DNA of 63,685 nt, filler included, from Globobulimina sp. (Eukaryota): assembly GCA_003354225.1 (NCBI GenBank). It is 20 parts of 20 records of this genome, joined end to end, with 100 filler letters (N's around TTAATTAATTAA, not from the genome) between each part and the next. Parts side by side here need not be neighbours in the genome. Positions count along the whole stretch, not along the records: positions 60,601 to 63,685 come from PIVH01003768.1; 19 more parts are not named here. One strand, given 5' to 3'. Shown here one piece after another: positions 1 through 63,685 of this stretch. The position numbers and the translations under genes are program-made. The notes beneath the pieces are model-generated. The model was not told the origin of the DNA, did no database searches, and saw nothing but the letters and a program-made list of their open reading frames with translations. The stretch's first letter is position 1. Each line of letters starts with the position of its first letter.

Positions 1-705
1 AGTACATTTGCAATTACTTTTGCAACACAAATAAAATATAAACAGCAATCCAAATAATATCCATACACCAACCGAACACAAAACAAAAAATACTAAGAAA
101 AGCAGTAATGCCAAAGAAACACTAATACTAAATAAGCCAATAATAATTAAAACAATAAAAATTGCGATAAGCAGCCTATTTTTACAAAAGCAGCTATTGC
201 CTCTGGTAACATATTCATTTTGTGGCATATTAAATTTTTTCGGGTGTTTGGGATCATACATAATTTTAATTGTATCTCCTTCAGTCAATGTTGCAAATAA
301 TTTGCGTGTAATTAGATGTTTATTTGTTAGTACTGCTTTGAATTTAATCTTTTTATCATAGAATGATAAAATTGCATTTTTTATTACTTGTGGGGTATCA
401 TTGTATATGTTTTTAATATATCCAAATACTAACAATTTTGCTTTGTGTTCAATGTGTTGATCCTCTGCATGACTGAACTGATAACAAACAGAGAATGCTG
501 CTAATTCACCTAATCTATCATTACAAACAGGGAATGTTGTTTTTGTCAAAGATTGTATTATACCATTTGCCAATACCCCTCGTTTTTCCAATGCAAATCG
601 TTTTGCGATCATAAAATATATCGGAATTAATGCCATCCAAAACAGGACAACGAATATTATGTGCAATAAAACGTTCCCTGGAAAAAAATATTGTAACCAA
701 GTCAT
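1..705 (-). CDS. DUF3592-like membrane protein, 3'-partial (not in ORF track)
   Basis: Manual translation from ATG at 705 is open to the contig edge: TM IIFVVLFWMALIPIYFMI, then LEKRGVLANGII, then EGDTIKIMYDPKHP (DUF3592-like pattern), then further TM segments. Confidence 0.6.
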   Translation of the reverse strand, partial: MTWLQYFFPGNVLLHIIFVVLFWMALIPIYFMIAKRFALEKRGVLANGIIQSLTKTTFPVCNDRLGELAAFSVCYQFSHAEDQHIEHKAKLLVFGYIKNIYNDTPQVIKNAILSFYDKKIKFKAVLTNKHLITRKLFATLTEGDTIKIMYDPKHPKKFNMPQNEYVTRGNSCFCKNRLLIAIFIVLIIIGLFSISVSLALLLFLVFFVLCSVGVWILFGLLFIFYLCCKSNCKCT

Positions 706-1105
706 TTGAACGATGAGTTCCGAGATAACCGATCACCAAAAACAAGAATATTTAAGCCAGTACAAAACCTGGTTCAGTTTGAGTACCGTACGAGCAGTCG
801 ACTCAGCACAGCACCTACCTAGATACAGGGAATTCGACGGAGATGAATTATACATTAACAGAAGTTTCTGTTCTATGGAAATAAATTAAGGCGAAGCAAA
901 AGTCAATAAATTGTGATTTCAACAGGCGTTAAATGGTATTTATGGACTATTAGATGATAAAATTTAAATCAATACTCAATTATGAATACTTACTTAATTA
1001 TGAAATGTATATTTTTAAAATTTTTGTACCTCGTCCTCGTCTGTTGTCATAATTGAAATATCAAACATTTATGTAATCTTTGTACGTTGAACAAGAAATT
1101 AAAAA

Positions 1106-1378
1106 ATGATAGAAACGACCCAAACGAAAGCAGATAAAACAAAGAAAGAATTGCAAAATACAATACAGATCGCCATTGATCGCAATACGAAACTATCCGT
1201 TTTAAACGAGACATCAAATAAATTATCAATGAGTTCAGATATATTTGCAAAAAAAACCAAAGAAGTTAAACAACAAAAGAGAAAAGAATATGTATCCTCA
1301 ATCTTCAAATATATTTGTATTATAATCGCAGTGACTGCATTGTGTGCTTTGTTAGTGTGGCATTTCTTATTTAAATAG
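1106..1378 (+). CDS. Synaptobrevin/VAMP-family R-SNARE
   Basis: 90 aa. Heptad TIQIAIDRNTKLSVLNETSNKLSMSSDIF with central Arg, basic linker and C-terminal TM anchor. Confidence 0.8.
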   Translation: MIETTQTKADKTKKELQNTIQIAIDRNTKLSVLNETSNKLSMSSDIFAKKTKEVKQQKRKEYVSSIFKYICIIIAVTALCALLVWHFLFK

Positions 1379-1482
1379 TTCGCATTTTCTGTGTCATAAC
1401 TAAAAATTCGCAATATTAAACTTGTGATGACTCTTTTGATGAAAATGTCGAAAAACTTTATCTGGCAGCGACAGCCTGAATA

Positions 1483-3094
<1,612 letters not shown>

Positions 3095-3194
3095 NNNNNN
3101 NNNNNNNNNNNNNNNNNNNNNNNNNNNNNNNNNNNNNNTTAATTAATTAANNNNNNNNNNNNNNNNNNNNNNNNNNNNNNNNNNNNNNNNNNNN
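3095..3194. other. Artificial contig spacer N44-TTAATTAATTAA-N44 (first of 19)
   Basis: Identical 100-nt spacers start at 3095, 6289, 9482, 12675, 15867, 19058, 22249, 25439, 28629, 31818, 35007, 38195, 41382, 44569, 47756, 50943, 54130, 57316 and 60501. They carry stops in all six frames, and contig lengths fall from 3094 to 3085. Confidence 0.99.
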
Positions 3195-3591
3195 TTTACA
3201 GTTTTTTACAGATTATTCAAAATAAAAACATTGAAAGTCAAAATTGAATTCTTAAAGGTTGTGTTTCATCGGGAACCATTAACATTTTATTATTAACCTA
3301 TTTTCCTTCCAAGCTTTTTCTCGCAAATGATTAAAAAAAGTTGATCATGAGCAAAATCAAGGTCAAATAGGAAAACTCTAATGAGCCCTGAATATGAAGT
3401 CTCAAGGTCAGTACTGACAGAGGCTCACGTTCGTTAAAAATAAAACAGTTTTACTGGCGTTTTTTTTGGTAAAAACACCAAAACACTACAAATTGCACGA
3501 CCTACATAAACAAACACAAAACAAGTCACTGCAGAGAAGCAGCGGACGTACGGACCTAATTTTCATTGCGGCGATCACTGATCAGTCAAAC

Positions 3592-5669
3592 TCAAACATG
3601 TTGTCTTTGTTGTATACTTAAAATCATTTCATTTTTTTTCTCATTGTCATCTAAGATTTGCACACTCGAATTTATTAGTTTATAATAATCACTTTCTTCA
3701 TCATCGGAACTTGTAATAATATCGAATAAACTGAGAGCATTTGGCAATATATAATTATCATTCTGATTCTCATTATTATACGATTTATAGCCTAAATATT
3801 GAAACACAATCAAATGTATTTCATTCTCACCACTCTCGTTACCAAATCTTTGTTGAATAACATCTATTCTTTGCCTATTCAAATGAATATAATTATACGC
3901 TTCATTCAAATATTTGTCAGGCTCTTCCTGCCAATTTCCAGCACGTGAATACAAACTGTACCATAAACACCGCACCATCTCCAAGAAAGACGGTAGAAAT
4001 AATAACATCACAATTATGACAGTATAATAACTCCACATAAACCAAAATAATCCGCGTACATCACCGCTGCAGTCAGCATAGTTCACTCCGACCACAACAG
4101 ACACGAAGACTGGATATATTATGGCGCCATATATGGCCAGCAACACTTGAGTCGGAGCAATAAAATAAATAAACATCATCTCAATGATCTTACGAAACAA
4201 ATTAAAGCATTGATATTCATCCTCATTATCAATATTTAGATTCACTTTATCATAATCTGCAGTGCCTACAATTGCGCCCAAATCAAAAAATTTCATCAAA
4301 ACATCCCTCATCAATCCATCATATCCCTCATATAAAACAATACTCATTTTATCACCCGATGTTACGAACAAATTCAAATCAAATTTCTCATTCCAACGAC
4401 ATTCAAAATCGTCTTTTTTTTGTTTTTCACCTTGTTTTGGCGTTAAATTTGCATATTTTTCACTTTGCGATTTGTTTTGTTGCTCATTGTTCGGTGTTAA
4501 ATACCAAATTAATGTTTGTTCCACTTTTTGTAACAAATCAAAATATTTCATATTCTGGTTGGATATTTTTATTTCATTGGAGTCATTTGATTTAAATTCA
4601 AATTCGTTACATTCGTCGTCAGAGTCGTCAGATTTCCGATGTTTGGCAGCAACGGGAGTATAGATTGGATTTTGTGCATCTTCTTCTTCATCAAATATCC
4701 TTTGAATTAGCCATAAATAATTAAACAGCCATAATCGCAGAGAATAATCGTATTTATTTACCTTTTCATGTAAGAAGCGAATGACATTAAACCATAAATC
4801 AAATTGATATTCATACGCATTGTGATAAAATATTAACAGTGGATAACTAAAAAAAATGGTATCTACAAATAGCCAAATAAATATTAACGCGATCGGTATC
4901 AACAAAAATAATAATAATGAATTCAAAGAACAATTTGGAACGGAATGGAAACCATGAAATACAAATAAAAATACTGCATAAAATGGTGAAAAATACATGT
5001 TTTTATAACAAATATAAACGTCGCTGTGTTAACAACATCCATTGTCCAAAATGATTTGAATGGGCCGTCATATTCGTATCGATTGTAAAATATCCAATTT
5101 GTAATGAACCAGATGGTCAAAAGGCCTTTGAATGTATCTAATAATAAACATATTAAATGGAACGCATTTGCTTTGGTAGGGATACAGCCGCCGTGACCTA
5201 CAAATACCAACGGCACAGACATTGAAGTCAAAAATATTGAAATCAAAGACATTGTGAAAGGGGCAGTTAGCGAATAATTTATTAGATACACATTGTTGAG
5301 GATGGCCATGGGGATTCCAACAAGAAATGCGTGCGATATCGATCCATAAAAATAACGACGAAATGTCATGGACCAAACATGCCGATATTTGAATAAAACC
5401 AATGGTAAGAAATCAACTAAAAATATGGACCAATAATGATGGGGACCGGCTGGCGTATATTTGATGATCTGATATTCTAAACCGATTAACCAGATTAACT
5501 TCGTAAATATCAGTGTAAATAAGGAAAAACTAAAAAACCATTGACTTCCAAACGCAGAGTATTCGTACATTAAATAATAATAAATTGCATTTTGAATCAA
5601 TGATACAATGATTAAAACATTGCAAACATTATAGTTTAGCCTCGATATCTCAAATTTTGTCCAAGCCAT
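3592..5669 (-). CDS. Multi-pass membrane protein, weakly XK-related, split by an apparent frameshift near 5000-5030
   Basis: Two overlapping hydrophobic ORFs (5669-4923 and 4998-3592). HAFLVGIPMAILNN...SLISIFLTSMS resembles the XK-family E-S-x-P-Q segment. Confidence 0.5.
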
Positions 5670-5786
5670 TATGGGTTACCTACTCAGTTTTCAGTCACTA
5701 AAAACTTTTATAATTATTACGTTATTCTCGACTTCTCGTATACCGTCATTTGTTGAATTATTTAACATATAACCTGATGAGCAATA

Positions 5787-5935
5787 TACTTTAGAATTGG
5801 ACCTGTTTTTTAAACAACGCATTTTAGAAAAAAATTAAAACCTATGGAGAGGTCATCACCATCTCCCAACAAAACGACTTGCGAATTTGCGGATTTTAAA
5901 TACAATGTGTTCCAAACAGGTCCTATTCTAAAGTA
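5787..5935. mobile_element. MITE-like element with TA ends
   Basis: TACTTTAGAATTGGACCTGTTT (5787-5808) and AAACAGGTCCTATTCTAAAGTA (5914-5935) form a 22-bp inverted repeat with 1 mismatch, with TA at both outer ends. Confidence 0.6.
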
Positions 5936-6388
5936 CTGCGTTTAGTGAGAAAAAAGATGTTAGTGAAAATAGAATAATTCAACTAGGTACGGTACTTACT
6001 TACAGAGTGAAAATAGAAAATTTAAATGTTATTTAATAGACAAAGTGCATTTAAGTGAATTGAAAGTAAAGTGACTGATTCAGTTGATTTTTTCCGTCTA
6101 CAATCAATATTTAACATATTAAACGAATAAATACTGATCAAAAACAGCAAATTAACATTTTAAACATATTTAATATATAGAATAAACTAGATGTACCCAG
6201 TTTGTTTAATCTTATCGATAAAGATATTTATTTTTTTATAGAAAACGTAATATGAATATCAACCTTTGAAATGTCTCATTTACAAAAGNNNNNNNNNNNN
6301 NNNNNNNNNNNNNNNNNNNNNNNNNNNNNNNNTTAATTAATTAANNNNNNNNNNNNNNNNNNNNNNNNNNNNNNNNNNNNNNNNNNNN

Positions 6389-7911
6389 AAAAACGATTTT
6401 GATTTCCTTCGCAGATAATAAGTCTACCATTTTTAAATCTATTTTTGTTGATTTAAATTTATTATTTTGTGAAACAATATACATTCTGTTTCCATTATTC
6501 CTTATGCCGGAACTAAAAATTGTTAATTTGAATGCTGTATATCCAACATTATTTTTGTACGTTTTATACGAACAATCAATTTGTTGCATTTTTATTCTGT
6601 GTATAATATTATGCCAAACATCTGAATCCTGCTCAAAACATCGCGATATATATTCTCTGTCCATTAAACTGTTTGTCATATCTCTACTTACCGACACCAA
6701 AATTTTTTTCATTGATCGTTTGGTAAATTCATCCTGATAAAACGCCAAATCCTGGATGTAATCATGCATATTATTGCATAACAAGCAACAAATTACAATG
6801 AAAAGATACCTCGTTGACCCAGCGTTTGAGAACTTTCCTCAAAATGGATATACGTACATTAATACTTTCCTCAAAATTAATATTGGCAGCATAATATTTA
6901 GCAACCCTTTGAGTTAAAGTGTCTGTTAATTGTAATCTCTTAACAGATAATAAAAAACATTCTAAATTGCCATATTCATTCTGTATTTGCTCCATCGCCT
7001 CAAACAAAAAAAACAATGATTGCCAAATACGGAAATCATTGATATCGTCATTTATCTGGATAGCATTTGATATAACAGTTGCTACAAATACAGCTAGTGT
7101 ACATTCAATGATTTTTTGTGGAAATAAAATGATTTTATAATATTCCTCTAATAATGATGGTAATGGACCTATTTCCGCCAATTGTAAGTTTAATTGTTTT
7201 TGTATTGCATTGGATGCGGATTGCGCTGTATGTTGCGCACTTATTGAAAGAGTACCTATTAAATATCCACATTGATCTGGATTAATAATTTTAAATAAAT
7301 TATCACAAAGAATACGGCTCATTTTTGGCATATTATTAGTATTGGACATAAACCGTAATAACGCCAATGGACATGATACATTTACATAGAAATAACTCTC
7401 AACACCATCGATGTCTACTGGATCAACACAATTTGTATCATCATTCTGTATTGCATCGTCAGCGTTTTCTGTGTCGTCCGTTCTCGGGGTATCACCATGT
7501 TTACAGTTTTGTTTTCCCTCTGTTCAAAAGAAAAATAAATGTTTTCATAGGATATTTCTACAGAATATGTGTTTTCAAACGAATAAAATATGTACAGAGA
7601 CAAATACCTTTATTAGCAACTTGATTTTCCTTTTCTTTTCGATTTGTTCTGTCATTTATTGTTTCAACGGATGACTTTTTCTTTATAATTATATGTACAT
7701 TTTGCAATTCGTTGGATATTGTTTCCAACGCTTCATTAATAACTGACGACGGATTATTTTGTTTGAGTAATGATTTTAAGAATTCCCAAGCAGTGTCTAT
7801 AACAACTTCATCATTTGGATCCAATAATTGCTCCAATTCTAGTAATTTTGATGCTGCAGGAGAACGAGTGGAGACTTCTTCTTTAACTTCCTCATTATTT
7901 GATTCACTCAT
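6389..7911 (-). CDS. Hypothetical multi-exon protein, 3'-partial
   Basis: Four consecutive minus-strand ORFs with GT...AG boundaries from ATG 7911. No family recognised. Confidence 0.55.
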
Positions 7912-8010
7912 TTTCACATTATACGTGTTTTTTATACTTACATACAGCTAGTTTGTCAAAAGCATTTAGTAAATTTCAGTCGAACGTAACATTTAAAAAA
8001 AGTTTCAGAA

Positions 8011-9390
8011 ATGAATATTTCTATGATATTATGGTTACTTATTAGTATATCAATGGTTCGCGCAGCGATGGAAGATGAAGTGCGAGGATCAAACTGGGCA
8101 GTATTAATTGCAGGATCCAATGGATATTATAATTACAGACACCAATCAGATATATCACATTCATATCAAATATTACGAAAATTAGGGTTATATCCACCAT
8201 CCCATATAATAACAATGATGTATGATGATGTAGCATGGTCAGATTACAATCCGTTTCCAGGTCAATTATTTAACGAACCAGAAGGCGATGATATATATTC
8301 AGGAATACACATCGATTATGTTGGCGATGATGTAACTGCAGAGAATTTTTTATCTGTTTTGCGCGGAGATCCAATTATTAACAGACCTGAATTACCCGTA
8401 TTAAACAACACATCATCAATGGATAACATATTTATTTATTATTCAGATCACGGCGCTCCAGGTTTGGTTGCAATGCCCATCGGATTGCCATTATACGCGG
8501 ATGATTTACACAAAACATTCCATTATATGCATGAAAATGACATGTACAATGAATTGGTATTTTATTTAGAAGCCTGCGAATCTGGCTCAATGTTTGATAG
8601 ATTATTAGATGATACATTATCAATATTTGCGACAACTGCATCAACTCCGACAGAATCATCATATGCTTACTATTACAATGACACGCTTAGTACGTATATG
8701 GCTGACGAATACAGCATTCGATGGATGCAGGACAGTCAAACCAATTGGCTTAGGGACGAATCGTTAATTAATCAGTTCAATAATGTTGCTACCATCGTGG
8801 AAGAATCATCACCGCAAAGATATGGTGACGAATCATTTGCGGATGCTACAATTCATGAATTCCAAGACTTTGAATTTGAATATAAACAAAATAAAGTAAA
8901 ACAATCTGGATATATTAGAAAAGAAAAAAAAGTCCGAAAAGAGGGGTATGTCGAATGTGATACAGTAACTCCAAAAGTATTTGATCCATTTTGGGTACCA
9001 AGCAAAACCTGTGTGGATTGCCGCGATGTTAAATTAGTAACATTGCAGCATCGATATTTACAAAGTAATAATAATTTTAAACAACAGAAACATTGGAAAC
9101 GAATGATTGAAATTGAATTAATGGAGAGAAAGAAAATTAGTGTTATATTTGAGGATATTCTCAATTATTTAACTGGTTCATATGATGATGGTAATATTAA
9201 TATGAATTTCCAAGTGTATGATATGGATATTGCACAATGGGATTGTTTGAAAACAGCTTATAATGAATTTGAAAATATATGTGGTACATTTAATGATTTT
9301 TCATTAAAATATGTTAAATATTTGGTTCATTTGTGTCATTTAGTCAACAGACAAGAAATAATTGAAGCATTTAAACAAGTATGTAATTAA
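8011..9390 (+). CDS. LGMN: Legumain / asparaginyl endopeptidase (peptidase C13)
   Basis: Signal peptide, WAVLIAGSNGYYNYRHQ, catalytic DHG and LEACESGS, and a C-terminal Cys-containing prodomain. Confidence 0.95.
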   Translation: MNISMILWLLISISMVRAAMEDEVRGSNWAVLIAGSNGYYNYRHQSDISHSYQILRKLGLYPPSHIITMMYDDVAWSDYNPFPGQLFNEPEGDDIYSGIHIDYVGDDVTAENFLSVLRGDPIINRPELPVLNNTSSMDNIFIYYSDHGAPGLVAMPIGLPLYADDLHKTFHYMHENDMYNELVFYLEACESGSMFDRLLDDTLSIFATTASTPTESSYAYYYNDTLSTYMADEYSIRWMQDSQTNWLRDESLINQFNNVATIVEESSPQRYGDESFADATIHEFQDFEFEYKQNKVKQSGYIRKEKKVRKEGYVECDTVTPKVFDPFWVPSKTCVDCRDVKLVTLQHRYLQSNNNFKQQKHWKRMIEIELMERKKISVIFEDILNYLTGSYDDGNINMNFQVYDMDIAQWDCLKTAYNEFENICGTFNDFSLKYVKYLVHLCHLVNRQEIIEAFKQVCN

Positions 9391-9581
9391 CAAGTGGGAT
9401 ATATATGGGAAACATACAGATTGATATAAAATAATGCATTTTGTGATTCGTATTTTTAGGTAATTTGTTTTGATGGTATTTNNNNNNNNNNNNNNNNNNN
9501 NNNNNNNNNNNNNNNNNNNNNNNNNTTAATTAATTAANNNNNNNNNNNNNNNNNNNNNNNNNNNNNNNNNNNNNNNNNNNN

Positions 9582-11263
9582 GCAGTCAGGTCTGCATATC
9601 CTTCAATAAAAGTAAAACCATTTGTAACTGCGGCTAAATGAAGTCTGCCTTTCAAATCAGTAACACCCAACATATAATCGCCATAATTTGGCCGTATATT
9701 CGAATAAGTTGTACACCAATCAACCGACTCAGTATTCAATTTAATCGGATCTGACCATGACGTCCCTCCATCATTTGAATGAATATAATATGTATCCACA
9801 AAAGTGTGATAAAAAGAAGTTCGTTGCCCCCATACAATATCATTACAAATTGGCAAATCCTCTCTTAACGTTTCATGTATCTGCAAATACGCAATGTTTA
9901 CACTTCGCCCATCAGAGCTAACTGACACGGACGGAAATATTCGTTTGACAAATCTCTCGGCGATATGTTCTCGAAACGGATGTATGAAGTTCCACGTTAG
10001 ACCTCTGTCATCAGAGTATGAGACACCAATACCCTTTGAATTCAAAACAAATGAGGTCTCATTAATAAATCCTGTGAGTGGACCAGCACAATCGGCCTCA
10101 AATGCATATTCATAAACAGCTATAATGCGATGCAAATATTTTTTATGTTTTTTATTTGTAAATACATCCATTGTGGGCTGACTCGTCAGAGCCGCTCTAT
10201 TGTATGCAAGTGGAGGTTGACAGTACGCATTATATCTGAGAAAGGTCGGATTAATAGCTATTTTCTCTGAAAATGTCTGTCCGCCGTCAGTCGATCTCAC
10301 AAACATAAATCGCGATGATGTCAACCAATCTTCGTCGGTGTTTACAAATTCATACCATGTCACATAAACTTCACCGTCTGCGTTAACCAGCGGATACGTC
10401 ATGTGATTCCAAACTAATGTTTGTTGATAGCCGTCTTGCAAAACAACAGGACCTTGCCATGAAACACCAGCGTCGGAAGTTGCATACATTTGAAGGTCAA
10501 ACTTCAGCGCAGAGTTCAATAACAACAGCGATAAGTATGCTTTATGTGGATCAAAAGGGTCCGCTGCGATCGCTTCTTTATCCATTAACTCATCGATTTC
10601 GACTTTTGGGATTAAACTGGCTCGAATCCATTCAAAATTTATTGCTCTGTTTCGTGGGTCGTTGTGCTTATAAATAATGTTCGCGACATGAACCACCAAA
10701 CCAAGGCTCCCGCCATCCACTGTGGCATCAGTAGCTAAGCTGGCGAAATACAAAATTTCTGCACTATGTTTTGAGCTTTTGCCTCCAATGGAAAACCATG
10801 GATCGCCTCGAGTGTAGTAATTGGTGCCTAAAAAAGGCGGAGCGTACATATATTTCCATGTGGTGCCTCCATCAAAAGATACGGAATGACCAGAAACACC
10901 ATTATTAAATCCATCAGGGGGGCCGGGACATGTTGAGTGATTCTGACGATTTGAATTACAGAAACCTTGAGGGTTATTAAAACCGACAAATATGAGATTG
11001 CCACATCTGGTCTGTGCTATGGATGTCTCTGCGTAACCTTTTCGCGCCGATTCTAAATTGGCTTCGTGTGTTAATATCTTCCCGTTATTGAATGACGAGT
11101 ATCCTTTTGGATTTGGTGACACGTCATATTCAAATATAGCAAGGTTGGGGTCAGGTAATTGTAGCCTGGGTCCAATGCTGGTTCTTCCCGGAGTGATACG
11201 GGGGACGTTGTCGCCTGAGATTAGCGGTGAATAGAGCAACGCAATGAAAAAACAAGCTGACAT
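9582..11263 (-). CDS. Secreted BNR/Asp-box beta-propeller (sialidase-like), 3'-partial
   Basis: Signal peptide MSACFFIALL. Five Asp-boxes: SFDGGTTW, TSDAGVSW, STDGGQTF, SDDRGLTW, SNDGGTSW. Also GDP, DKE and YGDY motifs. No intron. Confidence 0.85.
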
Positions 11264-11337
11264 TATGTTGTTAAAAGTGTAAATAAAAGATGTATTAAAA
11301 GTTTTTAGCTTTGTACTCAAGTGAACCTAGTAAAAGC

Positions 11338-12674
11338 ATGTGGTCGTCTTCTTTCTTTAGTGAACCAGACCCAGACGAGTACGTTCCATTATTGCTCAAC
11401 CGTTACGATTTTGAGAATGAATCAGATGATACATCCGAAGCAACCACACACAATTCAGATACAGACGACACGTTATCAATGATATCATCGCATAAAAACG
11501 ACAACTGGCTATTTAGTCTCATAAATTGGGAACAAATATTTGAAAACGCTGCCAATTATTTAGATATAAATTTCACAGATTACGATTACGATCGTTATAA
11601 TGCCTTAAATGCATTAAATAACAACAATAAAAATAATAACAACTCATCGATTGATACGTTCCATTATTTTCTATCATCATTAAGCAATGGAAAAATAAAC
11701 ATAAATAAATATGGCATCCCAAGCGATAATAATTGCAGTGTGAGTATATACGAAATTATCTATGATCGAGTGGCGAAATCAAGATTATATTCTTTAAAAA
11801 ATATCTTTGATCAATTATATCCAGCTTTAAATGTCTCGGTCGATCGCATTGTTGCAGAGATAATACGATTTGAGTTGGCTCCGGACACAATACGCCATTT
11901 ATTATATAAATCCATAATCACTCAATATAACCAACAATGCCATCCGACTGTATATAAATGGTTTATTTCCATTGCAAATTGGTTTATTTATATCGTATTC
12001 TTTGCTATCCATATCATGTGGCTTCAGTTTGTATGGATTGACTTTCTTAAACATTTTAATTGGGAGAATAGTGGTGAACAAAATGGCGGTGATATTACTG
12101 ATATAACAGGTACTTGTTCTTCGTATCTCCGATAATGTGCAAGTGTACTTTACTTAAGTTTTTTGCAAAACTTTTGCACAGATAATGCCGACAATCCTAG
12201 CGAGAATGACCCAGTCATTGATGCCTCGAGTCACGATTTGAACGCTCATATTTTGTCAGCTTCACTCAACTTTGCAAATGCGACACCTTTGACTGTGTTG
12301 GATACAATCTCAAAATGGCGGTATTTCCAATGGACGACAGCTATCCTCTTTGTGCTTTGTTTTATTTATATGGTTGTTTTATACTGTATCGGTACGTACA
12401 AATTCTTATATTTATGCACGATTAAAATATGACAATAACCATAAATGTAGCTCGAAGAGTGGATTCCTTTGGCGATTTCTTAAAGAAATTGCAATTAACA
12501 CAGTTGCTGAAGCTAGGAAAGGACAGCAATACAGAAAATAATATAAATTATGGGACAGTGACAAATACTGCACCGATAATATTGCAATATGGAGAGAATG
12601 AAACAGTTAATTCAGGCAATGCCTCTTCTGAACGTCGTTCTGCTCCGCGAACACCGGCACCCATTCGGGCGGCA
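11338..12674 (+). CDS. Hypothetical membrane protein, multi-exon, 3'-partial
   Basis: Three ORFs joinable through short GT-AG introns, with two hydrophobic segments. Confidence 0.55.
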
Positions 12675-12894
12675 NNNNNNNNNNNNNNNNNNNNNNNNNN
12701 NNNNNNNNNNNNNNNNNNTTAATTAATTAANNNNNNNNNNNNNNNNNNNNNNNNNNNNNNNNNNNNNNNNNNNNTAAAATTAATTGAAATAGATTTAATA
12801 GAAATAGAAAGCAAATTAATTAATTAATCAAATCTAAAATAAAATAAAAACAAAACGTTTAATAAATTATTTACATGCACCAAAATTATTTCTT

Positions 12895-15866
12895 TCAAAC
12901 ATCTTTCAATTCAACAATTTGATATTTATCACCATCCCTTTCAATATATCCCTTCTTGTCATTCCCCTGCAATTCCTTATCGATCGACATCACATGCGAT
13001 AACGTACAAAATGGGCCATAACTCGCCGCAATTCTCAATCCCATTTGCAACGATTCATTTGCAGTTTGCTTATTAAATGCTGACGCGTTTCTAGATCGCC
13101 CTTTTACTTTTTTCAACGTCGACTGACTGCCTAAATGTGCTTTTTTTTTATCCCCGCCACCTCCATCATTCTCCTCCGCCTCGTCATCATCATACCAATT
13201 CCCGCCGTTATCGTCGCCATTTTGTGCATATCCTCCACCATGACCGCCGGAGTTAGGATTAATAAAATCGTCATCCGGCTTTCCAGTCTCTTCATCGCCA
13301 TCATCGGCCTCTTTTTTTTTAATTTTTTCATTATTTTCATCATTTTCATCATAATCGCTGGGCCTTAGCACTGTAATTTCGATCTTTGATAAACTTACAA
13401 CAAATTCGCGCAACTCGTCTTCCGTTGGAAAGCCAGAAACGATTAAAAACCTATCATCAGTTAAACGATATAGTTTCAATTGAATGGATTGATTGTCTTC
13501 CATTTCGAACACGATTCGTTGCATAAACTTTATGAGCGTCAAGTCTCCGCATTTCCGGCCATAATTGTCGTTCAAATGTGAGAACTTGCGGATATTTGTC
13601 ACGATGAAGCCCAATTTCCAGCGCATTTTGTCCTGGACATCTTTGTTAAACCTATAAATATTTGGCAGCGAAGTCAAAGTGTCGACGTGGTGGACGAGGA
13701 AAAATGAGCCGCGACATAGTAACGACAACGGGCTCTGGAATAATAACTCCATGGCGTACGGGTACAATGCAAACGCGATCAAAATGATATAAATCACAAA
13801 TTTCTGTTCAAATTCGAATTTGAAATTCCGCATCACCCAGAATTTGCAAAATAGCACCACTGAAAACAACAAACGCACAAAACATTCGAAGCGAATCACG
13901 TTTTTGCCCCACGTTTGCTGCTTTCTTTGCTGTTGCTGGATGTCTGAGGACGCACTTTTTATGCTCGGCAAGATTTGAAATAAGCCGCAAACGCTCCACA
14001 TGGATAAAAGCATCGCTTGGATCAATTTGCCACCTTACAAAGCAAAGGAAATGTCAATGTATACAGAATTGCTGTGGAGGTTATGCGACTGCACATTTTT
14101 GTGTGTTATTTTGAAGAAAAGCTTTGTAATTAAATTAGTTCAACACTGGGTCTGCGCCGTTTGCGACAAAGTTGCTGATAGGCGATGGTAGCAATGGTTA
14201 TTTTGAAGGCGAAGAAGAATATAATATATCCCAAATACGACTGATGTCCAATCACGACCGAAAAATAAACACAGAAGAAATATACACCAAAGTATATACT
14301 GTACAAAAATAACAGAAATATCCCTGTTTTCACTGTATATTAACATGCCATTTATCTATCTGTTCAACAGAAATATAAATAATTTAACTGAGATCAAGCG
14401 TGATTTTGCACCACTTTGCTTTGCGTAGCTGTGCATTTTCTGCGTTTTCGTGAATTTCTGCAGTGTGCAGTTGGATGGGTTGGGTCAATATTGCTGAGCT
14501 CGGCATTTGTAAATTGCAATTAAGAAATGACACAATTCGAAAATGAAAATTAAAAAAAACTCATAATGCTGCATTATAACTTATAGTCAACAGACCTGAT
14601 TTTTTGATGGTAAGCTTAAAGTGTTGGAGTGGAGCGTCCATAGATTTGCCCAAAGCCGTGCTCCAAATAAATAAGACATACACGACATAGCCGCAGAGCA
14701 CAACGGCAATATATCCGAGCCAGACGCGAACGAATAATATGAGCAATAAGCCGCGAATTAAAGTGTCGATCCACAGCATGAGCAATACCGCAATATACTG
14801 CAACTTTGAGATGTTTTGCCAGAATCGGAAATGATACACCTTCGAGTAATGGACTACAGAGTCCATTAACAGCAGCAATATCGGGATGGTGTTGACGTGC
14901 TCGAACCAGAGCTGATGGGCAAAGTTTGTGGACCAATTCAAATACTCTTCGCCCAGGTAATCACTCCACGGATATTTCTGCCAGGAAAGCGATATAAAGT
15001 AACAAAACCATAAAATGCTGAATTCCACGATCTGTTTATACCAAAAAGTGTGACATTGCAGATTTGCAGCACTGACATGTAATTATAGATTTATATTAAC
15101 TTTGTACTGCATGAGACACTCTCGCATGATAATTTTCCTTTTTTCAAGGAAATACATGTCGACGCCGGCTAAGCCAAATATGAATAATGCGGTGTGGTAA
15201 AGTTGCTGTGTCCAGTCACCAATCAATGGATAAAAACCACCGCGCGAGGAACTGGCAGTTATTCTGAAGAATAGACACCAAAAAATGAGTAAAATGATAT
15301 AGGAAATGAACCAGATTAATTGTGGTGACTTGGATTTGTAATTGAGAACTCCGCTGCTTATAATTACTAAATACATCCATAATATTAATGATTTGATCAG
15401 TATCCATTTTCTGGCCGACTCTGGTAATGGTTCAGTTGAGTGCAGATTGTAATGTTTAGAGACTGTGCGTGTTGCTGATGATGCTCCTTTTTTGTTTTTG
15501 GCAGCATCGCCATCTACATTGTCAGTCCGGTCGTTGGTTACATCATCACTGGCCAGGGGAGGGTTGATTTCGTCGTCGAGTTCTTGCTGAGCTGCGTGGC
15601 GCCAAGCGTCTGAGTCTTCTTTTTCGTCCCAGTCGGATGGGTGGAGGTCTTCTGTGTTGCTGAGTTTATTTGCGTCTTCCTCATCTTCCATTTGCCACGA
15701 CATGATGGAGCTGGGAGTTTTGCAGTAGAGTTTTGCAAATATTGCAGCTCCAAGGAATGGAAGAAGCACTGTTGATTGCAGGGATTATATTTACAATCCT
15801 ATATTTTATCATATTGATAATATTGTGTATTGCTGGGATTACATCAGGCGTTGAAGGAGAAGATGG
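12895..15866 (-). CDS. Multi-pass membrane protein with C-terminal degenerate GGDEF (diguanylate-cyclase-like) domain, 5'-partial
   Basis: In-frame GT-AG introns 15032-15100, 14458-14595, 14333-14388 and 14034-14146 join the exons. After the last TM: DTLTSLPN, NIRKFSHLNDNYGRKCGD, YRLTDDRF. Confidence 0.75.
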
Positions 15867-15966
15867 NNNNNNNNNNNNNNNNNNNNNNNNNNNNNNNNNN
15901 NNNNNNNNNNTTAATTAATTAANNNNNNNNNNNNNNNNNNNNNNNNNNNNNNNNNNNNNNNNNNNN

Positions 15967-17377
15967 CCAGATTTAAAAGAAGGTCCGGCAGCAAATAATA
16001 TACCAAGCATTTCTTTATTAGAATTATTATATCCGTGATTTCCAACTGCTCTGTAATTGGAATATTCTGTGCCATTAATGTTTGCATAAAATGTATAACC
16101 AAGAAACGCTTCAACCATAAAATCAGGTATTCGATCATTAAAACCATTGTTAAAATAATATGGCATATTTCCATTTTCATAAATGTTATATTTGTACTTA
16201 TTATTCAAAATTGCTAACTCCATCGCATCAATATAGTCAGAAATGTTTCCAATTTGATAATCATACAAATATACAAACAAAATCCCAATATCAATTATAA
16301 AATACTCCACCTCTTCAAAATCAAATATTGCAGCATCTATTATAATTTGTTTTGACTCGTCTGAAATCGAGATATTTTCATTCCATTTTTGCACATTGGT
16401 CATTCCATGATCACTGACAATGACAATGTCTGTTTTATCAAACAACTTATTTACTTGCAACATATCCATAAATACTCCAATTTCTTCATCGATTTGTTCA
16501 ATTTGCTGCGCGACTTCGATCGAATCGGGTCCATATACATGGCCATAAAAATCTGGCTGATACATATATAATAATATTAAATCGTATCCAGATAGCATGA
16601 AATCAATACTTTTATTCATTTGGTCGATTAATAACCAGTCATATTCATATCTGTCATAATGAAACGTCGGATATCCGCTGATATTTTCATATCTTGCGCT
16701 GCAATTTGCTTTTGTGAGGGTGTGTCCTTACTGGTTATAAAGTGATTTTGTTACATATATGTTCGAGCCATAGCCAGTAAGGACACACCTAAACTGCCGG
16801 GAAAATAAAATGTCGCACTACTTTTATTTACTAATTTAGCAGTGTTCCATATCGGTTCCCCTTTGTAAAACTTTCCAGTGTGGTCCGCTTTATGTGTACT
16901 TGAGCTATAATACTGTTGCAACTTCGGATCATAAAATTGATTGGAAACAATGCCATGCGAAGCAGGATACATTCCCGTTACTATGGAATAATGACTCGAA
17001 TAGGTCTTTGTTGGGAATGTTGGTCGTAAGCCTCGCGGAGCAGACACTCCATTCAATTTAAAATAATAATCAATGTTTGGTGTCGATATGTTTTTATTCA
17101 AATAAGTATTGCCAAATCCATCTAATGATATTATTATCACTTTTCTACCTTCCTCGCAATGCGCAATTGGTGGCAATGTTGTTTTAGTTGTAACCAAGCA
17201 TACAATTAAGATTATCAATGCTGCCGTTAATAAAACAACCAGACAAAGGCATATTTTATTTTTTGAATATAATTTACTCTTTTTTGCAATTGATTTGTCG
17301 TTTTCAACGCTGATTGTAGCACGTTCTTCAATTTCGACGGATTTCACAGATGTGTAGCTAATCGTTTGCGTTGCCAT
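15967..17377 (-). CDS. Type II membrane ectonucleotide pyrophosphatase/phosphodiesterase (ENPP family), 3'-partial
   Basis: N-terminal TM, IISLDGF, PTFPTKT (catalytic Thr), PDFYGH, VSDHGM and GNHGY. Intron 16709-16788. Confidence 0.92.
16719..16789. mobile_element. Inverted-repeat element forming nearly the whole ENPP intron (Introner/MITE-like)
   Basis: GGTGTGTCCTTACTGG (16719-16734) and CCAGTAAGGACACACC (16774-16789) form a perfect 16-bp inverted repeat, 20 bp with 1 mismatch. Confidence 0.65.
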
Positions 17378-17496
17378 CAGTCAGTAAAGAAGCGAAAACA
17401 GAAACATTTTTAAAAAAAACAACCAAAACTAAATTTTCTGAATAAATGTACGGATTCTAAAACAAAATCATTTCTAACCAATCTACAGGGAAAGTA

Positions 17497-17893
17497 GTTC
17501 TTATATTGCGCAATATAAATTTGGACCTAGGACCTACGTATCCTTATTACATTTTCAGATTTTATAACAACATGTCACTCAAATAACATTTTATTTTGTA
17601 TATGAAATCTAAAATATAATTTTTTGTTTGAGAAAAGTTATTTTTACATAAAGTACTTCACTAACATACATGCAAGGAATTAGCAATATGGATTAAATTG
17701 GATTTGCCTGCATATTGTTTGGTGAAGATAACAGGCATTCAATTTTGAAGTTTTCGAGTTAGTACTTACTTCCAGTTTTTTATTTTTATCTTTACACTCA
17801 CATTCACAGAGCGTTTTTCCCAACGGTTTCAGGGTCTTGTACCCCACCAGGTTGCGCAATATAAGAACAGCCCCTTATCAGGAACACTACTGT
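17497..17893. mobile_element. Degenerate non-autonomous TIR element
   Basis: Perfect 17-bp inverted repeat GTTCTTATATTGCGCAA (17497-17513 / 17852-17868). The right end 17874-17893 recurs at 61335-61354 with 19/20 identity. Confidence 0.45.
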
Positions 17894-18063
17894 CAAATTC
17901 AACAAAAAAAAAGGGATATATAGATGGCATCGAAAATGGTAATATTTGTACGGTGCCAAAAAGAATGAAAAATTAAACTGACGAATCATGTCAGAAAGAT
18001 AACTGTAAATGTTCAAATGATAAAAATATACACAAATATGAAAATATTCAAAATCCTGTGAAT

Positions 18064-19044
18064 TTAAAAAGTTACATTGTTATTATCAAAATTTGCCCAA
18101 TTGTCATCAGCGGTGTTGTTATTCTTATTTTGTGCATTGTCAATATCATCAAAATTAGCCCAGTTCTCATCATCCGGATCCATAGTACCACCGTCATTTT
18201 GCACTTGTGTATTTAACCTCATTTGCATTTGTTTCAACTGCGTCTGCATTCTTTGCAATTCCTTTTGCATCGCAATAGGAGACAGAGACAGAGACATATT
18301 ATTCATATTATTCTTATTATCCTTATCCTGTTCCTGTTCCTGTTTCATTTTATATTTTTCCAATATCTTATTATTACTCTTTATCTTTGTGGCATTGCTC
18401 AACTTTTCATCATCATCATCTATCCCAAATTCATCCAATAAATTAATATTTTGCCATTGATTTGCTTTCTCCATTTCCACAAAATCCATCAAATTACAAT
18501 CATTCTGCACTGCACTCACTGCGATATTCTTATTCATGTTTATTTTTCCAATTATTTCATCTTCGGACTCTTCATCGGATTCGTCATTATCATATTCATC
18601 ATCTTGTAATATATGTTTTTGGTGTTTCTTTTTTTTGGATTTTTGTGGAGTTAAACAATACCATTTTTTTTCGATATATTTAAGATTAATAAATTGCCGC
18701 GATTTAAATTGATCAGAACGGATATTTGGTTTAAGTGATTGCTTAAAGCTCATTGACAACGATTCATAATTTTTATTGATTTTTTTATTTCCTCCTTTTG
18801 ACTTAAATGATTTATATGATGCATAATTCCATGAATCCAAATCGATTGATTTAATTTGTGAGTCATATAAATCTCTGTGAATGCATGAACATCGCATACA
18901 TAAAAATACCCCGATTGTTAATGAGACCCAGGTTGGTCGAGGAGTGCCACAATCAGCACATTTATCATTTTGTAAGTTTGATTTTTTACTCAATTTCTTT
19001 ACTTTTTCGCCATATTTTCTTGCTTCACGTTCTTTCTTTGACAT
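18064..19044 (-). CDS. ArfGAP domain protein
   Basis: CADC-x16-CMRC zinc finger, IHR arginine finger, KSIDLDSW and GGN. Two C-terminal NWANFD motifs. Confidence 0.92.
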   Translation of the reverse strand: MSKKEREARKYGEKVKKLSKKSNLQNDKCADCGTPRPTWVSLTIGVFLCMRCSCIHRDLYDSQIKSIDLDSWNYASYKSFKSKGGNKKINKNYESLSMSFKQSLKPNIRSDQFKSRQFINLKYIEKKWYCLTPQKSKKKKHQKHILQDDEYDNDESDEESEDEIIGKINMNKNIAVSAVQNDCNLMDFVEMEKANQWQNINLLDEFGIDDDDEKLSNATKIKSNNKILEKYKMKQEQEQDKDNKNNMNNMSLSLSPIAMQKELQRMQTQLKQMQMRLNTQVQNDGGTMDPDDENWANFDDIDNAQNKNNNTADDNWANFDNNNVTF

Positions 19045-19157
19045 TGTGTTCACAGATNNNNNNNNNNNNNNNNNNNNNNNNNNNNNNNNNNNNNNNNNNN
19101 NTTAATTAATTAANNNNNNNNNNNNNNNNNNNNNNNNNNNNNNNNNNNNNNNNNNNN

Positions 19158-22100
19158 CCATACCAACCAAACCTAAACATAATGCCTTATCCCATGCAAA
19201 ATATGCCCATATATCCCGCCAACAATCCCGCCATAATGTACTCGCATCAATTGATGTTACAACGGCAACAAAATGCTTTCTATCAAAGCAAAAACAAAGC
19301 AAAACCAGTCCCAAATCCAACACAAACACAGACTCAAAACCCAACGCCGCCTCAAACGCAAAATGCAGCCAAACCGTCACTGCAATCCATGATCAAAGGC
19401 ACCATCAAAATGGAACCAAACCCAAACACAAATATAGCGACAGCCACCGAGAAAAACACGGACAACAAAGTCAAGTTTTCCTTCAATAAAACAGTGAATA
19501 AAAGTGACAAATTGCAAGGGAATATAATGAGGCCACAACGGCGAGACTTTTCCTCTGAAGATGAAGAAATCAATCATGAATCCACCAGTTATACGTCAAG
19601 CTCCTCATATTCAGGCACAGCGTCGTCATTTGGTGGACGCAGTAGGTCCAATTCCATGGACAGAAACAAGCGGAGATACTATAAGTACAACAGAAGGGAT
19701 AGCCGTAGGGACAGATATAGGTACAATAGGCGCGAGAGAAGGGATAGATATCATAGGAGGAACAGCCACGGCCATCATAGTCGTACGCATGCACATAACC
19801 GAAGGGAGGGCAGAGAGGGCAGAGATGTACGGGAGAGAAGAGGTGGCAGTGTGGCGACCAATGTGTGTAAAGACGATGGACTGGAGAAGGTGATATCGGA
19901 TGTAATGGACAAATCGACGTTGTCTGACCCTTCGCCTACGTATCCATACAATGTGACGAAGCCGGACGAGCCGGTCAAGGCGATACATCCGGTCAAGCAA
20001 ATCAAGCAGATCCTGAGGGAGAAGAATGAGAAATGCAATGAGGGGATGCATGTCTGTGCGCTCACGCCGACACCGCCTACGCCTCTGACTGCGCAGGTGG
20101 AGAAGCATAATATTTCAGGTGTGTATGCTGTGCGTGGTTGTATGCGCTGTAACTTGCTTGAACGCTAAGATCGTTTTTGGGCTCATGGTGAGTACTAAAC
20201 TTTTTCAGTAACTTAAGGTTTTTTTTCACAGTGGTAAATGTGTGTATGATGGCTTGGATAACAGACTGTTTTCATGTATATAGGCGGTATGGGTGTAAGT
20301 AGCGGTCACTCTGTTTCGAATAAAAAATATTCATCGCCTGGCAAGAGTGATATGACGCATAGGACAAAGAATGAGCGACATCGCAGAGATGATAGGGAGA
20401 AGGAAAGGGAGCGGGATAGAAATAGAGAGAGGAACCGAGGGCGGAATCGAGACTATGAGGGGTACCGACGGAGGGACCGCAGACAGGACAGAGATAGGAA
20501 CAGATCGCGAGGCCGGGATTCACGGAGACATTTTCGATATAAATATTCAAATAAATCGACAGTGAATGCAAGGGATCGAGAGCGGAATGGCAATGGTAAT
20601 AATTACAGGGACAGAAGGCGGAAAAGAAGAAATCGAGGCAGATCACCATCGATTTCGTCGTCTATGCCCCGCAAAAATAATAATAGCAACAATAGGAGTG
20701 CTAAATCGATGAATCATAATAAAAATAATAACAATTTGCCGGAGAAGCAGAGAATGGGTAAAATAAAAAATGTCGCTGAGGCTGTGAAGGAGAAGAAAAA
20801 TGTTGAAAGCAACAAAAAAAAGACAAAGGATGACAGCGGGAATGGCGGTGTTGAGGTTCGGGTGAAGGAGAAAAGGAACATTGTGAGTTTAGAGGCGATG
20901 AAGCATCCATTGATGATACAATATCTTGAGACCAATCACGAGAAAGGAAGCAATGAAACGGGATCCGGAGAAAATGTGATGATTCAAGAAAAAGTACAGA
21001 ACGCAGTTTCAAATATACACAAAAAAAACAACCACGCAAATTCAGAGAGTGTCAACGATGAAAAGAGTAAAATTCGAAATTTAAAAGTTGAAAATAGCGG
21101 CAATTTGACGACGATCCAGGCGGTGTATAACAAAATAACGCAACATCACCAATTAAGCTCTCAAATACACGCAGATGACAACGAAATGGATGCGGAGTCT
21201 TCGATGTCTTCGTCGAATTCGAGTGATTATTACAAGCGATACAGTCACAGTCACAGTTCGTCGGTAAACCGGAAGAAGAAAAGCAAAAATGAAAATAAAT
21301 CCGATTGCAAGAAAACTAAAAACAAAAATAAAAGCAAAAAAAAAGGGGATCGGGCCAGTCGGCGAAGGAGATATTCGATTTCGTGCAGTCGCTCTCTGAG
21401 CAGATCCAGATCGCGTTCGAGGACTCGGTCTGATGATTCGTACTCAAATTCGCAGTCTCATTCACATTCACATTCACGTAGTCGTAGTCGCAGTCGGTCC
21501 GATGATTCGTATTCACACTCAAACTCAAACTCAAACTCATTTTCCTCAAATTCCCACTCGGAACGTTTGAGGTCGCGGCCTCGAAAGAAGTTGCATAAAA
21601 ATGTGAAGAATGCCAAGAATGAAAAAAAAGTGCTGGCTCCGCCACCGATTGGCGTCCGAGTCGAAGTGGCACCAAATCGGATATCGACGAATAACAAAAT
21701 AATTCAGACCCATTTCGTGAATAAAATGAATTTGCAGTCCATTTTCCATCCGCTTGTCATCGATGATCAATGCAGTTCCATTCCGGTGAGCAGTTCGAGC
21801 AATAAATGCCATGCAATGATTCAAACTGCTTCCTCTGTTTTGGGTGTTTTGGGGCGCCAAAAGCCGCCAAAGTTGGCCAAGAATGGCAATTTGGCCAAGT
21901 TTCTGCGAGGCAATGGCGAGGATTACAAGGTTATGAATGCGATTTGGAAGAAAGTGAATGAATGTTTTAAATCCTATAAAATGAAGGAAAGCGATGTGAT
22001 GCGATGCAAAGTGATTCGACAGCGAATATTTATTCTTTTATGCCGCGAATATTTACGGATTCGATCGCATCCGTTGCGGGAATGTGATATTTCAATTGAA

Positions 22101-22248
22101 GAGTTTTTAGAATATGGACACAAACATATGATATTTGACAAGATTTGCAAGATAAAAATGAAAAATTTCAAACTATTTCAGGACAATATTAAGCTGCAAA
22201 TTATGCGCAAATATAATGAGAAAATCAGTGAATACAAAAAATCAAAAG
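19158..22248 (+). CDS. Large Arg/Ser-rich low-complexity protein, partial at both ends
   Basis: Two long ORFs joined by intron 20119-20283, with RD/RE, RS and SH dipeptide tracts. Confidence 0.7.
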
Positions 22249-22566
22249 NNNNNNNNNNNNNNNNNNNNNNNNNNNNNNNNNNNNNNNNNNNNTTAATTAA
22301 TTAANNNNNNNNNNNNNNNNNNNNNNNNNNNNNNNNNNNNNNNNNNNNGAAGTTGAATGCGTATTTCTTGATGGATGGTAGCTCTCCAATGATAAAATGG
22401 GTCTGTATCACGTTTACGTGGTTCAATGCTATTAGCACTGTAGTCTAAGAGCAGCTTAATCAATGGATAGGGACGTTTGAGTGTTAGTACTTGGGATATT
22501 CGGTAGGAGATTGCCTCTGGCTTACCGAATAGGTAATTTTTAAGACGGAACATGGTTTGAAGTGGA

Positions 22567-23898
22567 GTGGAAGGACTGATAGCGTTTTTTGTTGAAATTT
22601 CCAGTTTGGTTGCTGTTCATCATGGACTCTGCTACATTCATGAGTGCGAGATATTATTCAGATTACGTATCCCAGCAACCATTCATCAGATGATCTGTTG
22701 TTACTTACTCAATTATTTTATTCATGGCATTGGATACAATGAATGCGGTGCCATGGGTTTTGGCACTAAAAAATGGGTCCGTAACTGGACACAATTGCTC
22801 GAAGCACAATATTTAATTACAAATATAAACCTTGTTTTTTTAAGCACCAAGAATATAATGTTCATTACCTCAAATAAAGAAATCTATGTTGCGGGCGATA
22901 ATGCGCAAGGCATATTAGGTATAAATGATAAACAACAGACAAATATTTTAGCATTCACCAAAGTGCAGACAAATATTACTCCAAAATTAATCTCCTCGCT
23001 ATCTTTGAAACATTCTTTTATTTATACAATGGATAAAAAGTTATATGCAAATGGCACAAATCAAGGTGGCAGTTTTGGTGATGGCAAAGTCTCAAAAACG
23101 AACCAAACTCACTCATTAGTTGAGATTGACACAACTTTTTTAATGTGCCATGAATATATCATTGACATTAAATGCAGAAACCATCGGTCCGCCTTTCTAA
23201 CCAATGTGGGGAATGTCTACTTTTGTGGCAATAATCCGTATGGTCAATGTGGTGTTATTCAACCACTGTTCATATTAACTCCAATTTTATGCCCAACCGT
23301 TAATAATCAGCGTGTGATTAGAATTGCGTTGGGTGTGCGGCATACGATGTTATTAGATGAGGAGCACAAAGTGCATGTATTTGGATTGAATGATTGTGGA
23401 CAGTTTGGATTGCCATCAAAATCGACTAAATCCACCAATTATAAATATAAGCCAATGTTGCACGCATTCTTTATCAAACGGAAAGTCGATATCGTTGATA
23501 TTGGATGTCAGAAAATAACGTCGTTGTTTGTTGATGATAAAGGCAATGGATATACGGCGGGATATAATACCTTTGGTAATTGTGGTAATGGGATAATATC
23601 TAAAACTGTGACGAAAGCATGTAAGTTACAATTAGGTGGAGATGAGGTAAGCATTGAGTCGCAGTCATGCGGCCGGGATCATACAGTCTTGTTATCAAAT
23701 CATAATAATTTGATTACATTTGGGGATAACTCACATTTCCAATGTTCGGTATTGAACCAAAATAAAATGATAAATTCTCCATATACCGTATCAAAAACAG
23801 ATGAATTATGTGTGAGTGAAAAGTCAGTCATATCTAAGGTTGTTGCGATGTATCAGAGCACCATAATTTTTATTGATCCTTACAATGCAATTGTATAA
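22567..23898 (+). CDS. RCC1/BLIP-II repeat beta-propeller protein
   Basis: Repeated G-x-N-x-x-G-Q-x-G units (GNNPYGQCG, GLNDCGQFG, GYNTFGNCG) and G-x-x-H-T motifs. True start uncertain. Confidence 0.85.
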   Translation: MEGLIAFFVEISSLVAVHHGLCYIHECEILFRLRIPATIHQMICCYLLNYFIHGIGYNECGAMGFGTKKWVRNWTQLLEAQYLITNINLVFLSTKNIMFITSNKEIYVAGDNAQGILGINDKQQTNILAFTKVQTNITPKLISSLSLKHSFIYTMDKKLYANGTNQGGSFGDGKVSKTNQTHSLVEIDTTFLMCHEYIIDIKCRNHRSAFLTNVGNVYFCGNNPYGQCGVIQPLFILTPILCPTVNNQRVIRIALGVRHTMLLDEEHKVHVFGLNDCGQFGLPSKSTKSTNYKYKPMLHAFFIKRKVDIVDIGCQKITSLFVDDKGNGYTAGYNTFGNCGNGIISKTVTKACKLQLGGDEVSIESQSCGRDHTVLLSNHNNLITFGDNSHFQCSVLNQNKMINSPYTVSKTDELCVSEKSVISKVVAMYQSTIIFIDPYNAIV

Positions 23899-24091
23899 AA
23901 TTCAGACTTTGTTTTAATTATTGCATTTGGCACTTGAGCTGAGTGTTTTTTGTTGCATTTAATTTCTTGTGTCTTGCCTGGAAAACTTTGAATCTGGCTC
24001 GATAATTAATAATATTGTGCAAGGATAATAATTCCATTTGTACATAAAAAAAATATAAATATGACACATTTTTAACAAAACGAATTTATAT

Positions 24092-25386
24092 TTAAGGCGT
24101 TGTAATCTCACTGTCTGAAATCACTCGGTTTAACTCCGTTCGTTGTGCCGGTTGTAAATTTTGTGCAGCTGCTCTCCGTTCTATCTGTTCATGAATCATT
24201 GCACTATTTACTTTCTTAAAATTAATTAATTTATCAAAATCAATTTCTGGATCAGCAACAGCATCATCATCATCATCGAAGGTGTAATGGTTTGTGATAG
24301 TCGCGGCCGCTTTCAGTCCGGTGTATGGCGACTCCATTTCTACATTCTTATCCTTATCCTTATTGCTTTCCAAATTAATATCAATATCTAGCTCTTTTGT
24401 TGACTTTTTACGAACTGTTGGGGCAAATGTTTGCGCATAAAAAGCAAATGTATCGCCTCGTAATTTAAGAACCGCCTTTCCTTCAATTTGTTTCTTTGTT
24501 TTTGCATCCAAACAGCCACATAACTTCAGATATGTTGTGTTGGCAAAACTAAATTGTAAATATATGCACAATATGTTTGAAACAACATCAACGGCAACCA
24601 ATATTTGCAACACATGGAACATATTATTCATATATTTGCTACCAAAAAGATTCAAAAACTGCAATAACATTGCAATTAATACCAACAATGTTGTGCTAAA
24701 TGATGTTGCTCCCAATACAAAATATTTAGCCATACATCCAACGAACTTTTGGTCTTTAAATGATAAATCTATTGTACTCGTTCTCTTCCTCAATGTTTCT
24801 TTAGTTTTACATCTGATTGTTACAATTTTGGCAGTTATTAGTTTCATCAATGTTCTGTATTCAATAATTTGCAATATTATGTTTTCCAATATTGATACTG
24901 TAGTTTGATTAGGTTTGGTAAATAATGTACAAACGCTATACCTAAATTACTGTATACAATGTTAGGAAACACAATGTTGTCATACCGTTGAAACACGTGC
25001 AAAATCCATATAGACACGAAAAAATACATAAATCCGCCAATCATAATTAATATACCTCCGATTAATTTAACTGATACATTGTATAATATCAGACCCGTGA
25101 TAGAAAATAATAGAATAAAAATGAATATAACAGAGATTATGACATAAAATATGTCTGATTTTGCATACATCGAATAGTTGAATGTTAAATATAATCTACA
25201 CAGCCAACATAAAAACAAATGCGATATTATAAGTCCATAGATGATAAATGAAACAAGTGTAGTAATATATGACCATTTATTTGATGCATTGCTGTGACAA
25301 ATTGATATGGTTGCACCAAAGGAAATTATTTGAAGAATACCTAAAATCATACATGAATAGAACATATATTTATATGTAAATGCCAT
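24092..25386 (-). CDS. Putative 7-TM receptor-like membrane protein
   Basis: About 5 TMs in exon 1 and 2 in exon 2, probable intron 24936-24985. D-x-x-x-N in the last TM, followed by YLKLCGCLD and a cytosolic tail. Confidence 0.6.
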
Positions 25387-25538
25387 CGAGTGAGTTTTCA
25401 ACTCGCGATGTCAGAAAATTGCAACAACAATGCTGATTNNNNNNNNNNNNNNNNNNNNNNNNNNNNNNNNNNNNNNNNNNNNTTAATTAATTAANNNNNN
25501 NNNNNNNNNNNNNNNNNNNNNNNNNNNNNNNNNNNNNN

Positions 25539-28525
25539 CAATTGGCGATGATGTTGATAAAATAAACAGTAATTTAGGTCGTTTGAACAATGATATTGAA
25601 CAAGAATTGGTATGGCTGCAGAACAAACTTGGCTCCTTATCGCCAGCGGGCAATATGACAACGCCGATTACTCCCTCAGTGTCAAGGTCTGTAGTATGCA
25701 AACTGCAACCAACACTGTCATGGGATGCCATCGACAAAGAAGCTGTGTTGTTAAATGAATTCGAACATCCGGTTGAATTCACTGTGGACTCTTTACAAAA
25801 TATTATGCTTTGCCCGCGTTTTAGATGTAAAAATAATGGCTATTATACTTACGTATTGCGCATTGAATTAATGTTTGGTTTGCAAATTTACAAATTTGTA
25901 TCGTGGGATATTACCATTCCCCAATCAAAAATATCGAATAATATTCAAATGCCTTCGGAATTTTGTAGCTTCTCCACAAGAGATGTAAGTTTGGAGTATG
26001 CTGTGTTGCCGCGAGAAGCTGTATGGTGTTTTACTTTGTATGGTATCAAAAAAGATGTCTCCATTGAACAGGATATAAAAAAACAAGACAAGAAAAAGAA
26101 AAAAAAAGAACCGAAAATTTTAAGGGCTTTTTTGAAGAGAAAAAAAGCAAATTCATCCGCTCATCAGTCAGAATCATCACATTCTGCGCATCATATATCG
26201 TCAAAATCTGTTGCTGACGATTTTGAACAAATGATTAAAAAAGAGCCAATTAACGATTTTTACAGTACTAGGTATCTGAAAATATATTGTTTGTATTAGA
26301 ATTCTTTTTAAATCATTTGTTATAAATATATCAGACCTGATACAGCGAAAACGTTTAATAAATCATTTAATTTTGCAGACGGAGATCAATATGAAAATAA
26401 GCAGTCGGCAGAAAGTAATAATAAATCTCAATATATTTCTGAGCCGATGGCTTGGTGCAGATTGCCAATGATCGATCATAAGCATTGTTTGAGGAAAGGG
26501 CTGCAATCCTTAAAATTATGGACAGTGCCAATATTTGAGAAAGTTAAAGGTGGCCCAAAAACCGATCCATATATGACAAACAATTGGAAGAAATTTGGTG
26601 CGATGAGAGATTGCAATTTGAATAAAAAACATACAGGAAATTCAGTGCTGTTGCTGATAAATTTTACTTTTGAAAATCATAAATTTGATGTAATTGCACC
26701 AATTGTGAATCAACGCAGACCTCATTATATTCGAAGAAAGATAAAAGCAAATAAAAAAAAACAATTTTCTGGAGCTGAAGTATTAAATAATATCATACAA
26801 AGAGATGGTATATTTCCATTGAATGAACGGGACAAATTATTGGTGTACAGCAACAAAGAGAAATTAATGAGGGATCCATCGACAATCGCAACATTCCTGC
26901 GGAGTGTGAATTGGTTGGATGAGGATTCCAGAATGGAGGCATATGATTATTTGGAGAAATGGAGTGCGCCTAAAAAATCACCTGAAGATATGATTGAACT
27001 TTTACGTTATGAGTTTGCTGATAATCGCGTACGATTATATGCAATAAATTGCTTAAATCAACTGGATGATTATACATTAAATGGGTGCTTGTTACAACTT
27101 GTTCAATTATGAAAATGCACTTTATATATTATATATAATTTAAATTTTATACTTATATATAAACTCAAGGCACTGAAGAATGAAACTCATCATTGTTCAT
27201 TTTTGTCACGCTTCTTAATTGTGAGGGCATTAAATAATCCATTCCAAATTGGTCATTATTTATTTTGGCACTTAAAATCCGAATATCATGAAAATAATCT
27301 ACAATTTGTTGAAAGATATGGTGTATTATTGGCAGAATATTTGCTACATTTACCATATTATCCTTTATTGAATAATTGCAATGCTAATATAAATCTAGCA
27401 AAGCAATTGTATGATGAAAATAATTTAATAAATAGGTTAAAATTCATATCATTGACAATTAAAAGTGCGAAATCAAAGAAAAAAGTTTCAAATAAAAATT
27501 TAATCAATTTACTCCATCACGAATTAATGAGATTAAATAATGATTTTTTTGGTGAACCCGGAGATGATATAGATACAAATGATAAAATAATCACATTGCC
27601 TCTGAATCCGTCATATGTGGTCCGCAGATTTGTGGTGGAGTCATGCAAATATATGTCATCCGCAAAAGTGCCGCTATGGTTAGTATTTGAATCAGCAGAC
27701 GAATATTATCAGGATACGATATCAATAATGTTTAAATGTGGTGATGATTTACGCCAAGATCTATTAGTCATGCAATTGATATGTATGATGGATGCCTTTT
27801 GGTTGAAAAAAGAAATTGATTTAAATATGAGAACCTATCAAGTGATTGGCACCGGATATCAGGTCGGAATGTTAGAATTGATATTAAACAGTCAAACTAT
27901 AAATAATATTACATCCTCATTCAATAATAAATCACATTTGAAATATATTAGTCAAAAAACAATAGTTAATCAGCATTTAGATTTAAATGAGAAGAACAAT
28001 AATTATCTGAAAAGTGTTGCGGGTTTCAGTGTGGCGACGTGGGTGCTTGGTATTGGTGATAGACATCCGGACAATATCATGATCCATGAGGATGGCACCT
28101 TATTTCATATTGATTTCGGCCATTTTTTAGGTAATTTTAAACAAAAAGATATTGTCGCTGGTTTAGTAAAATGGAAACGGGAACGAACGCCCTTTGTATT
28201 TACAAATGCGATGAAATATTGTATTTCTTTGGGGCAAAAAAGTGATAAAAAAGGATATACTCATTTTGTGAAATTATTATTTAATTCATTTTGTGAAATT
28301 CGGATCAGATATAAATTTTTCTTAAATTTATTGTTATTGATGGTGCCATCCCAAATACCGGAGTTGATCACGGAATCGGATGTCTCATATTTTCGACAAA
28401 TATTAAGATTTGATTTAAATGATAATGAGTCGATTGCATCTCATGTTGAAGCTACATTAAAATTTTGTTTAGCTGATAAAAATAAAAAATTTGACGATAT
28501 GATGCATAAAATAAATCATTTATAG
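25539..28525 (+). CDS. Phosphatidylinositol 3-kinase catalytic subunit (class I-like), 5'-partial
   Basis: C2 and helical domains, then SAKVPLW, FKCGDDLRQD, GIGDRHPDN, HIDFGHFLG and RERTPF. Introns 26272-26334 and about 27107-27169. Confidence 0.95.
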
Positions 28526-29045
28526 TCTTTATGTATGTAATTATTTAAGGTATTACAGGAATTGAATAATGTAATTAATATAATAGAATAATATACGGAT
28601 AACATAAGTGTTTATTGACATTTGTTCTNNNNNNNNNNNNNNNNNNNNNNNNNNNNNNNNNNNNNNNNNNNNTTAATTAATTAANNNNNNNNNNNNNNNN
28701 NNNNNNNNNNNNNNNNNNNNNNNNNNNNTCATCATTGTTATAATCAGAATTATCTGAATCGTCTGTGTCGGAATGGATTTTAATATGAGACGGGTGGTCT
28801 TTAATCAACGATAAAGGCAATTGATCCCATGTTGTTCGATGGTGAAATGTACGCAATACATAAGATTCATCACTTATGGAATGTATCCAATTCCCATTCT
28901 CTGTGTGTTCATTTCTCCATCGATGATTAATCGACATGTTATCGAATGCGATGCAAGAATTATAATTAAATTAAACTTGCATCTTCTATTAATAGACTAG
29001 TCGTAACTAAGATTTTTGAGTTAAAACTTTAAAAGTAAAGTAATC

Positions 29046-29438
29046 ATGGCTTGTTACGGTCCAAATAATCAATATTACATTCCTAGGCCACATTTATTCG
29101 GAAGTTGCGCAGATAAAGGAGCAAAAAACTTTTTATACGGCTGTGCTTATGGAGGTGCTATCTCATTGTTATTTTGTAATCCTTTGCCAAGAACAATGTA
29201 TATGGTTGGCGGATGGGGTCTTGCTTTTACATTGGGATTTACGCGCGGATTGTACAATCCTCCTGGATATCTAAAACGAACTGATGTGTTTAAACCTAAT
29301 CTTGATCGTGATTCGTTACGTCTATTTTTGTTTGTTGTCGTTATTTTGCGAATTTGCGACATATACAGTGATTGGATAAACAAGAATCAAATTGAAAAAT
29401 GGTTCCCAAGGACAGAATGTGTAGATTTAAGACCATAA
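29046..29438 (+). CDS. Small two-TM Gly-rich protein, possibly MICOS Mic10-like
   Basis: Pattern C-x-x-K...GCAYGGAISLLF...GGWGLAFTLG. Probably contains a short in-frame intron. Confidence 0.4.
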   Translation: MACYGPNNQYYIPRPHLFGSCADKGAKNFLYGCAYGGAISLLFCNPLPRTMYMVGGWGLAFTLGFTRGLYNPPGYLKRTDVFKPNLDRDSLRLFLFVVVILRICDIYSDWINKNQIEKWFPRTECVDLRP

Positions 29439-29735
29439 GAATGTTATTATTGATTTGCAAATGGATCCAAATCATATTAACAGGAAATGACTGTCAACAA
29501 AACATCACTAAAAAAATGGATCTCAATTGTTTTATCCTTGCACACAGCATCTATTTTTTATGATGCTTATTTCATTGCGCCTCTTCGACCATAGCACAGT
29601 ATATCAGACAAAAGTAGAGATCACACAGAACAGCACCTGAGCTTTATATTTCAAATATTTGTCATCTTGTTTTATGTACAAGATCAGTGTTTTCACAGAA
29701 ACAGTCAAAAAGTGTCGAGCTCGGAGATCTAGAGA

Positions 29736-31803
29736 ATGAGAATGATGTTGATTGTTGCATTTTTATTTGGGATTTTTGCATGTAATTTATCGTCTGATTT
29801 TTTATGGCCAACAGGGGGAGGTTCGATAACAAGTCAACAAAGAACCCCTGATTCAACGAATGTATATATCAACCAAGACAATATAGCATCTATACAAGAA
29901 AAATGTAAATACACCAAAACCAACGGGACAGCTACTTATGGATATATTACTGTTTATGTGTCAAACACGGGTGAATATCATGGTGTATTTGGTGATTTTT
30001 CTGGTTATATCACAAACATTAATTTGGATACATGTACTGAACATTGGTCAGTTAATATTGCGCAAGTATTAGGTGAAAATGTGGAATATGTAACAAGAAA
30101 TGGTATTTCATTATTTACAGACCCAACCACTCAGAATGAAGGAGTATTATTTGGCACTCCAAATGGCGGTCTTGCGGGAATTACACCAAATGCAAACAAA
30201 TACGCAGTGGCGTTGCATTTAAATACAGGTGGTTTAATGTGGTCGTTGCCAGTTGGCAATGGAGTATATGAAGAAATGGGCAGTATTCATGCAATGGCTG
30301 TTGACCCAAACGGTGAGTATGCATATTTTGGTATGAGTTCTGGCTGTAATTCTAGGGATCTTTCCGGAATTTGTAAATTTGTTGGTCGATTTGTTAAAAT
30401 TAGAATTGTTGATGTTCCAGCCATTGTTGACACATTTTATACCATTCCAAATGACAAATGGCCGCCAATTGATGGTCCTTATGACCGCAATTATTACCAA
30501 GGAGCGAGCTCATGGAACTGGCCTGCCATAATTGGTGATTATGTGGTGTTTGGGACGGGCAATTTATATTCAATGCCTAATGAAATCGAACAGTGTATGT
30601 TAGGTGGTGCTGTCCCACCAAATTCTAATCCAATTGATCCGTGCGGCATTGATAGATCTGATGATTATGTCCAATGGAGATGTCTCGAAGATAATATACA
30701 AGTTTCCGCATTTAATATTTTAAAAAGATTTACATCGGCAGAAGACCAATCATTTGAACATATAATATCCATTCCATTGCAAGGAACTGACGTATTTGGT
30801 ATGGATTGTGGGCTGGATGCGATACCATATGGAGTGCCATGGGATGATGAAATTTGTTATCCAGTAATAGCATCGGGAGCAGATGCGGACTTAGCGGCTG
30901 TTGCTGCATATACATACAATAACGGATTGTATGCAGCTGCTGTTTCTAAAGCAGGAATGTTTTATTCATTTGAAATACCATCAGGTGAATTAATTTTGGC
31001 TAAAAAACTTGGACCATGGAGTTCTTTGGGTGGTGGACAATTTTCAATTGCAGTGGATGAAGCGGCAATGATCGCAGTAGCTCATACGACTGCTGGTACA
31101 CAGGTTTATTATACCGTTTTATCAGATGATGTTGCGTATTGTGGTGGAAGTATTCATGCCATTGATTTAGTGATAGTTAAATTATATATATATAATTGTA
31201 CCTAGCTAATATATATATATATATATACTGTGCACTGTGTGATAGGGTCGAGTACTGTATGAAATACCAAATCCGTGGGCACTTTCTGGCAACGAATGTT
31301 TAGAATTAACGTTGGGTGATACAAACATTACAAAAGATGCATATATTGATTTTTCGACAGTAAATTCTGGTATTTGTCAACGAGGTGCAGTGGACACCGA
31401 AAATGTCGTAAAAAATATTGATATCAGTGATATTGTGGATGTAAACAGGACTTTGAATGTTGAAAATAAAGCAACGTTTTTTGCGGCGGTCACAATATCT
31501 AACAATTTATTGTATATTCCATCGGAAACAGGGGATATTTTCATTGTCAATTTATTGAGCGGGGACCATGTTTATACGCTGCGATGTGATTATCATACAC
31601 CGACACCAAATCTTCCTGCTTTTGGTACGCGAAGAGGTATCCGGGGCGGAGTTACTGTGGTTGAGGACAGAATTATTTATTACTGCGGTGATGGTACTTT
31701 AAATAGTCAGCTCATTGACAGCAATGGAATTATACATTCAATGCAATTACCGACAAATATTAAAAAAATAATGAAAAAAAAACGCACAGTTACTAGTAAT
31801 TAA
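29736..31803 (+). CDS. Secreted PQQ-type beta-propeller, polyvinyl-alcohol-dehydrogenase-like
   Basis: Signal peptide, ALHLNTGGLMW Trp-docking repeats, YFGMSS and GASSWNWPAI...GTGNLYSMP. Intron 31176-31245. Confidence 0.75.
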
Positions 31804-31935
31804 AAATAATATATTAANNNNNNNNNNNNNNNNNNNNNNNNNNNNNNNNNNNNNNNNNNNNTTAATTAATTAANNNNNNNNNNNNNNNNNNNNNNNNNNN
31901 NNNNNNNNNNNNNNNNNGTATGTAATCAAAAAAAC

Positions 31936-32445
31936 TTAAAATATAATAAAATGCGATTTCGTTTTATTTAACTTAATTTTGTTGATCACATCATAGAATT
32001 TGTCAATATTTATCAACACTAAATCCAGTGCGTTGGATGAACTGCTTTTATTAATAAATATTTCATATAATACATCGTTACATTCTATGATAATATTGAA
32101 CAATAAATAAAATACCAATTCTTCCACATCCCCATCCTTATTATCTTCAAATGTTTCCACCAACGTTTCAAATAACTCTTCAAAATGTTGAGTTTTTAAT
32201 GATTGGCTCCAGTTTCGTATGGTTTCAGCTTGCTTTTGATGAAAAAAATTTAATTCATCCATTGGATATTTTTTGTGTCGTCTTAAATCTGACGTATAAT
32301 TTTCCCAATCTTCCTGCAATTTGTCACAAATTTCAACAGGGTCATCAGTTATCGCTGCATATGGTATTTCCGCCTCGCCCTGCACTGTTTCTATGGTTTG
32401 TTTTTCTTCTGCTTCTTCATTATTTTGTTCCTCTGCATTGTACAT
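31936..32445 (-). CDS. Hypothetical acidic helical protein (may be downstream exons of the next gene)
   Basis: 169-aa ORF with coding-like composition, on the same strand directly after 32562-34961. Confidence 0.4.
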   Translation of the reverse strand: MYNAEEQNNEEAEEKQTIETVQGEAEIPYAAITDDPVEICDKLQEDWENYTSDLRRHKKYPMDELNFFHQKQAETIRNWSQSLKTQHFEELFETLVETFEDNKDGDVEELVFYLLFNIIIECNDVLYEIFINKSSSSNALDLVLINIDKFYDVINKIKLNKTKSHFIIF

Positions 32446-32561
32446 ACTTTGCTCCTTAACATAAGCACTGAATTAAATAATGGAATTTGTACAATGCGAT
32501 CATATGAAGCTGGACGAAAGAGTTTTGATCGGTTAATATTCTTTCTTCCAGCTTCATATTA

Positions 32562-34961
32562 TCATATACAAACAAATAAAAATTCCATTATTAATTCCTG
32601 TACCACATTCACTTTCTTTTTTTCCTCTAATGACATTGCTATAGGTCTAAAACGAGACAGTTTTCCACTTTCAACTTTCTGTATCTCTTTTTCGATATAA
32701 ATACGATGCTCATTGAACTCAGCAATCCTTAAATTAAATTGAATATCTTTAAATTTCTGTTCATACATTTTTATTGCCGACATTGAATCCAACTTATCAT
32801 TGTCATTCGCCTTTGTATTGGCTCTAAGCGATATTATCCTCAATCCGCATCTAAACATAGTTTCCAAATACATTCGAATGTGTTCAAGAACAGAAGCAGA
32901 CAATACAATATTTTCCAGCTCAATGCATTCAAGATTTGGAAATAATATGCTCAATAATTGAATATTTATCAATTCAGTCTCTGATTCAAACAATAAACTG
33001 TTTGAATACTCGATTTTCACATTCTTTTTATTGTTACAGTACAAATTAATTACATTTCTTGCATATTTGCTCAATGATCTGAACTCTTCATATTCTGCTA
33101 ATTTATATGAAAATTGATGCTCAATTATCCGTTTAACTAATTTGTGCATTCCATCAACAACAATATGTTGCCCACTGGTGATTTTCTCAATCATTTGTAT
33201 TGCACTTAATATACACGAATATTCATAACCGAGTTTCGTATCCGTAATATTATTGACATGCAAGCTCCACTTATTCTGCACAAACAAATGTTCATTTTCG
33301 TTGCCATAGTCGCTCAGCCACGAAACACTTAAATGTTTGGTTCTGGGCGTTCTGCCCGCTCCAAATTCAATAATTAATCCTTGATTGATATTCGTAAAAT
33401 TAGTAGCAACATGAAACGATGACGAAGTTGACAAAGGACAGTATATCAACACATCAATAATAGAGGGCAATAATAGCTGTTCACCAATTCCATGATAAAA
33501 CTTTTTAACATCACCGTCCTCAATGGAGAGTCCATATTTTTGAATCGCTTTTTTTAACAATTTGCCCAAATGGTAAAACTCTCGATGATCATTGATATTT
33601 TCGCGATAGGTCTTGCAAAATTGATGTTGAAATTGATCAAAATTACAATATACCATCAGTGCTAACACATCTTCGATCAACATATAGCTGTGATATTTCC
33701 TTCGGTAATAAGAGTCATAGAGAACTTGCGCCTTTTCAAATTCTGTAACGTAGTGATAAATTGATATCTGAGAGAGCTTATTCTCTGTCAATTCGTCTTT
33801 GAGAGTGGGATGGATTGCCTTTATTGTTACTGATGTAAAATCTTCATCGCCGGGATTGTCGTCATAAACAAAGCTAGTTCCAAAACAAAATAGTTTCTGA
33901 TCAGCGCCAATTTCATTTTTAATATGATTCTGCGGTTTCAAAGTGAATTGCTTATATTTTTTAATTCGCTGTTTATTTCCAATCCGTTGCTTTTTGTTCT
34001 GCGATAAAATCTTATTTAATCCACACAGCTTACTGTCAACTAAATATTTAACCATTTCTTTTTCAGCATCGTCTGTAATATTTTCGTTTTCAGTTTGCAG
34101 CAACTTTCGTTTCTGATAAGGTGTGAGTTTATAACCCATATCATAACTATGTGCATAGTAACAATGGATCTTATCGATAATTTGGTATTTGTGGGTATTG
34201 AATTTAGACTTACGATACTTTGTTCTGTCTCGATTATTTCGTTTAAAAATTTTGCATTCTACGATGTAACATTCACCGCCGAGCTTTCGATAGATTGCAT
34301 CGAATTTTTCATCAACATTATGGTTATTAGATAAATATAAAAAATCATTGGTTATTTTATTCATGTCGATTTCGTCAATGTTTATATGATCTCTGTACAC
34401 TGCATTCATAGCATCAGTCAGATGTTTTGCACATTTGTCAAAATCAAAAACGAAATCAATGTTGTTTGTCACCACTTCATCTGTCGGATTATTGTTTTGG
34501 TATAGTTCGTCATCTGAGCTTTCATCATCGCGGATTGCATTTGCAAGTTGAATCACTTCATTGTTTTCAAATGATTTTGCAATGGATTTGGTGACATCAA
34601 CAATATAATCATTATCATCGCATGGTGCTGATATCATGATATCATTAAATGGTTGATTCTGTGGATGATTACCTATATCATACTGCGGAGTTGATATTGC
34701 TTGCTTGCTTTCAATGATAGTGTCAATTTGTTTGTTTATTAAGTCGATGTGTATTTGGACTTGTTTTTCATTTGCTAAGTTTAATTCGCTTGTATGTTGT
34801 AATTGTGCTATTTCGGATCTTAAATTATCATTTTCTACCTTTAATTCGTCGATTTTTGTCTGCAATTCAGCATATTGATCTTGTTTTTCTTCACTATTTG
34901 CTTGGACTGCCATGGTTGAACCATCCATATTATTAATGAAGTAAACCAGTAGAATAATCAT
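32562..34961 (-). CDS. Coiled-coil protein with ADP-ribosyltransferase-like domain
   Basis: 799 aa. FYHG, PLSTSSSFHVATNF and SDYGNENEHLF occur in the order of the ART (R/H)-STS-ExE motifs. Confidence 0.65.
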   Translation of the reverse strand: MIILLVYFINNMDGSTMAVQANSEEKQDQYAELQTKIDELKVENDNLRSEIAQLQHTSELNLANEKQVQIHIDLINKQIDTIIESKQAISTPQYDIGNHPQNQPFNDIMISAPCDDNDYIVDVTKSIAKSFENNEVIQLANAIRDDESSDDELYQNNNPTDEVVTNNIDFVFDFDKCAKHLTDAMNAVYRDHINIDEIDMNKITNDFLYLSNNHNVDEKFDAIYRKLGGECYIVECKIFKRNNRDRTKYRKSKFNTHKYQIIDKIHCYYAHSYDMGYKLTPYQKRKLLQTENENITDDAEKEMVKYLVDSKLCGLNKILSQNKKQRIGNKQRIKKYKQFTLKPQNHIKNEIGADQKLFCFGTSFVYDDNPGDEDFTSVTIKAIHPTLKDELTENKLSQISIYHYVTEFEKAQVLYDSYYRRKYHSYMLIEDVLALMVYCNFDQFQHQFCKTYRENINDHREFYHLGKLLKKAIQKYGLSIEDGDVKKFYHGIGEQLLLPSIIDVLIYCPLSTSSSFHVATNFTNINQGLIIEFGAGRTPRTKHLSVSWLSDYGNENEHLFVQNKWSLHVNNITDTKLGYEYSCILSAIQMIEKITSGQHIVVDGMHKLVKRIIEHQFSYKLAEYEEFRSLSKYARNVINLYCNNKKNVKIEYSNSLLFESETELINIQLLSILFPNLECIELENIVLSASVLEHIRMYLETMFRCGLRIISLRANTKANDNDKLDSMSAIKMYEQKFKDIQFNLRIAEFNEHRIYIEKEIQKVESGKLSRFRPIAMSLEEKKKVNVVQELIMEFLFVCI

Positions 34962-35106
34962 GGCAGAACAGACAATATTCGTTACGCTTTTTTTCCGCCT
35001 CTTTCTNNNNNNNNNNNNNNNNNNNNNNNNNNNNNNNNNNNNNNNNNNNNTTAATTAATTAANNNNNNNNNNNNNNNNNNNNNNNNNNNNNNNNNNNNNN
35101 NNNNNN

Positions 35107-35764
35107 CCTTCCAATTGCGGTAAACCATTATTTGTGATTGCTTCACGCAATAAATCTCCGATATTGATACTATATCCACTCCGAGACGGATAGTGATAAT
35201 ACCAAAATGGTAAGCCATTTGCGGCAGCAATTGTCGGTCTAAACCATGTAAATAATTCGTTAAATGAATCCTGTGTTAAATATGGTGGTAGCGAACCAAT
35301 TGCATTCACACCACATTCTACCGCATATGCTGCCAACTCCACAGCTTCGTCAATCCGTGTTGCTGCGACATTAAATATAGCATATACGGCTGAAGAAGCA
35401 TTGTTATTCCGTATCGCCTGCATGTATAAATCACAGACAGTTTTACGTTCTGAAACTATATAATAAATGTCCTTTATAATATATATTTATTTTTCATGTG
35501 AAAATTATACAATTGTATCATACCAGACATTGTATCAAATTGTCCGTTTGAGCCACCGATCCAAAATATATTTACGCCATAATAAATGGCGGTGTCTACA
35601 ACCGACCCTATTGCAGCCTCATTAATTGTTGGCCGTATTGGGTCGTCATCGTTAAATGGCGTATACGGCGCATAAAAATAAGCAGGAGGTGTAATTACAT
35701 TGAAAATATCACCTTTCACGATGGTAATGAGAAATAAGAAGGCAAGCGAGTGAAAAGATACCAT
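35107..35764 (-). CDS. N-acetylneuraminate lyase/DapA-family protein with signal peptide, 3'-partial
   Basis: APYTPF, GGSNGQ, SERK, ELAAYA, GSLPPY and LPFWYYHYP. Intron 35456-35523. Confidence 0.8.
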
Positions 35765-35832
35765 TCTACACTGACAACGGACGGACGGACTGTAAACGTA
35801 CGTTTTTTGTTTGTGTGTTTTTGACATTAATA

Positions 35833-37072
35833 ATGGAAACAACAACAGCTGCGAATGATCCTTTAATCTCAAATCGAAGTAAACATAATGCAGTGAGTAA
35901 GTCAACATTGTACATATTATTGTCAATAATTGTTGTATTACTCGTCATTGTAATAATTTTATCAGCAACCGGAGCAAATGGTAGTTGGCCATTTACTGAA
36001 GAATCCACAAAAGATAGCACAAATTATAAACAATTTAAATTCCAATGGGCTCCATTCACGCCCTCATTGGATGATTATTCTCCTGAAGCGGTACCAACCA
36101 TCAATTTCAGTGCTATTCCATATTTAGCTGCGACTGCGCAAAAATTCGGTGCTGATAACCTGTTTATTGGTGGATCAAATGCGCAGGTTTAATATCTCCA
36201 TATTTATTAAATATACCGTTTTAGCATATAAATACATATTAGTTTGACACAATGACTGTGGACGAACGAAAACAGTTAATTGGCAGCTGGGTGAATGTAA
36301 CAGTCGAAGGCGGTTATGATTTTTATTTAATATTTCAAATATGTTCGACAAAATTATTCGAATCCGTAGAGTTGGCAGCCTACGCAAGAGAGTTATACGA
36401 TATCTATGGTAAACCGGATGCAGTGGGATCATTGCCTCCATTTTATGAGAAGCCATCAACAACGGATCAATTTGAACAGTTAATGACATGGTTTCGTCCC
36501 GTTGTCGACGCAGCGGCTCCATTACCATTTTGGTACTATCATTTACCCGGAACATCACTTGTTAATTTGGAGATGAATGAATTTGTGGATTATGCATATA
36601 ATGGCAATGCGCAGGGCACTTCCTTGCGGGAGTTGAAAGCGGGAGTGATATATTTCTAACAACTTCGCAATTCAGTGATGATGCCAATGGTGGAATGTAT
36701 GGAGGATTTGCGATGATGGTTTGGAACTCTCCGATAGTGTCATTTTCTGCATTTGATAAATTGGCAGGATTTGGACAAGATTATTATTGGATGCCAGTGA
36801 GGAAATGCATGTTGAAAGCAGTGGAAAATGGTCGTTATGATGAAGCGTATGATTATGAAGAATGGCGTCGTGAGATGGCGTCTTATATGACGCCTTTTGG
36901 GTTTGTGGCGCGAAGATGTCTCCATCAAAGAATATCTGGATTTGATATGGGTCCACCACGACAGCCGGATATTCCTATTCAGCAATCCGAATGTGATGCG
37001 ATGTTGAATGTGTTGGAAGGAGTTGGATTCTTTGATGAAATCGAACGACAAATAAGAGAATGTGTAAAATAA
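35833..37072 (+). CDS. Membrane-anchored N-acetylneuraminate lyase/DapA-family paralog, frameshifted near 36640 (possible pseudogene or misassembly)
   Basis: Signal anchor, APFTP, GGSNAQ, DERK, LPFWYYHLP and C-terminal GFDMGPPRQP. Intron 36187-36242. Frame change after ELK. Confidence 0.75.
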
Positions 37073-37510
37073 ATTAATATTTTGATATTATACGTACAGC
37101 TTTTGATCACTCTAATTCTTATTCTCTAAAGTGAGTCTAAACGATATATTCCATTGGATATTTTAAACCCCGGCCCCCTTTGTATACCGAAAATTCAATT
37201 ATAAATTTGTTTTGACTTTGTGCTGGATTTGCAAATGCAGTTAATGCGCTCCTTAATTTCTATCCGGAAAACAACACAGAAACGCTATACTTTAGAATAC
37301 TACCTTTTGGGAACACCGCGTGTTTGTAGTATTTTATCAGAAGTCAATAAAATCGTGCCCGGGAACTCAAAAACGTTACCGGATATGCACGATATAAAAC
37401 AATTTGAAATCCTATGGAGATTTACATGTAGTGCAAGGATAATGTATACAATTTCAAAAGAAAAGTGTTTCAAAAGGATACATAGTTGAAATTGAGCATA
37501 TTATGTACAT

Positions 37511-38194
37511 TTAATTCAATTTTAATGAAACAAAAATATTCCCATTGGTAATATCACCCCAATATGAGCCACAATAATATGTAATATAACCATCCGCGAC
37601 AGACACACTGCCTTTGAATCCCGCCCTATTCCATTTGCCTTCATATAAAACAGCTGGACATTGGAAATTATGAATGAAATGTCCATCCAATAAATGATGA
37701 ACCCAAATATCGCCACTTATGCCCGGTATAAATACCATATCCTTAATAATCGTAACTGGCGACATAAAACTATATCGACCAGAAATATCCAATGGATAGC
37801 TATCATTTGCATTACTTTTATTTTCATGATTAAATATTGGCGGAATTACAACCTCAACATTTTCATCCAAACCATTCTCCACAAACTCACCAAACTCACA
37901 GCTTTGATTCATGGCTCTGTCAATAAAGCTGTCAAACAAACTGTCATTATAACAGCGAGACTCATTAATAGCACCATATGGATTCACCATTTGCCAGATC
38001 GTATTCCCTGATTTTAAATCAATGGCATGCACAGATGCTGCACCACAAAGTCTCATTTTATCATTCAATTCATACATATTGGCCCCCAGCGTCAGAACAA
38101 TGCCAATCATCGAAGCTTCATCCACTGCCATATTAAAATTCGCCATGTCAGTAAAAGGTCCGAAACTTTTTGATATCACCAATTTGCCGGAAGG
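37511..38194 (-). CDS. PQQ-type beta-propeller, C-terminal part (paralog of 29736-31803)
   Basis: Shares AVDEA, HAIDL, NP(Y/W), VTI...IP...GDI and I-x-YYCG with the contig-10 protein. Confidence 0.75.
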   Translation of the reverse strand, partial: PSGKLVISKSFGPFTDMANFNMAVDEASMIGIVLTLGANMYELNDKMRLCGAASVHAIDLKSGNTIWQMVNPYGAINESRCYNDSLFDSFIDRAMNQSCEFGEFVENGLDENVEVVIPPIFNHENKSNANDSYPLDISGRYSFMSPVTIIKDMVFIPGISGDIWVHHLLDGHFIHNFQCPAVLYEGKWNRAGFKGSVSVADGYITYYCGSYWGDITNGNIFVSLKLN

Positions 38195-38503
38195 NNNNNN
38201 NNNNNNNNNNNNNNNNNNNNNNNNNNNNNNNNNNNNNNTTAATTAATTAANNNNNNNNNNNNNNNNNNNNNNNNNNNNNNNNNNNNNNNNNNNNTTTGCC
38301 TCAATTGCTTGCAAATACCATTGGCACTCACACAATATATAGGCCTATATCCAGTTAGCAAATGTAACCTTTGCAATTTAACAGAACGCCATGATTTATT
38401 TCTAAGTAAAACCTGCATTTTTTGTTTCTAGCTGACTTGACTAGCTTCACATCTTCAAAGTACTTTGTCAATTGTCACAAAGTTACTATATATATACATT
38501 TAT

Positions 38504-40041
38504 TTAAACATTAATATCTAAGTCAGCACTCAACATATTATACTTTACTGATTTCAATGACAATGATGTCATACTCCTTTCATCATAATCACTCCCCACA
38601 TCTTCATTAGCGAGCAATTGTTGTTTTTGTTCTTCTTTAAGTCTCCAATTTGAAATCGGATGAACTAACAATGAATCAAATATTAATTGAAATGGATGAT
38701 ACAATAACAAGGGAATAATATACATTGCCATATTGGAATCATTGCCAAACATTGTCTCAATCATTGGCAAACCCATTGCGGCCGTTTTCTGTGTCGCACA
38801 AAACAAAATTGCAATTCTGTCAGATATATCAAATGGTTTACAGCAACAATTATTTGCTATCTTGGAATATGTCATTGTTAAATACCAATTCATGACTAAC
38901 AGCATGCAATGGAGTGCGATGATAACTAATGACATGTAAAATACCTCAATGACATCCGCGGCAAAACCAGTTTTAAATGATTCAGATATCGCACAAAATA
39001 TAATATAAAATAAACAAATCTCTATACATTTCTTACAATATTGCTTTTTATTTGTGATCCATTTCCTGCCTTTATCACCAACACAAATTCGAAATATTTG
39101 CCCAACACAGAATGGGACCATTATTTTCATCGCTAATTTGGAAAAAGTATCTAAAATATCAACATTTGCGGAACTACCGAGTAATATTAAAACGACTGTT
39201 GGCGATATTATAATTCCTGTTAAATTGGCAACAGTCGCATTGACAATTGCAGCTGCTTCGTTTCCTTCGGCTGTGGCAGTTAAAACAACACAAGTTACAG
39301 TTGTCGTGGGAAGAGCTGATAATATTAATAACCCATCGAGCAGTTCATCACTTAGTTAAAGTAGTTTCGCAAATAACTTTTACTCTCTCTCTCTCTCTCA
39401 TATGTTATAACTTATTGCCATATCATATGAGTGTGAGTGTGAGTGTGAGTAATATCATATTTCGCGTCTATTGAGTAGAGACCCCATACATTGTCAGAAT
39501 TTATTGGTTTGTTTCTGGTCATAAGGTTTGTATATAATTATAATTGATATGATTTCAGATTCTGAACGACAAACATATACAAATTTGGTGGGGAACATAC
39601 AAAGTAACATAGCTACGAGTAGACGCGAAATATAGAGGGTTATAAAGTATATTTGCGGACTAACCTAAATAATGTGTTATTTCTACAGATAAGAAATACT
39701 AAGTATGCAATAGATGGCACATAGATGAATATGAAAGCATGTGTAAATATATTCAATCCAAAGAATAATGTTGCTTTTTTTAGTGCACTTGTCTTCATTG
39801 ATATTCCACGTAAAAGGAATATTAATATCACAGTGATCCAACTCGAGGTAATTTTTGGGTGAGCAATACAATCATTGCAGCCAATATGAGGATATAATGC
39901 AGCCATTGTTACTGAACATATTATGCCAATGATAAAGAAATACTTTTTTAAAATTGACAAGCTTTTGGATGTTGCATTTTGTTTCGTAAGCAATGACTGA
40001 TGCGACTCATGCGAGTCAACTGAATCTTTCACGTTTGACAT
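38504..40041 (-). CDS. SLC10A7: Sodium/bile-acid symporter family, SLC10A7/RCH1-like
   Basis: LPTT...TAEGNEAAA...NLTGIIISP, FCATQKTAAMGLP and PLLLYHPFQL. Intron 39351-39664. Confidence 0.88.
39458..39632. mobile_element. TA-ended MITE-like element inside the SLC10A7 intron
   Basis: ATATTTCGCGTCTA (39457-39470) and TAGACGCGAAATAT (39620-39633) form a perfect 14-bp inverted repeat, extendable inward with mismatches. Confidence 0.55.
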
Positions 40042-40098
40042 TACCACGTCACATTAATAATATTTGAGTAAAACTCAAACATTATACACATTTTAGTA

Positions 40099-40509
40099 AT
40101 GGCGGCCACAGCTAAATATGACGAAAAGAAGAAAAGTAAAAAGATAAAGACAAAAAAAGATTCAAAATCAAAGTCTGTATCAAAGACAAAACCTAAAAAG
40201 AATGTGAAAAAAAGCAATAAAACACCCAAGAAATCCAAAGGCAAGAAATCAAAATCAAAAGAATCTGGATCAAACAAGAAAATACATAAAAAATCTGAGA
40301 ATAAAAAAAAGAGCAAAAATAATAAAAAAGCAAAGCAACTGGGACCAATGTTGAATATATTTGATGAAAACTTGGACAATGCAAATGACGATCCATTGGG
40401 TATATTGAATGACATGAATAAAGCACACAACAATGTTAATAATCTAATCAATGAATATGGAGATGTGGAAAATATGGCCATGGGAATGAAACAAACCTCA
40501 TCAAAGTAG
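40099..40509 (+). CDS. Small Lys/Ser-rich protein
   Basis: 136-aa ORF with a very basic N-terminal part and an acidic/Asn-rich C-terminus. No family recognised. Confidence 0.55.
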   Translation: MAATAKYDEKKKSKKIKTKKDSKSKSVSKTKPKKNVKKSNKTPKKSKGKKSKSKESGSNKKIHKKSENKKKSKNNKKAKQLGPMLNIFDENLDNANDDPLGILNDMNKAHNNVNNLINEYGDVENMAMGMKQTSSK

Positions 40510-40670
40510 CAGATATCAACACATGTACGGTTGCCAACGTCAAAGTTTGTGTTTGATTGTTATTAAATTGTTTTTGCGATGAGTACGAGTGGACAATTTG
40601 AAACAAAATGCGTTCTCTAGTCGAGCCAAGTTAATGTGCTTTGATTTTGAGGATGTCGTCAGAACATTTT

Positions 40671-41381
40671 TTATATTAATTGAAAGACTTCAATCTCTGT
40701 CACATTAAAACCGCCAGAATCTGGACCATTTAAATATTTACCTATTTTTGGAAATTTATATGATGCTATATACGTATTCCCTCTTTTTTGCGAAGTACAA
40801 TAAAAATCCCAGCCAGATCCAAATATACAATAATATGGTTTACAGGTCGCAATCGCGAATTTTTGAGCCCCCAATTTGATGGGAGCTACAACTGCCGGAT
40901 AGTTATAAGATGATCTCAATAAAAACATAAATGCCTTTGCATCCTTCACATATTTTGTAACCTCATTAGAGCCATCACCTGGAAACCCCTTCGATGTATA
41001 CCCTCCAAAAACGTTGTTACTCTCTGTTCTAATTATACAAACAAGATATTTTTTGTTAAAACAATGTTTCACAAACTCTTCATATTCAAATCCATCTCTT
41101 GTTGCACGGTAAAGCATTTTCCATAATAAATAACCAAACTGTTTGAACTCAAATTTATTATTTTCGTGCAGTAAATTAAAAAATGTATCCTGTTCTACTG
41201 CTGTTAATATATCAGAATCCATTGCATCGCGATAATATAATACACAAATATGCTGTATGATTGATGCTATATTGTAATAATTATTATCTTGCGGCAATGA
41301 TAATTGTGCCTCTCGCAAATATCCAAATACGACATCTTTTACCTTTTGATGCAGATATTTCACCTTTTCCAAAGGAAATGT
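40671..41381 (-). CDS. TLDc-domain protein, 5'-partial
   Basis: LYRATRDGF...FVKHC, NVFGGYT, DAKAFMF, IFGSGWD and EIEVF. Confidence 0.88.
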   Translation of the reverse strand, partial: TFPLEKVKYLHQKVKDVVFGYLREAQLSLPQDNNYYNIASIIQHICVLYYRDAMDSDILTAVEQDTFFNLLHENNKFEFKQFGYLLWKMLYRATRDGFEYEEFVKHCFNKKYLVCIIRTESNNVFGGYTSKGFPGDGSNEVTKYVKDAKAFMFLLRSSYNYPAVVAPIKLGAQKFAIATCKPYYCIFGSGWDFYCTSQKRGNTYIASYKFPKIGKYLNGPDSGGFNVTEIEVFQLI

Positions 41382-41481
41382 NNNNNNNNNNNNNNNNNNN
41401 NNNNNNNNNNNNNNNNNNNNNNNNNTTAATTAATTAANNNNNNNNNNNNNNNNNNNNNNNNNNNNNNNNNNNNNNNNNNNN

Positions 41482-42178
41482 AATTAAACACTTTGATAAT
41501 GGCTTCTTTACGTAAGCCGAAAGCTCAGTGATTTATAATCCTTAGAGATTCAACTAATTCACACTATAATCTCATCCCTATATTTTATCTTATTAATAAT
41601 ATAACCCATTTATTACCAAGCAATGGATTATCGCCGGTCGATAAAAAGCCCACGAAATCGTTATACATATCAACTTCGTCGAGAAATGGTAACGGCGTGA
41701 TACGATCAATGATGTCTTTATAGGTCGCTGGTTCCCGATCTTTCAGCGGGTGAATGTCAATGGTAGTCGCTCTATCTTTTGGTGTGCCCGTTTTTTCTAA
41801 TTCCACTAAATGTTCATATTCATCTTGCGGCCGTACTCGAGAGACAATGGTGTCCCATTCAAATAATCCTGTCGAATTATCAATAATTTTAGATAAATCA
41901 CACTCAGCTGATGAATCTGCACAAAATTCGATAATTACTGGTTTTTGCGCCATATAATATTCTGTGTAAAATTGCTCAAATGTTAAGTCGTTGACGTTAA
42001 CCCTTGGGATGTTACATTTGGTAAGATCCAAATTGCAAAATGGAGGAATATAACAATTCCCAGCTTCATCTTTTTGTAAAATTTGATCCGATGTTACATT
42101 ACGATTTAATAATTCCTCCGACACCTTTCCTTGACATAAACACCAAAACAATAGAAACACTACGTATACCATCATCAA
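41482..42178 (-). CDS. Secreted JmjC/cupin-8-like protein (JMJD8-like N-terminus), 3'-partial
   Basis: Signal peptide and CNIPRV...LTFEQFYTEY...KPVII. The catalytic part is not on this contig. Confidence 0.6.
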
Positions 42179-42369
42179 TCAAGCAACAACGTCTTGAAAA
42201 AACTATGATAAATTAACTCGAGTGCAAGGATAATCATTGATGATAAAGTCATCTCTCTTAAGATCTTGCATGCATCACACCGCATGTGTGCAAGGATAAA
42301 AATTAACAAAAAGTCAAAAATCAAATTTGTCAGATTAAATATATTCATATTTTTCGAGTCCAGTCAGAT

Positions 42370-43590
42370 TTAGTATGTAATGATCCGCGATAATCGTTGT
42401 ATTCTATTCAATAATATATCACCTTTCTTAATAATTTGTTGATAATCGTTATTTTTCGAATTAACTCTATTTATATGTACAATGCCATTCACTTTATCGA
42501 TCTTACAATTTAATTTATTCGCAGCAATATAAGACGACAACTCCTTATCCAAAAAAATCGTACTTAGCCCAAATTCTTGCGCCATTGACGACAATTTAAC
42601 GCTTCGATACGACTCTAAAAATTGAGAATACGCTCTCAACCGTACCTCCCTCAAAAAAAAATTACTATGATGGTTCAAATACACATCAAAGCGTATAAAC
42701 TCTCGCATGATCTCGATCAATGAGCGAAAAAATTCATTATATCGACACTCGTAAAAGGAATACAAAAACGATTTGAAAATGGGCAATTTATCAATAATTT
42801 GTATAATCTCTGGTGCTTCGATTAATTTCTTGTTAATCACCGACCGATCCAAGGATAAAACCGATGAAATGATGACATATTTCACCAATTGCGGATAATC
42901 AAAGATCTCATTGGCGCTGAACGTAGCAATGCTGTCTAATAATCCATGCGCGGACTCTTTGAATTTGCGAATGCGAAAATAATGCGCCGAGGTATAGATT
43001 GTAAATCGGTTCCGGCGGTCCCAGTCCCCGCCTTTTTCAATCAATTTGGCGGTCTGCGCCATGTATTTGCGATATAAATGGTCGTCATTCCATGCTAAAC
43101 ATATCCGTAATATGGTTAGATATTTATCGATCTCTTTGCCAGTGGTTAGGCCTTTGATGGATAAATAATTCTCGATCGAGACCTCACTGCTGCAGCAAAG
43201 TGATAATATTTTCGCTTTTTCTAACTCGACTTCATGGATTTCGACGTCGCCCTCATTCTTCTCGGCCAACTCCTTTTTCTCTTCGTTTTGGGCCAATAAT
43301 TTGGTTTTGTTTTCTTCCCATTTATGCACCAAAGAATCGTCTATTTTTAATTCATTTTTGTCACATAAATCGCGGTAAAATGAGATCATATTATTCTGGT
43401 CGTAAATGGTCATTAATTGTTTCAAGAGCGCTTCTTCTTCGTTGTGATTATTGACCGTAGCGTCGGCTTTTAATAATGTAAATCGCGAAGCTAAACCTGC
43501 TGCTTTTAACAGTGTATCTACTTCTTCTTCTCCTTCGTCCTCGCCATCTACTTCCATTTTTTTCTTTTCCTCATCTTTGGAGTCTGACAT
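42370..43590 (-). CDS. RPN7: 26S proteasome lid subunit Rpn7/PSMD6
   Basis: GGDWDRRNR, YSQFLESY, LNCKIDKVNGIV and IKKGDILLNRIQRL. Confidence 0.97.
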   Translation of the reverse strand: MSDSKDEEKKKMEVDGEDEGEEEVDTLLKAAGLASRFTLLKADATVNNHNEEEALLKQLMTIYDQNNMISFYRDLCDKNELKIDDSLVHKWEENKTKLLAQNEEKKELAEKNEGDVEIHEVELEKAKILSLCCSSEVSIENYLSIKGLTTGKEIDKYLTILRICLAWNDDHLYRKYMAQTAKLIEKGGDWDRRNRFTIYTSAHYFRIRKFKESAHGLLDSIATFSANEIFDYPQLVKYVIISSVLSLDRSVINKKLIEAPEIIQIIDKLPIFKSFLYSFYECRYNEFFRSLIEIMREFIRFDVYLNHHSNFFLREVRLRAYSQFLESYRSVKLSSMAQEFGLSTIFLDKELSSYIAANKLNCKIDKVNGIVHINRVNSKNNDYQQIIKKGDILLNRIQRLSRIITY

Positions 43591-43706
43591 TATTTTATTT
43601 TGATACTCTTTTTTTGCCGATCAAGATTATTATTATTACCCGAAAGTATCCACTGTAGCAAGTTGAAAAACTTTGCTTTAAAATCAAGAAAACTTAATTT
43701 AATTAT

Positions 43707-44568
43707 ATGGCTAGTGCAGTCTGTGTAGATAATTCGAATTCGTCTGTATCAGAAACTGAAGAACAACCAATTAATGTGGATATTAGCGAGATAGATGAAT
43801 CGGACCAAGAGGTATCAAATGTGGATGCATATCCATATACGAATAATAAAGGAAATGCATATCTTGATGTTGGCGATGATTCTTGCGATGACTCTGTAAT
43901 TAAAGGCTCCGATGATACTGAAGATGAAGCTGAGTTATCTTATAACGTTGAAAAAATAGCAACAAAATTACAATTAACACAAACATCTATATTTGGTGAT
44001 GCATTTACAAGATGTATTTATTTTGCATCTTCATTGTTTTTGTTTGCAATCTTATCTTTTGCTTTGTGGTTCTTTAATGTCGACAAACATCTCGATGCCG
44101 GATTTGGTTTATCCGCTTTTGGTATGTTTGTTTTTTATCATATTTTAATTGGTTGCTTGTAAACATAACTGTTACTGTTTTATAATCAGGTTCGTTTCTA
44201 ATATTTTTAGGTGGTTTTGCTGGAATAATATTAGCAATATTACATAAAACGGAGTATGTTATTCCATGCCAATGGATATTATTAGACATAGCAACAGGTT
44301 TATATGTATTGGGTGGTTTTATGTATATGATTGGAGGCTGTATATTAGCTCGAGCTTACAATCAAAGTGGAGTTTATTCAACGTCATACTCTGGAACGTG
44401 GTTTGGAGAAGCTGTGTTTGTCGGTGCTAACGCAATCATTGCTGGTATGAATATGATGCATTTTGTTAAAAAAAAATAACGGATCGGATTTTCCTAGATT
44501 TTAAATGTCCGATCCGATCATTTCGAGTTTACAAATATTAACGTTTTTGTTGTTGTAGGATTTGATTT
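43707..44568 (+). CDS. Multi-pass membrane protein with acidic N-terminus, 3'-partial
   Basis: Frame restored by intron 44152-44189. Four hydrophobic segments and a second intron at about 44446-44558. Confidence 0.5.
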
Positions 44569-44668
44569 NNNNNNNNNNNNNNNNNNNNNNNNNNNNNNNN
44601 NNNNNNNNNNNNTTAATTAATTAANNNNNNNNNNNNNNNNNNNNNNNNNNNNNNNNNNNNNNNNNNNN

Positions 44669-44775
44669 ATATGGTGTCAATGTTTGAAGATACCAATTTG
44701 GCCGCAATCCACGCCAAACGCGTTACTATTATGGGAAAAGATATTGCTTTGGCAAAACGATTAAGAGGAAATTAA
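44669..44775 (+). CDS. H3: Histone H3, C-terminal fragment (not in ORF track)
   Basis: Translates as [34 protein letters not shown]. Confidence 0.95.
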
Positions 44776-44831
44776 ATTAAATTAAATCACATCTTGTTTA
44801 TCTTTGTAAATATTCTTTTTATTTTTTACCA

Positions 44832-44847
44832 GGTGTTTTTCAACACC
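44832..44847 (+). promoter_or_regulatory. Histone mRNA 3' stem-loop
   Basis: GGTGTT-TTTC-AACACC: 6-bp stem and 4-nt loop followed by ACCA, 56 nt after the H3 stop. Confidence 0.8.
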
Positions 44848-47434
44848 ACCAAACTATATATTCCATTTTCGGATTTTCACTAAGTTCTCGACACTGTTTC
44901 TTGGATTGTATACAGTATTTATATGTTTGTAAGACTTAGTTTACACTAATTCGAGGGTCATGCATTCGATGGTGATGTTTATTTTAGAGACTGACCTTTC
45001 ATGGTGATTTTACCAGTAATTACTACCGATTTTGATTAGTTATGTTTGAAAACGTAAATTACATTACTTAATGGTAATGTGTATTTTTATTGGAATCGTC
45101 ATCCAAAGTATTAATTCAAAATATTCATTGTATAGTCATCCTAATAGATATTAAATGTACTGAAACAACACACAAAATTATTTTGTCAAAGTCGTTATCA
45201 TTGCAGTTGATAAATGCATTGATTGTAACATTTAGAGATTCAATATCTTTTGCCAATATTCACATGTGAATAAATATAAAACATAGGCACCAATGTCGCC
45301 TGCACAAAGCATGATGAATGAGACAAATAACATATTATATGTTATGAATAGTACCATTGAAAATATATACACGCAGTCAATGTATGATGGATGCATACAC
45401 ATCCAATTATCAATTGAGAATGTCCAACTAACCGAATGCGTTACATATCAATGTCTACTCTACAGTCTAATGTCTTTTAGATTGGCGATCCTAAATATGA
45501 TTTCTATCAGTGAATTTTATTTATACGCCGGCGCAGTACGGGCCGCGGTTCATGGGCCCAGCCTCGTCTGGCGATTTCCGGTAAGTTTATTTTGATTGTG
45601 ACATCATATTTGCGACTTACTTGTTTTCCTTTGATATGCATGATTATGCCTTGTCTACTTTCATCGACTGTGAATGGTTTCATTGCCTCATACAAATTGG
45701 ACTGAGCCGGTTATTTGGCGTATTATGAGGATCGCAGTCAACACATCACAGCGGCAAATGTCTTGTATCGAATGTACCAAAAATATGGAGCTGCGCGCAT
45801 GCGGTGGGCGGTGGAGTTGTTTTTCGATGACATTTTGGATTGGAACAATTGGTATTGGCTTCGTCGCCGCTGCCCTCCGTTTAATTTAGTTTGCTGGTTC
45901 CGATCCTAACCTTCCGGTGGAGCAAAACCAGGAAAATTATATTTGATGGTGTTGTATCACCACAGCACCGTTGGATAGTTTCATTGCTTTGGCGCCGTTG
46001 GATAGTTTCATAAATCCCGTTTTTCCTCTAGTAAAATCGTCAGTCATTCCATAAAATCCAAACCCATTACATGATGATTGCCCATTTTCAAATGAATTAT
46101 AAACCATATAACGAGAGAGTAGAGACGATTGAGTGAGGACTATTTATTTATCCACGCTGCTGGCAAGCAACATTTGGTTGGACATTGTCTAATGCAATTT
46201 GCCATTTTGGAAATTTTTTCTTGAAGATTACCATTTTATATGGTTTCGCAAAGAATTATAGCAATAAAAAAATCAAGTGTAAGCTTCAATCTTATGGATA
46301 AAACCTCAATAAATAATATATTTGCAATTCTATCCATCAAACATGAAATGGAAATAAAGATAGAAACAAATTGTAGGAGTGTTCATGATAAATCCAGACA
46401 TGCGCCACTTACATCTTTTTTGCACTAATTTCTTCTTTCTATTTAACAGCAATATCATACAAATCTCTGATATTGTAATATTGGTTTGATGGGTGTAGAT
46501 GATCCATTCAATTTGGCAAAAATTGCTGGCTTAGTTTGCCTGTATAATAATGCACTCATTGACACAAAATATAAAGTCCGTTTTTGGACATTGTTACCAG
46601 AGTTACATAATTGTTACCCGTGTTATGAACAAAACAGATCGTGCAGACCATTTACGTTCAATAGTTGATATTTTCCAAATATTATCTTTAAGCTCCTCCA
46701 GTGAATCATCACTAAATTTACTAGCACTAAGTTATCTCTATGTTTTTGGTTCGATATAGCTACTCGATTCTGCATGTCTTATAATATTGTATTTGCTGCG
46801 GATAATTTTGTAAATTCATCAAAATGTTTTAAAAAATGTTTTACCTTGAAATCGTGTGTTTGAATGAAACAGAATGACTGATTGGATGAATACTTGCAAT
46901 GACTCACATTGACAGGCAAATTCAACAAAAGTAATGTCATTCTGCTTCATTTATGTCTATATTTTCAACTTTTTATAACTTGAAATATACATTTGTTGTG
47001 CCACAAACCATTAATCTGTGATTCGCAATTTTTATCAAAATTCATCATACAGGAAAGAATAAACTGTAAAGATGAAAATGCTGCATTTTATTGGAGATTA
47101 CGGTCCAACAATCAAAAAAATGCATCATCATCGAATGCAGAACCCGCTAGATTTATACACACACGATTTGAATGAGTAATTCTACCTGGCCCAGAATGCT
47201 CAATTCCATCATTCATTCCATTTTTTTCGTTTGTATCAAGGAAAGAACCACCATTAATATACAAATATGTGACAATACGCATTGTAATGGTAATTTACGA
47301 TATTATGTCATTGTTTTTGGTGAAAAGTTATTGAATGAGTGTTAGTACCGCAAATGATTTACCATCATAACATTTTCACTAAGTTTTAGTAAGATGCTAC
47401 ATGTTTGAATGGCAAATTCTCGACATCGCTCCAC

Positions 47435-47473
47435 TTTGTTGTAGTATTGACCAGTTTGTTGTAGTATTGACCA
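47435..47473. repeat. 20-bp-period tandem duplication upstream of H2A
   Basis: TTTGTTGTAGTATTGACCA at 47435-47453 and 47455-47473. The second copy runs into CCAAT. Confidence 0.8.
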
Positions 47474-47638
47474 ATCGCAATCATCAGTTTGTCAAAGTTT
47501 TGGAGAATAACAACATCGCATTTATTGAGAAATCTGCAACAAAACAACTTTTATTTTAAATTCTCATTCTCGTTCTTATTCATTCTCTGCTTTATTTAAT
47601 TGTCATTTAATTATTATATATCGAATCGATCATAAATT

Positions 47639-47755
47639 ATGTCTGGAAAAGGAAAGCGAGGCAGAGGTAAAGGAAAAGGAAAAGGAAAACAAGTTTCTCG
47701 TTCAGCCAGAGCAGGTTTACAATTCCCAGTTGGTCGCTTAGCTCGTTATTTGCGG
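47639..47755 (+). CDS. H2A: Histone H2A, N-terminal fragment (not in ORF track)
   Basis: Translates as [39 protein letters not shown]. Confidence 0.95.
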
Positions 47756-48110
47756 NNNNNNNNNNNNNNNNNNNNNNNNNNNNNNNNNNNNNNNNNNNNT
47801 TAATTAATTAANNNNNNNNNNNNNNNNNNNNNNNNNNNNNNNNNNNNNNNNNNNNCATCCCTTAGTCATAGATTCAAGGAATACCATAAAAACAGCATAG
47901 GAAATATCATCGCAAAAAGTATTAAAAATGAAACCAACTGAAACAAAGAACGTTTTTAGGATATTCATCAACGTGTAAAACTGTAAAAACCTGAACGAAC
48001 GTTTCAAAAACATACTTTTTTTAAAATTTGAATGATTTTTGTACATTGCAAAAACATAAATAAAAAGGAAAATACCATCGCAAAAAGTATGAATGATTTA
48101 ATATTTAATA

Positions 48111-49196
48111 TTAAGAATTAATTTCTGAATAATGTGTACCGCAACTTGGTAAACGTACATCTGTACCACGCGCTCGTTTAACTATTACATTGTATGGTTC
48201 TGGTATTAAACACATTTGTTGTTTTGTTGGTTCTGCAATACGACCGGTTACTATACAATTTTTAATATATTCATCATGGACAAAATATCCACAATCTACA
48301 TCAATCGGTCGTTTCTTCAGATTATCACAACGCGCCATATTAATTTTCCAAAAATACAAAAAACACAACCAATCTTCACCACAAATGTTATATCCATCAT
48401 ATGAAAATAAACCATTATAGTTTGCAATTTCAGCATGATAGCCTGGTGTTGGTGATTTGCCATGCATTAAATCTCCAATTAAATGCATTAACTCATGAAA
48501 CAAAACTACCGCACCAAAGAAGCTTTTCCTATATTTTTGTATTTGCGGATCACTCTCATTTAATAAATATTCGTTTCGTAGATATATCCGTTGATCCGTT
48601 GTTATTCCATATTCGTTCAGGTCATGAAATCGAAATGTTCTCGCATGCAAATGATTGCGTACTTTTTCTTGTATATCAGAAAAAGTGTAATGCTGAGAAT
48701 GCACGGATTTCAATAGTGTGCCAAGCATATATTCTCCACTACGCCGCAATAAGCCAACCACCAAAGCCAATGAATATTTAAATCCATTAAATTGAGGATG
48801 TGCAAATAATTTGGCAAACCACCTATTGATATCTGCTACATTATTTTCAAATAATCTCTGTAACAAATCCTCCTTTTCTTCGTCATAAATCCTTGATAAT
48901 GTGTTTTTATTTTGTAGCTCCGGACGCATCGTACAACATGATTTAGGTAAACATACACCGACTCCATCTTTTGATATTAATATAAGGTGCCGGCCCAATG
49001 ATCTTTCACAGAGCATCGTCTTTGTTGCAAATTGTGTTGCAATACGAGTCGTAGCATCCATGTAATTGAAACAGTCATCATTTTTAAGTTCGGTAACTAC
49101 GGATTGGACTGAATTTATGAGAACAACATCGTCCATGTTAGGAATTGGATCAAATTTTGCAAGTAGCGAATCGATTATGGCAATGGCCCGAGACAT
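48111..49196 (-). CDS. Hypothetical protein with HExxH zincin-like motif
   Basis: 361-aa intronless ORF with VVLFHELMHL followed by TPGYHAE. Confidence 0.55.
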   Translation of the reverse strand: MSRAIAIIDSLLAKFDPIPNMDDVVLINSVQSVVTELKNDDCFNYMDATTRIATQFATKTMLCERSLGRHLILISKDGVGVCLPKSCCTMRPELQNKNTLSRIYDEEKEDLLQRLFENNVADINRWFAKLFAHPQFNGFKYSLALVVGLLRRSGEYMLGTLLKSVHSQHYTFSDIQEKVRNHLHARTFRFHDLNEYGITTDQRIYLRNEYLLNESDPQIQKYRKSFFGAVVLFHELMHLIGDLMHGKSPTPGYHAEIANYNGLFSYDGYNICGEDWLCFLYFWKINMARCDNLKKRPIDVDCGYFVHDEYIKNCIVTGRIAEPTKQQMCLIPEPYNVIVKRARGTDVRLPSCGTHYSEINS

Positions 49197-49273
49197 TATG
49201 GTTGTAAATGTTGAGATGTGGATAGAAAGGAGTTTTTGAAAAAAAAGTTGAACTAAAAAATTTAAACTTTAAC

Positions 49274-50479
49274 ATGTTAGGAAGAAAGAGGAAATTCGAG
49301 GAATTGTATGACAGCAAAGATGGTTCTCTTCCAACCAAAAAGCACAAAAAAAATGACTCGTCGATATCATCATTTACGAGCTTACCCATTAAAAGAACAT
49401 TTGCCAGAAACAGGAGAAACAAAACGAAAACAAAACATCTCCACAAATCTGTACACGTAAAAGAAAGCATATCGGAATCAGATAATGATTCAGATTTTGA
49501 TCCAAAACTGAAAAAAAGCAAAAAAATAACTTGTAAGCAAAACAATTCAAACAAAAAATTGCAATCAACATTAGATTTCCCGGTAATTAAAGCATGTTCC
49601 AATATTAATAAAAATAAATTTAACAAATGTGGACCCTCAAAATGCAGTGATTGTGGAATGTTATATTATATTGGTGCTGATGAGGATGATTCATTGCATT
49701 CTAAATTCCATAAAAAAGTTATGGACAAATTTGAAAATGGGTATAAACCATTATTATTATCAAGATTTTCTGTTTGGAATTTACAACAAATTGCGAAAAA
49801 CGCACCATATTTCATTCAAAATGAAAGGAAAAATAAAAATAAAAATTATAAACAAATGAAACTTATATCCCATGGCCGTGTTACTGTTGATTCTGATGTC
49901 GATGTTGATGTTAAAAATAGAAATGATTTGATTTTATGCATAAAATATGAGGACTTTATTGAATTAAAGAAAAAGAATGGAGATATTTTGAGTTGCGTGG
50001 ATATGATGGATAGGCAGTTGGGGTATTTTACAACGAAACAATTGGAAAATACTAGTATTCAAAATAATGGATATTCGAATGATTTAAATAAGGAAAAGGA
50101 GATTGTACATTCTTTAGACAAAAATCAAAGTTTATATTGTTTTGTGGAGAGAACTGGACACAAAATTGTAGCGTGTATTGTTTGTGAAGCGCGTGAATTT
50201 GCATATAAAATTAAAATAAAATCCAACGATAATGCCGTTACCAGCAATGTTGAACGAACTGATGTAAAAGAAAAATGTTATGTTGGTATTATTAAAATAT
50301 GGGTACATCATCAATATCGAAGGAAATGTATTGCGTCGTTATTGTTGGATTGTGTACGGAGACATTTTATTTATGGCACACACATTCATAAAAAATATAT
50401 TGCATTCTGTCAACCTACGCGAATGGGACAGCAGTTTGCGCGGAAATATTGTGAAACAAACCATATTTTGGTTTACTAA
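49274..50479 (+). CDS. ECO1: Cohesin acetyltransferase Eco1/ESCO
   Basis: PIP-box QSTLDF, zinc finger CSDCGMLY...HSKFH, and GIIKIWV...RRKCIA...IAFCQPT. Confidence 0.93.
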   Translation: MLGRKRKFEELYDSKDGSLPTKKHKKNDSSISSFTSLPIKRTFARNRRNKTKTKHLHKSVHVKESISESDNDSDFDPKLKKSKKITCKQNNSNKKLQSTLDFPVIKACSNINKNKFNKCGPSKCSDCGMLYYIGADEDDSLHSKFHKKVMDKFENGYKPLLLSRFSVWNLQQIAKNAPYFIQNERKNKNKNYKQMKLISHGRVTVDSDVDVDVKNRNDLILCIKYEDFIELKKKNGDILSCVDMMDRQLGYFTTKQLENTSIQNNGYSNDLNKEKEIVHSLDKNQSLYCFVERTGHKIVACIVCEAREFAYKIKIKSNDNAVTSNVERTDVKEKCYVGIIKIWVHHQYRRKCIASLLLDCVRRHFIYGTHIHKKYIAFCQPTRMGQQFARKYCETNHILVY

Positions 50480-51042
50480 ATTAATTTAACGTATATTTAA
50501 TTTTTTCATTACGCGGCATATATCGGCATCATCGAAAAGCAAATAAGTACTAAAAGTGTCATTTTGTTTACCGAACATAGCAACAAGACTGAAAATGTAA
50601 CGTTGTGCCCTTTGTCAATTTATAAAAAGACTTATATACATAAATAACATAAATAACCATGAACAATGAAAACCACCTTTTTGTGGTAAACTGACAACTA
50701 AGACTGTTTTCTACTTTAATTTAACATTTACTAGCTAGTCATTGTCCACCTAGACTCCACTGTATACCATAAATGGTGCGTCGACCCCGATCTTATCTGG
50801 TCCTTCCGACTGAACTTCGATCAAAAAAAAGAAAAGCGGTAGCAAGAGAATAGGAAAAATGGTCAATCAATGATAATTATGGAAACGTTATTACATTGAC
50901 ACATTCGGACATTAAACATTTTTCAAAACAGAAGAGAGTGAANNNNNNNNNNNNNNNNNNNNNNNNNNNNNNNNNNNNNNNNNNNNTTAATTAATTAANN
51001 NNNNNNNNNNNNNNNNNNNNNNNNNNNNNNNNNNNNNNNNNN

Positions 51043-51817
51043 TGGATTGCGCGTCGATTATACCCGTGACCAATATGGATATTATTTAAATGCATGGATC
51101 CGTGATGAAGTGGATATTATTAACACAACGTCACACGCAATAACATTTGACTCCCATTTAATAATATGTGTAACAGGAACTTCTGCAGTTGTTTCAACCA
51201 CACAAAACAAATTGTTTCTGTTTGGTGGACTTACATGGAAATCTGAAGGATTTTCTCCCATTTATGCAAATCAATATGCATTGTTACCGACAACTGCCCC
51301 TTCTTTATTCCCAACAAATTATCCAACATTGGAGCCAACATTGGAGCCAACATCAGAACCAACAACTGTTCGTTCTCTATTTCTAACGGATTATCCAACA
51401 TTAGAACCAACATACACAAAACCAACAAATTTAACTTCATCAACATTGACTATCATGACAGCGGAAACAATGGAGACTTCCATGATACTAACTAGCATTT
51501 TTCAAATAGAAAAGCGTAACCCGTTGCGATATGTTATTGTAGCGTTATTGCTAATATTATTCGTTATTATTGTAATAGTTAGTTTTTATTGCTGTAAATC
51601 TAAACAAATCTGTGAACAGAAACTCTATGAAGTCAATATTGATTTGCAAAGAATGAGAATGCATCCAAATACTGATAGAAAGATCAGGAATTCAAATGTT
51701 TTCAAAAAATATACCAAATTAAATGAACAAATAGAACTTAGAGAAGGTCACACTATAAACAACTCACAAACTGGTACATTGAATGGAGAATTGCCAATAC
51801 AAAATGTATTTGAATGA
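51043..51817 (+). CDS. Type I membrane protein with Kelch-like end and PT-repeat stalk, 5'-partial
   Basis: LFLFGG, PTLEPTLEPTSEPT repeats, and a single TM followed by a cytosolic tail. Confidence 0.6.
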
Positions 51818-52069
51818 ACGAACCTGATTGTATATTGATTGTCTTCTAACAATCAAAAACGTTTCAGTGATCTTAAACGCATCTGCGCAATGAAAACGAT
51901 GTATATCCAGTATGAGGACCATGCATTTCATATTGTAAATCTTGAGCAACAGGATCAGTAAATTTCTCTTTCCATGTCTCAATATCACCACTTCTTAATG
52001 AATAGATGCCAGAAGTTGCAGTGAAACTTTTTCATGTACCTGTACACTATAGCTAGTTGTCAGGGGAGC

Positions 52070-52827
52070 ATGTTCAATTTGTTGATAGCTTTGTTTTTAA
52101 TATGGATAAATCATTGCCTTTGTCAAGTAAAATATGTGCCATTATGCACTCAAAACAAGACTATTGAATTAAATGATTTTACACTAGGAACTGGTATTGG
52201 TAAACCAACATATGATACGAACGTCAATTTATGTTATATTGATACTCCATTATTAGCGCTATTGGTACGTTATAATATGATGGATAAAGATGCATCATCT
52301 CCATACACTCAATGTAATCAAGACTTATATAAAGCGGATGCTGTAGAGATGTTTATTGCAACCTCATTCGAGTCACCATATCATGAACGATATATTGAAA
52401 TTGAATTAAACCCAAACGGTACAGTATATGATGTATATCTTTATATTTGTATTGAAAAGCATTGTAATTATAAGGTGCGTTATTTTTATCATTGATTACA
52501 AACACTTGTGATGATTGCAATTGTATTACTGGAGATCCACAACAATGTTCCAATACTCATGCTGTACAATTTTACAATGCATCAGTTTCACGAAATGGTG
52601 ATGTGTGGACAACAGAGATTCAAATCTCATTGGATTGGATTGCAAGTTTAACATCAAATGGACAAAATGCACAACAATTCCAAGCAAATTTTTTTAGAGT
52701 TGATGATTTATCCGGATCCACAGGACAACAGTTATCTGCATATAACCCAACTGATAAAAATCCTGCATGCTTTCATGTGCCATCTAAATTTGTATCTTTT
52801 CACTTATCAAATGTTAATAAACTATGA
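52070..52827 (+). CDS. Secreted CBM9-like (DOMON-like) carbohydrate-binding protein
   Basis: Signal peptide, DAVEMFI, YIEIELNPNG, WTTEIQI, ANFFR and FHVPSKF. Intron 52419-52474. Confidence 0.78.
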
Positions 52828-52873
52828 CATCGCCAGACTTTGTACAAGTTAATCTTTTATAGATCGGACTTTT

Positions 52874-54078
52874 TTAATTAACAACATTGAGTAAATATTG
52901 CTGCAAAGATTTGGCAGTACTTATCATATTTGATGCGAGTCTATTTTCAACAGTTAAGAAATAATCAAATGTGGCCGTGTATAACGTGCGTATATTTTGA
53001 ATGGATTCCTTAAATTGTGGTCCATTATTTGGATTAAATTGAACAAAACAATCAATAGAATTATCAACAGTCGGATCACCATATATTTCAACGCAAAGTG
53101 AATATTTGCTATGAGCAACACCGCCAACATAATCCATAATGGTGCCATCCGCGCCATAATCATTATATTTCCATGCAATTCCACTGTTTTTAAACCATCC
53201 ATTACTCTGTTTTTCAATATATTGAACCAGATTTAATTCTTCTTCAGTTTCTGGCCTTTTCCTTTTGGTTTTCCGTGATTCCGTATCAACGAATGGCACA
53301 AATATTTGTTGTGTCCCACTATGTATATCCAATACAATCGAATAGTTGTATTTGTTTAATAAATCATAAATATATTTTGCTTCTGGTTCACTAAATGCTT
53401 TCTCGCCATGCCATTCCTCCGTACCTTTTTTATGTGTACTTCCGCGTTTTCCCGCAAAAACCCAATCAAAGTTTCTGTTTAAATCCACGCGATGTTGTTT
53501 GCTATTCCATCGCCAACAATAATTCCCTGTCTCTTCCAATGCTATTTTTCCATCGGGATTAAGCATTGGAATTATATCAATCTCAAAATGTTGTAAAACC
53601 CGCTTAAAATATTCAGATTCAGCTGATGGCGCTGATACGTATGCTAATAAAATATTGCTTATTAAATCAATCATTGATTCAGACACTATGAATTCACGCG
53701 GATGTTCGCCAAAAATCATTAATATTTTTGTTTTTTTATCGTTTGGAATTGATTTATCTGTTAATATTATCCGATGCAATGCATTATTATCGACAGATTT
53801 ATATTCTTCGGATATTGATAGTATAGGAAACCACGGCGATAATGAAGACTGAGACAATTTTATTAAATAATTTATTTCTTGCATATATTGTGTGTAGTTA
53901 TGATATGATATAAATGGATCTAAATTATCCAATAAATATGCATGTAATGCAATGTTATTTTGTGCTATTGATGGATCAGATAATATGCGGACAAATGGTT
54001 CAAATATTGATCTTGTGGATGCATAATTTGGTCTATAAAAAGGATATTTACGTTTGGTGTTTAATATTCTTGCATTAT
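52874..54078 (-). CDS. Zinc carboxypeptidase (M14), 5'-partial
   Basis: HPRE, NPDG, DLNRNF, SEPE, DIHS and catalytic VE. The frame is open upstream of the track start to an AG at 54079-54080. Confidence 0.92.
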
Positions 54079-54229
54079 CTGAATATTATTAATGACATAA
54101 TTTCACAAACAAAACAATATATTGATCATNNNNNNNNNNNNNNNNNNNNNNNNNNNNNNNNNNNNNNNNNNNNTTAATTAATTAANNNNNNNNNNNNNNN
54201 NNNNNNNNNNNNNNNNNNNNNNNNNNNNN

Positions 54230-54809
54230 CTTCCGGTTGACCGCCTTTTGGTGTTTGCCGGCGCTGTGGTTGTTGTTCTGGGGGTTGTTGCGGTTGTTGT
54301 GGTTGGTAATTATTTCTTTGATTATTGTTAAATCCACCAAAACCGCCTCCACCTCCACCACCACCAAATTGAGCACCTCCACCCTGCTGCGGTGGTTGCT
54401 GTGGCTGTTGCTGTTGCTGTTGCTGTTGATTATAATTTCTATTATAACCTCCTCCTCCTCCTCCCATATCTCCTCCGCCTCCGTAATTGTTAAAACCTCC
54501 GCCTCCTCCTTGTGGTTGGTTAAAATTGTTGAAATTATTCTGTTGCTGTCTTTTTTGTCCAATAACGTTGGAGCCGTTGGGTCCAGTGACATTGATGGCT
54601 TTTCTTCGTCCATCGTCTTGGACAACGATCTCAAACTCAACAGATTCTCCCTCTGCTAATGATTTGAAACCTTGTGCCCGTATCTCCGAGTAATGAACAA
54701 ATACATCACCTGAGCCATCGTCGACGGTAATAAAGCCAAATCCTTTGAGGGTATCGAATTTTTTGCACGTTCCTTTGCAGACTTGGGACTGATTCATTGC
54801 TTGAGCCAT
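54230..54809 (-). CDS. Cold-shock domain protein with Gly/Gln/Asn-rich tail, 3'-partial
   Basis: KGFGFI (RNP1), DVFVHYS (RNP2), GFKSLAEGE and NVTGP. The usual K-W-F reads K-K-F. Confidence 0.93.
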
Positions 54810-54951
54810 TGTTATCGCTAAGTTAACACGAGTTGTTGGGGAAGTTACTAGTCAGCAAAATAAGAAAAACAGTTATTTTGGTAATTAATAGTTTAAGTCA
54901 ACTACAACAACAAAAAAAATAGTAACTTCAAAAAATAAACATACAAAACAT

Positions 54952-56613
54952 TCAAAAGACAACCATAAATATGCCATCATCAGCAGTATAAAATACTTTA
55001 TTCGAATTCTTGGCTTTTTTAATAATATATGGATATCCTGGAATAAATGTACCAGCAATATTTGAAATTGTCGCAATCTTCTTTCCATTTTTAGCATTCC
55101 ATACATTTAATTTCCTGTCGGTCGCCATGCTCAACACCACGCCATCCATATATTCCATGGCTAAAATAAATCCATTATGTCCTCGTAAACTATATAACTC
55201 TTTCACATGTTTCGCATTCTCCGCATTCTCATTTGTTTCCTGTGCTGGATTTGTATGAATATTTACATTCTCATTCTGCGCATTCTCTAACTGTTCATCA
55301 TCATTTTGTAATATATCAATGCCATGATTATGATCTCCAGATTGAGTCTCCACAGAACCATCATACGACAATCCATGCGATAATGTCAGCGCATCAATGA
55401 ATGAATTAGCTTTACCTTTATTTTTAACAGTTTTGCTCTTACTTTTATTGATTTTATTAGTTATATTTCTATGATAGTCACAGCCATATTGCATAATATT
55501 AAAATCTGGCACAATTTGTAATATTTTTATCACATTTAACTGTGTTACGAATGCCATATTCGTGGATATATTATCCATATAAAAATATGCAGATTTGAAT
55601 GACAGAGGTTCAAAATAATCCAAATCATGGATGGGGTTAAAATTTGACAACGATCGAACTTCAATTTTTAACAATGTCGATTGTAAACGTTTCCTTTTCT
55701 TATTCCTATATTCATTCAACCATTTCTTCAATTTGTTATCTTCATTTTTAGTGTTTGTCATTGCTTTTTCTTGCTTATTTTTATGCAAATTCTCAGCTTT
55801 CACATAGAAATTATATTTTGTTTTAAGTGTCTGCCAAATAACAAAATTCTTGTTCACTGTCAATATATTTGTTTTTGTGGGGATACGATTGTTTTGTGCG
55901 AGTTGAATGGTTTGTTTTTTATGTGTTTTTAAATCGATTTTAAGCAATGAACTGAAGGAACGACAAAAAACATGAATAATATGTTCAAACTGTGTGGAAT
56001 AAAACATGTGCGGACTGGTAAAGGGTGAATATGTAAAAATGTCATTGATGCCTAATTTCCAATGGTTTATGGTGGATTTATCATAGTTTATAAAGGAACA
56101 TATCCGGCGATACCCGACCATGCAAATTATATGGTTTTCATAGCAATAAATATGTCGAATGCCATCTTCTTCGCATAATATTAAGTTCCGACATTCATAA
56201 ATGTTTTTGGTATGCTTTTTCTTTTCAACTGTCGGTATTTTCCACGCATTTAATGTCCCAGAACATTGCCCAGCTAATAACCACCCATTCCGCTCATCGA
56301 TTTCTATGCAGGTTATAAAGTTTCCTTTTTGGTTTGGTGCAATGCATGCAATATATGGGGAGGACAATGTACATTTGAATTCGTTTGCGTTGTTACTTTG
56401 GGAGTTTGTGGTTGGTGATGGAAGTGTAACCGATGTTTGCTGGATATTTGCTGGATATTCGTGATTGTGATTGTGATCAGATTTTGAGGATGGGGATTTG
56501 GGCGAAGATCTTGTTGTTTCCACTGCATTGTTAATTAATGACATTTTCAACGCTTTTTTGCTTGATTTGTCGGTGCGGCCCGTGCGGGAGTTTGGTACTA
56601 ACATTGGTACCAC
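54952..56613 (-). CDS. WD40-repeat-like protein
   Basis: ITCIEID...LLAGQCSGTLNAW and LRGHNGFI...SMATDRKLNVWN. Start uncertain. Confidence 0.65.
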   Translation of the reverse strand: MVPMLVPNSRTGRTDKSSKKALKMSLINNAVETTRSSPKSPSSKSDHNHNHEYPANIQQTSVTLPSPTTNSQSNNANEFKCTLSSPYIACIAPNQKGNFITCIEIDERNGWLLAGQCSGTLNAWKIPTVEKKKHTKNIYECRNLILCEEDGIRHIYCYENHIICMVGYRRICSFINYDKSTINHWKLGINDIFTYSPFTSPHMFYSTQFEHIIHVFCRSFSSLLKIDLKTHKKQTIQLAQNNRIPTKTNILTVNKNFVIWQTLKTKYNFYVKAENLHKNKQEKAMTNTKNEDNKLKKWLNEYRNKKRKRLQSTLLKIEVRSLSNFNPIHDLDYFEPLSFKSAYFYMDNISTNMAFVTQLNVIKILQIVPDFNIMQYGCDYHRNITNKINKSKSKTVKNKGKANSFIDALTLSHGLSYDGSVETQSGDHNHGIDILQNDDEQLENAQNENVNIHTNPAQETNENAENAKHVKELYSLRGHNGFILAMEYMDGVVLSMATDRKLNVWNAKNGKKIATISNIAGTFIPGYPYIIKKAKNSNKVFYTADDGIFMVVF

Positions 56614-56746
56614 AGAAGCAGAATTAATATGTTTCTATATAGTACTCTATCTAAGTACCAACGGAGACATGGAATAAAAATGAAAATAAAAAAAAAGAGG
56701 CGAAAACTTTGTGGAGTTAAAGTTATTTTGATGAAAAAAACAGATC

Positions 56747-56980
56747 ATGTCTCCGCCAGTGACAAACACAAGAGATAAAAAGGAAACATCACCATCACCA
56801 TCGCCATTATGGAAACTAGTTCTGGTAATCGCTGCGGTTCAAATTTTTCTATGTTGTGTATGGTTTGCTGTATCAGCAATTGAGTTTCATTTACAAAGCA
56901 CGGAACAAAGTTTAAATTACAAATATGTATCATCTATTTTTGATGGATTGTGGAATTTGAGTGATATTCAATATCCATAG
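56747..56980 (+). CDS. Small single-TM hypothetical protein
   Basis: 77-aa ATG ORF with one hydrophobic segment. Confidence 0.3.
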   Translation: MSPPVTNTRDKKETSPSPSPLWKLVLVIAAVQIFLCCVWFAVSAIEFHLQSTEQSLNYKYVSSIFDGLWNLSDIQYP

Positions 56981-57415
56981 AGGGAACACTATTTTGTTTG
57001 TGAGGAAAAACAAATGAAATCATTAACATTAATAACATATAAAATTTAGTTGTGGTCTTTCGCTATCTTCAAAATTGTTTCATTGCTTATTTAATAATAC
57101 AATTAAGTTTGTTTAAATTTTTGTAACTCAAAATATTTTATTTTAAATAAATATTCAAACAAAATCTGCTCAAACACAAAAATATAAACACATATCAAAT
57201 TTCACTTTGTCTGTTTTGAGATAAGGATTTCATCAAAGCATCCAACCTTTTTCTGTTGCAAATTACAAAAATATTTATCAAATTAAAAAAAATAAAAATA
57301 ACATAACATATCATTNNNNNNNNNNNNNNNNNNNNNNNNNNNNNNNNNNNNNNNNNNNNTTAATTAATTAANNNNNNNNNNNNNNNNNNNNNNNNNNNNN
57401 NNNNNNNNNNNNNNN

Positions 57416-57712
57416 TGTATGAAATTTTTTTTTAAAGTTGTAAGCATTTAAGAAAAGACAGTATCGAGAGATGTGTCACAAGGAACGTAAAAGTTGTGAT
57501 GTTAAATCACTGTGGAGGGATCGTCTAAAAAAAATGTCAAAATTGAAAATGAAAAAACGGTAAAAACGAAAAATGTGGTGTATGAAAATTTTTTTTAAAA
57601 TTGTAAGCAAAGAAGAAAAGACAGTGGCAACAGATGTGTCACAAGGAACGTAAAATTTGTGATGTTAAAAGACTGTAAGGACATCATTTAAAATAAATGT
57701 CAAAATTGAAAA
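57416..57712. repeat. Diverged tandem repeat, period about 163 bp, at least 2 copies
   Basis: TGTATGAAA...AGATGTGTCACAAGGAACGTAAAA...AAATGTCAAAATTGAAAA starts at 57416 and 57579. The contig begins inside the array. Confidence 0.85.
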
Positions 57713-57758
57713 ACATGTTTTCTGAAAACTGTAAATATATCATCACTTCAGTGTCACC

Positions 57759-59076
57759 ATGGCAGAACAACTGACCAAAGACTCCAACGAGAAATTGACC
57801 AAACTCGAGGAGCAACTGAAGGAAATGAAACTGTGTTTGGAAGAATTTGAAAAAGACAACGAACGAATTAGGCAATATTATAAAGAAGCCAATAATAAAC
57901 TGCAGGATGAATTAAAAAAAAATAAAATGGACGAGATGGATCTTGCTTGCGAAATAAATGAAGCGAAGAATGCCCTGGACCAACTAAATAGAAAAAAGAA
58001 AATAGTAGGAGGGAATTTAGACCGGGTCAACGAATTGATAAATTTGAATAACGCAGCAAAGAATGAATCGCAAGTCCTGGAACATGAGAAAAGAAATGCA
58101 TATGTTACTAATATTGACGATATGCAATATCATTTGGATATGAGTAAGGCCAAAGACTTAGTTGGTACGCAGCAAATGAAAAAAACCGGTAAACGTGAAA
58201 CTCCCGGTGGAGACATAATAAATCGATGGCCACGAAATAATAACAATCCAAATGCGAATTTGCGCAATGATGAATTCAAACAACAGGTCAATGATAATTA
58301 CAGGCATCGCCCGACAGAACGCCCTATGCCACAAGTTAAGTTCAACCACACTGCACCTCTGTCCACTTTTCAAAATGAAATAACAGGTAAATAATAATGG
58401 AGGAATGAAACGCGTGGCCGATGACGGTGGAGGCAAACCAAATGCGAATTTGCGCAATGATGAGTTCAAACAACAGGTCAATGATAATTACAGGCATCGC
58501 CCGACAGAACGCCCTATGCCACAAGTTAAGCTCTACCACACTGCACCTCTGTCAACTTTTCAAAATGACATAACAGGTAAATAATAATGGAGGAATGAAT
58601 AGCAAGTCCAGCCTTAGTCGGCCACAAGTTAAGCTTTATTGTCGTTCGTCTAAGTCCACTTAACAATATAAAAACAGGTCCGTTGGATGGAGTCGCCCGA
58701 GGCCTTTGCATGGAATCAGAACGGTGGTCAACATCGCCCAGCCCGTACTTCCAAAAATTATGAGCCCTATGATAATTTAGGTCGTCGCAAAGGATGTATT
58801 GCGAGATGGCATAGAGGACGAACATTTGGATTCGTAAGAGATGAAGCGGGAATGGAAGCTTTTTTCACGTGGAATGCAATCACGCATGATTGGGACGATG
58901 ATAATGACCGTTGTTGCCGGCACGCATTCGTGGATACTAATGCATTTGTGAACGATCGGGTGACTTATGATTTGGTGAAACTAAAAATTGGGGATGGTAG
59001 AGCGGAGGCAGTAAAAATAAGGGGGTGGATGAAAGATTTTAAAAGAATTTGGTATTGTCGACAACACGGACCGTGA
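57759..59076 (+). CDS. Coiled-coil protein with internal repeat and divergent C-terminal cold-shock domain, 3 introns
   Basis: Phase-0 introns 58335-58386, 58525-58576 and 58628-58677 give one open frame ending in KGCIARW...TFGFV...EAFF...DRVTY...AEAVKI. Confidence 0.72.
58248..58677 (+). repeat. 190-bp-period exon+intron tandem duplication plus a diverged third unit
   Basis: Near-identical about 160-bp blocks start at 58248 and 58438. GCCACAA|GTTAAG...AACAG|GT occurs three times. Confidence 0.9.
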
Positions 59077-59150
59077 AAAAGTTTTTTGTCTTTTTTAGTG
59101 TAGCATCTAATTTATCTTCATTGTAATATTAATTTTATATAATTTTTTTT

Positions 59151-60008
59151 TTACGTTGAGCAACATACGTTACATTGACAATCAAATGCAAATCGACCAG
59201 CTAAAAAGGTATCACCATAATCGAATGTTAACTCTTCGCCTACTTGAATATCTCGTGCGGCACAAAAATGTACTGACGACATACCCATTTTGTTCACATA
59301 TTTCACGCAATTTAGATTTGGTGCACATGAATGATTTATAAATCTAGCAATATTACCTTTTATTTTACTATCAATCCAATGTCCGGTTCCTGCTTTTAAC
59401 ATGTACGAATTTAAATCGTTTGTTTGATGGAGCTTTTTCATCGCAGAGTTATATCCATCTTTATCTAAATTTTCACCCATATATTCGATTACATGCTGAT
59501 TGCGTAACATCGAAGTGCGAGCAAGAAATAATCCATATCCGCAGTTAGTTTTTTTTATAAGCATATTTTGCATTGTTTCTTCGTAGATTTCAAAACTTCC
59601 GATACAACAAACTCCAAAATTTTCACAGTTTAGTTGGTTACATTCATATCCGGATTGTATATTTAATTCGCAAAATCCCTTATCGAAAGAATCTGTATTC
59701 AAAAACAGATTATGTAAATGTGTCGTTTCGTAATATTGTTGACGTATTGCCTGGTATTGTGTATTTGGTAAATCGTTTAAGATTTTTTTTTGATTTTCTT
59801 GAATAATCTGTTGATTTATTGTAAAGTTGGACGAATATTTATCAGTAAATTTCAATGCATACAATTTCTGGTAATCAAGAAATGTAACGCCAGTCTTTAT
59901 ATATCTTTGAAACTCCCTCCACGCCGTACTGCATTTTTTTTTTTTGGTTAGCTCCAATCTGTTTTTATGACCAATGTTCTGCTTATTATTTCCAAGTGCG
60001 AAAGGCAT
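59151..60008 (-). CDS. SET-domain lysine methyltransferase (SET2/ASH1-like core)
   Basis: GYGLF, EYMGE, IDS...GNIARFINHSCAPN, ELTFDYG and post-SET CQCNVC. Confidence 0.92.
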   Translation of the reverse strand: MPFALGNNKQNIGHKNRLELTKKKKCSTAWREFQRYIKTGVTFLDYQKLYALKFTDKYSSNFTINQQIIQENQKKILNDLPNTQYQAIRQQYYETTHLHNLFLNTDSFDKGFCELNIQSGYECNQLNCENFGVCCIGSFEIYEETMQNMLIKKTNCGYGLFLARTSMLRNQHVIEYMGENLDKDGYNSAMKKLHQTNDLNSYMLKAGTGHWIDSKIKGNIARFINHSCAPNLNCVKYVNKMGMSSVHFCAARDIQVGEELTFDYGDTFLAGRFAFDCQCNVCCST

Positions 60009-60189
60009 CTTGTTTTAGGTCTTGTTTAAGCAGTGAAAAGTTTTTTACTAGAGAGCTTGCGAAAAAAGTGGACTTAGAAAAAAGAAATACATAAAGTGAG
60101 GTCGAAAAAACAAATTTATTAGAAAATAAACATGTAAAAAAAAATGACTTAAATAAAGGAACCCACCCTAAAAAAAAAAATATAAATCT

Positions 60190-60500
60190 TTAAATATCGT
60201 CAACTATCTTCCTTTTTTTTGAATCAGGTTCGTTTACATTTGATTCATCATTTGATCGTTTCCTTTTGCGGTCTTTTGCGTTTGAAATCGAATTATTTGC
60301 CAATAAGATGCTTGCATCATCATACTGTAAATTATTGACTTCAGCCGCTGCACTTTCTGAATTCGGCTGCACTTTTTCATTGTCGCAGCAGGCGGGTGTG
60401 GCGGGCATGATGTTAACATCTTGTACTAACTCTGATTCTTTCTCTTCCCTGTTGGCGGGAGCCGGAGGCTGATAAGCGCTAACATAGGCATCTAATTTTG
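60190..60500 (-). CDS. C-terminal fragment of a hypothetical nuclear protein
   Basis: Ends in bipartite NLS-like RKRKR...EPDSKKRKI. Confidence 0.4.
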
Positions 60501-61114
60501 NNNNNNNNNNNNNNNNNNNNNNNNNNNNNNNNNNNNNNNNNNNNTTAATTAATTAANNNNNNNNNNNNNNNNNNNNNNNNNNNNNNNNNNNNNNNNNNNN
60601 TGTTTTTTGTTTGAGTTTGTTTTTGTTTTGTTTTTATTTTCTGCGTCAAAAAGTTAACTTGAAAAACTGTTCCACAAAATCACTTCTTTGCACTTTGACA
60701 TAGCAAAAAACTCACAATTCTGTTCCGCAAAAAAGTGCACATTTTTTCACTAAAAATACAAATACCACAGTTTTCAGGATTTCTAGAATTATTCCAATTT
60801 CTACAATTATTCAGAATCCGAATAGGTAAACCCTTTTGAAAAATCGTGGAAATGGTTCAAATAAAAATGTGTATTTACCACAACCAGATGCAATATTAAA
60901 CATGTAATAGGTGGACAACAAAGTAGCACGGCGGGTCGATACAGTCATAGGCAAGAACCCAAGGAGGAAAAGCCCGGAGGTAAGAGGCTTAATTCCTGTG
61001 TTTGAAATTTTTGGACCTATAAGTTTTTGAGTTACTCAGAAGTTTTTGGGTATTTGTAAAAATGTTACATTCATGTACAAAATTCGTCTCTGAAATTCAT
61101 GTACAAAATTCTTG

Positions 61115-61213
61115 GAAAACGTTTCTGAAAATGTTCTGAAAAAACGTTACTGAAAATGTCGTGGAAAAATTTTACTAAAAATGTTTCTGAAAATGTTCCG
61201 GAAAAATGTTTCT
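61115..61213. repeat. Degenerate 12-14 bp minisatellite
   Basis: Repeated GAAAA(T/C)GTT(T/A)CT-like units. Short direct repeats nearby (TTCATGTACAAAATTC twice). Confidence 0.55.
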
Positions 61214-61595
61214 ATAATTCTCGGATTTATATTGATACTTCATATACAAATCATTAAGTAAATATACAAATCCTTAAGTGAGGAATATTTCGATCATATG
61301 AATCCTATATGTGATCGAGATCATATACGTACATCTTATCCGGAACACTACTGTATACAAAAAACTTTTTTCAACCCCCATTTGTATAATTGTCAAGAAA
61401 ATTTATGATTGATACGATGTTACAATACATTCACGATTTACAACTAATGATTGTGTTTGGAGATAGAGCATCAAGAATGCAATATTAAAATTGGTAAATA
61501 AGTTGTGGTTTAATATTAAGAATTTCAAAATGTTATATTGTAACAAAATAAATTATAAAATAACAACATAAATTATAAGCCCACAAAAACATTTG

Positions 61596-63551
61596 TTATA
61601 TTTTATTGTAATCATTCTTGATCCATTTGCTCCATTGAGGTGTTGATGAAAGTAAATCAGTAACTTTATCCTTGAATAAATGGTAAGTGGCAACCATAAG
61701 GATCCAATACAGCGCATACACGGCAGCACCAGCACAACAGACATATATTTCTCTTGCATTCCAGACAAATTGAACATAATCTTCAAAGAATGCTTGTTTA
61801 ATGACAGTATAGCCGACACCAATCAGAATGATACTGCTCCAAATACATAATGGAATTAATGGTTCCAAATTTAAAACCCTGTTTAACCGGCCAGAAGTGC
61901 CCCATTTCTTTTTATTCATAGTGCAGATAGCATATATTTTCGCAGGTAACAATGAAGTCATATACAACCAGCTGTACATAGACATAAATATAAGTCTCCA
62001 TTCTTTTCGAATAAGTGCCGCAAAGAAACTTTTGAGTAAACCAACAGTTTGAATCAATAGAAGCATATAAATAACAGTCCATGTTCGCGACGAATATGCG
62101 ACTTTAATACATGTAGCAATAATAAAGAAATGGAACAATCCGGTTATCATCATTTCGTAAACCAACCAGAAAGAATGTTTGTGAACCCACATTAAATTAT
62201 AAAACCATTCACGATAAAAGGATTTGGACCATCTAATTTGTTGATTAAACCATCGGAAATAAGTAGCCGGTGTCTCAGTCATACACGAGGCATTTGCACA
62301 GTATTTAGTGGCATAGCCACATTGTAAAATTCGATTCGTTAAATGGCGATCCTCTCCAAACGTACAGGTAGTTCCTAAAAACTTTTGGTCTGACCATTCA
62401 GGTAAACATTCATTTAATACACTCATTCGATATAATCCGTATGGTCCACTGATACAACCAACAGTTCCCCAAAATGACTGTGCTGCGCGTTCAATATGAA
62501 AGGCCATTTCATAACGGCACGCAGATAAAAATGTCATTAATGACTCTTTAGCATTTAAGATGCCAACAAAGCCTCCAATGGCACCAGTTAACGGTTCATG
62601 TTCCATAATATTTACCAGATGTTGTAAGCCGGCTGGATCAAATATAGTATCACTGTCAGTTACTAAAATATAATCACATTTCATTGCTTTTAAAATTCGA
62701 AAACCAGACATCATAACATCGCGTTTCCCATTCCATTTTTGATAAATACAACAATGATTATATGTATCAGCTGCAGTTTTAACTTGATCTAAAAAAGATG
62801 TCCATCCATCATCCTTCATAGGACAGTTTGGGTAATAACGACCATAATATTTCCAACCAAATGTTAATGTTTTATATTCGCACATAATCTCTTCAAATAT
62901 GTTGACCATATATTCATCTGCATCTTGATTACCATCAATACATAAACAAATATGTATTTTTTCTGCTGGATAGGAAAAGGATAATAAAGATTGCAAACAC
63001 CATCGTAAATATTGCGGATCTTCTTTGTAACAACTAATTTGAATACCAATTGTTGGCCACTTACTACGATCCGACGGTAATGAATGTTCCGCGAGAAAGG
63101 CGTTAGTTCGATGATTATTTAACATTGCACTCAAATGTTGCATTACCATATGAACCATCACTGCACAGCCATACAATTGTAAGGCAGCATAATAATATTG
63201 TGCTGTCACGAATGTTTCGCCAATCCAATACATTAAAATAATTGAACCAACGCATGCTACTCCAAATAGGTAAACCGATATTGTTCGGAGATAGAATGTA
63301 AAATATTCAAAGCATGACGCTCTTACAGGTAATGATGATCTGAATTCATTTGATCTACGACGTGAACCTGTTTTGGGTAAATGGTGCCATGGTTGCCATT
63401 CTGCCCCAGTCTCACATTCATTGTTACAAATATGATTCTGTTCTGTTGCTTCGCATTCAATCATTTGATTCATTTCAATGGCAATATCAGCCATATCACA
63501 ATTGTGATTCTCTTCTTCCAATTCAGACTCTTCTTTGTTATTATTTATCAT
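61596..63551 (-). CDS. HAS: Class I hyaluronan-synthase-like processive GT2
   Basis: YKED, IDGN, WNGKRDVM, TDSDT, ERAAQS, CISGP, GEDRHLTNR, TETP, QQIRWSKS, SLLPAK and WGTSGR. N- and C-terminal TMs. Intronless, probable ATG at 63551. Confidence 0.88.
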   Translation of the reverse strand: MINNNKEESELEEENHNCDMADIAIEMNQMIECEATEQNHICNNECETGAEWQPWHHLPKTGSRRRSNEFRSSLPVRASCFEYFTFYLRTISVYLFGVACVGSIILMYWIGETFVTAQYYYAALQLYGCAVMVHMVMQHLSAMLNNHRTNAFLAEHSLPSDRSKWPTIGIQISCYKEDPQYLRWCLQSLLSFSYPAEKIHICLCIDGNQDADEYMVNIFEEIMCEYKTLTFGWKYYGRYYPNCPMKDDGWTSFLDQVKTAADTYNHCCIYQKWNGKRDVMMSGFRILKAMKCDYILVTDSDTIFDPAGLQHLVNIMEHEPLTGAIGGFVGILNAKESLMTFLSACRYEMAFHIERAAQSFWGTVGCISGPYGLYRMSVLNECLPEWSDQKFLGTTCTFGEDRHLTNRILQCGYATKYCANASCMTETPATYFRWFNQQIRWSKSFYREWFYNLMWVHKHSFWLVYEMMITGLFHFFIIATCIKVAYSSRTWTVIYMLLLIQTVGLLKSFFAALIRKEWRLIFMSMYSWLYMTSLLPAKIYAICTMNKKKWGTSGRLNRVLNLEPLIPLCIWSSIILIGVGYTVIKQAFFEDYVQFVWNAREIYVCCAGAAVYALYWILMVATYHLFKDKVTDLLSSTPQWSKWIKNDYNKI

Positions 63552-63685
63552 TCTTTTTATTGTATTGTAAAGTGCTAAAAGTGGAAAGAAACTATTAATA
63601 GAAACTAAATATAGATACCGTTTGTATAAAGTATAAAGTATAAAATATGTCAACCATAATCACTTTCATAATCATATAATCGCAG

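Follow-up and report, generated by a model that had tools for sequence, protein, structure and literature searches.

A divergent class I hyaluronan synthase-family gene in a Globobulimina assembly

The contig and its open reading frame

The window analyzed here is a stretch of 63,685 nucleotides from the Globobulimina sp. assembly GCA_003354225.1, and represents no single locus: it is made up of 20 contigs, each 3085-3094 bp long, with spacers of the form N44-TTAATTAATTAA-N44 between them. The gene of interest lies on the contig at 60601-63685 (PIVH01003768.1), and its features are collected in Table 1. The AT-richness that the earlier note had ascribed to this contig and the others alike is evident in a GC content of 0.33, against 0.31-0.43 in the other 19.

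Table 1. Coordinates of the features on the contig, in positions of the window.
Feature	Position	Strand	Remarks
Coding sequence of P0001, class I hyaluronan synthase (HAS)-family glycosyltransferase, 651 aa	61596-63551	-	Uninterrupted frame from ATG at 63551 to TAA at 61596-61598; Pfam, Xenopus HAS1 (XlHAS1) match, tree
Acidic N-terminal extension, residues 1-75	63327-63551	-	Predicted disordered; XlHAS1 is without it
Cytosolic GT-A catalytic domain, residues ~160-450	62202-63074	-	Motifs IDGN (204-208), GKR (275-277), DSD (299-301), GEDR (399-402), QQIRW (437-441); Pfam, XlHAS1 alignment, conservation, model
DxD motif, D299-S300-D301	62649-62657	-	Alignment: XlHAS1 D242 corresponds to D301; columns D299, S300 and D301 invariant
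G399-E400-D401-R402, family form GDDR	62346-62357	-	Codons, homologue alignment; E400 codon GAG at 62352-62354
QxxRW motif, Q437-Q-I-R440-W441	62229-62243	-	Acceptor-positioning Trp and diphosphate-binding Arg; alignment, published roles
Gating loop W550-G-T552-S-G-R555, followed by L, not K/R	61887-61904	-	Alignment
Upstream AT-rich region	63552-63685	.	Short tandem repeats 63587-63615 and 63624-63648; indels between assemblies
Downstream non-coding stretch	60601-61424	.	Repeats, high-copy in source sample, also in second study

An independent assembly of the reads yields the same reading frame, and those pieces of it that a second study covers do not differ either. That the gene has no introns is normal for this assembly, since other genes there are likewise single long reading frames. 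A TTG-extended frame runs to 63653, but this extension is disfavored because the indels found directly upstream of the ATG in other assemblies break the frame (X2 skips 73 bp; X1 has 5 bp inserted and 7 bp deleted). The model described below has a pLDDT under 50 at residues 1-22 and 26-75, and the alignment to XlHAS1 begins only at residue 90; the real start codon could be a downstream Met.

The downstream stretch is repetitive: seven of the eight bins into which it was divided have a word depth of 166-5209, and the remaining one (60910-61012) has 28.9, relative to 17.4 for the gene. A single Logan contig covering 61203-63663 joins the reading frame to these high-copy repeats of the source sample. 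Matches from run X4 were confined to the repeats of the contig, and run X3 gave no match to it. A tandem-repeat scan of the contig returned short AT-rich arrays only, an Rfam search of it gave no matches at E values up to 0.1, and no repeats common to it and the other 19 contigs were found.

Family placement and conserved residues

The encoded protein adds a divergent new member to an enzyme family already known, in a lineage previously unreported for it. Residues 90-626 align to residues 41-578 of XlHAS1 (PDB 8smm) with 427 bits and an E value of 1.3e-126, and the match to chlorovirus HAS is much weaker (2e-51). Pfam matches to GT2 and Chitin_synth_2 were obtained, the latter (PF03142) being partial and spanning profile positions 200-491 of 527. 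An AlphaFold model of good confidence (pLDDT 81, pTM 0.81) superimposes on XlHAS1 with a TM-score of 0.92 and an rmsd of 2.4 Å, a resemblance that does not count separately from the similarity in sequence because the input alignment included HAS homologues. The model displays the full class I HAS architecture: a GT-A domain, interface helices, and transmembrane helices (two on the N-terminal side and four on the C-terminal side) forming the channel. The ESM Atlas gave the same family assignment and nothing further. NodC and the chitin synthases belong with the query to the processive GT2 superfamily and have the QxxRW motif in common with it, and the earlier note had kept a grouping with either in view. 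Such a grouping is contradicted on two counts: the NodC equivalog TIGR04242 (NCBIfam), with its cut-off of 550 bits, scores 177.4, which rules out NodC identity, and Foldseek TM-scores of 0.3-0.4 to Chs1, Chs2 and PsChs1, versus 0.92 to XlHAS1, rule out the chitin-synthase fold.

Phylogenetic placement was examined in a careful tree of 40 rows (support given as UFboot/SH-aLRT) and a quick tree of 84 rows (SH-aLRT). In the former, the query falls in a clade of vertebrate HAS, diatom and unnamed marine sequences with support of 100/100 and a stem length of 1.0; the quick tree concurs, uniting it with vertebrate HAS at 100. Chlorovirus, other giant-virus, fungal HAS-like and prokaryotic homologues all fall outside this clade. 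Within it, the careful tree places the query in a protist subclade (99/94), as sister to P0038, P0039 and P0041 (100/98). The description of the gene as vertebrate-type therefore stands as regards the clade, but needs qualification in that the query's own subclade is one of protists, sister to vertebrates plus diatoms. The sister group of the whole clade is rich in giant viruses in the quick tree (95) and is lost in a polytomy in the careful tree. The two trees differ on this point, and we claim no direction of transfer.

No relative more than 49% identical over its full length was found among 1.84 billion representatives. The nearest are P0002, P0004, P0009, P0038, P0039 and P0041, marine or metagenomic proteins (from Logan, JGI and ENA) that make up the query's subclade. 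They have VTDSDTI or CTDSDTI, WNGKR and ERAAQS in common with it, along with loss of the D of the GGDV stretch (replaced by N, C or F), and P0038 also has H352; they differ from the query in being at most 49% identical to it and in all having GDDR. Some are automatically named hyaluronan synthase. The ends of the nearest metagenome contigs, upon inspection, revealed no poly-A tail and no other clue to origin. Two metagenome loci, L134 and L135, are 51-53% identical over the C-terminal half and were set aside as two-block, intron-containing genes of other organisms. Diatom proteins (from Leptocylindrus danicus, Cylindrotheca closterium, a Bacillariaceae MAG and a Pseudo-nitzschia pungens cluster) belong to the same clade at 41-43% identity, but group with the vertebrates in the other subclade, and some are longer at 950-957 aa. 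One of them is labeled a chitin synthase by its source, and we found no paper characterizing any diatom HAS-like protein.

Vertebrate HAS (XlHAS1 in PDB 8smm, 8smn and 8smp, and fish and tetrapod HAS1 and HAS2) has its architecture, fold, DxD, QxxRW and WGTSGR motifs, acceptor collar and channel arginines in common with the query. However, identity to it is only 35-45%, and the query differs in its intronless gene, in the roughly 75 acidic residues by which its N-terminus is extended, and in its GEDR, H352, QLYG and L after WGTSGR where the vertebrate proteins have GDDR, N, GLYG and K or R. The chlorovirus (PDB 7sp6 and others) and giant-virus HAS-like proteins are also class I, with the same fold (TM-score 0.86-0.87) and catalytic motifs, but are only 24-36% identical to the query and have WGTRG in the gating loop rather than WGTSGR.

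Each of the sequence stretches on which the earlier note had based its comparison is present in the translation and aligns to the matching stretch of XlHAS1 (PDB 8smm). More broadly, 68 columns show conservation of at least 95% across 103 other full-length homologues, and the query agrees with the family at 66 of these, the two exceptions being N352H, which adjoins an acceptor-collar residue, and D400E. The metal- and nucleotide-binding DxD(T) motif, D299-S-D301-T302, occupies invariant columns. The catalytic base and the Arg that follows it are in place (D401-R402), D401 corresponding to D342 of XlHAS1 and D302 of CvHAS. The GEDR reading is genuine at the codon level, and the strict GDDR form, with its first Asp (XlHAS1 D341), is absent: GDDR occurs in all of the 120 homologues listed (from 152 matches) and GEDR in none, and the column of E400 is D in 103 of 103 full-length homologues. 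An L follows WGTSGR in 8 of the 105 rows aligned (the query counted). At the GLYG motif of TMH2 the query has QLYG; 90 of 105 rows have G at this first position, and the others vary.

We mapped by hand, from the query-XlHAS1 alignment, the XlHAS1 residues discussed in PMC11750622, where W491, T493 and R496 of the gating loop are described as mattering for activity. Counterparts of E109, D242, R287, Y288, F292, R296, C307, D342, R343, E367, R381, W382, S385, W491, T493, R496 and G547 are all retained, and among the residues named there only D341 (now E400) and H543 (now V604) have changed. CvHAS residues were mapped from motif context only, as the chlorovirus-size record L029 is offset by about 7 from the published CvHAS numbering.

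Activity, product and mechanism

Considered together, we regard it as rather likely that the contig carries an intact and probably active, membrane-embedded and processive class I HAS-family synthase of a foraminifer-like nuclear genome, whose product would be a GlcNAc polysaccharide, with hyaluronan as the leading candidate. By homology, such an enzyme would work as XlHAS1 and CvHAS do. UDP-sugars would bind at one cytosolic GT-A site via the DSD at 299-301 and a divalent cation, D401 would serve as the base, W441 would position the acceptor, and the WGTSGR loop (550-555) would shut over the nucleotide. The growing chain would then be extruded via a channel made of the enzyme's own transmembrane helices, and the polymer may supply an extracellular organic matrix, e.g. 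test lining, cement or adhesive secretions.

The principal alternative leaves family and host as they are, and holds that the active-site changes disfavor UDP-GlcA and that the product is chitin, a chito-oligosaccharide or another GlcNAc polymer; we consider this a serious prospect, if a rather unlikely one. The earlier note had left the product open on account of GEDR, and with good reason, as the start of the GDDR helix is, in the published structures, part of the pocket for the carboxylate of the donor GlcA, and the structural papers term GDDR invariant. UDP-GlcA specificity may accordingly differ because E400, unique among the 120 listed homologues, sits at the start of this helix and because N352H, the second deviation, lies by the acceptor collar. 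The absence of the GGDV Asp from the query's subclade, and the promiscuity of CvHAS for acceptors, point in the same direction. An E-D-R catalytic motif, with Glu at the position of E400, is the normal state of NodC and chitin synthases, and cellulose synthase has T-E-D. An earlier report had the orthologues of Xenopus DG42 producing chitin oligomers (PMC3942024). On the other hand, the remaining GlcA and hyaluronan contacts of the solved structures are kept in the alignment, K276 and R440 corresponding to CvHAS K177 and R341, and R346 and R355 to XlHAS1 R287 and R296. The D-to-E replacement is itself conservative and falls at a residue without a demonstrated role as the base; it lowers our confidence in HAS activity but not in homology. 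Furthermore, the query lies deep within the clade to which all eukaryotic HAS of proven activity belong, and the score to the NodC model is far short of its cut-off. No UDP-glucose dehydrogenase, the enzyme that would supply UDP-GlcA, was seen among 20 reading frames scanned on other contigs of the window.

Host assignment and implications

We infer the host to be a foraminifer-like protist from a marker on a different contig and from composition. An RPN7 gene elsewhere in the window is 74-80% identical to those of Bolivina and Nonionella and approximately 40% identical to those of other named taxa, and by this one marker, whose nearest named relatives are Foraminifera, the protist origin given in the earlier note can be narrowed to a foraminifer-like one. 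The tetranucleotide correlation of the HAS contig with the other 19 pooled is 0.747, within the range of those 19 themselves (0.648-0.855) and above that of 15 unrelated control pieces (-0.02 to 0.55), while codon usage (r 0.83) and GC3 (0.288) are typical for the reading frames of the window. The contig thus groups with the rest of the assembly by k-mer composition, a comparison that the earlier note had proposed.

It is improbable, in our estimation, that the contig lies outside the protist's own chromosomes, with a giant virus, an insertion of viral DNA or another eukaryote in the sample (symbiont or prey) as its source. The genomic context amounts to just 3 kb with a single gene, and the contig has no repeats in common with the other 19, all of which would suit a foreign source. 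Diatoms, possible prey or symbionts of foraminifera, have members in the clade, and no homologue from the database's two foraminiferal transcriptomes appeared among the 120 of 152 matches listed, nor did any of the 17 matches of a search among shorter proteins, aimed at fragments of foraminiferal transcripts, come from EukProt. Giant-virus contigs often carry HAS-like genes, and an alignment-based scan of 2.9 million viral contigs recovered 44 such loci; yet the best of these is 36% identical, with no close relative among them, and the best diatom protein reaches 43%, compared to 49% for the nearest unnamed protein. An exact-peptide scan of the viral contigs with the single query protein gave no match. 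Against a foreign source also stand the tetranucleotide and codon signature, which is indistinguishable from that of the other contigs whereas viral, bacterial and metagenomic HAS loci are far lower, and the physical joining of the gene to repeats at 10-300 times its depth; exact pieces of the reading frame recur in the second study together with a repeat of the same family.

That this copy is in decay or has lost catalysis, to which its unique departure from GDDR among the 120 listed homologues might be taken to point, is very improbable in view of the open 651-codon frame, the conserved columns retained (catalytic base included), the confident fold prediction and the identity of the frame in the independent read assembly and of its pieces in the second study.

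The making of hyaluronan by class I HAS is regarded as characteristic of chordates, aside from scattered cases in microbes and chloroviruses. The origin of chordate HAS is disputed, having been attributed to transfer from fungi (Crisp 2015) and, instead, to gene loss and rate variation (Salzberg 2017). In our trees the genes closest to vertebrate HAS come from marine protists and not from fungi, and a divergent member in a foraminifer-like genome provides a larger sample for testing HAS origin. No paper on HAS genes of foraminifera, diatoms, stramenopiles or protists was found in a full-text search that took in few subscription journals and main texts without supplements.

The organic matrix on which foraminifera form their calcite test is described as having glycosaminoglycans for a major component (PMC11648905, citing Langer 1992), and we found no enzyme proposed for their synthesis in the literature. 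As the contig has an intact gene of the vertebrate HAS family, hyaluronan or a sugar polymer related to it may be made by this protist. The gene is a concrete, testable candidate for foraminiferal glycosaminoglycan synthesis. A broader proposition, which we advance only tentatively and consider doubtful, is that this foraminiferal or rhizarian lineage makes true hyaluronan, or a close glycosaminoglycan, as a test template and adhesive, and that chordate HAS is a branch of a marine-protist radiation, the gene having passed horizontally from that radiation to chordates, or from them to it, and not having come from fungi. If true, diatoms, rhizarians and others would make up an older marine-protist radiation of HAS.

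A hyaluronan-synthase-family protein and its relatives

The final contig of the window carries a reading frame for a protein of the hyaluronan synthase (HAS) family, hereafter the query. Pfam assigns it to GT2-type families together with a partial Chitin_synth_2 match, and the best sequence match across the PDB is Xenopus laevis HAS1 (XlHAS1, PDB 8smm; E 1.3e-126, 427 bits, query residues 90-626 against chain positions 41-578), followed by Chlorella virus HAS at E ~2e-51. The HAS-like stretches quoted in the earlier note were all found in the translation, each aligned to the matching stretch of XlHAS1, and the GEDR that it reported in place of GDDR is real (G399-E400-D401-R402, with E400 encoded by GAG). 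A longer frame beginning at an upstream TTG is unlikely to be coding, because other assemblies of the region have frame-breaking indels immediately 5' of the ATG.

Positions of the HAS gene and of other features along the window
Feature	Position	Strand	Length	Observation
HAS contig	60601-63685			direct genomic context ~3 kb
HAS-family ORF	61596-63551 (ATG 63551, TAA 61596-61598)	minus	651 aa	no interruption
TTG-extended frame	to 63653	minus		unlikely to be coding
Upstream of ATG	63552-63685			73-bp skip in X2, TATAA insertion and 7-bp deletion in X1 (runs/assemblies compared with the HAS contig); tandem repeats of 7 and 13 bp
Logan contig (assembled public reads)	61203-63663			whole ORF at word depth 17.4, joined to sequence with depth in the thousands
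Downstream of gene	60601-61424		0.8 kb	word depth 166-5209 in 7 of 8 bins; one 103-bp bin 28.9
Repeat element	~60807-60909			abundant in the second-study run also
RPN7 ORF	42370-43590			
GGDEF-domain ORF	12895-14013	minus	372 aa	E 5.5e-10; GC3 0.466; codon-usage r 0.55
Top-GC contig	19158-22248			GC 0.428
Codon-usage outlier ORF	19182-20168	plus	328 aa	r 0.20; GC3 0.52

Searched by word index, 5.8 billion proteins yielded 152 matches at E <=1e-10, the best 120 of which were examined; 1.84 billion representatives at 50% identity, searched exhaustively with HMMER, yielded 3597 at E <=0.001, including 334 at <=1e-30. Among the matches listed from either search there was no full-length relative more than 49% identical to the query; fragments reached 60% identity over 150 residues, and when 15 billion proteins are clustered at 50% the query stands as a cluster by itself. 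The top matches were unnamed marine or metagenomic proteins, vertebrate HAS1 and HAS2 including those of fish (35-43%), and diatom proteins (Leptocylindrus danicus, Cylindrotheca closterium, a Bacillariaceae MAG and a cluster with a Pseudo-nitzschia pungens member), with Mucoromycota 'hyaluronan synthases' ranking lower (31-39%). Giant-virus relatives from an alignment-based scan (44 loci) were 25-36% identical, prokaryotic ones 25-35% (best 80 of 183), and those from metagenomes at most 48% (best 80 of 378). On two metagenome contigs, L134 and L135, the HAS-like gene lies in two separated blocks (24-572 and 3060-3938, 2.5 kb apart; 3537-4193 and 10001-10879, 5.8 kb apart) and is therefore intron-containing; its C-terminal half matches the query at 51-53% identity.

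Phylogeny was examined in a quick tree of 84 rows and a careful tree of 40 (IQ-TREE, LG+C20 PMSF, UFboot/SH-aLRT), from which 44 of the 84 had been removed as long-branch prokaryotes, redundant fungi, redundant viral or vertebrate rows, or near-duplicates; amphioxus, tunicate and HAS3 rows are absent from both. Each tree places the query inside a maximally supported clade (100/100; stem 1.0 substitutions per site) containing every vertebrate HAS and diatom sequence along with the unnamed marine sequences, and outside it fall chlorovirus HAS, a second giant-virus-rich clade, Mucoromycota, one basidiomycete and all prokaryotes. One subclade (99/94) unites the query and the homologues P0038, P0039 and P0041 (100/98) with P0002, P0004 and P0009, while the other (99/98) comprises vertebrates (100/99), diatoms and unnamed JGI sequences, the order among these three being unresolved. 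Two contigs from assemblies labelled Gammaproteobacteria also have HAS-like genes: that on the 1600-bp L046 groups with a giant-virus clade at 100/99, and as such may be DNA of viral or eukaryotic origin that was binned wrongly, and that on the 292-kb L045 stands alone near the base of the eukaryote/virus groups.

An AlphaFold model built from the homologue alignment (pLDDT 81, pTM 0.81) superposes on XlHAS1 with a TM-score of 0.92 and an rmsd of 2.4 A and on chlorovirus HAS (CvHAS; PDB 7sp6 and others) at 0.86-0.87, in contrast to 0.3-0.4 for chitin and cellulose synthases; since the modelling alignment included HAS homologues, this match and the sequence evidence are not independent. Identity as NodC, the chito-oligosaccharide synthase, was rejected, the TIGR04242 equivalog model giving 177 bits where its cut-off demands 550. 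By the trees, the NodC score and the model, the earlier description of the gene as vertebrate-type and HAS-like holds at the level of the clade, with the qualification that, within this clade, the gene falls in the protist subclade, sister to the one with vertebrates.

Active-site residues and likely product

Across 103 other full-length homologues, 68 columns show conservation of 95% or more, and the query agrees at 66 of them, departing at N352H and D400E; its sister P0038 also has H352. Residues named in the XlHAS1 structure paper (PMC11750622) were mapped via the PDB-sequence alignment, with chain index equal to residue number plus 13. Of these residues, the query keeps the gating-loop pocket (XlHAS1 E109, D242 and E367, query E177, D301 and E426), the acceptor collar (Y288, F292, C307, D342, R343, W382 and S385, query Y347, F351, C366, D401, R402, W441 and S444), the GlcA-contacting arginines (R287 and R296, query R346 and R355), the gating loop (W491, T493 and R496, query W550, T552 and R555), R381 (query R440) and G547 (query G608). 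Replaced are D341 and H543, by E400 and V604, the first G of GLYG, by Q125, and the K/R after WGTSGR, by L556. In an account of CvHAS (PMC12987647), the GlcA carboxylate is sandwiched by the Lys of GKR and the Arg of QxxRW, and a D-to-N mutant of the catalytic base is inactive; the query has both carboxylate residues (K276 and R440) and, in D401, the counterpart of the base. Given that these key residues are kept, the catalytic machinery is predicted to be intact.

By homology with XlHAS1 and CvHAS, one polypeptide would both polymerise and export the chain. A single GT-A pocket, with DSD and a divalent cation, would take UDP-GlcNAc and UDP-GlcA in turn; the acceptor would be held at the channel mouth by W441 and its hydroxyl deprotonated by D401, the WGTSGR loop would insert over the nucleotide, and the chain would advance sugar by sugar through a channel of interface and transmembrane helices.

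Chitin synthases, NodC and cellulose synthases usually have Glu where the query has E400. The D400E change, unique among the homologues examined, falls exactly at a spot where substrate choice could change, the start of the GDDR helix being described in PMC11750622 as part of the donor GlcA carboxylate pocket. The Xenopus enzyme was once reported as a maker of chitin oligomers (PMC3942024). We predict hyaluronan to be the single most likely product, although we place its chance at under even.

Host of the gene

The window consists of 20 contigs of 3085-3094 bp each, longest first, joined by spacers (N44-TTAATTAATTAA-N44), and gene adjacency across contigs is meaningless. The genes on the remaining contigs are for ordinary eukaryotic proteins, each a single long ORF, and 14 of the 20 ORFs scanned there have Pfam matches (3 of the 14 under curated cut-offs), the proteins including legumain, ArfGAP, RCC1, PI3/4-kinase, RPN7, ESCO acetyltransferase, M14 carboxypeptidase and a SET domain protein. 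As such, an intronless HAS gene, which the earlier note had likened to the other contigs, is unremarkable in this assembly. One ORF of this eukaryote assembly has a GGDEF diguanylate-cyclase domain; its GC3 is higher and its codon-usage fit weaker than those of most window ORFs, and the tetranucleotide signature of its contig agrees with the remaining contigs (0.855). The codon-usage outlier on the top-GC contig gave no match in a Pfam search and is overlapped by an antisense 160-aa ORF; beside it lies a 676-aa ORF without family.

For the RPN7 ORF, identity to foraminiferal proteins in EukProt is 74% over the full length (Bolivina argentea) and 80% across 71% of the ORF (Nonionella stella); it is 79% to an unnamed metatranscriptome protein and ~40% to all other named organisms. 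By this single marker, encoded on a contig other than that of the HAS gene, the assembly appears foraminifer-like. The tetranucleotide signature of the HAS contig correlates with that of the pooled other 19 contigs at r 0.747, inside their leave-one-out range (0.648-0.855; RPN7 contig 0.724), as against -0.02 to 0.55 for 15 control pieces of giant-virus, bacterial and metagenomic HAS loci. Codon usage of the HAS ORF is typical of the window (r 0.83, GC3 0.288).

In the run used for depth, which contains 91% of the HAS contig's words, the bin depths downstream of the gene indicate that most of this region consists of repeats at high copy in the source sample, and one Logan contig joins the whole ORF to such high-depth sequence. 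A run from a second study contained three ORF pieces with 0, 0 and 2 differences and, also at high depth, a downstream repeat of the same family. Taken together, composition, codon usage, repeat linkage and recurrence in the second study favour a gene in the sample's main repeat-rich genome rather than in a virus or a co-sampled organism. The gene may be a foreign insertion in that main genome; among the matches listed, shorter-protein matches included, there was no HAS homologue from the two foraminiferal transcriptomes in the protein collections.

Implications for the family

The enzyme's family, its fold and its mechanism were known before; the lineage (a foraminifer-like rhizarian), the divergence and the GEDR variant are new. 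Diatom members of the vertebrate-type clade and the unnamed marine ones have database entries, some auto-named 'hyaluronan synthase' or 'chitin synthase', and the full-text literature, to the extent accessible, yielded no description of these members or of a foraminiferal HAS. The earlier observation is confirmed and its interpretation supported, with qualifications. The origin of chordate HAS is disputed between fungal transfer (Crisp 2015) and loss with rate variation (Salzberg 2017). Both trees put vertebrate HAS nearer to sequences of diatoms and other marine protists than to those of fungi, and its position as one branch of a subclade with protists, with fungal HAS-like sequences outside, bears on the fungal-origin dispute over chordate HAS1-3. 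The finding matters because it opens two testable questions, that of the enzyme behind foraminiferal glycosaminoglycans and that of the protist relatives of vertebrate HAS.
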